Below are positions 1 through 64,000 of a DNA stretch of 64,000 bases, one piece after another (the first letter of the stretch is position 1; each line of letters starts with the position of its first letter). The stretch is from an uncultured Candidatus Binatia bacterium (GTDB lineage: Bacteria; Desulfobacterota; Binatia; UBA9968; JAJDTQ01). The stretch spans positions 3,520,001-3,584,000 of the forward strand of contig OZ251459.1 in assembly GCA_965242525.1 (NCBI GenBank). Reading direction: 5' to 3'. A program made the position numbers and the translations under genes. The notes under the pieces were generated by a model. It had not been told where the DNA came from. It saw only the letters and a list, made by a program, of their open reading frames with translations, and did no database searches.

Positions 1-161
1 ACCAGGGCGAGGACGGGGAAACGGACGTGGACGTGGGCGGCCGCACCGTCCGGATTCGCTTCGACCCGCTGAAGAAGCGCATCCTGATGTTCGAACTCAA
101 GAAGCAGCCCCGGAACCGCACTTCCCGCCTCGCCAGCCCCAAGACCAAGACCATCCACTGA
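1..161 (+). CDS. 3' end of a hypothetical protein (partial, runs off window)
   Basis: Open frame with host-like codons (...QGEDGETDVDVGGRTVRIRFDPLKKRILMFELKKQ...KTIH), TGA at 159-161. Confidence 0.6.
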   Translation, partial: QGEDGETDVDVGGRTVRIRFDPLKKRILMFELKKQPRNRTSRLASPKTKTIH

Positions 162-171
162 AACCGGCCCC

Positions 172-244
172 GGCAGGGAACCGGGCTCCGGGCCGCGGCG
201 AGGAGAGGACTCCAGCCGAGGGCCGCAAGCCCGGTTCCCCTGCC
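172..244. repeat. Long imperfect hairpin downstream of a stop codon
   Basis: GGCAGGGAACCGGGCT ... AGCCCGGTTCCCCTGCC arms with nested CGGC/GCCG and GGAG/CTCC pairs. Confidence 0.6.
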
Positions 245-299
245 TCTGTATCCCTTCCAGCCTCCGCAGCCATCGCCGGCCCTGACCTTGGGCGCCGCT

Positions 300-398
300 T
301 TCTCGCAGGCCATTATCCGGGCGCGCATCGTGCAGATGCGCTACTACACCGCCTCGCGTAACCGCACCGGTCGCCGGGAAGTGGACCCCTACAGGTCC
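300..398 (+). pseudogene. WYL-domain fragment
   Basis: Translates as FSQAIIRARIVQMRYYTASRNRTGRREVDPYR, typical of a WYL domain start; no upstream HTH and no continuation. Confidence 0.6.
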
Positions 399-422
399 TG
401 TATCACGATGGTTCTCTGTCAA

Positions 423-545
423 GGAGACTCTAAACAATCGGGCAAGGGGCATGAGCGCGTCCTTCGACTCCGCTTCGCTACGCTCAGGACGAACGGGGTC
501 AGGAGGAGGAAATTCATCCTCCTGTCTCGATTGTTCAGACGTTCC
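423..545 (+). mobile_element. MITE with IS5-like terminal inverted repeats and REP-like core
   Basis: GGAGACTCTAAACAATCG ... CGATTGTTCAGACGTTCC ends; core CCTTCGACTCCGCTTCGCTACGCTCAGGACGAACGG; homologous copies elsewhere in window. Confidence 0.75.
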
Positions 546-751
546 TTCAAGAGGCTTCTTCATCCGAAGTCAATGGCCAACAGCATGGAAACCAAGGTCG
601 TCGCCCAGGCCGACGACGACGCGAGGCGACGTCATCAACCACATCAGGGGAGGATTCGAGCGGCTCCGGGACACTATGACAAGGGTACAGACCGCGGGGC
701 GCCCTCCCCGAGGGGATCGGACCGCGTAGAGGAGAGATCCAGCGAAGAGCC

Positions 752-799
752 CCGTTCGTCCTGAGCGTAGCGAAGCAAAGTCGAAGGATGCGCTTTCCC
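752..799 (-). repeat. REP-like core of the MITE family (reverse orientation)
   Basis: CCGTTCGTCCTGAGCGTAGCGAAGCAAAGTCGAAGGATGCGCTTTCCC. Confidence 0.8.
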
Positions 800-896
800 G
801 TAATCGCCTTTGCCGCACCGGCACGGACTGCTACAAGAGACCGCGGAACAGGCCGTGCGGAGAGGCTGCGGCCAGGGACCGGAAAGGAGACGCGAC

Positions 897-1271
897 ATGG
901 GGGACGACGCGCGCAAGGCGTTCGAGGAGGTTTCGCTGGGGGCCGCGAACAGGGCCTACGACATCATCGCCGACCTGGACCCCGAATACGCCAGGCATCT
1001 CGCGGGGTTGTTCGTGGACGGGACCTTCGGACGCGAAGGCGCCCTCGACCGGAAGACCAAGGAGTTGATCATGGTCGGCATCACCTGCGCGCTGAACCGC
1101 GCGCGGGGCGTCCGGCTCCACAGCGAGCGCGCCCTCGAGCTGGGGGCCACGCCCCGGCAAGTCCTGGAAGCGGTGGAAGTGGCGGCCATACCCGGCGGCA
1201 TGCCGGGGCTGTGGCTCGGGGCCGAGACCCTGGAGGAGATCCTGCGCGAGAAGGGCATCGAGTTCGAATGA
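897..1271 (+). CDS. Carboxymuconolactone decarboxylase (CMD/AhpD-like) family protein
   Basis: AAAGGAGA RBS; LDRKTKELIMVGI...HSERALELGATPRQVLEAV motif. Confidence 0.85.
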   Translation: MGDDARKAFEEVSLGAANRAYDIIADLDPEYARHLAGLFVDGTFGREGALDRKTKELIMVGITCALNRARGVRLHSERALELGATPRQVLEAVEVAAIPGGMPGLWLGAETLEEILREKGIEFE

Positions 1272-2470
1272 TCCCGGCCAACGGCCCGCTGCACGGGGTC
1301 CGGGTGCTGGACCTGTCGAGGGTCCTGGCCGGACCCTACTGCACCATGTTCCTGGGGGACCTGGGCGCCGACGTGGTGAAGGTCGAGCACCCGGGCGCCG
1401 GGGACGACACCCGAAGCTGGGGGCCGCCGTTCCAGGGGGGCGAGAGCGCCTACTTCCTGTGCGTCAACCGCAACAAGCGGAGCGTCACCCTGGACCTCAA
1501 GACCCCGGACGGCATGGAGTTGCTGCGCCGGCTGGCCCTGGAAGCGGACGTGCTGATGGAGAACTTCCGGCCCGGCACGCTGGCGGGCTGGGGACTGTCC
1601 GAAGCGGAGGTCCGGCGGCGGAACCCGCGGCTCATCTACGCGGCGCTCTCGGCCTTCGGCGCCAGCGGACCCATGAAGGACCGTCCCGGCTACGACTTGG
1701 CGGTCCAGGCCTGGGGCGGCTTGATGAGCGTCACCGGCCCGGCCGACGGCGAGCCCTCCAAGGTGGGCGTGGCCATCATCGACGTGGTGGCCGGCCTCAT
1801 GCTGGGCAAGTCCATTGCCGCGGCCCTCTACGCCAGGGAACGGACCGGCCGGGGACAACGCATCGAGACCTCCCTCATGGAGGCGGAGGTGGCGAGCCTC
1901 GTCAACGCCGGGAGCAACTACCTGGTCACCGGCGAGGCGCCCGGCCGCTGGGGCAACGCCCATCCCAACATCGTGCCCTACCAGAGCTTCGCCACCGCGG
2001 ACGGCCATCTCGTGGTGGCGGTGGCCAACGAGGCCATCTGGACGCGGTTCTGTCGGGGGGTGGGCAAGCCCGAACTGGCCGCGGACCCCCGGTTCGACAC
2101 CAACGCGCACAGGGTGGAGAACCGGGACGCGCTCCTCGCCGTCCTCGACGGCATGTTCCGAACGCGCCTCCAGCGGGAGTGGGTGGAGTTGCTGAACCGC
2201 ATCGGAGTCCCCTGCTCCCCGGTGCAGGACATCCGCCAGGTGTTCGATTCCCCCCAGGTGCGGGAAAGGGAGATGCTCCGGGAGATCGACCATCCCACCG
2301 CGGGCAAGGTGCGCATGGCGGGGCTGCCGGTGAAGTTCTCCGAGACTCCGGCCGCCATCCGGCTCCCGCCGCCGCTGCTGGGGGAGCACAACGACCGCGT
2401 GCTGAAGGACTGGCTCGGTCTGGACGACGCCGACGTGGCGGAGTTGCGCAGCAGGGGAGCGCTGGGCTAG
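1268..2470 (+). CDS. CaiB/BaiF family III CoA transferase
   Basis: GVRVLDLSRVLAGPYC, NRNKRS, GYDLAVQA, PPLLGEHN motifs; ATGA overlap with CMD gene. Confidence 0.95.
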   Translation: MIPANGPLHGVRVLDLSRVLAGPYCTMFLGDLGADVVKVEHPGAGDDTRSWGPPFQGGESAYFLCVNRNKRSVTLDLKTPDGMELLRRLALEADVLMENFRPGTLAGWGLSEAEVRRRNPRLIYAALSAFGASGPMKDRPGYDLAVQAWGGLMSVTGPADGEPSKVGVAIIDVVAGLMLGKSIAAALYARERTGRGQRIETSLMEAEVASLVNAGSNYLVTGEAPGRWGNAHPNIVPYQSFATADGHLVVAVANEAIWTRFCRGVGKPELAADPRFDTNAHRVENRDALLAVLDGMFRTRLQREWVELLNRIGVPCSPVQDIRQVFDSPQVREREMLREIDHPTAGKVRMAGLPVKFSETPAAIRLPPPLLGEHNDRVLKDWLGLDDADVAELRSRGALG

Positions 2471-2493
2471 CAGCGAGAGCCCGTCCGATCAAG

Positions 2494-3006
2494 GGAACGC
2501 CTGGTAATTCCGATTCGAACTCCCCCTCCCTGTGGAAAAGCGCGTCCTTCGACTTCGCTTCGCTACGCTCAGGACGAACGGGGAGAGACCCGGGGGGGCG
2601 GACTGATCTACGTCCTGCGGCGCGCTACGCTCAGGACGAACGAGGAGAGACCTCTGCATAAAGCGGAGCAGACCGGCATGGATGGCGAATTCAATGCATC
2701 GAAGCCCCACGCCCTCCACCAAATCTTCCATCAACCCCATTTCTATCCAAAACTCCCGAAATCCCACTTCAGGAACCTCTGAACTCGAGGTGTCCAGGAT
2801 GGATCCCCTCACCTTCCGATTTCTCGCTATCCACGAACTGGATAAAAACCTGAACAATCGAGGTATCCAAAGTGGATTCCCTCACCCTGACCCTATCTCC
2901 GTTCGTCCTGAGCGTAGCGAAGTCGAAGGACGCGCTCATGGCCCTGCCCTGATTGATCAGAGGTTCCTTTAAGCAGAGGTCTCGGTGATAATGGTCCAGG
3001 GTTTCC
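2494..3006. mobile_element. Nested MITE cluster (three levels)
   Basis: Outer GGAACGCCTG...CCAGGGTTTCC; middle GAGACCTCTGC (2647-2657)/GCAGAGGTCTC (2973-2983); inner reverse copy ~2843-2967 ending GATCAGAGGTTCC; three REP cores. Confidence 0.7.
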
Positions 3007-3040
3007 CGGTCGGGAATCCAGCGCGGCGAGGAGGGACGCA

Positions 3041-3499
3041 ATGCGGCATGGCATGACCTGCGAGGAGTTTCGCCCGGGCGACGTCCACCGGACCGCCCGG
3101 CGCACCGTCACGGAGACCGACGTGGTCCAGTTCGTCAACCTGGCCGGCCTCACGGAGCCCCTGTTCATGGACGCCGAGTACATGCGGGACGAGACCGAGT
3201 ACGGCGAGCGCATCGCTCCCGGAAGCCTGACCTTCGCCCTGGCAGAGGGACTGACCACCCAGACCGGGATGCTGCACGGCACGGGCCTGGCTTTCGTCGG
3301 ACTCGCGGGCATGCGCCTGTACCGGCCGGTGAAGGTCGGGGACACCGTAAGCGTCGAGATCGAGGTACGGGACGTCCGGCCCACGCGCTCCCGCAACGCG
3401 GGCATCGTCCGCTGCCGGCAGGTGGTGAAGAACCAGCGAGGGGAGACGGTGATGGACTACACGGTGGACCGCCTGATCCGAGGCAAGCCCCCCTCGTGA
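3041..3499 (+). CDS. MaoC-like (hotdog-fold) dehydratase
   Basis: RTVTETDVVQFVNLAG, ERIAPGSL, PVKVGDT motifs. Confidence 0.9.
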   Translation: MRHGMTCEEFRPGDVHRTARRTVTETDVVQFVNLAGLTEPLFMDAEYMRDETEYGERIAPGSLTFALAEGLTTQTGMLHGTGLAFVGLAGMRLYRPVKVGDTVSVEIEVRDVRPTRSRNAGIVRCRQVVKNQRGETVMDYTVDRLIRGKPPS

Positions 3500-3591
3500 C
3501 GGAAGGCGCCCGGAGCGCGTCGTGACGGGACTCGGGTGGCGCGCGGCGGCAACCTCGTGACCGAAGGCGCCCGGGGTCCGGAGGCCCGGCG

Positions 3592-4644
3592 TCATTTGGG
3601 GGTCCGGCGGTCGCCGGCCGGAGCCTCGGGGAAGAGCACTTTCCGGAGCTTCACCGCGAACGCCGGACTCATCTCGAACAAGCCCTTGACGCGCCTGGCG
3701 ATCTCGGCGCCAGGCACCGGCCGGACGTCCAGCCCCTGCTTGCGGGCCTCGGCGAGGAACGCCGGGTCCGCCGCGGTGTCGGCAAACGCCTTGCGGAGGA
3801 CCGCCGCGGTCTCGTCCGGCGTCCCGGGCGGAAGCGAATAGGCGCGCGCGATGGTGGCGGGATCGTGCACGCCGTGGACCATGAGGAGGCGGGCGTCCTC
3901 GGACTCGGCCAAGTCCGGGGCGTTGGGGACCGACGGCAGGTCCGGATGAGGCTCGGTCATGGCCTGGAGCACCACTCTGGCGTCTCCCGCGGCCAGCATC
4001 TTCCGCCACGCCTCCTCCATGGCCCGCCAGTATCCGCAACCGCCCTCCACTTCCCGACTCTGCGCGGCCAGACGCACCTTCACCGGCCCCCCGTACCCGT
4101 CGATGAGCTTGACGGGCAGACCCAGGGCCGCGGCGAAGACCCGCGCCATGTTGGCGGCCACGTCGTTCCGGCCGACGCCTCCCAGCTTGACGGGCCGCTC
4201 GGCGCCGGCCCAAGCCGCCAAGTCCGCGGCGCCGCTCGCCCGGGTCAGGACGCAGACGGGGTGCAGGGGGGCCAACGCCCCCACCCAGGCGAACCGCCGG
4301 GTGTCGAACTGGACTTCCCGGCTGCCGAATACCTGGTCGAGGACGAGGGCGCCGGGCCAGTGGCCGACGGTCCGTCCGTCGGGCCTGGCGTTGCGGTAGA
4401 TGTGCTCGGCCGCCACCGAGCCGCCGCCGCCGGCCATGTTCTCCACCGCCACGCGGGGCCGGTCCGGCAGATGGCGGCCCATGTGCGCCGCAAGCGTGCG
4501 TGTGTATCTGTCGAAGACGCTCTGGGCGCCGGCCCCCACCACGAACGTCAGGGGGGGCGGCTGGGCGGAAGCGTGGGCGCCGAAGACCGGCGGGAAGGCC
4601 AGCAGCAAGGCTGCGACGAGAATACCGGGGGAGAGGATCGCCAC
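3592..4644 (-). CDS. Tripartite tricarboxylate transporter substrate-binding protein (TctC/Bug family)
   Basis: Signal peptide; VENMAGGGG, PDGRT, GYGG motifs; paralog of 8083-9114. Confidence 0.85.
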   Translation of the reverse strand: MAILSPGILVAALLLAFPPVFGAHASAQPPPLTFVVGAGAQSVFDRYTRTLAAHMGRHLPDRPRVAVENMAGGGGSVAAEHIYRNARPDGRTVGHWPGALVLDQVFGSREVQFDTRRFAWVGALAPLHPVCVLTRASGAADLAAWAGAERPVKLGGVGRNDVAANMARVFAAALGLPVKLIDGYGGPVKVRLAAQSREVEGGCGYWRAMEEAWRKMLAAGDARVVLQAMTEPHPDLPSVPNAPDLAESEDARLLMVHGVHDPATIARAYSLPPGTPDETAAVLRKAFADTAADPAFLAEARKQGLDVRPVPGAEIARRVKGLFEMSPAFAVKLRKVLFPEAPAGDRRTPK

Positions 4645-4696
4645 CGCCGTCCACCTCTCGGCGGGATCCCGTGGGCCGGGGCCCGCGGGCGTCCGC

Positions 4697-5839
4697 TCAG
4701 GCGCCGTTCAATTGCGGCATGACCTCCTTGTGGAACCGGTCCAGGGAATCGATCACCTTGTCGTGGGCCAGGTTGCCGATGTGGAACATGCCCATGAAGT
4801 GCTCGGCGCCGATCTGGCTCATCTGCCGGTTGACCTGCCGCGCCACGGTGTCGGGGCTGCCGGCGATGACGAACCCCGTCTCCAGGAGCTGCTCCCAGCT
4901 CATGGGATGGAAGTTGACGCGCTCCTGGTTGCCTTCGCGGAAGTAGTTGAAGGACTTGGCGCTGACCATGGCCTCCTTCACCTTCCGCTGGTCCATGGCG
5001 ACGTCCGTCTTGGCCTCGTTGAAGCCCCGGTTCCACAGCGTGAAGAAGTACCGGAGCGGCGGCTCCGCAACCGCGCGTGCCTGTTCGTCGGTCTCGCCCA
5101 CGTAGATGTGGCGGCAGAGGACGAACTTGTCGGGGCCGCTCTCCCACCCCTGTTCCCCGGCCATGCGGCGGTAGTAGCCGAAGGTGTCCTCGATCTGGTC
5201 CGTGGTCTGATAGACCTGGGCGATGGGGATCTTGCGCTGGACGCACCATTCGATGGACTCGGCGCTGCGCGCCGCCACCCAGACGGGCGGGTGCGGCTGC
5301 TGCATGGGCCTGGGCCAGATGGCGCAGTTCTCGAACTGGAAGAACTCGCCCCGGTAGCTCCATACCGGCTCGGTCCAGGCCGTCATGATGACGTCGAACG
5401 CCTCGCCGAACCGCCCCCGGGACTCCTGGGGCTTGACGTTGTACCACAGGTATTCCGACGGGATGCCGCGGACGAACCCCGCGATCAACCGTCCCTGGGA
5501 CAGGCAGTCGAGCATGGCGTATTCCTCGGCCACGCGCACCGGGTGCTGCCGCAGCGGCAGGATGTTGCCGAGGACGCCGATCTTGATGCGTCGGGTCTTC
5601 TGGCTCAGGGCCGCGGCGATGAGGTTGGGCGAAGGCATGGTGCCGTAGGCGCTGTAGTGGTGCTCGTTGAAGACCACGCCCTCAAACCCCAACTCCTCGC
5701 AATAGGCCATTTCCTCCAGGTGCTCCCGGTAGTTGCGCGAGCCCACCGGCGGATCGAAGTAGGTGCTCGGAACCGGCGTGCCCGGGACGTCCTCGGGAAC
5801 TTCCGGGTACGCCAGCAGGTCGAAGTTATAGACTTTCAT
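4697..5839 (-). CDS. LLM class flavin-dependent oxidoreductase (luciferase-like monooxygenase)
   Basis: EHHYSAYGTMPSP, HPVRVAEEYAMLDCLSQGR, PRPMQQPHPP motifs. Confidence 0.93.
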   Translation of the reverse strand: MKVYNFDLLAYPEVPEDVPGTPVPSTYFDPPVGSRNYREHLEEMAYCEELGFEGVVFNEHHYSAYGTMPSPNLIAAALSQKTRRIKIGVLGNILPLRQHPVRVAEEYAMLDCLSQGRLIAGFVRGIPSEYLWYNVKPQESRGRFGEAFDVIMTAWTEPVWSYRGEFFQFENCAIWPRPMQQPHPPVWVAARSAESIEWCVQRKIPIAQVYQTTDQIEDTFGYYRRMAGEQGWESGPDKFVLCRHIYVGETDEQARAVAEPPLRYFFTLWNRGFNEAKTDVAMDQRKVKEAMVSAKSFNYFREGNQERVNFHPMSWEQLLETGFVIAGSPDTVARQVNRQMSQIGAEHFMGMFHIGNLAHDKVIDSLDRFHKEVMPQLNGA

Positions 5840-6014
5840 GAGGGTGCTTCTCCTTTGCGGGCCGCCTTCCCGCGGGCGCGGGCCGGCCGCGTCTCCGTCC
5901 TGGGAGTCCTGACACGGGAGACTAGTCCCATCCCCCGGCCACTGTCAATCGACGGCGCCCCCGGGGACCCGCCGAAGCGGGCGGAAGGTCCCGGACCGCC
6001 GGGCCGGCCGCGGG

Positions 6015-8014
6015 TCATCCCGTCAGCATCCCCGTGAGCACGCCCGGCGGGAACGGAAGGCTCAACGAATGGACGAAGACCGCGTAGAAGCCCGCCCAAC
6101 CGAACAACGCCAGCAGGACGCTGGTGAGCCATCTCTCCCCGGCGCCCGCCTTGAGGAAGAGGAAGGTGCAGAGCGGGACCGTGACGGAGAAGCCGAGCAG
6201 CCAGATGGAGGCGAAGAAGCCGAGGATCCAGCCCACGATGGCCGCGGTCCGCCTGACGGTCCGGGTTTCGACGGGCCCGGGCGCTCCCCCGCGCCGGAAG
6301 AACCCCGCCACGTCGAGCCCCGACTGGGCAAGCGCCAGGACCAGCCCCGGGAACCCGATGGCCCAGGGGAAGAGGCTCGCCCGGAAGCCCCAGTCCCGGG
6401 ACTGCCACACGCCCCAGGCGAACCCCGCCACGATGAGCAGGGAGAAGGCCATGTGCCAGACGGTGAGGGGCGCCGCGGCCTCCGCGGTCGGCTTCGCGGC
6501 CTCCGGGTCTCCCGCGGGCCCTCGCCCGGCGTCCCGCCGACGCTGGTAGAGGGGGTAGAGTATGCCCGCCAGGATATGGCGCCGATGACCAGCACCCCCG
6601 GAAAGCCCAGCCACGCCCAGCCGTAGTTGTCGGTGGCCAGGAACAGGTTCTTCTCCGCCAGGGAACCGAGCACGAGACCCAGCAGGAGCGGCGGGCGCGG
6701 CCAGTCGAGCTGCACCATGACCCACCCCAGTAGCCCGAAGGCCAGCACCACGATGAGGTCCTCGAACGCGTTGTTCTGGGCGAAGCCCCCCAGGTAGATG
6801 AGCACCAGCAGGAAGGGGATGACCAGGCTGCCGCGGACCTCGGTGATGCGCGCCAGTTGCTTGAGGAAGACGAAGCAGACGGAGACCGTGATGACGTTGG
6901 AGACCACGACGATCCACACGAACGAGAACGTCAGGTCCAGGTGGCCGCCCTGGCTTGCGGGCAGGAGCATCGGGGGTCCGGGGACCAGGCCCTGGATGAT
7001 GAAGGCCCCGAGGAGGATGGCCATGGTGACGCTGCCGGGCACGCCGAACGCGATGGTGGGCACCAGCGCGCCCCCCAGGTTGGAGTTGTTGGCTGCGCCC
7101 GGCCCCAGCACCCCTTCCACCGCCCCCTTGCCGAAGCGGTCCTTGTCGGGCGAGGTCTGGACCGCGTGGGCGTACGCCACCCACTGGGAGACGGCGCCGC
7201 CCATGCCCGGGATGATCCCGATGTAGGTGCCGATGGCGCTGCAACGCAGCACCAGGGCCCAGTGGCGGAAGGTGTCCTTGACCCCCTCCATGACGCCGCC
7301 CAGCTTCTCCACCTTCTCTTCGGCGATGCTGGACCCCTTGACCGACAACTCGATGACCTCGGGGATGGCGAACAGCCCCAGGGTGACGGGCACCAGCTTG
7401 ATGCCGTCCCAGAGGTAGAGGTTGTCGAAGGTGAACCGTTCGATGCCCGATATGGGGTCGAGTCCCACGGTGGCGAGCATGAGGCCCAGGGCCGCGGCGG
7501 TGAGGCCCCGGACCACGGCTCCGCCGCTGAGGGAGGCCAGGAACGTGACCCCCAGCAGCGCGAGCATGAAGAACTCCGGCGACCCGATGGCGAGCACCAG
7601 GGGACGGACCACGGGAATGGCCAGGGCCAGCGCGAAGGCGCCGAAGACGGCGCCCACCAGCGAGCTCATGAGAGAGGCCCCCAGGGCGCGCCCGGCCTCG
7701 CCCTTCTTGGCCATGGGGTGTCCGTCCACGATGGTGGACGCGGTAATGGCTTCGCCCGGGATGCCGAAGAGTATGGAGGTGATGTCCCCGGTGGTGGCGG
7801 TGACCGCGGACATGCCCAGCAGGAAGGCGAAGGCCTCCACCGCCTCCATCTTGAAGATGAACGGCAGCATCAGCGCCAGCGTGACCGGTCCGCCGAGGCC
7901 GGGCAGGATGCCCACGGCGAAGCCGATCACGATGCCCAGGAGCATCAGCGTGAAGGTCGTCGCAGTGAAGACTTGTGCCAGGCCTCCCGCAAAGGCCTGA
8001 AGCATTTCACCCAT
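6015..8014 (-). CDS. tctA: TctA-TctB fused permease with a 1-nt frameshift near 6575 (pseudogene or assembly error)
   Basis: TctA motifs (GILPGLG, GIPGE, AANNS) in frame of 6062-8014; TctB-like hydrophobic tail continues in frame ending 6015; junction GCC ATA TCC TGG vs expected GCC ATC ATC CTG. Confidence 0.8.
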
Positions 8015-8082
8015 GATGATGGATTTCTCCCGGGCGCACGCTCATGTGCGCCCGGGAGACGGTTGCCTCGTCCGAGGCGTGG

Positions 8083-9114
8083 TTACTTCTTGGGCAGGAG
8101 GATGTCCTTCAACAGGGCCACCGTGGCGGCGTCCATGTCGTAGAGACCCTTCATCTTCCCGGCGACCCAGTTGCCGTCTTGCGGGTTCAACTCCAGTTTC
8201 GACTTCTTGGCGTCGGCGATCAGCGCAGGGTCGCTGAAGGTGGCCATGAACGCCTTCTGGAGGGTCTTCACCCGGTCCGCGGGCACTCCCGGCGGCAGGC
8301 TGTAGGGCCGCGAGATGGCGCGGTAGACGTCGTTGGCCACTCCCAGCAGCGTCTTGCCCCTCTCCCCCTTGGCCAGCTTGCCCGCCAACGCCACGTCGGG
8401 CAGGTCCGGGTGGGGCTCCGGGGTCACCTGGAGTACGGGCTTGACGTTGCCGCTCTCGATGCCCTGCCTCCAGGTCGGCTTGATGGACTGCCATGCCCAG
8501 CAGCCGCCGTCGATCTCGCCCCGTTCGGCCGCCACCCGGATCAGCGCGGTGCCGCCGTATCCCTCGATGATCTGCATGGGCAGGTCGGTGGCGGCCTTGA
8601 CCAGCTTGGGCACGTCGTCCGTGGTGGAGCCCGGGCCGGTGGCGCCGATCTTGATGGGGCGCTTGGACTTGAGCCAGTCCTCGATGCTGTTGATGCCGCT
8701 GGCCTTGGTCAGCGCGCAGGTGTTGTCGTCGGTGACCGGGGCCCCGAGCCAGTTGAACTTGCGTCCGTCGAACTTGGCGCCCTTGCTGCCCAGCACCTGC
8801 TGGAGCACCAGCGGTCCGATCCAGTTGCCGACGGTAAGGCCGTCGGGCTTGGCCTTGTTGTAGATGTAGTTGGCGGCGATCAGGCTGCCGGCCCCGGTCA
8901 TGTTCTGGACCAGGGTCTTGGGATTGCCGGGCACGTGCTTGCCCATGTGGCGGGCGATGAGCCGGGTGTAGGTGTCGAAGCCGCCGCCCGGGGAGAACCC
9001 GACCACGAACCGGATGGTCTTGCCCTCGAAGAAGTCCGCTCCCACGGAGAGGGAGGGGAGCAGCGCCAGGACGAGCCCGGACAACATGACGGCGCGGAGA
9101 AAACGACTGACCAT
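8083..9114 (-). CDS. tctC: Tripartite tricarboxylate transporter substrate-binding protein
   Basis: AGGAGG RBS; signal peptide; GKTIRFVVGFSPGGGFD, NMTGAGS, KPDGLT. Confidence 0.9.
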   Translation of the reverse strand: MVSRFLRAVMLSGLVLALLPSLSVGADFFEGKTIRFVVGFSPGGGFDTYTRLIARHMGKHVPGNPKTLVQNMTGAGSLIAANYIYNKAKPDGLTVGNWIGPLVLQQVLGSKGAKFDGRKFNWLGAPVTDDNTCALTKASGINSIEDWLKSKRPIKIGATGPGSTTDDVPKLVKAATDLPMQIIEGYGGTALIRVAAERGEIDGGCWAWQSIKPTWRQGIESGNVKPVLQVTPEPHPDLPDVALAGKLAKGERGKTLLGVANDVYRAISRPYSLPPGVPADRVKTLQKAFMATFSDPALIADAKKSKLELNPQDGNWVAGKMKGLYDMDAATVALLKDILLPKK

Positions 9115-9218
9115 AAGGAGCCTCCTGTGTCGATGGTGGGACACGACGATGGTTATCGAGTTTCCCTTTCTGTCACAAATCCGGGGCAAAGGAAAGGACC
9201 GAAAATGTTTCGCAGGGG

Positions 9219-9263
9219 TTGCGCTTGGCGAAAAAGGTCTTAAACTTAGCGAACGATCGTTTG
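9219..9263 (+). promoter_or_regulatory. Putative sigma70 promoter with overlapping palindromic TetR-type operator
   Basis: TTGCGC-16nt-TAAACT (9219-9246), then CGAACGATCGTTTG (9250-9263; perfect core AACGATCGTT). Confidence 0.5.
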
Positions 9264-9289
9264 AAAAATCCATGCAAGGAGACGCGGGA

Positions 9290-10390
9290 ATGAACAGGAT
9301 CGCCACTTTCGACGACTGGACCGACTGCTTCAGGGAATGGCAGAAGGACATCGGGTACGACGCGGACCTGCTGGGGGACTACAGGTTCGAGACCAAGCTC
9401 GGGGACCTCCACAGCGAGGAGGTGGAGTTCGGCGACTACCGGGGCGGACGCAAGTGGGAGCGCGCAGGCCAGATACCCAACCAGGCCGTCCGGGACGCGC
9501 TGCTCACGCTCATCGTCTATCAGGGCGACACCGAGTTCGCCTCGGTGGAGCAGCAGAAGAACCTCCTGGACAACGCCCCCACCGAGTACGACCGGCAGGC
9601 GCTGATCCGCGTCAACAGCGACGAGATGAGGCACGGCTGGCAGATGTGCTACCTGCTGGTGAACTACTTCGGCGACACCGGCAAGCTGGAGGCGCGGAAA
9701 CTGCTGGAGCGCAGGGCCAACGAACAGCAACGCCTCCTGGGGTCGTTCAACCAGCCGGTCCACAACTGGCTGGACTTCTTCACCTACACCCAGTTCGTGG
9801 ACCGGGACGGCAAGTTCCAGCTCACCATGCTCAGCCACTCGGCTTTCGCGCCCCTGGCCCGCAGCGTCTCGGCCATGCTGAAGGAGGAGTTCTTCCACAT
9901 GTTCACCGGGAACACCGGGCTCACGCGCATCGTGAGGGCGAACCGGATCCCCGTGCCCATCATCCAGAAGTACTTCAACAAGTGGCTGTCCACCGCCTAC
10001 GACCTCTTCGGCACCGACCGCTCCTCGTCGGCCCAGTGGGCCTACGTGTGGGGTTTGAAAGGCCGCTTCGACGAGGCCGCGGCCGGGCAGCCCGCGGACC
10101 GGGAGAGGCTCAACGAGACGGCCCGCGCCCACTACCTGGACGAATGCCGGGGACTCGTGGACAACCTCAACCGCTTCGTCCCCGAAGGGGAGCCCCGGCT
10201 CCGGATCCCGGACGTGAAGTTCAACCGCTCCATCGGCGACCACGCCGGCATGACCTACGGCGTCGATGGCGATTTGCTCTCCGACACGGAATATGAGAAA
10301 CATCTTTCCGAGGCGCTCCCCGGGGCAGAGGACGAACGTGTCCTGGACGAGGTCTTCCGGGAGAAGGACTGGGTGCTTCAGATGAACTAG
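9290..10390 (+). CDS. boxB: BoxB-like aryl-CoA di-iron epoxidase (PaaA/BoxB ferritin-like family), short form
   Basis: QGDTEFASVEQQ, DEMRHGW, RLLGSFN, DRDGKFQL, EEFFHM parallel BoxB motifs; AAGGAGA RBS. Confidence 0.8.
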   Translation: MNRIATFDDWTDCFREWQKDIGYDADLLGDYRFETKLGDLHSEEVEFGDYRGGRKWERAGQIPNQAVRDALLTLIVYQGDTEFASVEQQKNLLDNAPTEYDRQALIRVNSDEMRHGWQMCYLLVNYFGDTGKLEARKLLERRANEQQRLLGSFNQPVHNWLDFFTYTQFVDRDGKFQLTMLSHSAFAPLARSVSAMLKEEFFHMFTGNTGLTRIVRANRIPVPIIQKYFNKWLSTAYDLFGTDRSSSAQWAYVWGLKGRFDEAAAGQPADRERLNETARAHYLDECRGLVDNLNRFVPEGEPRLRIPDVKFNRSIGDHAGMTYGVDGDLLSDTEYEKHLSEALPGAEDERVLDEVFREKDWVLQMN

Positions 10391-10487
10391 CGTTTCCCCG
10401 CCGCATCCGCCGGGCCGGCGCCGCGGCCCCGGTCGAACGTGTCCCAGGAGCACGCATGGCAGGACGGGCGGCGGGCGCTCCCCGGCC

Positions 10488-10829
10488 ATGCGCAAGGAGA
10501 ACCCGGTGAAACGATTCTGCCTCGTCTGCCAGAACGTGGACTGCAAGAGTCGAGGCTCCGAAGAGCTGATGCGCGACTTGCGGCAACGGGCGGCGGACAA
10601 GGGCCTGGACGACGTGGAAGTGCGTTCCTACATGTGCTTCGGGGCGTGCCAGGAAGGCCCCAACATGGTCCTCTACCCCGACAAGTTCTGGTACGCCAGC
10701 GTGAAGCGGGAGGACCTGGACGACATCGTGGCGCACTTGGCCGGCGGCCCGCCCGTGGACCGGCTGGACAAGATCGACCCTTCCCTCAAGGAGCTCATCT
10801 ACCAGTTGCTGGACACCGGGGTCTTTTAG
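10488..10829 (+). CDS. Thioredoxin-fold [2Fe-2S] ferredoxin (NuoE-like cluster domain)
   Basis: VCQNVDC...MCFGACQEGPNM (C-x4-C...C-x3-C); true start may be GTG at 10506 after AAGGAGA. Confidence 0.88.
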   Translation: MRKENPVKRFCLVCQNVDCKSRGSEELMRDLRQRAADKGLDDVEVRSYMCFGACQEGPNMVLYPDKFWYASVKREDLDDIVAHLAGGPPVDRLDKIDPSLKELIYQLLDTGVF

Positions 10830-10834
10830 CCGTC

Positions 10835-12070
10835 ATGGAAGGCATCCTGTTCCCGCGAGGCGTGGCCGAGGGACTCGAAGGCCTCGACGCCTATCGTTCC
10901 AGGGACGGCTACCGGGCCCTGGAGCGCAGCCTGCGCGAGCTTTCCCCCCAGGCGGTGATCGCGGAGTTGGAGCGGTCCGGCCTGCGCGGCAGGGGAGGCG
11001 CCGGGTTCCCCACCGCCCGGAAACTCGCCCTGACCCTGGAAAGCCCGGAAACGCCCCGCTACGTGGTGATGAACGGCGGCGAGGACGAACCCGGAAGCCG
11101 CAAGGACCGGGTGCTCATGGAGAACGTCCCCCACCTCGTCCTGGAGGGGGTGGTCCTGGCGGCCTACGCGGTGCAGGCGGAGAAAGCCTACCTCTACATC
11201 AACCGCGGCTACGAAGCGGCCGCGCGCGCCATGGCGACGGCCATGGACGAAGCCAGGGAAGCGGGTTACTGGGGCGAGGACGTCCTGGGTTCCGGTTTCG
11301 GCCTGGAGATCGTGACCGTGGCCGCGCCTTCCAACTACGTGGCGGGGGAGGACACCGCGGCCCTGGAGGTCATCGAGGGGAAGGACCCGCTGCCGCGGCG
11401 GAAGCCGCCCTTCCCCGTCACCGCCGGACTGTTCGGCAAGCCCAGCCTGGTCAACAACGTGGAGACCCTGGCCAACGTCGCGCCGATCCTCGCCCGGGGG
11501 CCGGAATGGTACCGCTCCTTCGGGGCCGGGGAGAGCCCCGGCACCATGCTCTTCTCCCTGGGGGACGAGATGGAAAGGCCGGGCGTCTATGAGCTGCCTT
11601 TCGGGACCCCCTTGCGCTACCTGCTGGAGGAATGCGGCGGCGGGCTGAAAGAGGGCAAGCGCGTCAAGGCCGTCCTTCCGGGCGGGCCGTCGTCGGGGTT
11701 CCTGCGGCCCGAAAACCTCGACGTGCCGCTGGACCACGCCTCCCTGCGCGACGCGGGATCGTCCATCGGATGCGGCGTGGTCAAGGTCCTTGCCGAAGGG
11801 GATTCCGTGCTGGACGAGGTGGCGCGCATCGCGGACTTCTTCGCCCGGGAGTCCTGCGGCCAATGCCCGGCCTGCCGCATGGAGACCAACATGCTGGCGG
11901 CGCTGCTCAGGAAGGTGCAGCAGGGACAGGGCAACGACGCCCTGGTGGAGCAGTTCGGCAAGGTGCTGGAGTTCAACCGGGGGAAGGGGTTCTGCAGCCT
12001 CATCCACATGCCGGGTCCGCCCATCGAGAGCGCGGTCCGGCTGTTCCCCGAAGAGTTCCGCGGCGCGTGA
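10835..12070 (+). CDS. NuoF/HydB-like NAD(P)H-binding FMN [4Fe-4S] flavoprotein
   Basis: SGLRGRGGAGFPT, EDEPGSRKDR, YVAGEDTA, NNVET, GGPSSG, ESCGQCPACR...CSL. Confidence 0.92.
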   Translation: MEGILFPRGVAEGLEGLDAYRSRDGYRALERSLRELSPQAVIAELERSGLRGRGGAGFPTARKLALTLESPETPRYVVMNGGEDEPGSRKDRVLMENVPHLVLEGVVLAAYAVQAEKAYLYINRGYEAAARAMATAMDEAREAGYWGEDVLGSGFGLEIVTVAAPSNYVAGEDTAALEVIEGKDPLPRRKPPFPVTAGLFGKPSLVNNVETLANVAPILARGPEWYRSFGAGESPGTMLFSLGDEMERPGVYELPFGTPLRYLLEECGGGLKEGKRVKAVLPGGPSSGFLRPENLDVPLDHASLRDAGSSIGCGVVKVLAEGDSVLDEVARIADFFARESCGQCPACRMETNMLAALLRKVQQGQGNDALVEQFGKVLEFNRGKGFCSLIHMPGPPIESAVRLFPEEFRGA

Positions 12071-12085
12071 CCGCGGCGGCCCGCT

Positions 12086-12271
12086 TCAGAGGTCGAGGCT
12101 CTTTCGCGGCAGGTTGAAGACCACGCCTTCGCCGTTCCGCACCAGGCAGGTGTCGTTGCTCCACTCCTTGATGACCTCCACCTCGTCTCCCGGCGAGAAC
12201 GACGCGTCCTCGACCCCGGCGTTCTTGGTGGACTGGTACTTGAAGGTAAACGCTTCCTTGACGGTGGCCAT
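12086..12271 (-). CDS. Small hypothetical protein (61 aa, possible SH3-like barrel)
   Basis: GGGAGG RBS; host-like codons; FSPGDEVEVIKEW. Confidence 0.7.
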   Translation of the reverse strand: MATVKEAFTFKYQSTKNAGVEDASFSPGDEVEVIKEWSNDTCLVRNGEGVVFNLPRKSLDL

Positions 12272-12309
12272 CCGAGGCCCCTCCCTTCTCCGTGGACCGC
12301 GCGCCGCGT

Positions 12310-13002
12310 TCAGGCCCTGTCCGGGCTTCGCCAGCTCCCGCGGCGGCCGGGGAGCCGCAACGCCCTCTCCAGGCCCTTCAGGAAAGCCGCGCGGGGGACC
12401 TCCCTGGCGCCGAGGCGCAGCATGTGGGAAGTTGTAACCTGCGCATCGATGAAATGGAAGCCCCAGCCCGAGAGCCGGTGGACGAGACCCGCCAACGCCG
12501 CCTTGGAGGCGTCGGTCTCCCTGTGGAACATGGACTCGCCGAAGAACCCCCCGCCGAGGGCCACGCCATAGACCCCGCCCACGAGCTCCGAGCCGATCCA
12601 GGTCTCCACCGAATGGGCCACTCCGGCGTCGTGGAGACGCACGTAGGCCCTCTCCATCTCCCGGGTGATCCACGTGCCGCCCTGACCGCGCCGCGGGACC
12701 GACGCGCAAGCGCGGATCACGCCCCGGAAGTCCTCGTCGAAGGTGACCCGGAACCGCCCCCGGTTCAGGACCCGCCGCAGGCGCCGGGAGACGTGGAACT
12801 CGCGCAGGTCGAGGACGCACCGGGGGTCCGGCGACCACCACAGGATCGGCTGGCCCTCGCCGTACCAGGGAAAGATACCCATCGAGTACGCCAGCACGAG
12901 GCGCGCGGTCCCCAGGTCGCCTCCCACCGCCAGGAGCCCGTTGGTCTCGGCCTCCTCCGGCGAGGGAAAGGCCAGTTCCCGGTTCAGGCGATAGACGGGC
13001 AT
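12310..13002 (-). CDS. aat: Leucyl/phenylalanyl-tRNA--protein transferase
   Basis: GLLAVGGDL, AYSMGIFPW, WWSPDPR, TWIT, AHSVE, FGESMF, DASK. Confidence 0.95.
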   Translation of the reverse strand: MPVYRLNRELAFPSPEEAETNGLLAVGGDLGTARLVLAYSMGIFPWYGEGQPILWWSPDPRCVLDLREFHVSRRLRRVLNRGRFRVTFDEDFRGVIRACASVPRRGQGGTWITREMERAYVRLHDAGVAHSVETWIGSELVGGVYGVALGGGFFGESMFHRETDASKAALAGLVHRLSGWGFHFIDAQVTTSHMLRLGAREVPRAAFLKGLERALRLPGRRGSWRSPDRA

Positions 13003-13041
13003 GCGTTCCCCGTTCGTACCGAGCCCGCGTCGGTGCAGGCG

Positions 13042-13079
13042 CCCCCCACCCCGGCCCTCCCCCTCGAAGGGGGGAGGGA
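13042..13079. repeat. GC-rich REP-like palindrome (CCCTCCCCC..GGGGGAGGG family)
   Basis: CCCCCACCCCGGCCCTCCCCCTCGAAGGGGGGAGGG; related inverted copy at ~42524-42561. Confidence 0.6.
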
Positions 13080-13130
13080 ATCGGATCGCGAAGCACCCTC
13101 CCCAAGGGAATCGGATCGCGTAGCGAAGGT

Positions 13131-13221
13131 CTCCGTTCGTCCTGAGCGTAGCGAAGCGAAGTCGAAGGACGCGCTTTCCCACGGGGAGAAGGAAATCGAG
13201 CCGGAATGGACCATACGTTCC
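13131..13221 (-). mobile_element. MITE/REP family copy (degenerate end)
   Basis: CTCCGTTCGTCCTGAGCGTAGCGAAGCGAAGTCGAAGGACGCGCTTTCCC ... CATACGTTCC. Confidence 0.7.
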
Positions 13222-13274
13222 ATAATGGATGCAAGGAACCCGTCTTGCTGGTATATTCCCTTGGGGGGACGGAC

Positions 13275-13643
13275 ATGTTCAAGCGGATCGACCACGTGGC
13301 GCTCCACGTCGCGGACCTGGAGCGCGCCATCGCTTTCTACGAGGAGCACTTCGGTTTCCGGAAGTACTTCCAGCACCAGGCCACCGCGGGGATGCAGATC
13401 GCGTACCTCAGGCTGGGGGACACCGTGCTGGAGTTGACCCACAGGAGCGACGGCTCCATGACCGGGTTCCATTTCTGCTTGGAGACCGACAGCTTCGACG
13501 ACACGGTGGCCGAGCTCCGAAGACGCGGCGTGCCGTTGCTGCGGGCGCCCCACGAGACCGCGGCGCGGGAGCCCAGGGAGCAGGGTTGGCGTCGGGTGGT
13601 CTTCGGAGGCCCCGACGGGGAGCAGATCGAGCTGCGCGGCTGA
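13275..13643 (+). CDS. VOC/glyoxalase family protein
   Basis: IDHVALHVADLERAIAFY...GPDGEQIEL. Confidence 0.9.
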   Translation: MFKRIDHVALHVADLERAIAFYEEHFGFRKYFQHQATAGMQIAYLRLGDTVLELTHRSDGSMTGFHFCLETDSFDDTVAELRRRGVPLLRAPHETAAREPREQGWRRVVFGGPDGEQIELRG

Positions 13644-13688
13644 CCGCGGGGTCCACCGTCCCGGGCCTCGGCGCGGGAGATCGGAGCC

Positions 13689-14000
13689 ATGATGGCGGAC
13701 CAGGAACCTCGGACCATCAAGGTGGATTGCCCCTGCTGCGGGGCCGTCCTGATGGTGGACCCTTCGCTGGCGGTGGTGCTGCGCCACGAACTGCCCCCGC
13801 CCCAGCACAAGGCCCCCGAACTCAAGGACGCGGGCCGTCGGCTCCGGGAAGAGGCGACGCAACGCGACCAGAAGTACCGCCACATCCTTGACGCGGAAAA
13901 GGACAAGGGCAAGGTGCTGGACCGCAAGTTCCAGGAACTCCTCAAGAAGGCCAGGGACGAGCCCATCGAGAAGCCCCTGAAGGACATCGACCTGGACTAG
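13689..14000 (+). CDS. Hypothetical protein with N-terminal CPCC zinc-ribbon-like motif and helical tail
   Basis: IKVDCPCCGAVLMVD; GGAG RBS. Confidence 0.75.
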   Translation: MMADQEPRTIKVDCPCCGAVLMVDPSLAVVLRHELPPPQHKAPELKDAGRRLREEATQRDQKYRHILDAEKDKGKVLDRKFQELLKKARDEPIEKPLKDIDLD

Positions 14001-14023
14001 GATTCCCCGCGGACGCCCACGCT

Positions 14024-14071
14024 CGTCGTTCCCGCGAAAGCATGTCCTCGCGGAAGCGGGGACGGGAATCC
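14024..14071. repeat. REP of the GTCATTCCCGCGAAAGCGGGAATCC family (interrupted)
   Basis: CGTCGTTCCCGCGAAAGC...GCGGAAGCGGGGACGGGAATCC between convergent genes. Confidence 0.6.
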
Positions 14072-14086
14072 GGGTTGTCTCTTCCG

Positions 14087-14416
14087 CTAGCCTTCCCGTT
14101 TCAGGGACTCGGGGAAGTAGCGGGACGGGGACCAGACCTGGGCGTTGAAGTTGCGGCAGCCGAGGATTCGGAGCTCGCGCATGATCCGCACGTAGTCCTG
14201 CGATTCCAGGAAACTCTCCCACGCCTGGAGGGAGTCGAGTTCGATCATGATGGCCACCTGGGGGCTGACCTCCAGGGGGTTGCGGAGGTTGCGGATCTCC
14301 CGGACCCCGGGGTGCGCCAGCGCCATGGGCAGCCAGTCGTTCTTGGCCTTGTTGCTGTAGATGGTCAGGTTGGCCTTCTGGTCCGGGAGGTCCCACTGGA
14401 TGATGTAATAGACCAT
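14087..14416 (-). CDS. Hypothetical protein, possible dimeric alpha-beta barrel
   Basis: AAGGAG RBS; HPGVRE...IELDSLQAWESFLESQDY pattern. Confidence 0.7.
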   Translation of the reverse strand: MVYYIIQWDLPDQKANLTIYSNKAKNDWLPMALAHPGVREIRNLRNPLEVSPQVAIMIELDSLQAWESFLESQDYVRIMRELRILGCRNFNAQVWSPSRYFPESLKREG

Positions 14417-14442
14417 GGCTGGCGCTCCTTGCGCAGACGGCC

Positions 14443-15234
14443 TCAGGTGACCGCTCTGACGAGTCCGCCGTCGATGAGCAGCGTGGTCCCGGTGATGTAG
14501 CTGGCCCGCTCCGAGCCGAGGAAGACCACCAGGTCCGCCACTTCCCCGGCCTGCCCGTAACGGCCCAGGGCGATCTCCGCCCTGCTCTGCTTCTGGACCT
14601 CCTCCAGGGGCAGGCCGAGCCTCTTGGCCCGGGCCACGTTGAGGCTGTGGTGCCGCTCGGTGTCGATGCGTCCGGGCAGGACGGTGTTGACGAGGATGTT
14701 GTCGGGGGCGAGCTCCCGGGACAGGGTCTTGGCCCAGCCCACCACGCCCGTGCGGAACGTGTTGGAGAGGATCAGCCCCGGAATGGGCTCCTTGACGCCG
14801 TAGGAGGTGATGTTGACGATGCGCCCCGCCCCCGCCTTCTTCATGTGGGGGACCGCCTCCCGGGTCAGCCGCACCGTGCCCATGAGGCTCAGGTCGAAGG
14901 CCTTGGCCCAGTCGTCCTCGCTCAACGCGTCGAACGCCCCGAACGGCGGCCCGCCGGCGTTGTTGACCACCACGTCCACGCGCCCGAAGGCCTCGACGCT
15001 CCCGGCCACGTAGTTGCGGATGTCGTCGTAACGGGACATGTCCGCCGCGGTGGCGAGGACTTCGCCGCCGGTGGCCTTGCGGATCTCTTCCGCAGCGCGT
15101 TCCAGGGCCTCCCCGCCCCTGGCGCAGACGCTCACCTTTGCGCCTTCCCGGGCGAAACCCTCGGCGATGGCCCGTCCCATGCCCTGACTCGCGCCGGCCA
15201 CCAGCGCCACCTTGCCCGCCAATCCCATCTCCAT
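14443..15234 (-). CDS. SDR family oxidoreductase
   Basis: GASQGMG, VNNAGGPP, NTVLPGRIDT, IDGG. Confidence 0.93.
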   Translation of the reverse strand: MEMGLAGKVALVAGASQGMGRAIAEGFAREGAKVSVCARGGEALERAAEEIRKATGGEVLATAADMSRYDDIRNYVAGSVEAFGRVDVVVNNAGGPPFGAFDALSEDDWAKAFDLSLMGTVRLTREAVPHMKKAGAGRIVNITSYGVKEPIPGLILSNTFRTGVVGWAKTLSRELAPDNILVNTVLPGRIDTERHHSLNVARAKRLGLPLEEVQKQSRAEIALGRYGQAGEVADLVVFLGSERASYITGTTLLIDGGLVRAVT

Positions 15235-15307
15235 CCGGGGCTCCTCGTCGGTTCGAGGGAGTCCGCGGCGCGCCGCCCCATGCAGCGCGCCCGGCGGACG
15301 CCCGCCT

Positions 15308-15553
15308 TCACTTCTGGGTCCAGTAGATGTTGCGGTCGAACTCCGGGTCCAGCCGCATGAGGTAGAGCGCCAACATGCCGTGGGCGCCCAAGGGCCGCAG
15401 CCGCTTGGGGTCGCCGCTCTTGATGGCCGCCACCTCCTCGGCGTCCAGGTCATACCCGGACAACGCCTCTTCCAGGTCGGTCCTGGCCCGGCCCAGGGCG
15501 TCGGGGTCCATCTTCAAGTCGAACAGGAACCGGTTGAGTTGGTAGCGGCTCAT
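15308..15553 (-). CDS. LigA-like small subunit of extradiol ring-cleavage dioxygenase
   Basis: MSRYQLNRFLFDL...YDLDAEEVAAIKSGD..LGAHG pattern; adjacent to LigB-like gene. Confidence 0.8.
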   Translation of the reverse strand: MSRYQLNRFLFDLKMDPDALGRARTDLEEALSGYDLDAEEVAAIKSGDPKRLRPLGAHGMLALYLMRLDPEFDRNIYWTQK

Positions 15554-15595
15554 CGGTGCTCCCCAATGCCTGCGCTGTGGTCCCTGCTTAGCGGA

Positions 15596-16459
15596 TCAGA
15601 TCCGCCAACTGGCGAAGCCCCACCCGGTGGCCACGTGGTCGGGCATGTAGAAGGTCTCCGACGCCGGGGCGTCGCTCACCGCGCCCACCGTGACCATCCA
15701 GTTGAGGAACTCGGAGTTCCCGGACTGCCGCAACTGTTCCAGCGTCAAACCGGCCAGGGCGGGGCCCTCCCCGGCGCGCATCCGCCGGAGCAGGTCTTCG
15801 TCGAAACTCGTGTCGATCTCGCCGATGCGGGGGGATCCCGGGAAGTGCGACAGCCCGCCGGTGGCGAGCATGGCCACCCGGACCGAAGCGTCGTCCGCCA
15901 CCTGCCGGATCAGGCGCCCCAGGGCGTAGCACCGGGCGGGGGTGGGCAGCGGTTCGATCCACGTGTTCACGAATATGGGCAGGATGGGGATCTCCGGTTC
16001 GGGCAGGAGGAAATGCAGCGGCACGGTCTGGGTGTGCTGCAACTCCACGTCCTCGCCGAAGGACAGGTCCAGTCCCGCGGCGACCCCCGCCTCGAGGATG
16101 GCGCGGCCGAGCTCCGGGTGGTTCCGGTAGTGGAACTCGTGCCGGGTGAAGCGGCCCCGGACCTCGTCCGCCAGCGTCACGAAGAAGGTGGGGATATTGT
16201 CGAAGAAGAAGTTGACGAACTGGTCGTTGGCCACGACGATGAGCACGTCGGGCTTGGCCGCCTGGAGGTCGGAGCGAAGCACCGAAAAAGCGTTTTCCGC
16301 GTCCCGCCGCAGCTTCTGCTGCGCCTCCAGGGAAGGCTTGGCTCCGGCCGCCTCGGGCGCCATGCGGTAGTGCAGGCTCATGAACTCTTCCCACTCGGGA
16401 CCCGGGTCCAGGAGGATGTTGGGCGCATGGCTCGCGGCCAACGCAGAGACGAACGGCAT
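15596..16459 (-). CDS. LigB family (class III) extradiol dioxygenase
   Basis: AASHAP, PDVLIVVANDQ, ATGGLSHFPG, GNSEFLNW. Confidence 0.9.
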   Translation of the reverse strand: MPFVSALAASHAPNILLDPGPEWEEFMSLHYRMAPEAAGAKPSLEAQQKLRRDAENAFSVLRSDLQAAKPDVLIVVANDQFVNFFFDNIPTFFVTLADEVRGRFTRHEFHYRNHPELGRAILEAGVAAGLDLSFGEDVELQHTQTVPLHFLLPEPEIPILPIFVNTWIEPLPTPARCYALGRLIRQVADDASVRVAMLATGGLSHFPGSPRIGEIDTSFDEDLLRRMRAGEGPALAGLTLEQLRQSGNSEFLNWMVTVGAVSDAPASETFYMPDHVATGWGFASWRI

Positions 16460-16498
16460 TCGCAATCCTTTCCGGAGCGTGCAGAAAACGACGCTAGA

Positions 16499-16507
16499 TG
16501 GTATAAT
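16499..16507 (+). promoter_or_regulatory. Extended -10 promoter element
   Basis: TGGTATAAT ~70 nt upstream of the L,D-transpeptidase start. Confidence 0.5.
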
Positions 16508-16574
16508 CCGATCCGGGAAATTTCAACCGGCTCCGCCGCAGGGCCGCGGGGACGGAGACAACGGGGACGCTTCC

Positions 16575-17555
16575 ATGAAGGTTGTTCTTTTCATCGTGTG
16601 GATAGTGTGCGGGTTGGCGGCTTTCGCCCCCTCGGCCGCGGCATACGAATGGACGCCGGGCAGCACGGTGTTCGAGTACCGCGAGCCCGCGGAAGGCGGG
16701 GAGGACCGAAGCCTCGGCTCCACCATCATCGGGACCCCCAGGGTGCACTTGGCCAAGGCCAAAGACACCCTGCTGGACATCGCGCGCCTCCATCATCTCG
16801 GTTACCGGGAGTTGCGCCGCGCCAACCCGGACACGGACCCCTGGTTGCCCGGCGCGGGGACCCGGGTCACCCTCCCCGCCCGATGGATCCTTCCCGCGGG
16901 TCCACGGAAGGGGCTGGTCCTCAACATGCCCGAGATGAGGCTCTACCGCTACCTGCCCGACTCCAGGGTCATGACCTTTCCGTTGGGGGTGGGCGTGGAG
17001 GGCGAGGAGACGCCGGCCGGAAAGTACCGCATCGGCCAGAAGCGCACCAACCCGATCTGGTACGTGCCGGTCTCCATCCAGGAAGAGATGGAGATCCCGC
17101 GCAAGATCGTCCCTCCGGGACCCGACAACCCCCTGGGCAAGTACTGGATGCGGCTGTCGAGCACCACCTACGGCATCCACGGCACCAACAACCCCTGGGC
17201 CATCGGCCGCCGCGTGACCCACGGTTGCATCCGCCTCTACCCCGAGGACATCGCGTACCTGTATCCGCAACTCTCCGAGGGCACGCCGGTGCGGGTCATC
17301 TACCAGCACGCCAAAGTCGGCATCCGCAACGGCGACGCCTATTTCCAGATCTACCGGGACGGGGGAGCGGGGAACGGAGTCGTGGGAGACGGCGAGCTCA
17401 TGGCGGACATCATCCGGCAGGTCGCCAGGCTGGAACTCCGCGCCGATTTGCGGAAGGTCCGGGAACTCCTGCTCGAGGTGGCCGACGGGGCCATGACGCC
17501 CCTGCCCATGATGCCCGCGGCGCCCCTGGAAACGGCCGCCCGCACCAACCTCTGA
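16575..17555 (+). CDS. L,D-transpeptidase (ErfK/YbiS family)
   Basis: Signal peptide; PPGPDNPLG, YGIHGTN, THGCIRLYP. Confidence 0.93.
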   Translation: MKVVLFIVWIVCGLAAFAPSAAAYEWTPGSTVFEYREPAEGGEDRSLGSTIIGTPRVHLAKAKDTLLDIARLHHLGYRELRRANPDTDPWLPGAGTRVTLPARWILPAGPRKGLVLNMPEMRLYRYLPDSRVMTFPLGVGVEGEETPAGKYRIGQKRTNPIWYVPVSIQEEMEIPRKIVPPGPDNPLGKYWMRLSSTTYGIHGTNNPWAIGRRVTHGCIRLYPEDIAYLYPQLSEGTPVRVIYQHAKVGIRNGDAYFQIYRDGGAGNGVVGDGELMADIIRQVARLELRADLRKVRELLLEVADGAMTPLPMMPAAPLETAARTNL

Positions 17556-17606
17556 GAGGCGCGCTCCCGAAGCGCACGGCCGCGGGGACCAGCGCCCGCG
17601 GTGCGC

Positions 17607-18461
17607 TCACGTCCGGTACTTCTCGTCCAGGTCGTATTTTTCCTGGAGTCCCACGATCTCGTGGAACTCGTCGAAGGGCAGCAGGCCGTCCATGAGGGCC
17701 TCGGCCGTGCCCTTCTCCCGCAGGTGGGAGTAGTAGCGCTGGAGGGCCAGGGCCGCGGAGTACAGCGGACCCACGGGCCACACCACCAGGGCAAAGCCCA
17801 GGTCCCGGAGCTCCGCGGGCTCCATCAGCGGCGTGACCCCGCGCTCGATCATGTTGGCCACCAGCGGCCCGGGCACGCTGTCGGCGATCTGCCGCATCTC
17901 CTCCCGGCTCTCCGGCGCTTCGATGAAGACCGCGTCGGCCCCGTTCTCCTTGAAGGCGACGCCGCGCCGGATGGCTTCGTCGATGCCCAGGGCTTGGCGC
18001 GCGTCGGTCCGCGCCACGATGAACAGGTCGCCATCCCCTCGGGCCGCCGCCGCGGCGTTGAGCTTCTTCAGGTATTCGTCCAGGGGCACCACCTGCTTGC
18101 CCCTCATGTGGCCGCAGCGCTTGGGCCAGACCTGGTCCTCCAGGAACATGCCCGCGGCCCCCGCACGGGACAGCTCGTTCACGGTGCGGACCACGTTCAC
18201 CGCGTTGCCGTAGCCGGTGTCGGAATCGACGATGACGGGGGTCTGAACCGCGCCGCAGATGCGGTAGATAGTGCCCAGCATCTCCGTCTGCGTCAGGATG
18301 CCGAAGTCGGGCTCTCCCAGGAGCGTGGCCGAGATGCCGTAGCCGGTGGTGAAGATGACGTCGAAACCGGCGCGCGCGGCGATGCGGGCGCTCAGGGCGT
18401 CATAGACCCCGGGCATGACCACGATCCCCTTCCGGTCGAGGGCTTCCTTGACTCTGCTCAT
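17607..18461 (-). CDS. Isocitrate lyase/PEP mutase family enzyme (PrpB-like)
   Basis: DSDTGYG, LEDQVWPKRCGH, IVARTDA, GADAVFIEA. Confidence 0.9.
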   Translation of the reverse strand: MSRVKEALDRKGIVVMPGVYDALSARIAARAGFDVIFTTGYGISATLLGEPDFGILTQTEMLGTIYRICGAVQTPVIVDSDTGYGNAVNVVRTVNELSRAGAAGMFLEDQVWPKRCGHMRGKQVVPLDEYLKKLNAAAAARGDGDLFIVARTDARQALGIDEAIRRGVAFKENGADAVFIEAPESREEMRQIADSVPGPLVANMIERGVTPLMEPAELRDLGFALVVWPVGPLYSAALALQRYYSHLREKGTAEALMDGLLPFDEFHEIVGLQEKYDLDEKYRT

Positions 18462-18533
18462 GGGGGGCCTCCCACTCGGTTCGTTCGGGGCAAGGAGACC
18501 GGCGCCGGGAGTCCGGGGAGGGGCGCCTCGCTG

Positions 18534-18818
18534 CTATTCCGCGGGGATCTCCACGATCACGTCGCCCAGCACCTTGGCGACGCATCCCAGACGGTCGGCT
18601 TCGTCGGCGTCGAGCATGGACAGGGTCAGCTCTTCGTTGTCGTCCATGGGACTCAGGTTGTTCCCGCCGGAGAGGATCGTCACCCGGTCCGTGCCGCAGA
18701 TGGCCTCGGTGCAGTCGTGGCGGAGCTCGACCCCGTTCCGCACCGCGGCCACCAGTATGGTGGTGCCGTCTTCCACCTCGAAACTCTGCCCCAGCGGCAT
18801 GAAAGTGACCCTTGGCAT
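18534..18818 (-). CDS. Beta-grasp [2Fe-2S] ferredoxin-like protein with Cys-to-Asp at third ligand
   Basis: GTTILVAA...HDCTEAICGTDRV...RLGC. Confidence 0.8.
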   Translation of the reverse strand: MPRVTFMPLGQSFEVEDGTTILVAAVRNGVELRHDCTEAICGTDRVTILSGGNNLSPMDDNEELTLSMLDADEADRLGCVAKVLGDVIVEIPAE

Positions 18819-18903
18819 GGCGCGTTTGTAAGAGACGCCCGGAGGGAAGTCAAGCCGCGGCCCGCCCTCCGCCCGGCCGCGGCGTTCCCCGGTTCGCAAT
18901 CCC

Positions 18904-19626
18904 TCACAGGTCCACCACCATCCCGTCCTCCGCGGTGGCTACGGGCAGGGAGCCGCGCCGGGCCAGCATCTCCTCTCCCATGTGGGTCAGGATCAACCGC
19001 TTGCATTCCAGGCGGTCCCGGTGCGCCGCGATCTGTGCGTAGCTCATGTGCGACGACGAAGGGGCGTCGTAGTGGCAACATTCGCAGATGAACAGGTCCG
19101 CGCCCCGGCTGTGGTCGATGAACCGGTCCGTCCAGCTCGAATCGCCGGAGAACAGCACGGTGCGGCCCGCCGCCGTCACCCGGAGCCCGAGAGAAACCGC
19201 GTCGGTCTGGTGCGGGACCCGGAAGGCCAGCACCTCGGCCCCCGCCACCGTGGCCGCGGCGTCCGGGCGCAGCACCGGAAAGGCCGCGAACGGCAGGTCC
19301 TTCTCTCCGTACATGAGCTTCATGAGGCCGCGCACGCGCTGCTCGGTCCCCGGGGGACCGGCTATGGGAAGGGGGCGGCTGCGGCGCCGTTCGTAGAGGA
19401 AATGGATGAAGAGGAAGGGCAGGCCGCCGAAATGGTCGCCGTGCAGGTGGCTCAGGAACACCGCGTCCAGGTCCGCGGGGTCCAGCCCGGCGCGCTTGAG
19501 GGCGGCCAGGGTGGATGAGCCGCAGTCGAGCAGGTACAGCCCCGTCCGGTCCTCCAGCAGGTACGCGGTCTGGTTCCTGCCGCCGCTGCCGAAGGCGTCT
19601 CCGGTGCCCAGGAAGTGGACTCTCAC
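18904..19626 (-). CDS. MBL-fold metallo-hydrolase (RNase Z/BN-like)
   Basis: FLGTGDAFGSGGR, SHLHGDH, SGDS, LTHM, AEDG; GTG start inferred. Confidence 0.88.
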   Translation of the reverse strand: MRVHFLGTGDAFGSGGRNQTAYLLEDRTGLYLLDCGSSTLAALKRAGLDPADLDAVFLSHLHGDHFGGLPFLFIHFLYERRRSRPLPIAGPPGTEQRVRGLMKLMYGEKDLPFAAFPVLRPDAAATVAGAEVLAFRVPHQTDAVSLGLRVTAAGRTVLFSGDSSWTDRFIDHSRGADLFICECCHYDAPSSSHMSYAQIAAHRDRLECKRLILTHMGEEMLARRGSLPVATAEDGMVVDL

Positions 19627-19737
19627 GGGGCCGAGACTAGCAGCACCCCCCGGACCTTGGCAACGCGCGCCCGGTCTGACAGATTCATGGGGCCGGACGG
19701 AACCCTGCAACGCCGGCACCGAACCCGCGGCTTTTCC

Positions 19738-22700
19738 ATGAAGATCGTCCTCGGACCCTACCACCCCCAACTGGAAGACGCGCTGGCGCAGGAGGTCCGC
19801 GCCCGGCGGGAGCGGGACCCGCTGGCGCCCCTGCTGCTGACGGTCCCTTCCGACGCCCTGCGCCGCCGGGTGAAGATCCTCCTGGCCCAGGAGCACGGCC
19901 TCCACCTGCTGCATTTCCACGTGCGCACCTTCTCCCAGCTCACCCGGACCCTGTTCCACGAGGTCCACGGTCCCGGGCCGCCGCCCCTGCGCGACGAGAC
20001 GTTCATGGAGGAAGCCCTGAGGCGCGCGGCGTCGGGCGGCGACCCGGCCCGGGGACGGTTCGCCCGCATGACGGAGAACGAAGGCGCGTGCGCCGCCCTG
20101 TGGCAAAGCCTGCGGGACCTGAAGGACGGCATGGTGGATCCCGACGTGGCGCTGGAGGCGTTGCACGAGGGCCATTTCGGGGCTAGGGACCGGGACGCGC
20201 TGGGGGACCTGTTTCGCCTGTACCGGGAGGCGCGGCGCCGTTTCCCCGAGTGGCGCGCCCACGACCGCCAGGACCTGGACGGGATGGTGTTGCCGCACGC
20301 GCCCGCCTCCCCCTACCTGGCGCAGTTCCGGCATGTTTACTACTACGGTTTCTACGACCTGACCCAGAGCCAGTTGGAGCTGTTCCGCACCGTGGCCGGC
20401 GCGCACCCGGTGACGCTCTTCTATCCCCTGGTCCTCGGCGACCCCGACTGGTCCTTTGCCCGGGACTTCTACGACCGCTACCTCCGGGGACTCGCCGGGG
20501 CGGACGAGGTGGTGGACCTGCTCGACCCCGGCGCGGGGCGCGGCGCCGGAATTGCGGGGGAGCCGGCGCCCGCGCAGTTGCTCGATCCCGGCGCGGGGGC
20601 CGGCCCCTCTCCCGATGGCCACACCCGGGAAACCGGTACCCAAGACGGCGCCCCCGGCGCGGGGCCCGGCTCCTCCCCCGACGGCCACACCGCGGACCCG
20701 GGCCGCGGCTTGCCGCGGCCCGCCCGGCGCGAGACCTTCAGTTGCGCAGGACCGCGGGACGAGGTCCTCACCGCGGCCAAGAAAGTGCTCGCGCTGGTGG
20801 AGGAGGAAGGCTTCGACTTCGGGCAGGTGGGCGTGGCGGCCCGCACCCTCGACCCCTACCTCTCCTGGGTGCAGGAGACCTTCCCGAAGCACGGCATCCC
20901 GTTCGACGCGCCGGCGCAGACGCCCCTGTCCCGGTTCAGCCGCGTCCGGGCCCTGTTGGCGCTCCTGGACCTGCCCGGGCAGGACTATCCGCGGGCCGGC
21001 GTCATCGACTTGGTGTCCTCCCACGACTTCCGGTTCCGGGTCGTCCCCGGCCCGGCCGTGGCCCCCCGGCCGGACCTCTGGGACGCGGCCACCCGGTACC
21101 TGCGCATCACCCGCGGCATGGACGAATGGCGCCGGCTGGAGCGCTACCTGGACCGCGGTCTCACCCTGCCCCTGAGGGACGAAGAGGAGGGCCGCCGGCT
21201 GCAGGTCGCGCCGGCCCAACTGGCCATGCTGTGGAACACCGTCCGCGCCCTGCACGAGCATCTGGGCGCGCTGCCCGAAGAAGGCCCCTGGTCGGAGTTC
21301 GGCGAGCGCTGGCGCACGGTCATGGACCGATTCCTCAACCGGGCCGGGGACGAGACCGCGGCCGGGGCGGAGGCCGTGGAAGAGGCACTGGGCGAGGCAT
21401 TCGCCGGGCTGGACGCCCTGGAGGCCATCGCCCCGGTGGTGTCCGCGGCGGAGTTCGCCGCGTTCCTGCGCCAGCGCCTGATGCGGGCGTCGGTGCGGCC
21501 GGCGCAGGCGCACGTGCAGGGCGTGCAGGTCATGGACGCCGGGTCTGCGCGCGGCGTCCCCTTCCGGGCGCTCTTCCTCCTGGGCATGAACGAGGGCGTC
21601 TTCCCCCGCGCCATCCGCGAGGACCCGTTCCTGCGGGACCGGGACCGGCGCGTGCTGGAAACGGTGCTGGGCTGCAAGGTCTCCTCCAAGCTGGCGGGGT
21701 ACGACGAGGAGAAGCTGCTGTTCGCGTTGCTGGCCAACGCCGCGTCCGACCGCCTCTATTGCCTCTACTCGCGCTCGGACGCGGCCGGCCGCGAACTGGC
21801 CCCGTCCTGGTATCTCCCCGCCTCCGACAGCCCCGCCGGGGTCCGGCGCATCCCCAAGGGCGTCCTCGGCAAGCGGGACGCGCCGCCCTTCGACGACCTC
21901 CGCTGGCTCCTGCCGGAGGAACTGGCGGTGCGGCGGGCCCTGTGCGGGGAAGACCCCGGGCCGCTGGTGCGCCTGTGCGGCTGGTCCACCGAGGGCTACG
22001 AAAGGAGCGCCGCGGCCATCCGTAAGCTGGAGGACGGGGCCGGCGCCGCACGTTCATACGACGGCGTCACCGGCCCCCACCCGGAGGCGTGGAAAGAGCT
22101 ATGGGAGCGCGGGCTGTCTCCCACCACACTGGAGACTTACGGACGCTGTCCGTTCCGGTACTTCGCGCGCCGCATGCTCGGCCTGGAACGGCTGGACCGG
22201 CCGGAGGACGAGGAGCCGCTGGACGCCCTGGAACAGGGTCAACTCTGCCACGAGATCCTGCAGGCGTTCCACGAAGGCTTCGACCCCGCGGACCCGGAGG
22301 GCTGGAGCGCACGGCTCGACCGGGCCGCGGCCGAGGCCCTGTCCGAGTACGAAGGGCGCTGTCCCACCGGCTATCCCGCGGCCTGGGAGGTGGCCAGGGA
22401 GCAGGTCACGGAGCTGCTCAGGGAGGTGGTCCGGGCGGACCTGGACGAGATGGCGGGGTCGGGCTTCCGCCCCGCGGAGGCCGAAACCGACATGGAGACG
22501 CGGCTCGGCCCGGAGTGGCCCGAGGACCTGCGCGGCCTGCCGGTCCACGGACGCCTGGACCGGCTCGACTACCACCGGCGGGACAACCGCTACCGCGTCA
22601 TCGACTACAAGCACAAGAGCAGCGCGAGGCCCGGCCCGGAGGACAACGACCCGGTGCTCTCGGCCATACGCGGACAGAAGCTGCAACTGCCCCTCTACGC

Positions 22701-23046
22701 GCTGCTGGCCGCGGCCCACGCCAGCGAGCGGGGGCCGGCGCCGGCCGCGGCCGTCGAAGCGGCCTGGTACTTCATCGCCCGGCGCTGGGAGGACGGCCCC
22801 CTGTCCCCCCGCGAATTCGCCGCGGAGACGTGGCGGCAGCCGGAGGGCCAGCGCATCCGGGACACGGTGGCGCAGTTGCTGGGGGGCATCCGCGCCGGGG
22901 AGTTCTTCATCATGCCCGGCCCCTATTGCCGCTACTGCGAGGTGTCGGAGGTCTGCCGGAAGGGCCATTCCCCCTCCGCCATGCGGGCCAAACGGCATCC
23001 GGCCGCAGAAGCGTTGGCGCAAACCCGCAAGCAGAAGAAGGCCTGA
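19738..23046 (+). CDS. addB: AddB-like helicase-nuclease subunit (C-terminal PD-(D/E)XK, Fe-S staple)
   Basis: YGFYDLT, GMNEGVFP, LSPTTLETYGRCPFRYF, GRLDRLD, IDYK, CRYCEVSEVC. Confidence 0.85.
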   Translation: MKIVLGPYHPQLEDALAQEVRARRERDPLAPLLLTVPSDALRRRVKILLAQEHGLHLLHFHVRTFSQLTRTLFHEVHGPGPPPLRDETFMEEALRRAASGGDPARGRFARMTENEGACAALWQSLRDLKDGMVDPDVALEALHEGHFGARDRDALGDLFRLYREARRRFPEWRAHDRQDLDGMVLPHAPASPYLAQFRHVYYYGFYDLTQSQLELFRTVAGAHPVTLFYPLVLGDPDWSFARDFYDRYLRGLAGADEVVDLLDPGAGRGAGIAGEPAPAQLLDPGAGAGPSPDGHTRETGTQDGAPGAGPGSSPDGHTADPGRGLPRPARRETFSCAGPRDEVLTAAKKVLALVEEEGFDFGQVGVAARTLDPYLSWVQETFPKHGIPFDAPAQTPLSRFSRVRALLALLDLPGQDYPRAGVIDLVSSHDFRFRVVPGPAVAPRPDLWDAATRYLRITRGMDEWRRLERYLDRGLTLPLRDEEEGRRLQVAPAQLAMLWNTVRALHEHLGALPEEGPWSEFGERWRTVMDRFLNRAGDETAAGAEAVEEALGEAFAGLDALEAIAPVVSAAEFAAFLRQRLMRASVRPAQAHVQGVQVMDAGSARGVPFRALFLLGMNEGVFPRAIREDPFLRDRDRRVLETVLGCKVSSKLAGYDEEKLLFALLANAASDRLYCLYSRSDAAGRELAPSWYLPASDSPAGVRRIPKGVLGKRDAPPFDDLRWLLPEELAVRRALCGEDPGPLVRLCGWSTEGYERSAAAIRKLEDGAGAARSYDGVTGPHPEAWKELWERGLSPTTLETYGRCPFRYFARRMLGLERLDRPEDEEPLDALEQGQLCHEILQAFHEGFDPADPEGWSARLDRAAAEALSEYEGRCPTGYPAAWEVAREQVTELLREVVRADLDEMAGSGFRPAEAETDMETRLGPEWPEDLRGLPVHGRLDRLDYHRRDNRYRVIDYKHKSSARPGPEDNDPVLSAIRGQKLQLPLYALLAAAHASERGPAPAAAVEAAWYFIARRWEDGPLSPREFAAETWRQPEGQRIRDTVAQLLGGIRAGEFFIMPGPYCRYCEVSEVCRKGHSPSAMRAKRHPAAEALAQTRKQKKA

Positions 23047-23049
23047 CCC

Positions 23050-26000
23050 ATGACGGTTCCCCCGCCCGCAGACGAGCCGGAACGCTTGCGAGCCGTCACC
23101 ACGTTCGACCGCAACGTGGTGGTGACCGCGGGCGCGGGCACCGGCAAGACCACGCTGCTGGTGGAGCGGTGCGTGAACCTGCTCATGCGCGAGCCGGCGC
23201 CCGTGCCCATGAACGAGCTGGCGGCCCTCACCTTCACCAACAAGGCGGCCAACGAGATGAAGGCGCGCCTGCGGGCGCATCTGGAAGCCCTGGCCGGGTC
23301 CGGTCCCCACCGGCCCCGGTCCCCGGACGACGCCAGACAGGGAGAGACGGAAGTCCTGTGCGAACGCTACGGCCTCACCACCGACGAGGTCCGCCGCCGC
23401 GCCCGGGAAGCGTTGCAGCGCATGGAGCAGAGCCACATCGGCACCCTCCACAGTTTCGCCGCCTCCATGCTGCGGCTCCATCCACTGGAGGCGGGGTTGG
23501 AGCCGAACTTCCGGGATGGCGACAACCGCCTCCTGGACAGGCGCTTCGACGCCTGCTGGACCCGCTGGCTCGACGACGAGCTGTCCGGGACCGGACCGCG
23601 AACCGGGGAATGGAAAGACATCCTGGGCCGCCATCCGCTGGCCCGGCTGCGGGAGCTGGCGCGGGCCCTCTGCGACGAGAACGTGGACCTGGAGGCGGTC
23701 CGCGGCGGCGCTTCCGATGGCGCAGGCGGCCCCCTCCGCGACTGGCTGCGGCGGATGGACGAAACCGCGGCCGACCTCCTCGCGCGCCATCCCGAGCAAC
23801 GGAAGATCGAGCAGGCGGTGGCCGCGGCGCAGAGGGTGGTACGGACGGCCGCGGACCCTGGGAAGGAACCGCTGGACGACGAAGGGACGACGCTCTTGGG
23901 CAGCCTCCCGAAACCGCCCAAGGGCTGGTCCCGGGAGGATTTCGAGCTCGCGAGCAGCCTGTGGACGGCCGCGCGGCCATTGGCTCGGATCGACGACGCA
24001 GAGGTAGGCCGGCTATGCGCGCTGCTGGCGCCGTTCGCCCAGGGGTGCCGCGAGGAGTTCTCCCGCAGCGGCCTGGCGACGTTCGACGGTCTGCTGGTGC
24101 GGGCCAGGGACCTCCTGCGCGGCCACCCGCGCATCCGGGAGGACCTGAAGGAGCGTTTCAAGGCCATACTGGTGGACGAGTTCCAGGATACCGACCCGCT
24201 CCAGTACGAGATCCTCCTGTGGCTGTGCGAGGAGCCTTCCGGGCGCGCCGAAGAATGGCGCCACGTGCGCCTCGCCCCGGGCAAGCTGTTCGTGGTCGGG
24301 GACCCCAAGCAGTCCATCTACGGCTTCCGGGGGGCGGACATGGAGGCGTACCTCCACGTGGTCAAGGAGATGATCGAAGCCCAGCAGGGCGTGGAATGCC
24401 GGCTGACCGTGAACTTCCGCAGCGACCCCCGGATCCTGGACGTGGTGAACGGCGTATTCGAGAAGATCATGGAGGAACGGCCCGATCTCCAGCCCGGGCA
24501 CATCCCGCTCCAACCGGGCCTCGGCAGCGCCGACGAGGAAGCCGCGGCGCCGGTGCGGGTGCGCCGGGTAACGGCCCCGGGCCGGACCCCGGACGCGGAG
24601 GAGGCCCGTCGGCTGGAGGCGCGTTCGCTGGCCCGCTGGGTGCACGAGGAAGTGGCGGGAGGCCGGACCTTCTTCCGTGACCGGGACGGCAAGCGGGTGC
24701 AGGCGCAGCCGGGCCACGTGGCCTATCTCATGCGCGCCTTGACCGACGTGCAGACCTACCTGGAACCCCTGCGCCGGCGCGGCATTGGCTACGTGGTGGA
24801 AGGCGAGCGGGACTTCTACGCCGCCCAGGAGGTGGTGGACGCCGTCAACCTGCTGCGGACCCTGGCCGACCCCTACGACCGGGTGGCCCTGGTGGGTGTG
24901 CTCCGCTCGCCCCTGGGCGGGCATGACGACGTGGAGATCCTGGCCCTGGGCCGGCAAAGCCTGCTCGACTACCGCCTGGCCGAGGGGGCTCGACGGGGGG
25001 AACTGCCCCCGGCCGCGGTGGACCTCTACCAACGTCTCCTCCGGCTCCACCGGGAGGTCCGTTTCCTGGAAGCCGGCAGCGCGGTGGACCGAGTGTTTGA
25101 GGAACTGCCGCTGTCGGTGCTGGCGGCGAGCGCGGGTTCGGGGCCGCAGGCCGTGGCCAACCTGGAGAAGGTCCGCCTGGTGGCCCGGGAGGCAGGCGCG
25201 GACGGCGCCGGGACGCTCAAGGACGTGGCCGCGGAGTTCGAGCGCCGGGTACGGAAAAGCGAAGACGAGGCCGAGAGCGCCCTGGAGGAGGAGACCCCGG
25301 ACGCGGTGAGGGTGATGAGCATCCACAAGGCCAAGGGCCTGGAGTTTCCGGTGGTGGTGCTGGTGGACGCCCTGAACGAAGGGAACAGGGGAGGGGAACC
25401 GCAAGTGAAGGTGTGGCAGGACTGGTCCACCGGTCTGGCGGGCCTGCGCCTGGACGACCTGTGGAGCCTGCCCGGAGCCTTCCTCCGGGCGAAACAGCGC
25501 GAGCGGGAGGAATACGAACGGCGCCGCCTGCTCTACGTGGCCATGACGCGGCCCTGCCAACAACTGGTGGTGTCCTTCGGCGACCGGAACCGGGCGGGCG
25601 GGGACAGCCTGCTTTCGATGCTGAAGGAGGCCGCGGGAGCCGACCTGACCGATGGGGCCTCGCACACGGCGGCCTGCGGCGCCGGAGAGATCGAAGTGGA
25701 GGTGGTGGAAGAAGATCTGGACAACCTGGAACCCGGGGAACCGGGGGAACCTAGCGCCCCGCCCGCAGAGGCGACCCCCGACGCCGCAGACTGGTCCGGC
25801 TACGAGGACTTGTGGCGCGGCCGCCGGGAGCGTTGCGAAGCCCGCGGCCGAGCGCCGCTCTTCCTGAGCCCCACCGGTCTCAAGGAAGCCGGCGAGTCGG
25901 CGCCGGCGGAGCGTCCACACGGCTTGCAGCGCCCCCGGGGCTTGCAGCGCGATACTGCGCTGGAGCTGGGAAAGGCTGCCCACCGGATACTGGAGCACTG

Positions 26001-26517
26001 GGACTTCCAGACCCCCCGACCCGCGGAGGACCTCGAAGAAGCCATCGCCTGGCACGCCTCCGGGTTGCCGCGGCAGCAGCAAGCGGCGGTGGTCGAGGAG
26101 TTGAAGGCCATGTGGGCCGGCCTGATGGACTCTCCCATATACGAGGAGTTGCGCACCGCCCGCATCCTGGGCCGCGAGATGCCTTTCGTCCTTCCCTGGG
26201 AGGGGGGCAAGATCATGGAGGGCGTCATCGACGTGGTGTATGAGTGCGGGGACCGGCTCTACGTGGCCGACTACAAGACGGACCGCGTGGACGACGAGGA
26301 CACCGCCCGGGTCATCGAGGAGTACGGCCAGCAGGCGCGGATCTACACCGAGGCCGTGAGACGCAGCCTGGACCGGGAGGTGGCCGGGTTCCGGCTGCTG
26401 CTCCTGCGGCTGGGCCGCGGGGTGACCGTCCCCGTTGGCGCCCGCGGCGGGGACTTGCTCGGGGAGGCCCGGATCGGGGAAGATAGGGAGGGGTTGCCGT
26501 CACGAGGCGAGACCTGA
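23050..26517 (+). CDS. addA: AddA-like UvrD helicase with C-terminal nuclease
   Basis: AGAGTGKT, TFTNKAA, VDEFQDT, GDPKQSIYGFR, SIHKAKGLEF, YVAMTR, GVID..DYKT. Confidence 0.9.
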   Translation: MTVPPPADEPERLRAVTTFDRNVVVTAGAGTGKTTLLVERCVNLLMREPAPVPMNELAALTFTNKAANEMKARLRAHLEALAGSGPHRPRSPDDARQGETEVLCERYGLTTDEVRRRAREALQRMEQSHIGTLHSFAASMLRLHPLEAGLEPNFRDGDNRLLDRRFDACWTRWLDDELSGTGPRTGEWKDILGRHPLARLRELARALCDENVDLEAVRGGASDGAGGPLRDWLRRMDETAADLLARHPEQRKIEQAVAAAQRVVRTAADPGKEPLDDEGTTLLGSLPKPPKGWSREDFELASSLWTAARPLARIDDAEVGRLCALLAPFAQGCREEFSRSGLATFDGLLVRARDLLRGHPRIREDLKERFKAILVDEFQDTDPLQYEILLWLCEEPSGRAEEWRHVRLAPGKLFVVGDPKQSIYGFRGADMEAYLHVVKEMIEAQQGVECRLTVNFRSDPRILDVVNGVFEKIMEERPDLQPGHIPLQPGLGSADEEAAAPVRVRRVTAPGRTPDAEEARRLEARSLARWVHEEVAGGRTFFRDRDGKRVQAQPGHVAYLMRALTDVQTYLEPLRRRGIGYVVEGERDFYAAQEVVDAVNLLRTLADPYDRVALVGVLRSPLGGHDDVEILALGRQSLLDYRLAEGARRGELPPAAVDLYQRLLRLHREVRFLEAGSAVDRVFEELPLSVLAASAGSGPQAVANLEKVRLVAREAGADGAGTLKDVAAEFERRVRKSEDEAESALEEETPDAVRVMSIHKAKGLEFPVVVLVDALNEGNRGGEPQVKVWQDWSTGLAGLRLDDLWSLPGAFLRAKQREREEYERRRLLYVAMTRPCQQLVVSFGDRNRAGGDSLLSMLKEAAGADLTDGASHTAACGAGEIEVEVVEEDLDNLEPGEPGEPSAPPAEATPDAADWSGYEDLWRGRRERCEARGRAPLFLSPTGLKEAGESAPAERPHGLQRPRGLQRDTALELGKAAHRILEHWDFQTPRPAEDLEEAIAWHASGLPRQQQAAVVEELKAMWAGLMDSPIYEELRTARILGREMPFVLPWEGGKIMEGVIDVVYECGDRLYVADYKTDRVDDEDTARVIEEYGQQARIYTEAVRRSLDREVAGFRLLLLRLGRGVTVPVGARGGDLLGEARIGEDREGLPSRGET

Positions 26518-26520
26518 CAC

Positions 26521-28962
26521 ATGGCCCTGAAGAAGTCCCAGATCTATTCCTCCCTGTGGCAAAGCTGCGACGAGTTGCGCGGCGGCATGGACGCCTCGCA
26601 GTACAAGGACTACGTCCTGACGCTGCTGTTCATGAAGTACGTCTCGGACCGGTACGCCGGGAGGGCCGACGCCCTCATCCGGGTGCCTGCGGGCGGCGGC
26701 TTCGCCGACATGGCGGCGTCGAAGGGCGGCAAGGAGGTCGGCGACCGGATCAACAAGATCATCGGCCGGCTTGCCGAGGCCAACGACCTGAAGGGAGTCA
26801 TCGACCAGGCCGACTTCAACGACGAGAGCAAGCTCGGCGCGGGCAAGGAGATGCAGGACCGGCTGTCCCGGCTGGTGGCCATCTTCGAGGGGTTGGACTT
26901 CCGCGCCAACCGGGCCGGGGGCGACGACCTGCTGGGCGACGCCTACGAGTACCTGATGCGCCACTTCGCCACCGAGTCGGGCAAGAGCAAGGGGCAGTTC
27001 TACACGCCCGCGGAGGTCTCGCGCGTCATGGCGAAGGTGATCGGCATGGGCCCGGACACCCGCCAGGACCAGACCATCTACGACCCCACCTGCGGTTCCG
27101 GCTCGCTGCTGCTCAAGGCTGCGGACGAAGCGCCCCGCGGCATCAGCATCTACGGCCAGGAGATGGACAACGCCACCTGGGCGCTGGCGCGCATGAACAT
27201 GATTCTGCACGGCTGCCCGACCGCGGAGTTGTGGCGCGACAACACGCTGGCCGCCCCGTATTTCAAGAACCCGGGCGGCGGCCTCAAGACCTTCGACTTC
27301 GCGGTGGCCAACCCGCCCTTTTCCGCCAAGGCGTGGTCCAACGGCCTCGACCCGGCCCACGACGAGTTCGGGCGTTTCGAGTACGGCGTCCCCCCGGTGA
27401 AGAACGGCGACTACGCCTTCCTGCTGCACCTGGTCAAGTCGCTCAAGAGCAAGGGCAAGGGCGCCATCATCCTGCCCCACGGCGTGCTGTTCCGCGGCAA
27501 CCGGGAGGCCGGGATCCGCAAGGAACTCGTCCGGCGGGGGTTCGTCAAGGGGGTCATCGGCCTGCCCGCCAACCTGTTCTACGGCACCGGCATCCCGGCC
27601 TGCATCCTGGTCATCGACAAGGAGCACGCCCACGCCCGCAAGGGCGTCTTCATGATCGACGCGAGCCGGGGTTTCCTCAAGGACGGCAACAAGAACCGGC
27701 TGCGCGAGCAGGACATCCACCGCATGGTGGACGTGTTCGACCGGCAGGTCGAGTCCCCGGGCTACTCGCGCATGGTTCCCGCGGCAGAGATCGCCGACCC
27801 TGCCAACGACTACAACCTGAACATCCCGCGCTACGTCGATTCCGGCCAGCCGGAAGACCTGCACGACCTGGACGCGCACCTGAAGGGCGGCATCCCCGAA
27901 CGGGACCTGGACGCCCTGGACGGCTACTGGACCGCCTTCCCCTCGCTGCGCCAAGCCCTGTTCGAGGGCAACGGCCGGCCCGGCTACAGCGAGCCCCGCG
28001 TCGAGACCCGGCAGGTCAAGGCCGCCATCCTCGGCCATCCCGATTTCGCGTCCTACGCCGAGCGCGTCGCCTCGGTGTTCGACGCTTGGCGCAAGGCCCA
28101 CAGGCCGCGCCTTCGAGGGATCGAGGCCGGCGCGCTTCCCGGGAAGGTCATCGACGCCCTGTCGGAAGACCTGCTCAAGCGCTTTGCCGGCCTGCCCCTG
28201 CTGGACCCCTACGACGTGTACCAACGGCTGATGGACTACTGGACCGACGCCATGCAGGACGACGTCTATCTCATCGCCGCGTCCGGCTGGGTCGAGGCCG
28301 CCAAGCCCCAAGACCTCCTCGACCACCGGGGAAAGAGGCTCCGGGAAACGCCGGACCTGACCATCGGGCGCAGGAAGTACAAGATGGACTTGGTCCCCCC
28401 GGCGCTGGTGGCCGCCCGCTACTTCGCCGGCGAACAGGCCGCCATCGAGGCGCTGCAGGACAGACAGGAGGCCGCGGCCCGTAATCTGGAGGAGCTCGTC
28501 GAGGAGCACACCGGCGAAGGCGGGCTGCTGGAAGACGCCGCCAACGACAAGGGCAAGGTGACCCGGAGCGCGGTGAAGGACCGGCTCAAGGCCATCGCGG
28601 ACGAGCCGGAAAGCGGCGAGGAACGGGACGCCCTGACGCGCTGCCTGACCCTGATGGACGCCGAAGCGGAGACGAGCAAGGCTGCGAAGGACGCCCGGAC
28701 CGCGTTGGACGAGCAGGCGCTGGCCCGCTACGCCACCCTCACCGAGGCCGAGGTCAAGACGCTGGCGGTCGAGGACAAGTGGTTCGCCAGCATCCGGGAC
28801 GCGGTGGAGGGCGAAGTGCAGCGGCTGACCCAGGGCCTGGCCGGGCGGGTGAAGGAACTGGAGGAGCGCTACGCCAAACCGCTGCCGGAGTTGGAGCGGG
28901 AGGTGAAGACGCTCGGCAAGAAGGTCGAGGGACACTTGAAGCGGATGGGGTTGTCGTTGTGA
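26521..28962 (+). CDS. hsdM: Type I restriction-modification methyltransferase
   Basis: CDELRGGMDASQYKDY, GQFYTP, DPTCGSGSLL, ANPPF, HGVLFRG. Confidence 0.97.
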   Translation: MALKKSQIYSSLWQSCDELRGGMDASQYKDYVLTLLFMKYVSDRYAGRADALIRVPAGGGFADMAASKGGKEVGDRINKIIGRLAEANDLKGVIDQADFNDESKLGAGKEMQDRLSRLVAIFEGLDFRANRAGGDDLLGDAYEYLMRHFATESGKSKGQFYTPAEVSRVMAKVIGMGPDTRQDQTIYDPTCGSGSLLLKAADEAPRGISIYGQEMDNATWALARMNMILHGCPTAELWRDNTLAAPYFKNPGGGLKTFDFAVANPPFSAKAWSNGLDPAHDEFGRFEYGVPPVKNGDYAFLLHLVKSLKSKGKGAIILPHGVLFRGNREAGIRKELVRRGFVKGVIGLPANLFYGTGIPACILVIDKEHAHARKGVFMIDASRGFLKDGNKNRLREQDIHRMVDVFDRQVESPGYSRMVPAAEIADPANDYNLNIPRYVDSGQPEDLHDLDAHLKGGIPERDLDALDGYWTAFPSLRQALFEGNGRPGYSEPRVETRQVKAAILGHPDFASYAERVASVFDAWRKAHRPRLRGIEAGALPGKVIDALSEDLLKRFAGLPLLDPYDVYQRLMDYWTDAMQDDVYLIAASGWVEAAKPQDLLDHRGKRLRETPDLTIGRRKYKMDLVPPALVAARYFAGEQAAIEALQDRQEAAARNLEELVEEHTGEGGLLEDAANDKGKVTRSAVKDRLKAIADEPESGEERDALTRCLTLMDAEAETSKAAKDARTALDEQALARYATLTEAEVKTLAVEDKWFASIRDAVEGEVQRLTQGLAGRVKELEERYAKPLPELEREVKTLGKKVEGHLKRMGLSL

Positions 28963-28993
28963 GCCGGGAACTCGATTTCGAGCGGCTTGTCGA
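28894..28993 (+). repeat. Direct repeat A copy 1 (hsdM 3' end plus yhcG start)
   Basis: 100 bp colinear with 30148-30247, 15 mismatches by manual alignment. Confidence 0.85.
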
Positions 28994-30107
28994 GCTGTGT
29001 CGGCAGGCCCACGAGGAAACGCGGCGCTCCGCGGCCCGGGCCGCGGACGCCTACCTGGTGACGCGCAACTGGCTGCTCGGCCGGTACATCGTCGAGTACG
29101 AGCAGCGCGGCGCGGACCGCAGCACGCTCTACGGCGAGAAGCTGATCGAGCGCTTGGCCAACGAACTCACGGCCAGCGGGCTGAAGGGCTGCTCCCCCAC
29201 CAACCTGCGGAAGTTCCGGGAGTTCTACCGCGCCTACCCGGAGATTCGACAGACACCGTCTGTTGAATCCATCGCCAACCTGCCGCCCGAGATTCAACAG
29301 ACAGTGTCTGTTGAATCTCTCCGGACCTCCACGGGCATCGCATCGGCCCTGTCCTCATCCATGGACAACCGGTTCTCCCTCGGCTGGTCCCACTACGTCA
29401 CCCTCCTGACCATCGGCCGCGCCGAAGAGCGCGCCTTCTACGAGGTCGAGGCGGCCCAAAGTCAGTGGAGCGTGCGCGAACTGAAACGGCAGATCGCCAG
29501 TTCCCTGTACGAGCGGCTGGCGCTGAGCCGCGACAAGGAAGAAGTCCACCGGCTTTCCCGCGAGGGACAGGTGGTCGAGAAAGCGTCGGACCTCATCAAG
29601 GATCCCCTCGTGCTGGAGTTTCTCGGCCTGGAAGAAAGGCTCGCCTATTCCGAGACCGAGATGGAAACGGCCATCATCGACCGCCTCCAACACTTCCTGC
29701 TCGAATTGGGCAAGGGCTTCCTGTTCGAGGCGCGCCAGAAGCGGTTCACCTTCGACAACAGCCATTTCTTCGTGGACCTCGTGTTCTACAACCGCCTGCT
29801 GCACTGCTACGTCCTGATAGACCTCAAGCGCGGCGAACTGACCCATCAGGACCTGGGCCAGATGCAGATGTACGTCAACTACTTCGACCGCTACGTGAAG
29901 ACCGACGCCGAACTCCCTACCGTCGGCATCGTCCTCTGCGGCGGCAAGAACGACGCCGTGGTGGAACTGACCCTCCCGCAAGACGCCAACATCTACGCCT
30001 CGCAATACCAACTCTACCTGCCCTCGAAACAGGAATTGGAGGCGCAACTGGCGAGCATCCAGCGAGAACTCGACGACGGGGAAGGCGAAAGTGAAGGAAA
30101 TGGATAA
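28959..30107 (+). CDS. YhcG/DUF1016 PD-(D/E)XK nuclease domain protein
   Basis: NWLLGRYIVEYEQ, LGWSHY, WSVRELKRQI, KDPLVLEFL, LELGKGF, DLGQMQMYVNY; GTGA overlap with hsdM. Confidence 0.93.
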   Translation: MSRELDFERLVELCRQAHEETRRSAARAADAYLVTRNWLLGRYIVEYEQRGADRSTLYGEKLIERLANELTASGLKGCSPTNLRKFREFYRAYPEIRQTPSVESIANLPPEIQQTVSVESLRTSTGIASALSSSMDNRFSLGWSHYVTLLTIGRAEERAFYEVEAAQSQWSVRELKRQIASSLYERLALSRDKEEVHRLSREGQVVEKASDLIKDPLVLEFLGLEERLAYSETEMETAIIDRLQHFLLELGKGFLFEARQKRFTFDNSHFFVDLVFYNRLLHCYVLIDLKRGELTHQDLGQMQMYVNYFDRYVKTDAELPTVGIVLCGGKNDAVVELTLPQDANIYASQYQLYLPSKQELEAQLASIQRELDDGEGESEGNG

Positions 30108-30147
30108 GGCCCCGACCGCCTTACGGGAAGCACAGACAAGTGACGAA

Positions 30148-30247
30148 GAACGGAAGGTGGAGGCGTTCGACAGGAAGGTCAAGAGGCACTTGAAGCGGAT
30201 GGGGTTGTCGCTGTGAGCCGGGGATTCTATTTTGAGCGGCTTGTCGA
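30148..30247 (+). repeat. Direct repeat A copy 2
   Basis: Shares CACTTGAAGCGGATGGGGTTGTCG and GAGCGGCTTGTCGA with copy 1. Confidence 0.85.
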
Positions 30248-30261
30248 ACAAGGAGGAGCGC

Positions 30262-30486
30262 ATGAAACATACAGTGAAAGCCGTCTATGAAAATGGCGTC
30301 TTCAAACCGCTAATAGCGCCCGGGATTCCCCATGGACAGCAAGTCCGCCTGGAAATAGAGCCTCTGGGCGAACCATCGGTCATGGATGTACTGAAACTGG
30401 CCGCCCAGGTGTACCAAGATCTCTCTGAACAGGACGTTGATGAAATCGAGCGCATGGCTTGCCACCGACGGGAATTTTTTGGATAG
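30262..30486 (+). CDS. Antitoxin family protein (AF2212/DUF104-like)
   Basis: AAGGAGG RBS; KAVYENGVFKPL; upstream of PIN toxin. Confidence 0.85.
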   Translation: MKHTVKAVYENGVFKPLIAPGIPHGQQVRLEIEPLGEPSVMDVLKLAAQVYQDLSEQDVDEIERMACHRREFFG

Positions 30487-30497
30487 GCAAACATCCG

Positions 30498-30908
30498 ATG
30501 GCTTTACGGCAAGTGATACTGGATACGGACATTCTTTCTGCGATCATGCGAGAGAATTCTGTCGTACTGTCCAAAGCACGCGCCTATCTTGGGGAGCACG
30601 GATGTTTTACCTTATCTATTATTACCCGCTATGAAATCCTCCGAGGTCTGGCAGCTAAAGAGGCCCGTCGGCAGATGGCAGTTTTTGAAATGTTGTGCAA
30701 TCAGAGCACTATTCTGCCTCTTACAGAAGAAGCGATTGCCAAAGCAGCCGAGATTTACGCTGAGCTTGCTCACCGAGGCCAATTGATCGGAGATGCAGAT
30801 ATTTTGATTGCAGCTTCCGCCATGGTGCAGGAGTTCGGGCTGGTGACCAATAATGAACGTCATTTCCGGCGGATAAAGGGTCTTCAAGTAGAGAACTGGT
30901 TGACGTAG
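30498..30908 (+). CDS. vapC: VapC family PIN-domain toxin
   Basis: ILDTDILS, YEI, DADILIAASA, LVTNNERHF. Confidence 0.9.
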   Translation: MALRQVILDTDILSAIMRENSVVLSKARAYLGEHGCFTLSIITRYEILRGLAAKEARRQMAVFEMLCNQSTILPLTEEAIAKAAEIYAELAHRGQLIGDADILIAASAMVQEFGLVTNNERHFRRIKGLQVENWLT

Positions 30909-30973
30909 AAAACGGCCCGATGTGCCGCCTCGGAGCCATGTGACATCTCGGCAACGAATTGGGAGGATCGACA

Positions 30974-31198
30974 ATGGAAGACCGGATAACCGTATCGGTC
31001 GATTCCGATGTGGCCAAGGCGTATAGATCGGCTTCGGAGAGTGAGCGTCGCAAACTGGATTTGCTCATCAACTTGCGCTTGCATGAGGCGATAAAGCCTG
31101 GAAAATCGCTACGGGAAATCATGTCGGAAATCAGCCGTAACGCGCAACGCCGCGGCCTGACCCCGGAAATCCTGCAATCCATCCTGGGCGAGAAATGA
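30974..31198 (+). CDS. Putative antitoxin (orphan)
   Basis: GGGAGG RBS; SLREIMSEISRNAQRRGLTPEILQSIL tail typical of PIN-linked antitoxins. Confidence 0.7.
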   Translation: MEDRITVSVDSDVAKAYRSASESERRKLDLLINLRLHEAIKPGKSLREIMSEISRNAQRRGLTPEILQSILGEK

Positions 31199-31266
31199 CC
31201 CGCGTCATTTTCAACAGCAACGGCATGAACCTGGGGGGTCGTACGGACATCTTCCTTGAAGAGTAA
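31195..31266 (+). pseudogene. Stub of a PIN-family toxin
   Basis: ATGA overlap; MTRVIFNSN resembles MxRVVxDTN; stop after 23 aa. Confidence 0.45.
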
Positions 31267-31408
31267 CCTTGACAGGCGCTTCTCGATTTGGCTACCTTGA
31301 GATGGAGCCTGGACCGGGACGCCGACCATTCGCCCCGAAAAGTGGCACTGAACCGATCCCAACGGGCAGAATCGAGGACATCCAAACTGCAAACCGGAGG
31401 TAAATCCC

Positions 31409-31648
31409 ATGACTGTCGAAGAAGCCGGGGAGCTGCTTAGGCGCATGTACGAGACCGCGCCATATAGAGAAAAGACCACTTACATTCGCCTGTTCGGCAT
31501 CAAGTATGCAAGCGACCTGGATTCACTATCGCTCAAAGACGTCGTCACAAAAGCCGGCCTTGGAAGGCCCTCCTATGATACAGAGGTCAGAAAAGGCATG
31601 AATCTGGCCAAGTACGTTCAGATGAAAGCTGGCGTGGGCTTGGAATAG
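31409..31648 (+). CDS. Small hypothetical protein, possible HTH-like
   Basis: GGAGG RBS; IRLFGIKYA...SYDTEVRKGMNLAKYV. Confidence 0.75.
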   Translation: MTVEEAGELLRRMYETAPYREKTTYIRLFGIKYASDLDSLSLKDVVTKAGLGRPSYDTEVRKGMNLAKYVQMKAGVGLE

Positions 31649-31738
31649 TGACTGTCTGCCTGCCATCGAAACGGAACTGACTGTCGCAACTGATGAGCGT
31701 TCAGGAAGAATTTGGCGGATTTCAGGAGAACCTGACCG

Positions 31739-33061
31739 ATGGATGAGAGACGAGCCGAAATGAGCGTCTCACTATCGGACGGCGCGCCGGGGACAGATGC
31801 CCCGGCTGGCTACGAGTGGACCGAGGTGGGCATGATCCCTCGCGACTGGACGCTTGGGAGGCTTGCGGATTTCGGGGTATTTCGTAGCGGAAGTGGATTT
31901 CCTCTCGTCCATCAAGGACTCCCATCAGGCGACTATCCGTTCTTCAAGGTCTCCGATATGAACAACTACGGCAATGAGTTGTTCATGGAAGTTGCAAATC
32001 ACTGGATCACTGAAGAAACAAGGAAGAAACTAGGCGCTGTCCAACATCCAATTGGAAGTATTGTCTTCGCCAAAATCGGAGCGGCGATCTTCTTGGAAAG
32101 AAAGCGTCTCCTGTCACAGGGAAGCTGTATCGACAACAACATGATGGCTTTCACTCTGACGGATCATCATGCTTGCCAGCGGTTCTTCTACTATCTTCTT
32201 CTCAACCTTGAACTTGGAAAGCTTGTCTCGACAACTGCACTCCCGTCGTTGTCTGGACGACAGATTGGCACGATCACTGTTCCCATACCACCTACCGATG
32301 AACAACGCGCCATTGCCGAAGCCTTGTCAGAGGTGGATGATTTGCTCGCCGCTTTGGAAAAGCTGATCGCCAAGAAGCAGGCCATCAAGCAGGCCGCTAT
32401 GCAGCAACTTTTAACCGGCAAGACCCGGTTGCCGGGATTCAGCGGAGAATGGGAGACAAAACAGCTAGGGACACTCGGCTTCTTCTCGAAGGGACGCGGA
32501 ATCAAACGTGAGGATATTTCCAGTACAGGCTTTCCATGCATCCGCTATGGAGAATTGTACACGCGCTATAGAGACTACATTTTGAACGCAGTAGCGCGTA
32601 TTCCTTCGTCTGTTGCTCAGATGGCGCTGCCGATTAAAACAGGCGATCTACTATTTGCCGGGTCGGGTGAGACATCGGAGGAAATCGGCCAATGCGCGGT
32701 CTATCTTTGTGATGAACCTGGTTATGCAGGCGGGGATATTATAGTATTGACGCCCTTGGGCCAAAACTCGCTTTATCTGGGCTATCTGATGAACCGGCCA
32801 GCAGTAGCAAGACAAAAAGCTCGTATGGGACAGGGAGATGCAGTCGTTCATATTAACCCTCGTAACTTGGCTCAAATTGAGATTGATCTTCCAGCATTGG
32901 AAGAACAAGCCGCCATCGCCGTCGTCCTCTCCGACATGGATGCCGAAATTGCCTCCTTGGAACGGCGCCGCGACAAGATTCGCACCCTCAGACAGGGCAT
33001 GATGCAGCAACTCCTGACCGGGCGGGTACGGCTTATCGAAACATATGAGTCATGGCCATAA
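31739..33061 (+). CDS. hsdS: Type I RM specificity subunit
   Basis: TEVGMIPRDW, EQRAIAEALS..KQAAMQQLLTGKTRLPGFSGEW, second EQAAIA..MQQLLTG; AT-richer TRDs. Confidence 0.95.
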   Translation: MDERRAEMSVSLSDGAPGTDAPAGYEWTEVGMIPRDWTLGRLADFGVFRSGSGFPLVHQGLPSGDYPFFKVSDMNNYGNELFMEVANHWITEETRKKLGAVQHPIGSIVFAKIGAAIFLERKRLLSQGSCIDNNMMAFTLTDHHACQRFFYYLLLNLELGKLVSTTALPSLSGRQIGTITVPIPPTDEQRAIAEALSEVDDLLAALEKLIAKKQAIKQAAMQQLLTGKTRLPGFSGEWETKQLGTLGFFSKGRGIKREDISSTGFPCIRYGELYTRYRDYILNAVARIPSSVAQMALPIKTGDLLFAGSGETSEEIGQCAVYLCDEPGYAGGDIIVLTPLGQNSLYLGYLMNRPAVARQKARMGQGDAVVHINPRNLAQIEIDLPALEEQAAIAVVLSDMDAEIASLERRRDKIRTLRQGMMQQLLTGRVRLIETYESWP

Positions 33062-33214
33062 GCGCGAGAGAAAGAGACTTTCATGGAAGGGTCTCTGTTC
33101 AGGTTCGGCTAGCACCCGAGGGCGCAGACCGTTTCCGCGTCTTTATTGTTGGATAATTCCCAAACTTTACCGAAGTGAGGTTCGGACATGGAATAGGGAC
33201 AGATTCGTGAATTT

Positions 33215-33499
33215 TTGAATGAAAAGCTGATCGCCTACTTGAAGCAGAAAAGGGAGAATGATATGCTGAATAATCAGGTCTCGCTGAAGATCAAACTTTT
33301 AGAGTGGAGGAACAATTTGGCAAAACTCTTTGCTCGGATAATTCCAAAGTCCGATAACAACTTGAAATTGATCGTTATTCTAGCAACCTTGTTTATGACA
33401 TTTTTGCTGATTCAAGGCGGGGCAACTGGCTTTGGAATGGGATACTGGTTTGCAGCGGTGATTTTTCTGATTACGAACTTATTGTCTAAGATTCGTTAG
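33215..33499 (+). CDS. AT-rich small ORF with two predicted TM helices (hypothetical or remnant)
   Basis: LIVILATLFMTFLLI and YWFAAVIFLITNLL hydrophobic runs; start uncertain. Confidence 0.4.
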   Translation: MNEKLIAYLKQKRENDMLNNQVSLKIKLLEWRNNLAKLFARIIPKSDNNLKLIVILATLFMTFLLIQGGATGFGMGYWFAAVIFLITNLLSKIR

Positions 33500-33572
33500 A
33501 GCATCCACGGTAACGAAGGCAATAGGCAGTGATTGCAGAAGATCAGGGAATTGGCAGGCGGGAGAGTCGTCC

Positions 33573-35120
33573 ATGATCGAGCAACGCTTCCGCACCCTCG
33601 GGGAACAGTTGCAGGGCAAGAAGCCACACCTGCCGCACTTCCTGGCGGAGATCCACTTGCAGGGCATTCGCGGCATCGACGACCTGCGGGTGGTGTTCGA
33701 CTACCCGGTGAGCGTCATTGCCGGCGGCAACGCCAGCGGCAAATCGACGGTGCTGTTCGCGGCCGCCTGCGCCTACAAGGTGCCGGGCGCGGGGGTCAAG
33801 GACTTCGTGCCGTCCACGCTGTTTCCCGATTACCGTCCCAGGGTAGGCGCACGCGAGGACGAAAAGGGCGAAGTCCTCATGGAGTTCGACTACGCCACGC
33901 CCGACGGGCGGCGGTCCATGCGCTGGCGGCGCGCCAAGGGGTGGAACCGCAGCTTCCTTGGCCGCAAAGACGCGCGCCAGCCGGAACGCCCCCTCTATCT
34001 CAGGACACTCAGCAATCTCAGCAACCCGTCCGAAGTGCGCGGCGTGCTCAGCCTGTCGCGCCTGAATGCCGCGCCGCGGGAAACTCCGCTGACGGCCTCG
34101 CAGATCGAGTTCGCCCAACAGATGCTTCCCTTCAGGTACGCGGAGGTCGTCAACCTGTCCAGCGGCAGCAAGAACCTGCTCTTTGCCGCGCAGGAAGGCG
34201 GCGCCGCGTACTCGGAACTGCACATGGCCGCTGGCGAGCGCGCCATCCTGCGGCTGTCGCAGGAAATCGCCCAACTCCATGGCGCCCTGGTCCTGATCGA
34301 CGAGGTGGAGGCCGGGCTGCACCCCTGGGTGCAACAGCTTCTCATGTTGCAGTTGCAGCAGCTCGCCCTGCGCAACGACCTGCAAGTCATCGTCACGTCG
34401 CACAGCCCGGTGGTGCTCGACTCGGTGCCCGCCCACGGACGTATCTTCCTGGAACGCGACGAAACGGGCCGGGTCACGGTGCTGCCGGCCTTTCGGGACG
34501 TGGTGCAGGACGCGCTATATGGACGCTCGGGCGACGCCCTCAACCTGTTGTGCGAGGACGACGCCGCGGAAGGCATGCTGCACGGCGTTTTCGACGCCCT
34601 GCTTCCCCGCCAGAGAATCAGGCCAGAGTCCGTTCGGATCAGACGAAACACGGGCGCCGGCGAATTCCCGACGCACGCCAGGGCGTTCAGAAAGTTCGGC
34701 CAGATCCGGAACTTCGTCTTCGTGCTGGACGGCGACAAGCGGGACAGCGGCATCGAACCGCGGATACGAGAGAGCGCCGGCATCGAGGTGCCGATCCTGT
34801 TCCTCCCCGGCCGAGACGCGCCGGAAGTCTGGATATGGGACAGGTTGCGGAGGAATACGGACGCCGCGGCCGGGATCGGTCTCGCCCCGGGTGACCTGTC
34901 CGAGCACATGGTCCGGCTGGACTCGGTTTACGATTCGGCGTCCGACCGGCCGTCGGAGATCGCCAAGTCCAAGCTCCGCAGCCTGTCCGAAGCCTTGGAC
35001 TGGAAAGTACCGGACGTATGCCGTGTGGTTGCCCGGCTGGAAGCCGGCCGCAAAGAGAGCGACATCCAGCCCTTGGTGGAAGGGTTGCAGGGCGCGTTAC
35101 TGCAATGGCGGGCAGAGTAG
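33573..35120 (+). CDS. ABC/AAA ATPase fused to TOPRIM-like domain (OLD/PARIS-like ATP-dependent nuclease)
   Basis: Walker A GGNASGKST, signature MAAGER, Walker B LIDEVE, TSHS; TOPRIM LCED and VLDGD. Confidence 0.85.
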   Translation: MIEQRFRTLGEQLQGKKPHLPHFLAEIHLQGIRGIDDLRVVFDYPVSVIAGGNASGKSTVLFAAACAYKVPGAGVKDFVPSTLFPDYRPRVGAREDEKGEVLMEFDYATPDGRRSMRWRRAKGWNRSFLGRKDARQPERPLYLRTLSNLSNPSEVRGVLSLSRLNAAPRETPLTASQIEFAQQMLPFRYAEVVNLSSGSKNLLFAAQEGGAAYSELHMAAGERAILRLSQEIAQLHGALVLIDEVEAGLHPWVQQLLMLQLQQLALRNDLQVIVTSHSPVVLDSVPAHGRIFLERDETGRVTVLPAFRDVVQDALYGRSGDALNLLCEDDAAEGMLHGVFDALLPRQRIRPESVRIRRNTGAGEFPTHARAFRKFGQIRNFVFVLDGDKRDSGIEPRIRESAGIEVPILFLPGRDAPEVWIWDRLRRNTDAAAGIGLAPGDLSEHMVRLDSVYDSASDRPSEIAKSKLRSLSEALDWKVPDVCRVVARLEAGRKESDIQPLVEGLQGALLQWRAE

Positions 35121-35127
35121 CAGCCTG
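35054..35127 (+). repeat. Direct repeat B copy 1 (3' end of ATPase-TOPRIM gene)
   Basis: Matches 36462-36534 with 6 mismatches and 1 gap. Confidence 0.85.
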
Positions 35128-35278
35128 AGTCCGGCTCACGCCGGGCACAAGCGTTTCCTGGTATCGCGGCAGCTTGTCCTCTGATGCCTTGATCCGCCTT
35201 TAGCAGATTCGTCAATGTTGTGGGATACTGGAGACTATCCGGAAGGCTTTCGATTCAGACTATGAATGGCCTCAGAAC

Positions 35279-36427
35279 ATGATTCCTCTCCGCATCTTCA
35301 TCAGCAGTGTACAAAACGAGTTTGCGCAGGAGCGCGAAGCGTTGCGCGACTACTTGCGCGAGGATGCGGGGCTGGACGACCTCGACTCCGAGTGGATGAC
35401 CCTCTTTGTCCGTACCGCGCGCAGAGCCAGAAAATTTCCGCTGCCGGAGGACGTGCATCCCGAGGGATTGCTGAAGCATCTGAACCTGCTGAACAAGGGG
35501 CGGTTGACGAATGCTGCCGTATTGTTGTTCGGGAAGTCGCCCCAACGGTTCCTGATCTCCTCCGAGATCAAGTGCGCGCACTTTCACGGAACCGAGGTCG
35601 AAAAGCCGATCCCTTCGTATCAGGTTTACAAGGGCACGGTGTTCCAACTGGTCGATCAGGCCGTGGATTTCGTGCTCGGCAAGATCGATAGAACGGTAGG
35701 CACGCGGTCGGAGAGCGTCCGTGCGCCCAGGACTTACGAAATCCCGCCGGAGGTCGTCACCGAGGCCGTCGTCAACGCGGTAGCGCACCGCGACTACACG
35801 AGCAACGGCAGCGCACAGGTGATGCTTTTTTCGGATCGCCTGGAGGTTCGGAACCCTGGCCGGTTGTCGTCGCCGCTGACCTTGGAGGAGCTGCGCGTTG
35901 CGCACAACTCGGTGCCTGTCAATCCCCTGCTGGCGGAGTCCTTGTACCTCGCCGAATACATCGAGCGAATGGGAACGGGAACGCTGGACATGATCCGCCG
36001 GTGCGCCGCGGCGGGTCTCCCGGAACCCGAGTTTGCCGTCACTGATGGATTCGTGACGACCCTCCGGCGGGCGTTGCTTGCGGAACGTATAGAGGGGCAA
36101 GGCAGCCAGACAGGGGGGCAAGCAGGGGGGCAAGCAAGGGGGCAAGCAAGGGGGCAAGCAGGGGGGCAAGCAGCACTGTCCGCCAGAGATGCAGCGATAT
36201 TGGAATCGTGCAGCAAAGGACCCGCTACGAGTCGAGAGTTGCAGGCTGCGGCCGGCTACTTCGATCGAACGCGCAGCTTCGAGCAACGCTTGTCACGCCT
36301 TCTAAAGGAAGGATTATTGGCAATGACCGTTCCCGACAAGCCAAGAAGCCCTCTGCAGAAGTACTGTCTGACCACCAAGGGGAGAGCAGCATTGGCGATG
36401 ACAGAGAAAGGAAGTGCGGAGACGTGA
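35279..36427 (+). CDS. ATP-binding protein (RecG C-terminal/HATPase_c_4-like plus C-terminal HTH) with truncated DUF4062-like N-terminus
   Basis: RIFISSVQNEF start; EAVVNAVAHRDY, NPG, IERMGTG; GGQA repeats; PDKPRSPLQKY. Confidence 0.8.
   Translation: MIPLRIFISSVQNEFAQEREALRDYLREDAGLDDLDSEWMTLFVRTARRARKFPLPEDVHPEGLLKHLNLLNKGRLTNAAVLLFGKSPQRFLISSEIKCAHFHGTEVEKPIPSYQVYKGTVFQLVDQAVDFVLGKIDRTVGTRSESVRAPRTYEIPPEVVTEAVVNAVAHRDYTSNGSAQVMLFSDRLEVRNPGRLSSPLTLEELRVAHNSVPVNPLLAESLYLAEYIERMGTGTLDMIRRCAAAGLPEPEFAVTDGFVTTLRRALLAERIEGQGSQTGGQAGGQARGQARGQAGGQAALSARDAAILESCSKGPATSRELQAAAGYFDRTRSFEQRLSRLLKEGLLAMTVPDKPRSPLQKYCLTTKGRAALAMTEKGSAET
36113..36172 (+). repeat. 12-bp tandem repeat encoding (G/R)GQA linker
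   Basis: GGGGGCAAGCAG/A units, about five copies. Confidence 0.8.
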
Positions 36428-36461
36428 GCCCTGTGGGATCAGCATGGCATTTGCCAGACGC

Positions 36462-36700
36462 AGAGAGCGACGTCCAGCCCTTGGTGGAAGGATTGCAGGG
36501 CGCTTACTGCAATGACGGGCAGGGTAGCGGTCTGTGGGCCATGCCAAGGGCCAAGCTGGGGGCCATGCTGATCGAAGCAGGGTGCAAGCAGGGAGGGCAA
36601 GTAGGGGTGCAAGCTGACTTGACGGACAGAGATGCAGCGATACCGGAATCGGGCGCGAAGGACCCCCTGCGAAGCGAGGGTTACGGGCGCGGCCGGGGCT
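36462..36700 (+). pseudogene. Direct repeat B copy 2 followed by decayed copy of the ATP-binding gene 3' part
   Basis: AGAGAGCGACGTCCAGCCCTTGGTGGAAGG...; then GQA-type repeats and CAGAGATGCAGCGATA matching ~36184. Confidence 0.75.
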
Positions 36701-36717
36701 TTGGCGGGTAGAGTAGC

Positions 36718-36939
36718 ATGGCCATAAACGAAGACCAGAACATTGAATGGAAGATGTCGTGGCGTGACGAGTACCTGAAGTGGATCTGCGGGTTCGCCAA
36801 TGCGCCGGGCGGCGTGCTGGAGATCGGCAGGAACGACCGGCGCGAAGTCCTTGGGGTGAATTTGGACAGGCTGCGGGCCGCGGGAGTCATCCGGCACGTC
36901 GGGGCGACCAAGGCCGGGCGCTGGGAGATGCTGAAGTGA
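36718..36939 (+). pseudogene. Internally deleted Schlafen/AlbA_2-HTH gene
   Basis: EDQNIEWKMSWRDEYLKWICGFANAPGG joined directly to HTH tail GVIRHVGATKAGRWE. Confidence 0.75.
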
Positions 36940-39900
36940 GCACCGTCGGCCAGCGGGAGATCCACACGCAGAGGCAAACGGTCGCGTTCTTCCGGGACGC
37001 GCTCGGCTACGCCTTCCTCGGCAACCGGAAGGACCGCCCCGGCAACGGCAACGTCGAGGAAGCGCTGCTCACCGGCTTCCTCGAACGCCGGGGGCATGAC
37101 GGCAGGATCATCGGCAAGGCGCTGCGCGAGCTGCGCAAGGCCGCGGCGCTCGGCGGCGGCAAAACCCTCTACGACGCCAACCGCGAGGTTTACGGCCTGC
37201 TCCGCTACGGGGTGAAGGTCCGGCCGGACACCGGCGGGCCGCACGTCACCGTCTGGCTCATCGACTGGTCGAACCCCGACGACAACGACTTCGCCGTGGC
37301 CGAGGAGGTGACCGTCGCCGGGGAGAAGAACACCAAGCGGCCCGACTTGGTGCTGTACGTCAACGGCGTTGCCCTGGGGGTGCTGGAGTTGAAGCGATCC
37401 ACGGTGTCGGTCGGCGAGGGCGTCCGCCAGAACCTCGACAACCAGAAGCCGGAGTTCATCCGGCCGTTCTTCGCCACCGTGCAGCTCCTCATGGCCGGCA
37501 ACGACACCGAGGGGCTGCGCTACGGCGTGGTCGAGACGCCGGAAAAGCACTGGCTCCGCTGGAAGGAAGCCGACGCCCACCCGGCCGCGGGCGGCAACCC
37601 GATGCTGCGCGAGCTTGGCCAACTCTGCGCCAAGCCGCGGCTGCTGGAGATCGTGCACGACTTCATGGTCTTCGACGCGGGCGTCAAGAAGACCTGCCGC
37701 CACAACCAGTACTTCGGGGTGCGGGCCGCACAGGCGCGGGTCCGGAGCCGCGAGGGCGGCATCGTCTGGCATACCCAGGGCAGCGGCAAGAGCCTCACCA
37801 TGGTGTGGCTGGCCAAGTGGATCCGCGAGCACGTCGAGTCTGCCCGGGTGCTGCTGGTTACCGACCGTACCGAGCTGGACGAGCAGATCGAGAAGGTCTT
37901 CAAGGGGGTGGACGAGGACATCCACCGCACCACCAGCGGCACGGACCTGGTGCGGGCGCTCAACGCCGGCGACCGGTGGCTGGTGGGGTCGCTGATCCAC
38001 AAGTTCGGTGTGTCCGAGGAGGCCAGCGACGAGGACGTGGAGACCTACCTCGACGAGGTCCGCAGGAGCCTGCCCAGAGGCTTCCACGCCAAGGGCGAGC
38101 TGTTCGTGTTCGTGGACGAGTGCCACCGGACCCAGTCGGGGAAGCTCCACGGGGCGCTGAAGAAACTGCTGCCGGACGCCATGCTCATCGGCTTCACCGG
38201 GACGCCGCTGCTCAAGGGCGACAAGCAGCGGAGCATCGAGACCTTCGGGTCGTACATCCACACCTACAAGTACGACGAGGCGGTGAGCGACGGCGTGGTG
38301 CTGGACCTGCGCTACGAGGCGCGCGACATCGACCAGCGCCTCACCTCGGAGGACAGGATCGACCAGTGGTTCGAGGTCAAGACCCGGGGACTGACCGACG
38401 TGGCCAAGGCCCAGCTCAAGCAGCGCTGGGGCACCATGCGCAAGGTGCTGAGCTCACGGGACCGGCTGGAAAAGATTGTCGCCGACGTCCTGCTCGACAT
38501 GGAGACGCGGGACCGCCTCCAGAGCGGACGCGGCAACGCCATGCTGGTCTCCGACAGCATCTACTCGGCCTGCCGCATCTACGAGATGTTCGACAAGACC
38601 GACCTGAAGGACAAGTGCGCCATCGTCACCTCCTACAGGCCCATGGTCTCGGACATCAAGGGCGAGGAGACCGGCGAAGGACGCACCGGCAAGCTGCTCC
38701 AGTACGACGTCTATCGAAGGATGCTGGCGGCGCACTTCGACGAGCCGGAAGAGACGGCGATGCACAAGGTCGAGCGCTTCGAGCAGGAGGTGAAGCGGCG
38801 TTTCGTGGAGGAGCCGGGGCGGATGAAGCTCCTCATCGTGGTGGACAAGCTGCTGACCGGCTTCGACGCGCCGCCGGCCACCTGCCTCTACATCGACAAG
38901 CCCATGCGGGACCACGGCCTGTTCCAGGCCATCTGCCGGGTCAACCGCCTCGACGGCGAGGACAAGGAATACGGCTGCGTCATCGACTACAAGGACCTGT
39001 TCCGGTCGCTGGAGCAGTCCATCGAGGACTACACCGGCGAGGCGTTCGACGGCTACGACGCCGAAGACGTGAAGGGTCTGCTCAAGGACCGGCTGCGAAG
39101 CGGGCGGGAGCGGCTGGAGGAGGCGCGGGAGGCGGTGAAGGCGCTCTGCGAGCCGGTGGAGCCGCCGCGCGACAGCGCCGCCTACCTGCGCTTCTTCTGC
39201 GCCGCGGAGGGCGGCGGCCACGCGCAACTCAAGGACAACGAACCCAGGCGCGTGGCCCTCTACGAACTGACCGTGGCGTTCCTGCGGGCCTACGCCAACC
39301 TGGCCAACGAGATGCAGGAGGCCGGGTACTCCGAGGCCGAAGCGCGGGAGGTCCGGGCCGAGGCGGACCACTACGAGAAGGTGCGCCTGGAAGTCAGGCT
39401 GGCCAGCGGCGACTACATCGACATGAAGCTGTACGAACCGGCCATGCGGCGCCTGCTCGACACCTACATCCGGGCCGAGGAGAGCGAACGTTTCTCGGAC
39501 TTCGACGACCTGACGCTGGTGCGGATGATCGTCGAGCGAGGGGCGGCCGCGGTGGAGTCCCTGCCCGCGGGCATCCGCCGGAACCCCGAAGCGGTGGCCG
39601 AGACCATCGAGAACAACGTCCGGCGGATCATCATCGACGAGATGGCCGTCAACCCGAGGTACTACGAGAAGATGTCGGAGTTGCTGGACGCCCTGATCCG
39701 CCAGCGCCGGCAGGAGGCCATGGACTACAGGGAATACCTGGCCAAGGTCGTCGCCTTGACGAAACGGGTCCACACGCCGGAGACCGGGGCGTCCTACCCT
39801 CCGAGCATCCACACCGCGGCGCTTCGGGCGCTCTTCGACAACCTGGAGGACCCGCAGTCTCCGTTGACGCTGGACCCGCCGGCGCCCTACGACCACAAGC

Positions 39901-40091
39901 CGCCTGCGGATACCAGGGAGGCGAAAGCGCTCGCCCTGGACCGGGCCGTCCGCGGCGTCAAGAAAGCGGACTGGCGGGGAAACCGGTTCAAGGAGATCGA
40001 GGTCCGCAACGCCATCCAGTCGGTGCTGGACGGCGACGATGGACTGGTGGACAGGATGTTCGACATCGTGAAGGCCCAGCGTGACTACTGA
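36936..40091 (+). CDS. hsdR: Type I restriction endonuclease subunit R
   Basis: RPDLVLYVNG..LELK, HTQGSGKS, DECHR, GFTGTP, DKLLTGFDAP, QAICRVNR; GTG start. Confidence 0.97.
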   Translation: MSTVGQREIHTQRQTVAFFRDALGYAFLGNRKDRPGNGNVEEALLTGFLERRGHDGRIIGKALRELRKAAALGGGKTLYDANREVYGLLRYGVKVRPDTGGPHVTVWLIDWSNPDDNDFAVAEEVTVAGEKNTKRPDLVLYVNGVALGVLELKRSTVSVGEGVRQNLDNQKPEFIRPFFATVQLLMAGNDTEGLRYGVVETPEKHWLRWKEADAHPAAGGNPMLRELGQLCAKPRLLEIVHDFMVFDAGVKKTCRHNQYFGVRAAQARVRSREGGIVWHTQGSGKSLTMVWLAKWIREHVESARVLLVTDRTELDEQIEKVFKGVDEDIHRTTSGTDLVRALNAGDRWLVGSLIHKFGVSEEASDEDVETYLDEVRRSLPRGFHAKGELFVFVDECHRTQSGKLHGALKKLLPDAMLIGFTGTPLLKGDKQRSIETFGSYIHTYKYDEAVSDGVVLDLRYEARDIDQRLTSEDRIDQWFEVKTRGLTDVAKAQLKQRWGTMRKVLSSRDRLEKIVADVLLDMETRDRLQSGRGNAMLVSDSIYSACRIYEMFDKTDLKDKCAIVTSYRPMVSDIKGEETGEGRTGKLLQYDVYRRMLAAHFDEPEETAMHKVERFEQEVKRRFVEEPGRMKLLIVVDKLLTGFDAPPATCLYIDKPMRDHGLFQAICRVNRLDGEDKEYGCVIDYKDLFRSLEQSIEDYTGEAFDGYDAEDVKGLLKDRLRSGRERLEEAREAVKALCEPVEPPRDSAAYLRFFCAAEGGGHAQLKDNEPRRVALYELTVAFLRAYANLANEMQEAGYSEAEAREVRAEADHYEKVRLEVRLASGDYIDMKLYEPAMRRLLDTYIRAEESERFSDFDDLTLVRMIVERGAAAVESLPAGIRRNPEAVAETIENNVRRIIIDEMAVNPRYYEKMSELLDALIRQRRQEAMDYREYLAKVVALTKRVHTPETGASYPPSIHTAALRALFDNLEDPQSPLTLDPPAPYDHKPPADTREAKALALDRAVRGVKKADWRGNRFKEIEVRNAIQSVLDGDDGLVDRMFDIVKAQRDY

Positions 40092-40092
40092 G

Positions 40093-40315
40093 GGAAACCC
40101 GGAATCATTTCGGTTCGAGTTCCCTCGCTCCATGGGAAAGCGCGTCCTTCGACTTCGGGAACCTCTGGACAATCAGGGCAGGACGCACTTTCCCATAGGG
40201 AGAGGCGCCTCGATCCGGAATTGATCAGAGGTTCCTGTAATGGATGCCTCCAAGGAAGATACAACTACGCTCAGGACGAACGGAGATGAACGGAGGTAGT
40301 CGTTCAGGGTTTACC
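40093..40315 (+). mobile_element. MITE with a second MITE (40158-40235) inserted into its REP core
   Basis: Outer GGAAACCC...CAGGGTTTACC; inner GGAACCTCTG...CAGAGGTTCC splits CTTCGACTTCG from CTACGCTCAGG. Confidence 0.75.
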
Positions 40316-40333
40316 GAGGGCGAGGACGGCCGC

Positions 40334-41107
40334 ATGGACATCGACAGGACGCGGCGGTTCGAGGAGCAGGGCGGGGCCGCGGAGGTCGAGGACGGCTCCA
40401 TGGACATCGGCGGGACGCCGGTGGAGGTGGTCCGCAAGGACATCAGGAACCTGCACGTGGGCGTGTACCCGCCGAGGGGCCGGGTGCGGGTGGCGGCGCC
40501 GCTGCGCCTGGACGACGAGGCCGTGCGCTTGGCGGTCGTGGCGCGTCTGGGCTGGATCCGTCGGCGGCAGGCCGAGTTCCAGCGGCAGGACCGCCAGTCC
40601 CGCCGGGAGTTCGTGACCGGCGAAAGCCATTACTTCGAGGGGCGGCGCTACCGGCTCGACGTGACCGAGCGCCCCGGCCCGTCGACGGTCCGTTTGCTGG
40701 ACAACACGAGGATGATGCTGCGGGTTCGCCCGGGCGCCGGACGAGACACCCGGGAGGCCATCCTGCATCGCTGGTACCGCCGTCGGCTTCGCGGCCGGTT
40801 GCCGGCCCTCCTCGCCAAGTGGGAGCCGCGCGTGGACGTGCAAGTGGCCGAGGCGCGCATCAAGAGGATGAAGACCCGCTGGGGCACGTGCAACCGGGAC
40901 GCCCGCCGCATCTGGCTGAACCTGGAGCTGGCGAAGAAACCCGCGCCCTGTCTCCAATACGTGGTGCTGCACGAGATGGTCCACCTGATCGAGCCGCGTC
41001 ACGACGACCGTTTCCGGGGCCTGATGGACAGGCTCATGCCCCGGTGGCGCCTGCACCGGGACCGCCTCAACCGCACGCTGCTCGCTCACGAGGACTGGCG
41101 TTACTGA
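40334..41107 (+). CDS. M48/SprT-like (YgjP, DUF45) zinc metallopeptidase typical of type I RM loci
   Basis: MKTRWGTCN, IWLNLEL, YVVLHEMVHL..HDDRF. Confidence 0.9.
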   Translation: MDIDRTRRFEEQGGAAEVEDGSMDIGGTPVEVVRKDIRNLHVGVYPPRGRVRVAAPLRLDDEAVRLAVVARLGWIRRRQAEFQRQDRQSRREFVTGESHYFEGRRYRLDVTERPGPSTVRLLDNTRMMLRVRPGAGRDTREAILHRWYRRRLRGRLPALLAKWEPRVDVQVAEARIKRMKTRWGTCNRDARRIWLNLELAKKPAPCLQYVVLHEMVHLIEPRHDDRFRGLMDRLMPRWRLHRDRLNRTLLAHEDWRY

Positions 41108-41201
41108 AACGCTGAACGATTATCCCCGTTCATCCTGAGCGTAGCGAAGCGAAGTCCTCCGTTCATCCTGAGCGTAGCGAAGCGAAGTCGAAGGACGCGC
41201 T
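41106..41201 (-). mobile_element. MITE family copy with tandemly duplicated REP core
   Basis: GAAACGCTGAACGATT end overlapping TGA; CCGTTCATCCTGAGCGTAGCGAAGCGAAGTC twice. Confidence 0.7.
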
Positions 41202-41590
41202 CCGGGAGTCGGCGAGGGCTTCGAGACCCGTCGGTCGCGCCGCGGCTATATGGCGAGCGCGCCAAAGAACAACAGCAGGTTCTCCATGCCCGTTCCCTCC
41301 CTTCCTTGTGCATCACCATCACCGCCTGGCGGCGCGCCACCCCGCCAGCCGCCGCCAGTAGCCGCCCGCCCAGGTCATCCCCACGCCGCCCCCCGATGGT
41401 GTCAGCAGCAGGAGGCAGTCAGCGGCGGGGGCAACTGGCCGAAGCGAAGGAGCCGAACGCCTGAGCGCCTCCCGTTTCTCAGCACTTTTTACCCCCTGTT
41501 TTTGCCGACATTTTCAGCCGTTTCCCGCCCATTTCTCCCCGTTTTTTGCCCGAAACCGTCACTATTCTTGTCTCCCGCCCTTCCCTCGAT

Positions 41591-41647
41591 CCCCCACGAT
41601 TCCCCAACCCCCAACGCCACTTAGCGCCACTTCACTCCACTTCTCAA
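41591..41647 (-). promoter_or_regulatory. MraZ-box-like direct repeats with candidate promoter
   Basis: Minus strand TTGAGAAGTGGAGTGAAGTGGCGCTAAGTGGCG: three AAGTGG at exact 10-bp spacing. Confidence 0.5.
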
Positions 41648-41754
41648 GTATTTTGTCTCTCAATACCCCCACCAGTATCGACGAACAGATGGCTGAAACG
41701 GGTTGAGCCGGTTCGCTTCGTCCGGCGCTGTCAGTTAGGCGCGTTTCCGCGGGA

Positions 41755-41784
41755 TTGACACCGCAGGGCGTCTCTCGTTAGGTT
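41755..41784 (+). promoter_or_regulatory. Putative sigma70 promoter
   Basis: TTGACA-18nt-TAGGTT upstream of 41812. Confidence 0.4.
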
Positions 41785-41811
41785 GACGCCACAGTCGGAG
41801 GGACCGCGGCC

Positions 41812-42492
41812 ATGACCGGAAGGGAATTCGTCGAATCGTTGTGGAGTCGATACCATGATGACCTGGAGGGGCCGGTCATCGCCATCCGCAAGGCGCTGGC
41901 GGAGCTGGACCCGAAGACGCCGGAGTTCGTGGCGCTGATGCAGCGGCAGGCGAAGAAGGAGTTGGCCCATGCGGTGGCGTTCACCAGGGCGCTGCTGCAA
42001 TACGGCGAACTCGGCGCCCACGAGCGGGCCCAGGTGGCCGAGCAGGCGGCGGACGAGTACCGGCACTACGCCCTCATCGAGGACTACCTCGACGGCCGCG
42101 GGGCCGCGGGCGATGTTCCCGCGGACGCCTACGACGGCTACTTCGGGCAGTTCCTCACCGGCGACGTGCGCGCGTTCCGGCTCTGCAACATCGCGGAGAA
42201 GTCCGCGGTGGTCTTCATGCAGCACATGCGGGACGTGACCCCGGACCCGGTGGTGCGTCAACTCGCCAAGGCCATCGTCGATGACGAAGAAGGCCACGAA
42301 GACCGCGTCATGGAAAAGCTCGCGCGCTTCGCGGAAGACCCCGGCAACCGCGAGCTGCTGGAGAAGATGTTCGTCCAGAGTTGGAGCAGCCAGAAGGAAG
42401 GCGTGATGCGGGAAGGGCGCGAGATCGGCATCGACGTGGACGGAATCCTCCGGGACCTGAGCGCCCGCCGCGGCCCGCATCAGCCGAGCTAA
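41812..42492 (+). CDS. Ferritin-like di-iron domain protein
   Basis: GGAGG RBS; DEYRH and DEEGH ExxH motifs. Confidence 0.8.
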   Translation: MTGREFVESLWSRYHDDLEGPVIAIRKALAELDPKTPEFVALMQRQAKKELAHAVAFTRALLQYGELGAHERAQVAEQAADEYRHYALIEDYLDGRGAAGDVPADAYDGYFGQFLTGDVRAFRLCNIAEKSAVVFMQHMRDVTPDPVVRQLAKAIVDDEEGHEDRVMEKLARFAEDPGNRELLEKMFVQSWSSQKEGVMREGREIGIDVDGILRDLSARRGPHQPS

Positions 42493-42651
42493 CCCCCTGC
42501 CGCCCCTCGCCCGGACGAGCGTACCCTCCCCCCTTGAGGGGGAGGGACAGGGGGGGGGGGGTCAACCAACCCGCTGCAGCACGCAGCAACCACACCAACA
42601 GAGCCGCACGCTCGTGACCCCGCGAGCCGGGGACCACGCCGGCAACCGGCT

Positions 42652-43599
42652 TCAACTCCAGAAGCCGTGCTTTCGAGAGACCTCCATGTAGTGCTCCAGC
42701 CCCTTCTCCAGGGAGTACTGCGGCTCGTAGCCGAGGACGGCCTTGGCCGCGGACAGGTCCACCCGGGGGCGCGCCTTGCCTTTGCCCGCCCCCTCGGCCA
42801 GATCCACCGTCCGGTCCGGCAAGAGCTTGCGCAACGCCCGGAGGAAGTCCTGCGATCCGTAGATCCGGCCCGCGCCCACGTTGAACGACTTGCCGGGCGC
42901 GTCCCTGGCGGTGCAGGCCAGCGCAATGCCCCGGCCCACGTCCGCGGCGTACACGAAATCGTTGGGTCCCACGTGCCGGTCCTCCAGCCGGATGGGGCCG
43001 TCGTCCAGGCACACGCGCACCAAGTCGTTCATGGCGATGCCGCCCCCGGAGCCGCCGCGGTAGTGTCCGGGTCCATAGACCCCCGTGGGCCGGATGCGCA
43101 CGCATTCCATGCCGTAGTAGCTCTCGTACGCTCCGAGCAGGACCTCGTTGGCCACCTTGGTGGCCGGGTAGAAACGGTTGCCCCAGAGCGGAAAGTCCTC
43201 CCTGACCGGACCCCGGCGGATGTTGGCCCAGTCATAGACGCCGAAGGTGCTCACGTGCACCAGCCGTTTGACACCGGAGAGCTGGCAGGCCTCGAACACG
43301 TGCACCGACCCCACGGTGTTGGTGCGGAAGCCCCGGAAGGGCGGGGACTCCACCTGCCCGCCGATGAGCCCCGCGGTGTGCACCACCACGTCCGGCTTGG
43401 CCCGGGACAGGGCTCGAAGCAGGTTGGGCAGGTCCAGCAGGTCGCCGCGCAGCGTCGTCACCCGCCGCTTCCCCGCCATGGCCGCGACGTAGCCGGGGTC
43501 GGGATTGACGTCGTAGAGGTGGACCGAGTGCCCCGCCTCCGTAAGCTCCTTCGCCGCATGACATCCGATCATGCCGGCTCCGGTAATGAAGATCTTCAT
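42652..43599 (-). CDS. NAD-dependent epimerase/dehydratase
   Basis: ITGAGMIG, YPATK, VYGPG, DFVYAADV. Confidence 0.9.
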   Translation of the reverse strand: MKIFITGAGMIGCHAAKELTEAGHSVHLYDVNPDPGYVAAMAGKRRVTTLRGDLLDLPNLLRALSRAKPDVVVHTAGLIGGQVESPPFRGFRTNTVGSVHVFEACQLSGVKRLVHVSTFGVYDWANIRRGPVREDFPLWGNRFYPATKVANEVLLGAYESYYGMECVRIRPTGVYGPGHYRGGSGGGIAMNDLVRVCLDDGPIRLEDRHVGPNDFVYAADVGRGIALACTARDAPGKSFNVGAGRIYGSQDFLRALRKLLPDRTVDLAEGAGKGKARPRVDLSAAKAVLGYEPQYSLEKGLEHYMEVSRKHGFWS

Positions 43600-43727
43600 G
43601 CCGTTCCTCCGTCCAGGTTCCGCCCACTCATGGCGCCCGCTGCGCGCAGCCGCCCCGACTTTCTTCCGATCTCTCGAATACTCTCGAACACGCGAGCGGG
43701 CGCCCCATCGCCCGGCCTGCCTCGGAC

Positions 43728-45299
43728 CTACCCGGCCCGCTCCACCTCGAAGGCGGCGATGTTGCGGTCTTCCTTGCTGAACTCCACCCCGATCAGGTGG
43801 ACGGGCTGGCCCACGTGCCGGTACTTGTCGGCGTAGCCCTTGGCCTTCAACTGGGCCAACGCTTCCCCCGTGGCCTCCTTCTCCACCGTCTTGAACTCGA
43901 ACACGTAGATGTGGTTGTCGAGGCGCACCGTCATGTCCGCACGTCCGACGCTTCCGCTATCCTCCGCCGTCAGGTCGAAGCCCTGGGCCGCAAAGCAGGA
44001 ATAGACCACGCTGGCGTAGTAGCCCTCGTATTTCTGGATGGCGTTCCTGACGTGCCACTGGTAGGGAACGCCGGCAAAGACGGCCCGGAAAAACGCCTCC
44101 AGCCCCGCGAAGTCGTTGGCGGACAGCAACTTCCGGAGGGATCCGTCCCGCGTCAAGTGCTGGGACTCGTCAGGCAGCAAGGCCATCAGCAAACGCTCGT
44201 TCAGGCTCTGGCGCACTTCCCGGTTGGGGTAACCCAGGCGGTAGCGTATGACGCCTTCCCGGTTCTCGTAGTCGAGGACCGTGAGGTAGCCGGTCTGGAA
44301 CAGCAGCGCCTCCGTGGCCATCTCATCCACGTCGAAGGCCGACAGCAGGGCCTCGTCGCCGGTCATGCGGTCCAGGTTCAAGGTGGAGACGCGGCGCTGC
44401 TTCAGGAGGTCGATGAGGAACTTGGGGGAGCCGGTCTCGAACCAGTGGGCCTTGAACTCGCGGACCTCGAACAACAGCAGGACGTCGAAAGGGTTATAGA
44501 CCTTTTCGTTGCCCCGCCAGCAGTAGCCGTTGTACCAGTGCCGTATCTCGTCCCGGTCCAGGCCGGGAAGTTCGGGCGCGAACACGGTGTCCAGGTCTCC
44601 GTCCGTGTAGCCGCAGATGGCGGAGTAGCGCGGGTCCAGGGTGATGTCCTTCAGGTTGTTGAGGCCGGAGAAGATGCTCACCTTGGAGAACTTGCTGACC
44701 CCGGTGAGAAAGGCGAACTTGACGTGCGCGTCGCTGGACTTGATCGTGGAGTACAGCCCGCGCAAGTAGTCCCGGTTGGCCTGGGCCACTTCCGGCGCCT
44801 CCAATGCGTCGAGTATCGGCTTGTCGTACTCGTCCACCAATACCACCACGCGCGCTCCCGTGCTTTGGTGCAGCGCCCGGACCAGATGCCGGAGGCGGGT
44901 CGGGCCGCTGCCTGACCGGGCATCGACTCCGGCGCTTTCCTCCAATTCGTCGAGCTGGTCCGTCACGTCTTCCTTCAGCCAGTCCGGATCCTTGTAGTTG
45001 CCGCTGCCGAAATCCAGCCGCACCACCGGGCAGCGCACGTCCCAGTCCCAATGGTCGTGGATGGCCAGCCCCCGGAACAACTCCTCGCTCCCCTCGAACA
45101 GTTCCTTGATGGTGTCCAGCAGCAGGCTCTTGCCGAAGCGCCGGGGACGGGACAGGAAGTAGCAGCGGCCTTCGTCCACCAGCCGCCGGACCCAGGGGGT
45201 CTTGTCCACGTAGTAGCAGTCCTCCTCCCGGATCACCCGGAAGGTCTGGACGCCGATGGGCAGCTTGCGTTTGGCTGGGCCGTCTTCGGGAAGGCTCAT
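43728..45299 (-). CDS. AAA-ATPase-like protein with C-terminal PD-(D/E)XK nuclease
   Basis: LPIGVQTF, RPRRFGKSL, DEYDKP, YNPFD, FQTGYLT, GRAD..FEFK, QL..KGY. Confidence 0.92.
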   Translation of the reverse strand: MSLPEDGPAKRKLPIGVQTFRVIREEDCYYVDKTPWVRRLVDEGRCYFLSRPRRFGKSLLLDTIKELFEGSEELFRGLAIHDHWDWDVRCPVVRLDFGSGNYKDPDWLKEDVTDQLDELEESAGVDARSGSGPTRLRHLVRALHQSTGARVVVLVDEYDKPILDALEAPEVAQANRDYLRGLYSTIKSSDAHVKFAFLTGVSKFSKVSIFSGLNNLKDITLDPRYSAICGYTDGDLDTVFAPELPGLDRDEIRHWYNGYCWRGNEKVYNPFDVLLLFEVREFKAHWFETGSPKFLIDLLKQRRVSTLNLDRMTGDEALLSAFDVDEMATEALLFQTGYLTVLDYENREGVIRYRLGYPNREVRQSLNERLLMALLPDESQHLTRDGSLRKLLSANDFAGLEAFFRAVFAGVPYQWHVRNAIQKYEGYYASVVYSCFAAQGFDLTAEDSGSVGRADMTVRLDNHIYVFEFKTVEKEATGEALAQLKAKGYADKYRHVGQPVHLIGVEFSKEDRNIAAFEVERAG

Positions 45300-45386
45300 G
45301 GAAACACCATAACCCCTTGCCGAAGCGGGGTCAAAACCGATACTCGGCCTTGTCCGGGTGGGGTGGACGGGTTACATTGCACTGCC

Positions 45387-46817
45387 ATGCCGCATGTCCG
45401 ACCCGTCATCCGGGGCGCTTCCGCGGTGCTCGCCCACGTTCCGGGCCTGGTTCGCTACGGCTCCAAGCCGTTCCGGGAGGCCGGGGCGCGCCCGGAGTTC
45501 CTGCAGGAACTCGTCCGGGGCCTGTGGAGCTACGACGAGGCGCGCCGCTACCTGCCCAACCAGGTGTTCATCGGGAGCCAGCCGCCAGACCGTCTGTGGG
45601 AGGTGGAGCCGCCGTGGTTCGACAAGCTGGACCATGCGGAGGACGGGCGGACCCCCTTCGGCCGTGTCATGGAGGAGCGCTGGTTCCTGGCGCTGTTGGC
45701 GTGCGCGGACCCTTTCGGGCACGTGGTGCTGCGGGAACGGTTCTGGGAGGAGACAGGCCCCGTGCTGTCGGCGTCGCCCCTGACCGCTCCCCTGGTTTCC
45801 GGGGCGCCGCGGCTCCTGGGCGACGCCGAGGCCCGGCCCGACGGCCTGCCGCTGTTCCCGGGCGGCGAAGGCGCTCCGGTGGGGGCGGTGAAGTCCGGGC
45901 ACTCCGAGGACGAATCCCTTTCCGCGCCGGTGCTCCTGGAGAACCTCTGCTGCAAGGTGTCCGGCGCTCTGGCGGTCCGCGAACTGCCGGGTCAGGTGCA
46001 GGGGGCGAGCCTGGAGGACGTGGACCTGGTGCTGAGTTGCTCGGAGGAGGCGGTGGGGGACCGTTACCAGCGCGGCGGCGGCAACATGGGCAAGGCCGTC
46101 GCCGAGTTCGCGGGATGCGGGCGCAGCACCGGGCTCGACATCAAGGACTTCTGCGCCGCGCCCATCCCCGCGGTGGTCATCGGCGCCTCGCTGGTGCAGA
46201 GCGGCGTCTTCCGGAACGTGGTGGTGGTGGGCGGCGGGTCGCTCCCCAAGCTGGGCATGAAGTCCCTCTACCACCTGGAGCGGAACGTCCCGGTGCTGGA
46301 GGACGCGCTGGCCGCGGTGGCCGTCTGGATCGGCCCGGACGACGGCAGGAGTCCGGTGGTGAACCTCGACTGCGTGGGCCGCCATCCGGTAAGGGCCGGC
46401 GCCGCCCTGGACAAGCAGTTCCGGGAGCTGGTCCTGGAACCGCTGCGGCGGTTGGATTGGGGCATGGACCGCATCGACCGGGTGGCCACGGAGTTGCACA
46501 ACCCGGACATCACGGTGGCGGCCAAGGCCGGGGACGTGGCCGCCAGGAACTACCGGATGATGGCGGCGATGCTGGCTGCGGCCGGGGAGATCGACCGAAG
46601 CGAAGTGGCGGGGTTCGCGCGGGAGAAGGGGGTGTGCGGCTACGCCCCCACCCAGGGGCACATCGCCTCCGGCTTCGTGTATGTGCCCCACGCGCTCCGG
46701 GAGATCGCGGCCGGGACCATCCGGAACTGCCTCCTGGTGGCCCGGGCGAGCCTGTTCCTCGGACGAATGACCGAACTCACCGACGGCCTGTCGGTGCTGA
46801 TCGAGCGCAACGGATGA
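45387..46817 (+). CDS. grdC: Glycine/sarcosine/betaine reductase component C beta subunit
   Basis: CSEEAVGDRYQRGGGNMGKA, FCAAP, KLGM, ELHNPDIT, APTQGHIAS, SLFLGRMT..DG. Confidence 0.9.
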   Translation: MPHVRPVIRGASAVLAHVPGLVRYGSKPFREAGARPEFLQELVRGLWSYDEARRYLPNQVFIGSQPPDRLWEVEPPWFDKLDHAEDGRTPFGRVMEERWFLALLACADPFGHVVLRERFWEETGPVLSASPLTAPLVSGAPRLLGDAEARPDGLPLFPGGEGAPVGAVKSGHSEDESLSAPVLLENLCCKVSGALAVRELPGQVQGASLEDVDLVLSCSEEAVGDRYQRGGGNMGKAVAEFAGCGRSTGLDIKDFCAAPIPAVVIGASLVQSGVFRNVVVVGGGSLPKLGMKSLYHLERNVPVLEDALAAVAVWIGPDDGRSPVVNLDCVGRHPVRAGAALDKQFRELVLEPLRRLDWGMDRIDRVATELHNPDITVAAKAGDVAARNYRMMAAMLAAAGEIDRSEVAGFAREKGVCGYAPTQGHIASGFVYVPHALREIAAGTIRNCLLVARASLFLGRMTELTDGLSVLIERNG

Positions 46818-46835
46818 AACCGAAAGGAGGATCGC

Positions 46836-47306
46836 ATGACGGGAGGACCCATCGACCTGAACGGCAAGAAGCTCATCATCCTCGGGGAGAGGGACGGCGT
46901 CCCCGCCCCGGTGATCGAGGAGGCCGTAGCGGGACTGGGCGGCGAGGTGGCCTACGCCGCCACCCAGTGCTTCGTTTGAACGGCCGCCGGGGCCATGGAC
47001 CTTGAGGATCAAGGTCGAATCAAGGAACTGGCGGAAGCGTACGGGAAGGAAGGCATCGTGGTGCTGCTGGGCGCTCCCACCACCGAGAGCGTCCAGGTGC
47101 AGTTCGAGACCGTCACCACCGGCGACCCTTCCTATGCCGGCCCCCTGGCCGGAGTGGATCTCGGGCTGGACGCCTACCACGTCTTCGAGCCCAGGATGAA
47201 GGCCACCATCCGGCCCGAACGATACGCGGACCTCATCGAGACCCTGGAGATGGGCCTCGAGTCCGACGAAATCGTCTCCGCCCTGGCCGAGATGCGGGCG
47301 GGATAG
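46836..47306 (+). CDS. grdA: Glycine/sarcosine/betaine reductase selenoprotein A (Sec at codon 48, TGA 46977-46979)
   Basis: AAGGAGG RBS; IILGERDGVPAP...TQCFV(U)TAAGAMDLEDQ...TVTTGDPSYAGPLAGV; frame stays open across TGA. Confidence 0.92.
46998..47016 (+). promoter_or_regulatory. Candidate bacterial SECIS hairpin
   Basis: GACCTTGA-GGA-TCAAGGTC perfect stem, G-containing loop, starting 18 nt after the TGA. Confidence 0.7.
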
Positions 47307-47327
47307 GCGGACGGGCGCCGGCCGTCC

Positions 47328-48575
47328 ATGTTCCTGCTGCGACCCTGGCTGAGACGCGCCCACGCCCGGAGCGAGAAGCGCTGGGCGAGGGAGGTGGAAC
47401 GGTGCGTCACCGTGGACCACCTCCGTCAGGTGATGGAGAAGCGCGTGCCGCCTATCGTCCGGGAGTACTACCGGGGCGGCGCCGACCAAGAGATCACCCT
47501 GCGGGACAACGTCGAAGCCTTTCGGAGGGAACGTTTCAAGCCCCGGTCCGGGGTCCGGCTTCCGTCGGTGGAGATGCGCACCGAGATCCTCGGACACGAG
47601 ATCGACCTGCCGGTGATCGCCGGACCCATCGGCAGTCCCCGGATGCTCTGGCCCCGGGGCGAGGCGGTCGCGGCCAAGGCGGTGGGCGAGGCCGGGACCA
47701 TCTGCACCCTCTCGACCCTTACCGGAACCGACCTGGAGGAAGTCCGGGCCGCGTCCCGGGGACCGTGCTGGTTCCAGCTCTACCTCCTGGGCGGAGAGGA
47801 GGTAGCGGCCCGGGGCCTCCGGCGGGCCAGGGACGCCGGCTATTCCGCACTCGTGCTCACCATCGACACCCCGGTGCCCGGAAACCGCGCGCACCACGAA
47901 TGGATGGGCGCGTCCCGGGCCATCAACGGCTCCCGGATGGAGAAGCTGCGGTTCGCGCCGCAGATGGCGCGGCGCCTCTCCTGGCTGAAGAGCTATTGCG
48001 CGGACGGCGGGATGATGGAGTTCCGCAACGTCATCCGGGACGACGGCGCGCCCATGCCCTACGCCGACATCGGCGCGCAACTGCGGGCCTCCGCGGTCAC
48101 CTGGGAGCACCTGCCGTGGATACGGGAACTCTGGGGCCGCGAGAGGCCCGTGGTCGTCAAGGGCGTGCAATGCGTCGAGGACGCCCGGCTCGCCGCGGAG
48201 CACGGCGCCGAGGCCATCGTCGTATCCAACCACGGCGGACGGCAGATGGACCGGGTCCATCCGACGCTGCACATGCTGAAGGAGGTCGCGCCCGCGCTCG
48301 CGGGCTCCGGCGTGAAGATCCTCCTGGACGGGGGCGTCCGGTCCGGCGCGGACGTGGCCATCGCGCTGGCCCACGGCGCCGACGCCGTGCTCGCGGGACG
48401 CGCGTACGTCTACGGTCTCGGGGCCGGGGGCGAGGCGGGCGTCCGCAAGGCCTTCGCCATACTGAAGAAGGAGCTGGAGGACACCATGCGGCTCCTGGGC
48501 TGCGCCTCGGTCCACGATCTGCGCGCCGAGACCCATCTCCTGCCCCATCCCTTCGCCGGGACGGACCGGCCGTGA
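47328..48575 (+). CDS. FMN-dependent alpha-hydroxy acid oxidase/dehydrogenase (LldD-like)
   Basis: WFQLY, LTIDTP, VVKG, VSNHGGRQ, DGGVRSGAD. Confidence 0.93.
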   Translation: MFLLRPWLRRAHARSEKRWAREVERCVTVDHLRQVMEKRVPPIVREYYRGGADQEITLRDNVEAFRRERFKPRSGVRLPSVEMRTEILGHEIDLPVIAGPIGSPRMLWPRGEAVAAKAVGEAGTICTLSTLTGTDLEEVRAASRGPCWFQLYLLGGEEVAARGLRRARDAGYSALVLTIDTPVPGNRAHHEWMGASRAINGSRMEKLRFAPQMARRLSWLKSYCADGGMMEFRNVIRDDGAPMPYADIGAQLRASAVTWEHLPWIRELWGRERPVVVKGVQCVEDARLAAEHGAEAIVVSNHGGRQMDRVHPTLHMLKEVAPALAGSGVKILLDGGVRSGADVAIALAHGADAVLAGRAYVYGLGAGGEAGVRKAFAILKKELEDTMRLLGCASVHDLRAETHLLPHPFAGTDRP

Positions 48576-48624
48576 AAGCCGCCCGGCCGGGCCCGCTTCG
48601 AACCCTGCCCCGTGCGCGCCTGCT

Positions 48625-50511
48625 TCACGCGCGCACGGTCTCGCCCGCGGCGTCCCTCATGAGGTCCTCGGGCAGGTCGTCGAAGGACACGTAGTTGAGG
48701 GCGTAGAGCCGCGCATACAGGCCCTTCCGGGCCGTCAGCTCTTCGTGGACGCCGGTCTCGACGATGCGGCCGTCCTGGAGGACCATGATGCGGTCGGCGT
48801 TGCGCACCGTGGCGAGCCGGTGGGCGATGACGATGCCGGTGCGCCCTTCCAGCAGCCGGGCGAGGCCCACCTGGATCTGGCGCTCGGTGTAGGAATCGAT
48901 GTTGGCGGTGGCTTCGTCGAGGACCAGCACCTTGGCGTCCGCCACCAGCGCCCGGGCGAAGCTCAGGAGCTGGCGCTGGCCCAGGGACAGGTTGCCGCCG
49001 CCCTGTTCGAGCACCGTGTGGTAGCCGTCCGGCCAGCGCATGATGAAGTCGTGGGCGCCCACGACCCGCGCCGCCCGCTCCACGTCTTCGTCGGCGGCGC
49101 CGGTGGCGCGGAACCGGATGTTCTCCAGGATCGTGCCGGTGAACAGGAACGGGTCCTGCAGCACCATGGCGATGTGCCGGCCCAGAGCCGCGGTGGAGTA
49201 GTCGCGCACGTCGCGGCCGTCGAGCAGGACGGCGCCCTCCCACACGTCGTAGAAGCGGTGCAACAGCGCGGTGATGCTGGTCTTGCCGGATCCCGTAGGT
49301 CCCACTAGCGCTACCGTCTCCCCCGGCTCGATGGTGAAGCCGACGCGGGTGAGCACCGGTTGGTTCCGCTCGTAACCGAAGGTCACGTCCCGGAACTCGA
49401 TGCGGCCTTCGATGGCCTCGGGCGACAGGGCGCCGGGCCGGTCGTTGACCGACAGGGGCACGTCCAGCACCTCGAAGATGCGCTGGCCGGAAGCCATGGC
49501 GCGCTGCATGATGCTGTACTGCACGGTGATGGAGCGGATGGGGTCGAAGAACCGCTGCACGTAGAAGAGGAAGGCCACCATCACGCCGACGTCGAGGGCG
49601 TCGTCGAGCACCAGCGATCCCCCCACCACGATGACCACCCCGAGGGCGGCGCCGGTCAGCGTATCGACGATGGGCACCAGCACCTGGGCGTACCGGGCGG
49701 ACCGCAGGTGGGCGTCGAGGTTCTCCGCCGCCTTGTCGTCGTAGAGGTCGAAGTTGACCGACTCGCGCCGCATGCCCTGCACGGTGCGGACCGCGTGGAT
49801 GCCTTCGGCCAGTGCGCCGTTGGCGATGGAGTTGGTCTCGCGCGCCCGGCGGAAAGCGACGCGCGCCCGGGGCAGCCACACCATGCGCACCAGGAACAGG
49901 ACCGGCACCACCGACAGGGTCAGCAGACCGAGCTGGAAGTCGAGCCACAACATGATGACGACGATGCCGAACAGCAGCACGAGATCGCCGAAGGCCGAGA
50001 TCGAGTTCTCCAGGAACTCCTGCAGCGAGTACACGTCGCCCTGCAGGCGCGACATCATGCGGCCGACTTCCGTCTTGTCCATGAAGGCCAGGGCCACGTA
50101 TTGCAGGTGGGCGAACATGGCTCGGCGCAGGTCGAATATGACCTGCTCGCCGGTGCGGCCCACCAGCCACTCCTGCAGGAAGTTGGCTCCGTAGTTCACC
50201 AGGACCACCGCGGCGAAGACCGCCGCGGTGAACGCCAACAGGCCCGGGTCGCCGCCCCGGGGAACGATGGCGTGGTCGATGGCGTGGCGGATGACGAGAG
50301 GGATGGCGAGCTGGGCGCCGGTGAAGACCAGGAGGGCGCCGATGCCGAGGGAGAGCCGCCGCCGGTAGGGCTGGACGTAGGCGAAGAAGCGCCGGACCAC
50401 GCGGCGGTCGAAGGCGGCGCCGAACATCTCCTCGTCACGGTTGACCTGGGAGCCCACCACCGCCCGCGGCGGACGGGCGCCCCTGCCGTTGGCGGGAGGC
50501 GGCCCCGTCAT
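48625..50511 (-). CDS. ABC exporter, fused permease/ATPase
   Basis: TM domain; GPTGSGKT, LSLGQRQ, LDEATAN. Confidence 0.95.
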   Translation of the reverse strand: MTGPPPANGRGARPPRAVVGSQVNRDEEMFGAAFDRRVVRRFFAYVQPYRRRLSLGIGALLVFTGAQLAIPLVIRHAIDHAIVPRGGDPGLLAFTAAVFAAVVLVNYGANFLQEWLVGRTGEQVIFDLRRAMFAHLQYVALAFMDKTEVGRMMSRLQGDVYSLQEFLENSISAFGDLVLLFGIVVIMLWLDFQLGLLTLSVVPVLFLVRMVWLPRARVAFRRARETNSIANGALAEGIHAVRTVQGMRRESVNFDLYDDKAAENLDAHLRSARYAQVLVPIVDTLTGAALGVVIVVGGSLVLDDALDVGVMVAFLFYVQRFFDPIRSITVQYSIMQRAMASGQRIFEVLDVPLSVNDRPGALSPEAIEGRIEFRDVTFGYERNQPVLTRVGFTIEPGETVALVGPTGSGKTSITALLHRFYDVWEGAVLLDGRDVRDYSTAALGRHIAMVLQDPFLFTGTILENIRFRATGAADEDVERAARVVGAHDFIMRWPDGYHTVLEQGGGNLSLGQRQLLSFARALVADAKVLVLDEATANIDSYTERQIQVGLARLLEGRTGIVIAHRLATVRNADRIMVLQDGRIVETGVHEELTARKGLYARLYALNYVSFDDLPEDLMRDAAGETVRA

Positions 50512-52436
50512 GCCCGCGCCCCCTCCGCGGCTTCCCCCGCGGCCTCCACTTGGCCGTCCAGGGTCTGGAGGGCGAACAGCGCGGCGTACTTCCCGTCCAT
50601 GGCCACCAGCGCGTCATGGGCGCCCCGCTCCACCACGCGCCCGTCTTCGAGGAAGAGGATCTCGTCGGCGTGGCGCAGCGCCCCGAGGCGGTGGGACGAG
50701 ATGATGGTGGCGCAGTCGTCCGTGCGCTCCCTGAGGGCTTCGCGGATGCGCTGCTCGGTGCCGGCGTCGATGGCGGCCATGGAGTCGTCGAGCACCAGGA
50801 CCGCCGGCTCCAGCATGGCGGTGCGCGCGATGGCCACCCGCTGCTTCTGCCCGCCCGACAGGGACACGCCCCGTTCGCCCACCAGCGTCTCGTAACCGTC
50901 CGGCAGCCGGTGGATGAAACCGTCGATGTGCGCGGTGGCCGCGGAGCCGCGAATGGCCTCGTCCGGGGCCCAGGGGTCGCCGTAGGCGATGTTGTTCTCC
51001 AGGGAGGAGGTGAACAGGAACGGGTCCTGTTGCACCACGCGCACCGCCCGGCGCAGGGAATCCAGGGTCACGTCGCGGACGTCCTGGCCGTCCACCGTGA
51101 TCCGTCCGCCGGTGACGTCGTAATAGCGCGGGACCAGGTGCGCGATGGTGGATTTGCCGCTGCCGGGCGGACCCACGATGCCGAGGGTCTTGCCCCGCTC
51201 CACCCGGAAGGACACTCCGCGCAGGACCGGGGACGCCTCCCCGCCGGGATAGGCGAAGGACACGTCCTCGAACTCCAGGACTCCATCGGTGACCTCCATG
51301 GCCCGGGCCCCCTCCCGGTCGCGTATGACGGGCTCCAGGTCGAGCACGGCGAACAGGCGCGAGCCGCAGGTGGAGGCCCGGGCGAAGGAGTTGACCACCA
51401 TGCCGAGCTGGCGCACGGGCTGCTGGAGGATGGTCATGAAGGCGAGGAACTCGGTGAGCGCGCCCACGGTCATCTGCCCGTTGATCACGCGCGTCCCGCC
51501 GGCCCACAGCACCAGGCCCATGGCCGAGAAGAACGCCAGGTTCATGGCCGCGGACGCGGAGACCCGGGTGCGGATGCGCCGCGCAGCCAGGGCAAGGGCC
51601 TGGTCCGACGCGGCCCCGTACTTGTCGAGCTCGTGGGGTTCCGCGCCGAAAGCGCGGACCACGCGGATGCCGGTGAGGTTCTCGTCCATGATGCGGCCGA
51701 GCACGGCCATCCTCTCCTGCAGCGCGAACCACATCTCGCGCAGCCGGAGCCGCACGGTGGTGGAGCGCCAGGCCACGAACGGCACGAAGCTGAGACCCAG
51801 GGACCCCAGGAACCAGTCGGTCGAAAGCAGCAGCCAGGCTCCGGCCCCGACCAGGACCGCCAACAGCAGGACTCGCAAGGGACCGGTGTTCATGAAGGCC
51901 CGGACTCCTTCGAGGTCGAGCATCCCGCGGGTGATGAGCTCGCCCGTGTGGACACGGTCATGGAAGGAGAAGTTCAGGTGCTGGAGCTTGTCGTAGAAGT
52001 CGAGCCGGAGCCGGTAGGCAAGGTGGTGGCCGAGGGTCTCGCCGCAGTAGTTGTGGACCAGGGTGAACAGGCCGCGCAGGACCGAAGCCCCGAGCAGCAT
52101 CATGAACGTGTGGGAGAGGACCTCGCGCGCCTCCTCCGCGGACACGGACGCGCTGCCCAGCAGCCCCACCGCGCCGTCCACCGCGTCGCCCAGGTATTGG
52201 GGGATCAGGAGCTGGAACATGGCCGCGGCCAGGACCGCGGACACCGCGAGCGCCAAGCGTATGCGCTGCCTTGCCGCGAGCCGGAAGATGCGCCACCAGA
52301 CCGCGGCGTCGTCCCCGGCATGACGGTCGTCGTCGATGGCCATGCCGGCGTAGGTGCGCGCGTAAGCCGACCCGGGTCGCCGGAAATGCCGCCCGTCGTC
52401 AGGGGGCGGGTCCCTCGGGGTGTGGTTGGCGGCCAT
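50508..52436 (-). CDS. ABC exporter, fused permease/ATPase (likely heterodimer partner)
   Basis: GPPGSGKS, LSGGQKQR, degenerate LDDS; start may be downstream. Confidence 0.93.
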   Translation of the reverse strand: MAANHTPRDPPPDDGRHFRRPGSAYARTYAGMAIDDDRHAGDDAAVWWRIFRLAARQRIRLALAVSAVLAAAMFQLLIPQYLGDAVDGAVGLLGSASVSAEEAREVLSHTFMMLLGASVLRGLFTLVHNYCGETLGHHLAYRLRLDFYDKLQHLNFSFHDRVHTGELITRGMLDLEGVRAFMNTGPLRVLLLAVLVGAGAWLLLSTDWFLGSLGLSFVPFVAWRSTTVRLRLREMWFALQERMAVLGRIMDENLTGIRVVRAFGAEPHELDKYGAASDQALALAARRIRTRVSASAAMNLAFFSAMGLVLWAGGTRVINGQMTVGALTEFLAFMTILQQPVRQLGMVVNSFARASTCGSRLFAVLDLEPVIRDREGARAMEVTDGVLEFEDVSFAYPGGEASPVLRGVSFRVERGKTLGIVGPPGSGKSTIAHLVPRYYDVTGGRITVDGQDVRDVTLDSLRRAVRVVQQDPFLFTSSLENNIAYGDPWAPDEAIRGSAATAHIDGFIHRLPDGYETLVGERGVSLSGGQKQRVAIARTAMLEPAVLVLDDSMAAIDAGTEQRIREALRERTDDCATIISSHRLGALRHADEILFLEDGRVVERGAHDALVAMDGKYAALFALQTLDGQVEAAGEAAEGARA

Positions 52437-52519
52437 CTATCGAGGTTGCGGGCGCCGAGACCCCGGGGGAACCGTGGAGCGGAGCATGCCGCGGGCGCGC
52501 CGCTCCCGGCCGGGGCGCT

Positions 52520-52978
52520 TCATCGGGTTTGCTGCCCCTGGCGTATCAGCTCCTGGATGCCGCGTCCGACGTCCCTCAGTATCTCGCCTTGCTGGTCGAG
52601 AGCCTGTTGCCGCTGGTCGAGTTGCTGGCTGAGCGCCTCCCGCTGCCGGTCGAGTTGCCGGTCGAGGGCCTCCCGCTGCCGGTCGAGTTGCCGGTCGAGG
52701 GCTTCCCGCTGCTGGTCGAGGGCCTGGCGTTGCAGCTCGAACTGCTGGTTGAGGGTTTCCTGCTGCTGGTCGAGCTTCCGGCTGTTCTGGTTGAGCACTT
52801 CCTGCTGCTGGTCGAGTTGTCGGCGGTGCTGTTCGATTTGCTGCCGACGCTCTTCCGAGGTCCTGTCCATCCGCCGCATTCCCATATAGATCAACAGGCA
52901 CTGCGTGAATCCCACGGTGCAGATGGCGATGGGCGTAATGAGCTCGCCAAGGGTAACGACGGGAACGATCTCGATCAT
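52520..52978 (-). CDS. Membrane-anchored coiled-coil protein with 7/11-residue repeats
   Basis: AGGAGGAG RBS; N-terminal hydrophobic helix; 33-bp perfect tandem units at 52635-52700. Confidence 0.7.
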   Translation of the reverse strand: MIEIVPVVTLGELITPIAICTVGFTQCLLIYMGMRRMDRTSEERRQQIEQHRRQLDQQQEVLNQNSRKLDQQQETLNQQFELQRQALDQQREALDRQLDRQREALDRQLDRQREALSQQLDQRQQALDQQGEILRDVGRGIQELIRQGQQTR

Positions 52979-53234
52979 GGGGTGTTCCTCCTCCTGCAAG
53001 GATGGTGTTTATCCTTGTATTCGGCAGGTTCCGGGGATTCTATTGCTTGTCCGTCGTTGGGTCAAGCTGCCGTCAACCGGCTTGACCCGGGTATTCGTCA
53101 GGGTTTTTCGGGTGTTGGAGATGCTTGGACCCCATCCGGTTCCGACGGAAGTCCGGTGTGGGGAACCCGCGGCGGCGCCGGGCGCCCCGCACCGTCCGCG
53201 GCCCTCCGCGGCCGGAGGCGATTGGGGGGCGGCG

Positions 53235-54044
53235 CTACGCGATCCTGTCCACCAGCATCAGGACCACCGCGAGGACGATCACTGCGATGACGATCGCCTG
53301 CAACCGTCCCGGGGGGATCCTCTTGCACAGGACCGCGCCGTAGTGGACACCGGCCAGGGATCCCAGCGACATGAAGGCCGCGATCTCCAGGTCCACGTCG
53401 CTCGCGCCCTGTCCCCGGCCCACGAACGCATACAGGAAGGACATCACCGTCATCAGGAGGACCGCCACGAAGATGGAAGTCCCCACGTACCGGGAGGTCT
53501 CCCGGTAGAAGATCAGCAGCGCGGGGATGATCAGCACCCCGCCGCCGATGGACGTCATCCCCATGACGGCGCCCACCAGGAAGAGACAGGAGCGCCTTGC
53601 CAGGGCCCCGCCCCTCGACCGGAAGAGCCGGTCGAACCGACGGTAGTCGAAGAGCAGCAGCGCCGCCAGCGACAGGCAGATGGAGGCCATGACGAGGTAA
53701 CTGACCGCCTCCTGCAGCGTCTCCACCCCGCTCGGGGAAAGCGACATCTTGCTCCATTTGACGGCCAGGGAGCCCAGCACCACTCCCGGCGCCGCGGCCA
53801 GGAAGAACCGGAGCCCGACTTCCGCGTTCAGGGTGCCCTGCCGGTAGTGCTCGACCGCTGCCCAGACCTTGGTCAGGACGCCGTAGAGTCCGGCGGTGCC
53901 CACGGCCGTGATGGGCTCGAGCTTCATGACCAGGAGCAGGAGGGGGACGGTGAGCACCCCGCCGCCGATGCCGGTAAGGCCGATGAGGAAGCCCAGCACC
54001 GCGCCGGACAGGACGAAGAGGATTATGTCGGGCAGGGGCGTCAG
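53235..54044 (-). CDS. TauE/SafE family sulfite exporter
   Basis: GLTGIGGG..VP, AVGT, MTSIGGG, VGTS; start uncertain (CTG overlapping radA stop). Confidence 0.85.
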   Translation of the reverse strand: MTPLPDIILFVLSGAVLGFLIGLTGIGGGVLTVPLLLLVMKLEPITAVGTAGLYGVLTKVWAAVEHYRQGTLNAEVGLRFFLAAAPGVVLGSLAVKWSKMSLSPSGVETLQEAVSYLVMASICLSLAALLLFDYRRFDRLFRSRGGALARRSCLFLVGAVMGMTSIGGGVLIIPALLIFYRETSRYVGTSIFVAVLLMTVMSFLYAFVGRGQGASDVDLEIAAFMSLGSLAGVHYGAVLCKRIPPGRLQAIVIAVIVLAVVLMLVDRIA

Positions 54045-55402
54045 AACAGGATCTCCCAACAATCTTCCAGCGAGCGGACCCCCACCAGCTCGGGACCCCG
54101 CACCTCCGGTAGCTGCCGGCGGTTGCCCTCGGGCAGTATGCACTTGCGGAACCCGAGCTTGCCCGCCTCGGCCACCCGCGCCTCGGCCCGGGTCACGGTG
54201 CGGATCTCCCCCGCGAGACCCACCTCGCCCACGAAGATCGTGTAGGGGTCCACCGCCCGGTCCATGGAGCTGGAGGCGACTCCCACCGCCACCCCCAGGT
54301 CCGCGGCGGGCTCCGACACGCTCACGCCTCCGGCCACGTTGATGAACACGTCCTTGTCGAAGAAGCTCATCCCCTTGCGCTTTTCCAGGATGGCCAAGAT
54401 CAGGGCCACGCGGTTGGCGTCCACGCCGATGCAGGTGCGCCGGGGCAGGTTGAGGAAAGAGCGGGTCACCAACGACTGGACCTCCACCAGGATCGGGCGC
54501 GTCCCCTCCATGCTGGGGACCACCACCGAACCCGACCCTCCCAGGGGCCGCTCGGAAAGGAAGATCTGCGACGGGTTGGGCACCTCCCGGAGGCCGGCTT
54601 CCTGCATCTCGAACACGCCGATCTCGTTGGTGGAGCCGAAACGGTTCTTGACCGCCCGCAGGATGCGGAAGCTGTGGCCGCGCTCGCCTTCGAAGTAGAG
54701 CACCGTATCCACCATGTGCTCGAGCACTCGCGGCCCGGCGATGGCGCCGTCCTTGGTCACGTGCCCCACCAGGAAGACGCCGACGCCGCTCTTCTTGGCC
54801 AGGGAGATGAGCGCCCCCGAGCACTCCCGCACCTGGCCGATGCTGCCGGGCGCGGAAGGGACGGCGGAGGTGTGGACGGTCTGGATGGAGTCCACCACCA
54901 GCACCCCGGGCCGGACCGCCTTGACCTGCTCCAGTATGCGTTCCAGCGAGGTCTCGCTCAGCACCAGCAGGCTCGAAGACGCCGCCGAGATCCTCCGGCC
55001 GCGCATCTTGACCTGCTGCTCCGACTCCTCGCCCGAGACGTAGAGGCAGGCGGGGCCGTCATGGCTCAGGGACGCCGCGGCCTGGAGCAGCAGCGTCGAT
55101 TTGCCGATGCCCGGGTCGCCGCCGATGAGCACCGCGGAACCGTCCACCAGGCCGCCCCCCAGGACCCGGTCGAACTCCTCGATGCCCGAACGCACGCGGC
55201 TGTCCGTGTCCGCGGTGGCCTCGTGGATGGGCGAAGGCGAGCGCCCGGGGCCGGAGTCCTCGCTCCCCCGCGCATGGGGCCGGGCCGTCACGGCCTCCTC
55301 GGCGAGGGAGTCCCACCGGCCGCAGTCCGGGCAGCGTCCCAGCCATTTGGGAGACTGGAAACCGCAGTTCTGACACTCGTAAACGACTCGGGCTCGCGCC
55401 AT
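54041..55402 (-). CDS. radA: DNA repair protein RadA
   Basis: C4 zinc finger, GDPGIGKST, KNRFG. Confidence 0.97.
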   Translation of the reverse strand: MARARVVYECQNCGFQSPKWLGRCPDCGRWDSLAEEAVTARPHARGSEDSGPGRSPSPIHEATADTDSRVRSGIEEFDRVLGGGLVDGSAVLIGGDPGIGKSTLLLQAAASLSHDGPACLYVSGEESEQQVKMRGRRISAASSSLLVLSETSLERILEQVKAVRPGVLVVDSIQTVHTSAVPSAPGSIGQVRECSGALISLAKKSGVGVFLVGHVTKDGAIAGPRVLEHMVDTVLYFEGERGHSFRILRAVKNRFGSTNEIGVFEMQEAGLREVPNPSQIFLSERPLGGSGSVVVPSMEGTRPILVEVQSLVTRSFLNLPRRTCIGVDANRVALILAILEKRKGMSFFDKDVFINVAGGVSVSEPAADLGVAVGVASSSMDRAVDPYTIFVGEVGLAGEIRTVTRAEARVAEAGKLGFRKCILPEGNRRQLPEVRGPELVGVRSLEDCWEILF

Positions 55403-55499
55403 GGGCCACTCCCCACCCCGGTCCATCATAGGGCGAGCCGCGGCGAAATGCCATTTGTCAAACCGGGGACCAGCAATTAAGTATGTGGGGACCGGCGTC

Positions 55500-56621
55500 A
55501 TGGCCTCCTACCTGCACATCGACATGGACTCGTTCTACGTGTCCGTGGAACGGGTCCTGGACCCGTCCCTGGAGGGCAAGCCCGTGATGGTGGGGGGCGA
55601 CGGGCGCGGCGTGGTGACCTCCGCCTCCTACGAGGCGCGGCAATACGGGGTCCGGTCCGCCATGCCGGGCTTCCGGGCGCGCCGGCTCTGCCCCCACGGC
55701 GTCTTCGTCCCCGCCCGGCGGGGAGTTTACGTGGACTTTTCCGGGAAGGTGTTCGAGTTGCTCCGCTCCTTCTCGCCGGACGTGCGGGCTTTCTCCATCG
55801 ACGAAGGGCTGGTCAACCTCACCGGCACGGACCGGCTCATGGGGCATCCCATGCGCACGGCCCACGACATCATCGGACGCATCCAAGGCGACCTGGGGCT
55901 GCCGTCGTCCGGGGGGCTCGCCGCCAACCCGACCCTGGCCAAGATCGCCGCCACACTGGCCAAGCCCCGGGGCCTGCTCTACGTTCCCCCCGGGTCCGAA
56001 GAGCGTTTCCTCGCCCCGCTGGACGTGGCGGTGGTCCCCGGCATCGGCCCCAAGACGCGCCGCGAGCTCGCGGACCGCGGCATCGCCACGGTCTCCCAGC
56101 TCCTCGCCCACCCCCGGCTCCGCCGCCGTTACCTGGACCTGGACCGTCCCGCGGAGGAGGGTGCCCGCGCCCGCGAACATTCGGTGGGGAGCGAGACCAC
56201 CCTCGCGGAACCGCTCACGGACCGGGCCGAGATGGAGCGGGTGCTGGGAGGGCTGGTGGAAGACGTGGCCAGGAGGCTGCGCCGCCAGGAGGGCCGGGCC
56301 CGGCGCATCACCGTCAAGATCCGCTACTCGGACTTCAAGACCATCACGCGCTCGCGCACCCTCGAAGCGCCCACGTGCTTCGACATGGAGATCTTCAAGG
56401 TGGCGCGGGAACTGGCCGCGGGCAACCGCGCCCCCGGCAAGCCGGTGCGCCTGCTGGGGGTGGCCGCGAGCCGCATCACCGCCGCGGGCTGGCAGGAGTC
56501 CATGTTCGACTACGGCGAGCGGGCGTCCATGGACAGGCTCTACCGGGGCATCGACCGGCTGGGCCGCAAGTACGGCCAGGGCACGGTCACGCTGGGGGCC
56601 GGAAAGGACCGCGAGGATTGA
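55500..56621 (+). CDS. dinB: DNA polymerase IV
   Basis: HIDMDSFY, SYEAR.YGV.SAM, SIDE, AKIA..KP.G. Confidence 0.93.
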   Translation: MASYLHIDMDSFYVSVERVLDPSLEGKPVMVGGDGRGVVTSASYEARQYGVRSAMPGFRARRLCPHGVFVPARRGVYVDFSGKVFELLRSFSPDVRAFSIDEGLVNLTGTDRLMGHPMRTAHDIIGRIQGDLGLPSSGGLAANPTLAKIAATLAKPRGLLYVPPGSEERFLAPLDVAVVPGIGPKTRRELADRGIATVSQLLAHPRLRRRYLDLDRPAEEGARAREHSVGSETTLAEPLTDRAEMERVLGGLVEDVARRLRRQEGRARRITVKIRYSDFKTITRSRTLEAPTCFDMEIFKVARELAAGNRAPGKPVRLLGVAASRITAAGWQESMFDYGERASMDRLYRGIDRLGRKYGQGTVTLGAGKDRED

Positions 56622-57655
56622 ACGGCCAACCGCTCCAACCCTTCCTTGCCGCCTGCCGCCGCGTCAGGACCCCCTACACCCCGGTCTGGCTCATGCGGCA
56701 GGCGGGGCGCTACATGGACCATTACCGCAACCTGCGGGCCAGGGTCGGCTTCCTGGAACTGTGCAAGACCCCGGACTTGGTGGCGGAGGTGACGGTCACC
56801 CCGGTAGAGCGACTCCAAGTGGACGCCGCCATCCTGTTCGCCGACATCCTGCTCCTGCTGGAGCCCATGGGCGTGGGTCTCGAATACGGCAACGCCGGGC
56901 CGGTGATCCAACGGCCGCTGAGGACGGCCCGGGACATCGACCGGCTGCGCGACCCGGCGCCGGGAGAGTCCCTCTCCTACGTGTATGATGCGGTCCGCGC
57001 CACGCGCGCGGCCCTGGGCGGGCGGACGCCCCTGATCGGGTTCTGCGGCGCCCCCTTCACGCTGGCGTCGTACCTGGTCGAAGGCGGGTCCTCGCGCAAC
57101 TACGTCCACACCAAGCGGCTCTTCCACACCGACGCCGGCGCCTGGCGCGCGCTCATGGACCGGCTCGTGGCCGCCACCGTGTCCTACGTCAACTCCCAGA
57201 TCGAAGCCGGCATCGAGGCGCTCCAGGTGTTCGACAGTTGGGTGGGCTGCCTTGCCCCCGAGGACTACCGGGAACACGTGCTGCCGCACATGCGCCGGCT
57301 GATGGCGGGGGTGGCCCCCGGGGTCCCGGTCATCCACTTCGGCACCGGCGCCTGCGGCCTCCTGGAGCTCATGCGGCAGGCGGGCGGCGACGTGCTCGGG
57401 GTGGACTGGCGCGTGGACCTGGACCGGGCATGGAGCCGCGTGGGCCACGACGTGGCCATCCAGGGCAACCTGGACCCCGTGGCCCTGCTGGCGCCGCCCG
57501 CGGAGATCCGCAAACGGGTCCGGGACATCCTGCGGCGGGCCCAGGGCCGCCCGGGCCACATCTTCAACCTCGGCCACGGCGTCCTTCCGGAAACCCCGGT
57601 GGACCATGTGAAGGCCATGGTGGACGCGGTCCATGAGATCAGTTCGTCCCGATGA
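56618..57655 (+). CDS. hemE: Uroporphyrinogen decarboxylase
   Basis: PVWLMRQAGRY, GAPFTLASY, QGNLDP, FNLGHG; TTG start overlapping dinB stop. Confidence 0.96.
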   Translation: MNGQPLQPFLAACRRVRTPYTPVWLMRQAGRYMDHYRNLRARVGFLELCKTPDLVAEVTVTPVERLQVDAAILFADILLLLEPMGVGLEYGNAGPVIQRPLRTARDIDRLRDPAPGESLSYVYDAVRATRAALGGRTPLIGFCGAPFTLASYLVEGGSSRNYVHTKRLFHTDAGAWRALMDRLVAATVSYVNSQIEAGIEALQVFDSWVGCLAPEDYREHVLPHMRRLMAGVAPGVPVIHFGTGACGLLELMRQAGGDVLGVDWRVDLDRAWSRVGHDVAIQGNLDPVALLAPPAEIRKRVRDILRRAQGRPGHIFNLGHGVLPETPVDHVKAMVDAVHEISSSR

Positions 57656-57850
57656 GGCTCCGAACGATCGGGCAGAGGGCATGAGCGCGCCCTTCGACTT
57701 CGCTTCGCTACGCTCAGGACGAACGGGGATCGGAGCCCGGGGCCGCGGCGCCGGTCATACGATGTTCCCTCCGCTCAGGACGAACGGGGGCCGGAGACGC
57801 AGTCCGGGTGCTGCCGGCCGAGGTCCCGGCTCCGCTCAGGACGAACGTGG
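57654..57850 (+). mobile_element. MITE left end plus REP core and two partial core repeats
   Basis: GAGGCTCCGAACGATCGGGCAGAGGGCATGAGCGCG..; CGCTCAGGACGAACG occurs three times. Confidence 0.65.
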
Positions 57851-57949
57851 GTCGGAGGGTCAGGGCAAGGGAGTCCATCCTCCATGTCTCGCCGCCCTTG
57901 CCCGCGGGTCCGCGCGTGACCCCATGAACCGCGACTTGCCGAAGCAGCC

Positions 57950-59488
57950 ATGACCAAAGGACACTCGGAACGATTACCTCCGTTCGTCCTGAGCGTAGCG
58001 AAGCGAAGTCGAAGGACGCACTTTCCCCCAGGGAGAGGGAGTTCAAGCCGAAATCGTTCAGGGTTTCCCAAAGACGTCGTCGTCATGGGCGGAGGCGCCT
58101 CCGGTCTGGCCGCGGCCCATCGGCTGGCGGAACTCAGCCGGGCCGGGCCCTCCGAGTTCCGGGTCACGCTGCTGGAGGCGTCCCACCGGCTCGGCGGGGT
58201 CATCGCCACCGAGCACACCGGCGGCCTCCTCCTGGAGCTCGGCCCGGATTCCTGCATCACCGACAAGCCCGCGGCCTTGCGCCTCTGTGAGCGCCTGGGG
58301 CTCGCCGAACGTCTGGTTGCGCCGCGGCACGGGGGGTTGAAGCTCTACACCGTCCACCGGCAGGAGTTGACGCCGCTTCCCGAAGGGTTCCTGCTGATGG
58401 CCCCCACGAGGCTGGGGCCGGTCCTGCGCAGTCCCCTGTTCTCATGGAGGGGCAAGCTGCGCATGGCCCTGGAGCCGGTGCTGCCCCGGCGCTCCGGTGA
58501 AGAAGACGAGAGCCTCGCGTCGTTCGTGCGGCGCCGGCTGGGCCGGGAGGTGCTGGAGCGGGTGGCCCAGCCCCTCATCGGCAACATCTACGCCGCGGAC
58601 CCGGAAGCCCTCAGCCTGGCCGCCGCCATGCCCCGTTTCCCGGAAATGGAGCGCGCCCACCGAAGCGTCGTCCTCGGGACCCGCCGGGCGCAGACCCGGC
58701 GCGCACGGGCGGAGGGCGAGACCGGCGCGCGCTGGGGCCTGTTCGTCAGCATCGACAGGGGCATGGAAGTGCTGGCGAGCCGCCTCGCGGAGAGGCTGGG
58801 TCCCCGGGCGTTGCGCCTCGGCGAGACGGTCCGGGAGCTCCGCTGGAACCCCGCGGCCCGCCGCTGGAGGGTGGCCACGGGCCGCGGCGGGTTCGACGCG
58901 GACGCGGTCATCTGCGCGCTGCCCGCCTTCGCCGCCGCGGACGTCCTGGGGGCGCTGGACGGGGAGTTGGCCCGCGACCTGAAGGAGATCCCCTTCTCGT
59001 CCACCGCCACCGTCAACTTGGCCTACCGCCGGAGCGACATCGCCCACCCCCTGGACGGCTACGGGTTCGTGGTGCCGCACGCCGAACGCCGGACCATCAC
59101 CGCGTGCACCTTCAGCAGCGTGAAGTACGCCAACAGGGCGCCGGAGGACGTGGCCCTGCTGCGCTGCTTCACGGGCGGCGCCTTGCAGCCGCGCCTGCTC
59201 GACCAGCCGGACACCGTCCTCGAAGCCCGGGTCCGGGAGGACCTGGAGGCGCTCCTCGGCGTCTCCGGCGCACCGACTCTCTGCCGCATCGCCCGCTACC
59301 CGGACGGCATGCCCCAGTACAACGTGGGCCACCTGGAACGCGTGGAAAGGATCGAGGCCCGCCTGGAACGATTCCCTGCCCTCGCCCTGGCCGGCAAGAG
59401 CTACCGCGGCGTAGGCATCGCCGACTGCGTCCATAGCGGCGAAACCGCCGCGGAACGGGTCGCGGACGAACTCGCCCGGGGAGCATGA
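57950..59488 (+). CDS. hemY: Protoporphyrinogen/coproporphyrinogen oxidase HemY with 38-aa MITE-derived N-terminal insertion
   Basis: VVVMGGGASGLAAA, LEA..RLGG, ELGPDS, MPQYNVGH, GVGIADC. Confidence 0.92.
   Translation: MTKGHSERLPPFVLSVAKRSRRTHFPPGRGSSSRNRSGFPKDVVVMGGGASGLAAAHRLAELSRAGPSEFRVTLLEASHRLGGVIATEHTGGLLLELGPDSCITDKPAALRLCERLGLAERLVAPRHGGLKLYTVHRQELTPLPEGFLLMAPTRLGPVLRSPLFSWRGKLRMALEPVLPRRSGEEDESLASFVRRRLGREVLERVAQPLIGNIYAADPEALSLAAAMPRFPEMERAHRSVVLGTRRAQTRRARAEGETGARWGLFVSIDRGMEVLASRLAERLGPRALRLGETVRELRWNPAARRWRVATGRGGFDADAVICALPAFAAADVLGALDGELARDLKEIPFSSTATVNLAYRRSDIAHPLDGYGFVVPHAERRTITACTFSSVKYANRAPEDVALLRCFTGGALQPRLLDQPDTVLEARVREDLEALLGVSGAPTLCRIARYPDGMPQYNVGHLERVERIEARLERFPALALAGKSYRGVGIADCVHSGETAAERVADELARGA
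57959..58068 (-). mobile_element. 110-bp MITE inserted in frame in hemY
   Basis: GGACACTCGGAACGATT...AATCGTTCAGGGTTTCC flanked by CAAA (57955-58, 58069-72). Confidence 0.85.
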
Positions 59489-59610
59489 CCCGGTAAGCGA
59501 ACCGTGGCGGGAAGCAGGCAAATGGAGGCGCTTTCGGAATTCCTGCGGGTTGTGGCACTCCCCTCCCATGCGATGAGGTCCGATTTCATCCTTGCTGCCT
59601 CGTTCGGGAT

Positions 59611-59773
59611 GGATTCCCGCTTTCGCGGGAATGACGGGGGCGGGCGTCCGCAGGTGACAGGGCGGATGTCTGCGGGAATGACGGGGCGGGCATCCGCAGG
59701 AATGACGAGGCGGGCGTCTGCGGGAATGACGAGGGTGGGCGTCTGCGGGTGACGGGGCGGGGCGTCCGTGACG
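59611..59773. repeat. REP (GGATTCCCGCTTTCGCGGGAATGAC) followed by ~22-25 bp degenerate tandem array of its half-site
   Basis: GCGGGAATGACG.GGCGGGCGTC units repeated about six times. Confidence 0.75.
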
Positions 59774-59894
59774 CCAAACCGCGGACGGCATGGTGGGAAT
59801 GGGAGGGAATCGACCTCATCGCGTGCGTCGGGAGCGCCACAACCCACACGAATCCCTGAAGCGCCGGGATTCCCTTACCCCCGACTTTCCTATC

Positions 59895-59937
59895 CCCGTT
59901 CGTCCTGAGCGTAGCGAAGCGGAGTCGAAGGACGCGC
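59895..59937 (-). repeat. REP-like core of MITE family
   Basis: CCGTTCGTCCTGAGCGTAGCGAAGCGGAGTCGAAGGACGCGC abutting a stop codon. Confidence 0.8.
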
Positions 59938-60357
59938 TTACCCGCCGCCGACCTCCTGTCGGCTGAGGCGCGGCTCGTAGAGCATCTGGATCACCACGCC
60001 GTCGGGGTCGGCGCAGTAGAAAGACGCGCTGCCGTCCCGGTGGCGCTTGAACGGTTTGAGGATGGTCACGTCCCTGGCCCGGAACTCGCGTTCCAACTCC
60101 TGTACCCGGTCCATGCGGGAGACGATGAAGCCCAGGTGGTCGAGGGGGGAGGCGGCGGCCCCGGGCGCCTGCCCGTCGGGGAGCTGGTGCAGGGCGAGGT
60201 TGTCGGAGCCGGAGCTGAGATAGACGTTGCCGGGGTCGGGCTGCCACACCACTTCCATGCCCAGCACGTCCTGGTAGAACGCCTTCGAGCGCTCCACGTC
60301 CGTCACGTTGAGGGCCACGTGGCGCATTCCCATCAAGCCGCTGAGCGCCTTGGGCAT
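59938..60357 (-). CDS. VOC/glyoxalase family protein
   Basis: HVALNVTDVERSKAFY, LDHLGF, FYCADPDG. Confidence 0.9.
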   Translation of the reverse strand: MPKALSGLMGMRHVALNVTDVERSKAFYQDVLGMEVVWQPDPGNVYLSSGSDNLALHQLPDGQAPGAAASPLDHLGFIVSRMDRVQELEREFRARDVTILKPFKRHRDGSASFYCADPDGVVIQMLYEPRLSRQEVGGG

Positions 60358-60403
60358 GGTTCGGTCCCGGTGGGAAGGAGTCGAGGCCGGCGGGCGGCCG
60401 GCC

Positions 60404-61264
<861 letters not shown>

Positions 61265-61273
61265 GGTCGGCCC

Positions 61274-63610
61274 TCACTGGCTGGTCTTGGCGCCGCCCTG
61301 GCACAGGCGCCAGATCTTCTCGGGCTTGAGGGGCATGTCGATGTGGGTGACGCCGAACGGCGCCAACGCATCCACTACCGCGTTGACGATGGAGGGCGTG
61401 GAGCCGATGGTCCCGGCCTCGCCCACTCCCTTCACCCCCAGCGGGTTCACTTCGGTGGGGGTCTCCGTGCGCGCGAACTCCAGGGCCGGCAGGTCTTCGG
61501 CCCGGGCCACCGCGTAGTCCATGAGGCTGCCCGTGAGCAACTGGCCGTCCTCGTCGTACACCACCTCCTCGAAGAGCGCCTGCCCCAGCCCCTGGGCGAT
61601 GCCCCCCTGCACTTGGCCGTCCACGATCAACGGGTTGATGACCTTGCCGCAGTCGTCCACCGCCACGTACTTCCGGATCTCGACCTCGCCGCTCTGTGGG
61701 TCCACCTCCACCACGCAGACGTGCGTGCCGAAGGGGAAGGTGAAGTTCTTGGGCTCGAACACCGATGTGGCCTGAAGCCCGGGATCCATGCCCGCGGGCA
61801 GCTTGGTGGCCACATGGGCCTGCACCGCGATCTCCTGGATGGTGACGCCCTTGTCGGGCACGCCCTTGACCGTGAACTTGCCGTCCTCGAACTCCAGGTC
61901 CTCGGCGCTGCATTCCAGCAGGTTGGCGGCGATGGCCTGGGCCTTCTCCCGGACCTTCTGAGCGGCCATCAACACCGCGGTTCCGCCCACCGCGATGCCG
62001 CGGCTGCCGAACGTGCCGATGCCGTTGGGCACCACGGCCGTGTCCCCGTGGAGCACGGCCACGTCCTCGATGGGAACGCCGAGCTCGTCCGAGACGATCT
62101 GCGCGAAGGTCGTCTCCTCCCCCTGGCCGTGGGGCGACACGCCGGTCAACACGGTGGTCTTGCCGGTGAAGTCCAGGCGCACGGTGCCGCTTTCCCATCC
62201 TCCCGCGGGCAGCGCCGCGGAAGGACCCATGGCGCAGATCTCCACGTAGGTGGAGAGGCCGATTCCCATGTAGCGGCCTTCCTCCCTGAGCCGCTTCTGT
62301 TCGGCGCGAAGGTCGTCGTAACCCGCCATCTCCAGCGCCTTGTCGAGGGCCGCCTGGTAGTTGCCGCTGTCGTAGGCCAGTCCGGTGGCCACCGGCAGCG
62401 GGAAGTCCGAGGGCCGGGCAAAGTTCTTGCGGCGCACCTCCACCGGGTCCATGCCCAGTTCGCGCGCGACCAGGTCGAGGGTCCGCTCGATCACGAACGT
62501 GGCTTCGGGCCGTCCGGCGCCGCGATAGGCGTCAGTGGCGATCTTGTTGGTGAAGCCGCCGGTGGAGCGGAACCGCACGGTGGGGATCTTGTAGCACCCG
62601 CTGACCATCAGACCCGTGAGGGGCGGCATCCCCGGCGTGAGGAGCTGGTAATAGGCGCCGGTGTCGAGCATGCAGTCGTAATAGACGCCCAGGATCGTGC
62701 CGTCCTTCTTCACCGCGGCCTCCACCGTGCCCACCTGGCCGCGTCCGTGGATGGTGGCCTGCAGGTTCTCGCGCCGTCCTTCGATCCACTTCACCGGACG
62801 CTTGAGCCGCATGGCCAGGTAAGCCAGCAGGCCCTCTTCCCGATAGACGTTCAGCTTGCATCCGAAGCCGCCGCCCACTTCCGGGGCGATGACCCGGATG
62901 TGGTGCTCCGGGAAACCGAGCATGAGGGCGAGTTGGGCCCGCAGGAGATGGGGGATCTGGGTGGAGGTCCAGACGGTCAGTTCATCCTCTCCCGGAAAGT
63001 ACCGGGCCACTACGCCCCGGGTCTCCACCGGGATCGGTGCCAGCCGCTGGTGCACGAACTTCTGCTTGACCACGACGTCCGCCTCGGCCCGGGCCTTGTC
63101 CATGTCCCCCTGGCCGAGCTCGAAGGTGAAGGCCTGGTTGTCGGGCCACTGGGGATGGACCTTGGGCGCGTCCGGGGACAGCGCCCGTTCCAGGTCCGAC
63201 ACCGCGGGGAGCGGCTCGTAGTCCACTTCGATGAGGTCCAGGGCGTCCCGGGCCGTGTAGGAGTCCTCGGCCACCACCGCGGCCACCGGCTCCCCCACGT
63301 AACGCACGCGTCCCTTGGCCAGCACCGGGTGTTCCGGCGTGCGCAGCGTGGGGTTGGACGCAGCGCACGGCACCGACCCCACGCGGTCGCCCAGGTCCGC
63401 GGAGGTCACCGCGGCGGCGACCCCGGGCAGCGCCAGCGCCGCGTCGGTGCGGACGCCGTCGATGCGGGCGTGGGCGTGGGGGCTGCGCAGGATGGCCACA
63501 TGGAGGACGTCCGCCAGCCGGATGTCGTCCACGTAGTGCGAGAGGCCCTGCACCAGGCGCGGGTCCTCCCGCCGCTTCACCTTGGTTCCTACGAGCTTGC
63601 TTACCGGCAT
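61274..63610 (-). CDS. coxL: CoxL-like molybdopterin subunit (form II, AYRGAGR)
   Basis: RREDPRL, VGGGFG, AYRGAGRPEA, HGQG, KGVGE. Confidence 0.92.
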   Translation of the reverse strand: MPVSKLVGTKVKRREDPRLVQGLSHYVDDIRLADVLHVAILRSPHAHARIDGVRTDAALALPGVAAAVTSADLGDRVGSVPCAASNPTLRTPEHPVLAKGRVRYVGEPVAAVVAEDSYTARDALDLIEVDYEPLPAVSDLERALSPDAPKVHPQWPDNQAFTFELGQGDMDKARAEADVVVKQKFVHQRLAPIPVETRGVVARYFPGEDELTVWTSTQIPHLLRAQLALMLGFPEHHIRVIAPEVGGGFGCKLNVYREEGLLAYLAMRLKRPVKWIEGRRENLQATIHGRGQVGTVEAAVKKDGTILGVYYDCMLDTGAYYQLLTPGMPPLTGLMVSGCYKIPTVRFRSTGGFTNKIATDAYRGAGRPEATFVIERTLDLVARELGMDPVEVRRKNFARPSDFPLPVATGLAYDSGNYQAALDKALEMAGYDDLRAEQKRLREEGRYMGIGLSTYVEICAMGPSAALPAGGWESGTVRLDFTGKTTVLTGVSPHGQGEETTFAQIVSDELGVPIEDVAVLHGDTAVVPNGIGTFGSRGIAVGGTAVLMAAQKVREKAQAIAANLLECSAEDLEFEDGKFTVKGVPDKGVTIQEIAVQAHVATKLPAGMDPGLQATSVFEPKNFTFPFGTHVCVVEVDPQSGEVEIRKYVAVDDCGKVINPLIVDGQVQGGIAQGLGQALFEEVVYDEDGQLLTGSLMDYAVARAEDLPALEFARTETPTEVNPLGVKGVGEAGTIGSTPSIVNAVVDALAPFGVTHIDMPLKPEKIWRLCQGGAKTSQ

Positions 63611-63613
63611 GGC

Positions 63614-64000
63614 TTATGTCCCAGCTTTCGTTTGTTCCGCGGCCTGCTTCACCGCATCAACGATATGCTTGTACCCGGTACAGCGGCAGATGTTGCCTTC
63701 GAGCCCGTGGCGGATCTCCTCTTCCGAGGGGTTCGGATGTTCGTCGAGGAGCTGCCGCGTGGCCATGATCATGCCCGGAGTGCAGAAGCCGCACTGGAGC
63801 CCGTGGCAGTCCCAGAACGCCTGCTGTATCGGATGGAGTCCGTCCTCGGTGGCCAGCGACTCGATGGTGCGGACCTCGCACCCGTCCGCCTGGACCGCCA
63901 GCAGCGTGCAGGACTTGACCGCGGCTCCGTCCACCAGGACCGTGCAGGCCCCGCACAGGCTCGTCTCGCAGCCGATGTGGGTCCCGGTGAGTCCCAGCAC
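63614..64000 (-). CDS. coxS: CoxS-like 2x[2Fe-2S] subunit (5' end outside window)
   Basis: [24 protein letters not shown]. Confidence 0.93.

Follow-up and report, generated by a model that had tools for sequence, protein, structure and literature searches.

Three linked genes in a Binatia genome: probably an undescribed means of powering a BoxB-type oxygenase

I propose that three genes on the plus strand at positions 9290-12070 of the window (the whole 64,000-nucleotide stretch of Candidatus Binatia DNA that was analysed) make up the operon of an aryl-CoA oxygenase that depends on O2 and NAD(P)H. A ferredoxin and a NuoF-like flavoprotein would replace BoxA as the source of electrons for a short BoxB-like protein, and this pair would be a shared reductase, not a private one. 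I put the probability of this reading at about 0.55. The module is probably an undescribed means of powering a BoxB-type oxygenase: searches of the literature outside subscription journals brought up neither a short BoxB nor an oxygenase served by a NuoF-type reductase, in keeping with the first-pass annotation, which did not recognise the arrangement as one already described.

There is reason to care how such an oxygenase gets its electrons. The di-iron aryl-CoA epoxidases BoxAB and PaaABCE catalyze the key reaction in the degradation of benzoate and phenylacetate by aerobic hybrid pathways. BoxA is an FNR-type protein with two [4Fe-4S] clusters, and I know of no described reductase of a di-iron aryl-CoA epoxidase that is not of the FNR type. 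A conserved pairing with a NuoF/HydB-type protein would add a new oxygenase-reductase class and would be a case of a complex-I module put to use beyond respiration and hydrogen metabolism.

The layout is compact. The gene for the BoxB-like di-iron oxygenase (9290-10390, 366 aa) is followed by that for a thioredoxin-like [2Fe-2S] ferredoxin (10488-10829, 113 aa), whose stop lies 5 nt from the start of the gene for the NuoF-like flavoprotein (10835-12070, 411 aa). That the three lie on one strand was already claimed by the first-pass annotation and is confirmed, and GC3 is 0.90-0.93 in all three frames. In five relatives an in-frame stop immediately precedes the conserved ferredoxin core, so translation of the ferredoxin may begin at the GTG at 10506 and yield about 107 aa.

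The BoxB-like protein belongs to the PaaA_PaaC superfamily (PF05138, 55 bits against a cut-off of 28.5) and matches the BoxB structure 3PER with an E value of 3e-55, and its AF2 model (pLDDT 82) finds as top Foldseek matches the BoxB structures 3Q1G and 3PM5, at a TMq of 0.85. It nevertheless falls well below the cut-off of the BoxB equivalog model TIGR03225 (238.3 bits against 499.1), whereas a canonical BoxB (L196) encoded by a genome of this class, 473 aa long, scores 835.7 bits. The two are 39% identical, and the window protein is shorter by about 107 aa, close to the 100 or so claimed at first reading; the difference is made up of four trimmed segments, one N-terminal, one C-terminal and two internal. 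Affinity to the phenylacetyl-CoA 1,2-epoxidase PaaABC(D)E does not go much beyond the shared PF05138 domain and the presence of PaaG-, PaaF-, PaaH- and PaaJ-like genes beside relatives of the BoxB-like gene: the protein scores 48 bits against PaaA models (cut-off 280), and by Foldseek its fold matches that of PaaA at a TMq of about 0.5.

At the level of residues the likeness to BoxB of Azoarcus/Aromatoleum evansii (3PER, 3PM5, 3Q1G) extends from the fold to the active site. Judged by the iron ligands and pocket residues of BoxB listed in PMC5489048, all six ligands (E82, E112, H115, D171, E200 and H203 in the window protein; E120, E150, H153, D211, E240 and H243 in BoxB) are present, and they are identical in 80/80 short BoxB-like proteins. 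The pocket is Q78, T81, S85, F153, F163, Y166 and V170, to be compared with Q116, T119, S123, F193, F203, F206 and T210 in BoxB, so that five of the seven positions agree. By BoxB numbering, Q116, T119, S123 and F193 are identical in all 80 short proteins and F203 in 78 of them, but F206 has become Y in 79 and T210 has become V or I in every one. Because two pocket positions differ and the TIGR03225 score is half the cut-off, the substrate may be something other than benzoyl-CoA itself. Epoxidase activity and substrate alike are predictions.

The ferredoxin meets PF01257 (32.2 bits, cut-off 24.8) only over profile positions 62-144 of 145, and the NuoE model TIGR01958 at no more than 31.7 bits (cut-off 142.4), over positions 63-147 of 148. 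Its cysteines C14, C19, C50 and C54 follow the pattern CX4C...CX3C, are invariant in 66 rows and, together with the PF01257 domain, mark it as a thioredoxin-like [2Fe-2S] ferredoxin. It was first called NuoE-like, a label that does not hold, for it is missing the N-terminal helical domain of NuoE, and in the PDB it comes closest to the N-terminal [2Fe-2S] domain of HydB (7Q4V_B residues 8-92) and to a free thioredoxin-like ferredoxin, Aquifex Fd4 (1F37). The flavoprotein has the FMN, SLBB and [4Fe-4S] domains of NuoF and HydB (PF01512, 139 bits; PF10531, 37 bits; PF10589, 59 bits), and so a NuoF-type fold with a site for FMN and NAD(P)H and a single [4Fe-4S] cluster. The cysteines of this cluster, C341, C344, C347 and C387, do not vary among 66 module loci, and neither do the residues of the FMN loop. 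Its best scores against solved structures are 329 bits for NuoF and 309 bits for HydB. It is not NuoF proper, scoring 404.3 bits against TIGR01959 (cut-off 558.65) and lying outside any nuo operon. Nor is the pair a HydB: ferredoxin and flavoprotein are collinear with 7Q4V_B residues 8-92 and 129-525, but the N-terminal domain and the core are split over two genes, and the C-terminal domain of HydB, with its two [4Fe-4S] clusters, is missing. No gene for NuoG, HydA or HydC and no hydrogenase gene is linked to the module. By sequence, a split HydB-like core is a more fitting description of the pair than NuoE/NuoF is.

The usual partners of BoxB are missing from more than the window. In this genome, which is 99% complete, the best match to BoxA scores 25 bits (cut-off 459) and the best match to the dihydrolase BoxC 76 bits (cut-off 712), so the absence of boxA and boxC from the window, pointed out at first reading, extends genome-wide, and the reductase and dihydrolase that accompany BoxB proper are not there. 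A search for PaaA, the one Paa epoxidase subunit looked for, gave nothing at the cut-off, and neither HGD-D (class I benzoyl-CoA reductase) nor AFOR (BamB) was found in the genome. That leaves the BoxB-like proteins as the only recognisable candidates for attack on the ring, and it leaves the fate of a 2,3-epoxide without an explanation, given the absence of BoxC. The genome does possess a benzoate-CoA-ligase-family gene (597 bits, cut-off 375), a cluster of TetR and PaaF/G/H/J-like genes and an ECH-ALDH pair at C1:1582-1584.3 kb. Complex I is separately provided for by a full nuoA-N operon at C1:144-158 kb, which has its own nuoE and a nuoF 43% identical to the NuoF-like gene, and a NuoE-F fusion lies beside formate-dehydrogenase-like genes on contig C2.

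Is the linkage real? A survey of the neighbourhoods of short BoxB homologs found the ferredoxin and NuoF-like genes directly downstream in 28/28 orthologous genome loci with enough downstream DNA. Approached from the NuoF side, in metagenome loci that include near-duplicates, the ferredoxin gene is present in 62/62 loci with room for it and the BoxB-like gene in 57/61. The order BoxB-like, ferredoxin, NuoF-like persists in a deeper clade at 55-60% identity and in the genome G036 at 60-63%. In a sample of 151 genomes of the phylum, an ortholog of the NuoF-like protein (E <= 1e-110) occurs in two, and the same two, with no others, carry a short BoxB-like gene. Within the order, the BoxB-like gene was found in all 41 genomes searched and the NuoF-like ortholog in 38; the exceptions are G166, G168 and G189, and in the first two the locus reaches a contig end. 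The absence of the pair from G166 is for this reason no evidence, the syntenic locus stopping where the contig stops. The linked form may span fewer taxa than it seems to, because contigs labelled Verrucomicrobiia have flanks of the Binatia type.

A conserved linkage might be taken to mean that the pair works for its neighbor and nothing else. Natural deletions say otherwise. In 6/6 congeners examined, the linked BoxB-like gene has been cut to a 3' stub of up to about 60 codons, while ferredoxin and NuoF-like genes remain full-length and under purifying selection (dN/dS 0.085 and 0.143, respectively, at a dS of about 0.5), at the same level as in intact loci (0.099 and 0.139). Four metagenome loci display similar decay. 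The deletion congeners keep a second, unlinked BoxB-like paralog, 60% identical, which in the present genome lies at C1:3681817-3682905, and the linked copy is missing only from genomes that hold the paralog (11/11), never from the eight with a single copy. Since the pair stays intact and selected where its oxygenase has been lost and the paralog kept, it is not dedicated to the adjacent oxygenase alone. The scars have similar endpoints among the six congeners, but one ancient deletion is not thereby established: the NuoF tree gives no resolution on the matter, and a locus tree of six flanking genes disfavours a single clade of deletion genomes (p-AU 0.03). Whatever their number, the deletions offer a ready-made comparison of genomes with and without the linked oxygenase. 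They are new here, as are the co-distribution in the 151 genomes and the GlpC-like Fe-S protein that flanks the paralog clade in 4/4 loci.

The first-pass annotation had proposed a three-gene epoxidase module with a complex-I-derived electron donor, to be given up if the linkage failed in relatives, if the NuoF-like gene proved to be the only nuoF or if a BoxA lay elsewhere. What was found is a linkage that is kept, a separate and complete nuo operon, and a genome devoid of BoxA, and that much of the proposal stands. What has to go is the notion of a dedicated partner.

The following scheme would fit these observations. The NuoF-like flavoprotein would accept hydride from NAD(P)H onto FMN and pass single electrons by way of its [4Fe-4S] cluster to the [2Fe-2S] ferredoxin, which would in turn reduce the di-iron centre of the short BoxB-like protein. 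This protein would then activate O2 and epoxidise, or otherwise oxygenate, the ring of benzoyl-CoA or of a closely related ring-substituted benzoyl-CoA. In this genus the pair most likely serves the unlinked paralog as well, which has the same pocket, and that would account for the survival of the pair where the linked copy has gone. Scattered ECH, ALDH and PaaF/G/H/J-like enzymes may carry out the subsequent steps in place of BoxC.

Alternatively, the pair may be a general NAD(P)H:ferredoxin oxidoreductase that mainly serves something else, the adjacency to the BoxB-like gene reflecting at most one use among several or merely an inherited gene order. The deletions lend themselves to this interpretation, the more so as the loss may be repeated if the deletion genomes are not one clade, and BoxB-like proteins that stand alone in other phyla do without the pair. 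Against it, the pair turned up only in genomes with a short BoxB-like gene (2/2 as against 0/149 in the phylum sample, and all 38 holders among the 41 genomes searched in the order), the three-gene order persists down to 55-60% identity, and across the loci no other client is conserved beside the pair. I consider a general oxidoreductase unlikely. Somewhat more doubtful still is the idea that the module is indeed an oxygenase, but with another CoA thioester as its substrate, such as a substituted, heterocyclic or alicyclic one, or with hydroxylation or desaturation as its reaction in place of 2,3-epoxidation of benzoyl-CoA. Against it count the identity of five of the seven second-shell residues by which the benzoyl group is oriented, a genome that has both a benzoate-CoA-ligase-family enzyme above the cut-off and a lower pathway of the 3-oxoadipyl-CoA-thiolase-like kind, and relatives that sit in lower-pathway clusters of the paa/box type. 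It draws on the TIGR03225 shortfall (238 bits against 499), the 39% identity with its four trimmed segments, the substitutions of F206 and T210 throughout the family and the missing BoxC, as well as on the high conservation of a family often found amid housekeeping genes (UDG, MutY-like, Macro).

Detoxifying oxidase and peroxidase systems generally also combine a ferritin-like di-iron protein with an Fe-S reductase linked to NAD(P)H. Might the three proteins then be an NAD(P)H oxidase or peroxidase that, like rubrerythrin, disposes of O2 or H2O2 and has no organic substrate? The familiar layout and the position of the module outside any catabolic operon in this genome are what one would expect. 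But residues of the CoA-thioester pocket of BoxB, kept in 80/80 proteins, would be needless in a substrate-free oxidase, and the folds nearest to the model are those of BoxB, SSO1313 and PaaA, not rubrerythrin. I regard detoxification as very improbable. The aryl-CoA oxygenase with a shared reductase is the reading I prefer.

The BoxB-like protein belongs to a large compact family, with more than 5000 database proteins and an estimated 1600 or so genome stretches, abundant in Binatia, Acidobacteriota and Gemmatimonadota. Among 50 stand-alone BoxB-like loci in other phyla, the neighbors include ECH (at 37 loci), TetR (24), 3-hydroxyacyl-CoA dehydrogenase (23), ALDH (19) and 3-oxoadipyl-CoA-thiolase-like genes (12), which favors the aryl-CoA oxygenase reading. 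Five of five such genomes have no ortholog of the NuoF-like protein, their best matches, 34-43% identical, being at the level of ordinary nuoF, so the family is independent of the pair, and the idea that the pair serves stand-alone BoxB-like proteins in all phyla is ruled out. More tentatively than I hold the main reading, I suggest that the compact family may define a route of aerobic benzoyl-CoA degradation independent of BoxA and BoxC in major uncultured phyla of soil, sediment and sponges, one in which the electron input can be swapped: here a split HydB/NuoF-type pair, there a GlpC-like Fe-S protein or an unlinked donor. If so, the NuoF-type pair is probably ancestral, judging by its place near the base of the family tree and by a decayed remnant of it at locus L051 of the paralog clade, and it would be the first reductase derived from complex I or hydrogenase known to drive an oxygenase, serving more than one oxygenase per cell. 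Automatic annotation calls the family 'benzoyl-CoA 2,3-dioxygenase component B' or 'Phenylacetic acid catabolic protein'. Since such names are given despite the missing BoxA and BoxC (in one genome), the turnover of aromatic carbon assigned to uncultured groups may rest on a putative enzyme.

The rest of the neighbourhood tells little about function. The divergent neighbor is a minus-strand gene for a periplasmic solute-binding protein without a family match (8083-9087), followed by a TctA gene (6062-7945; PF01970, 415 bits), and 6-8 kb from the module lie genes for a family III CoA-transferase (1268-2470) and a MaoC-like protein (3041-3499). The first-pass annotation took transporter, CoA-transferase and MaoC as signs of aryl-CoA catabolism, but this neighbourhood is common to only 4-7 of 80 loci, all close relatives, the solute-binding-protein and TctA genes to 7, and I have dropped it as functional context. 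A luciferase-like monooxygenase (4697-5839) was likewise dropped as a client of the pair, since the other two families have no such gene at their module loci. In the divergent intergenic region (9088-9289, between the solute-binding-protein and BoxB-like genes), a consensus scan of 8900-12400 found no sigma-70-like or other promoter-like site. The part up to about 9197 is kept in the congeners that have lost the BoxB-like gene (by alignment and blastn of the six scar regions), and for that reason it may carry a promoter still driving the ferredoxin and NuoF-like genes. A search of sequencing runs for the locus turned up no RNA run that contains it. The consensus scan gave one terminator-like site, on the minus strand inside the BoxB-like gene, fewer than in shuffled sequence.

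The first-pass annotation placed a BoxB-like gene, a ferredoxin gene and a NuoF-like gene in a row on the same strand at 9290-12070, and gene calls and family profile matches bear this out. The genome (G000; 4.23 Mb, 67% GC, 99% complete; window at C1:3520001-3584000) encodes there a short BoxB-like protein of 366 aa (9290-10390, +; PF05138, 55 bits), which scores 238 bits on the BoxB equivalog TIGR03225, under half of the cut-off of 499. It is followed by a thioredoxin-like [2Fe-2S] ferredoxin of 113 aa (10488-10829, +; PF01257) and a NuoF-like flavoprotein of 411 aa with FMN, SLBB and [4Fe-4S] domains (10835-12070, +; TIGR01959, 404 bits against a cut-off of 559). The genes are spaced 97 nt and 5 nt apart. 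The ferredoxin may start instead at the GTG at 10506, since five relatives have an in-frame stop right before the conserved core. Convergent to the NuoF-like gene is a 61-aa ORF (12086-12271, -) with no family match. Elsewhere in the window GC falls from about 0.68 to 0.53 along a stretch of some 4 kb (30001-34000), suggesting that this DNA was acquired.

The likeliest reading, to which I give a probability of about 0.55, is that the module works as an aryl-CoA oxygenase dependent on NAD(P)H and O2. BoxA's place would be taken by a flavoprotein of split HydB/NuoF type together with a thioredoxin-like ferredoxin. The data establish that gene order is conserved, that the genes are co-distributed and that cofactor and pocket residues are intact; the electron path, substrate and product I infer, as I do the sharing of the reductase with a second BoxB-like protein of this genome. 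A literature search, whose coverage left subscription journals outside, found no published description of such a module.

The ferredoxin and NuoF-like protein (the pair) match known electron-transfer subunits in part. The PF01257 match is confined to the thioredoxin-like C-terminal portion of the NuoE profile, and among solved structures the ferredoxin comes closest to the HydB N-terminal [2Fe-2S] domain (7Q4V_B, residues 8-92) and the Aquifex ferredoxin 1F37. Among solved structures the NuoF-like protein scores 329 bits with bacterial NuoF and 309 bits with HydB. From these matches, ferredoxin followed by NuoF-like protein is collinear with the N-domain and core of HydB-type subunits. Missing from the pair are the C-terminal 2x[4Fe-4S] domain of those subunits and the N-terminal domain of NuoE. 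Ferredoxin cysteines C14, C19, C50 and C54 are invariant across 66 module loci, as are NuoF-like cysteines C341, C344, C347 and C387 and the FMN loop. The NuoF-like gene is not the genome's only nuoF: a separate nuoA-N operon has its own nuoE and nuoF (the latter 43% identical to the NuoF-like protein), and a NuoE-F fusion adjoins formate-dehydrogenase-like genes.

Then there is the linkage, seen in one sequence and now found to be conserved. A genome scan limited to a single genome for each species listed 80 loci, out of about 1600 stretches estimated to exist. In 30 of those listed the BoxB-like gene is at least 70% identical to that of the window, and the pair lies directly downstream in every one of the 28 with 1.6 kb or more of sequence on that side; the other two stop at a contig edge. 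The remaining 50 loci (58-63% identity; labelled Gemmatimonadaceae, Acidobacteriota, Chloroflexota and others) contain no intact NuoF-like gene, 46 of them having at least 1.2 kb downstream. A reverse scan of metagenomes from the NuoF-like protein yielded 80 loci, among which are several near-duplicates. With these included, the ferredoxin is present in 62/62 loci with upstream room and the BoxB-like gene in 57/61 with room; a deeper clade at 55-60% identity has the same gene order. Among 151 genomes sampled across the phylum, a NuoF-like ortholog (E <= 1e-110) occurs in two, G000 and G036. Both have a short BoxB-like gene, which no other genome of the sample has, and G036 too carries the three genes side by side. 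This is an association and not a statistic, because kin are not independent. The linked form may span fewer phyla than the labels imply, since some Verrucomicrobiia-labelled contigs carry Binatia-type flanks.

A 128-sequence tree places the short family in one group, with canonical BoxB set against it on a very long branch. Module-linked members occupy three positions: two clades, of 64 (support 99) and of 10 members (support 100), and G036 near the base. A second, 60%-identical BoxB-like gene in G000 (locus L001) groups with those of loci L051, L083 and L056 (support 100). In all four a convergent GlpC-like CCG/[4Fe-4S] protein adjoins the BoxB-like gene (70-76% identical mutually; 296 bits on NF008369, cut-off 278); in L001 the two genes lie at 6519-9005 (3680.5-3683 kb of contig C1, which holds the window), with no glpA or glpB near them. 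Downstream of the stand-alone-type gene in L051, at 10750-11660, are a thioredoxin-like ferredoxin truncated to query residues 23-113 and the remains of a NuoF-like gene from which about 210 internal codons are deleted, and in L056 a complete thioredoxin-like ferredoxin is encoded upstream. The tree placement and these traces make the linkage look old, with later loss or replacement. The same L051 cluster encodes subunits of the XDH family, two ALDHs, an ECH and a protein resembling aryl-CoA ligases. No NuoF-like ortholog occurs in five genomes of other phyla with stand-alone members (best matches 34-43% identical). Genes of a lower pathway often flank the 50 stand-alone loci: ECH in 37, TetR in 24, 3-hydroxyacyl-CoA dehydrogenase in 23, ALDH in 19 and, in 12, a gene resembling 3-oxoadipyl-CoA thiolase (569 bits, cut-off 605); unrelated housekeeping genes adjoin them too.

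The absence of boxA, noted at first for the window, extends to the whole of this 99% complete genome. Nor does the genome yield boxC, paaA (best match 85 bits), or any member of the HGD-D (class I benzoyl-CoA reductase) or AFOR (BamB) families, so the two short BoxB-like proteins are its only recognisable enzymes that might attack an aryl-CoA ring. A benzoate-CoA-ligase-family gene exceeds its cut-off (597 vs 375 bits). In its locus (L195, C1:2970-2990 kb) it adjoins an ALDH and a class II aldolase, after which come two ORFs without matches, an ECH and a UbiD-family decarboxylase of 549 aa; this set may feed into an aryl-CoA. At C1:2617.8-2623 kb are TetR and PaaF-like (309 bits), PaaG-like (274), PaaH-like (360) and 3-oxoadipyl-CoA-thiolase-like (541) genes, the last four all under equivalog cut-offs, and an ECH-ALDH pair is at C1:1582-1584.3 kb. 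The PaaH-like gene (locus L193, 9110-10709; C1:2619.1-2620.7 kb) was called as two overlapping ORFs of 287 and 249 aa matching separate halves of the 503-position PaaH model; the cause could be a frameshift or a natural split, or else the gene calling itself. At locus L002 (7822-10588; C1:3839.8-3842.6 kb) a third, distant PaaA/PaaC-family protein of 238 aa (PF05138 87 bits, PaaA model 87 bits, cut-off 280) precedes a 62-aa ORF and the genes for ETF beta and ETF alpha. This is a further ferritin-like di-iron protein to which an electron-transfer pair is linked.

Might the short enzyme take a different CoA ester or do different chemistry? I consider this quite improbable. Its best solved-structure match is BoxB 3PER (E 3e-55, query residues 20-348), and an AlphaFold model (66-row alignment; pLDDT 82, pTM 0.85) matches BoxB 3Q1G and 3PM5 best (TMq 0.85), SSO1313 (4MUD) and PaaA coming next at about 0.5. 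The BoxB residues listed in PMC5489048 were transferred through the structure-match alignment: the six Fe ligands, Q116, T119, S123 and F193 (BoxB numbering) are identical in 80/80 short proteins and F203 in 78/80, whereas F206 is Y in 79/80 and T210 is V or I in 80/80. By these counts the predicted pocket is like BoxB's, not identical, and is the same in linked and stand-alone members. There is room for altered chemistry in the comparison with a canonical BoxB from a same-class genome (473 aa, 836 bits), whose neighbours are boxC (868 bits) and a benzoate-CoA ligase (634 bits). The window's protein is 39% identical to it, lacking some 50 N-terminal and 30 C-terminal residues, about 19 after position 216 and about 25 after position 274.

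It is also unlikely, though a shade less so, that the pair mainly serves another client, a reading that draws on genomes that have lost the linked BoxB-like gene. A search of the same order found a BoxB-like gene in 41/41 genomes and a NuoF-like ortholog (at least 64% identity) in 38; the exceptions are G189 and, at contig ends, G166 and G168 (the latter with the coordinates of locus L009). Eleven genomes of the window's genus have the 60% paralog as their sole BoxB-like gene, and all but G166 retain the NuoF-like ortholog at 81-86% identity. The six fetched share one order: binding protein, BoxB-like stub (at most the last ~60 codons), ferredoxin, NuoF-like gene, 61-aa gene, aat. In these genomes the ferredoxin and the NuoF-like gene have kept their full length, and their dN/dS values of 0.085 and 0.143 (dS ~0.5) are the same as in seven intact loci (0.099 and 0.139). 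In four metagenome loci the BoxB-like gene is comparably decayed beside an intact pair. Intact and constrained beside a lost gene, the pair therefore retains a function without that neighbour. The linked copy is absent solely in paralog-holding genomes (11/11) and never in the eight single-copy genomes, a pattern that fits redundancy of two same-pocket enzymes that would share one reductase.

The scars of the six look alike, not identical, and a six-gene locus tree did not recover them as a single clade (p-AU 0.03); the loss is possibly one old event, or several. The 61-aa ORF is kept beside the module in 15/80 loci and in all six deletion loci. Two scars (L097 and L099) have an extra ~100-bp insert between binding-protein and ferredoxin genes, missing in the other four; in it are a stretch resembling a promoter, TTGACC...GCAATAGCAT, and a palindrome of 20 nt.
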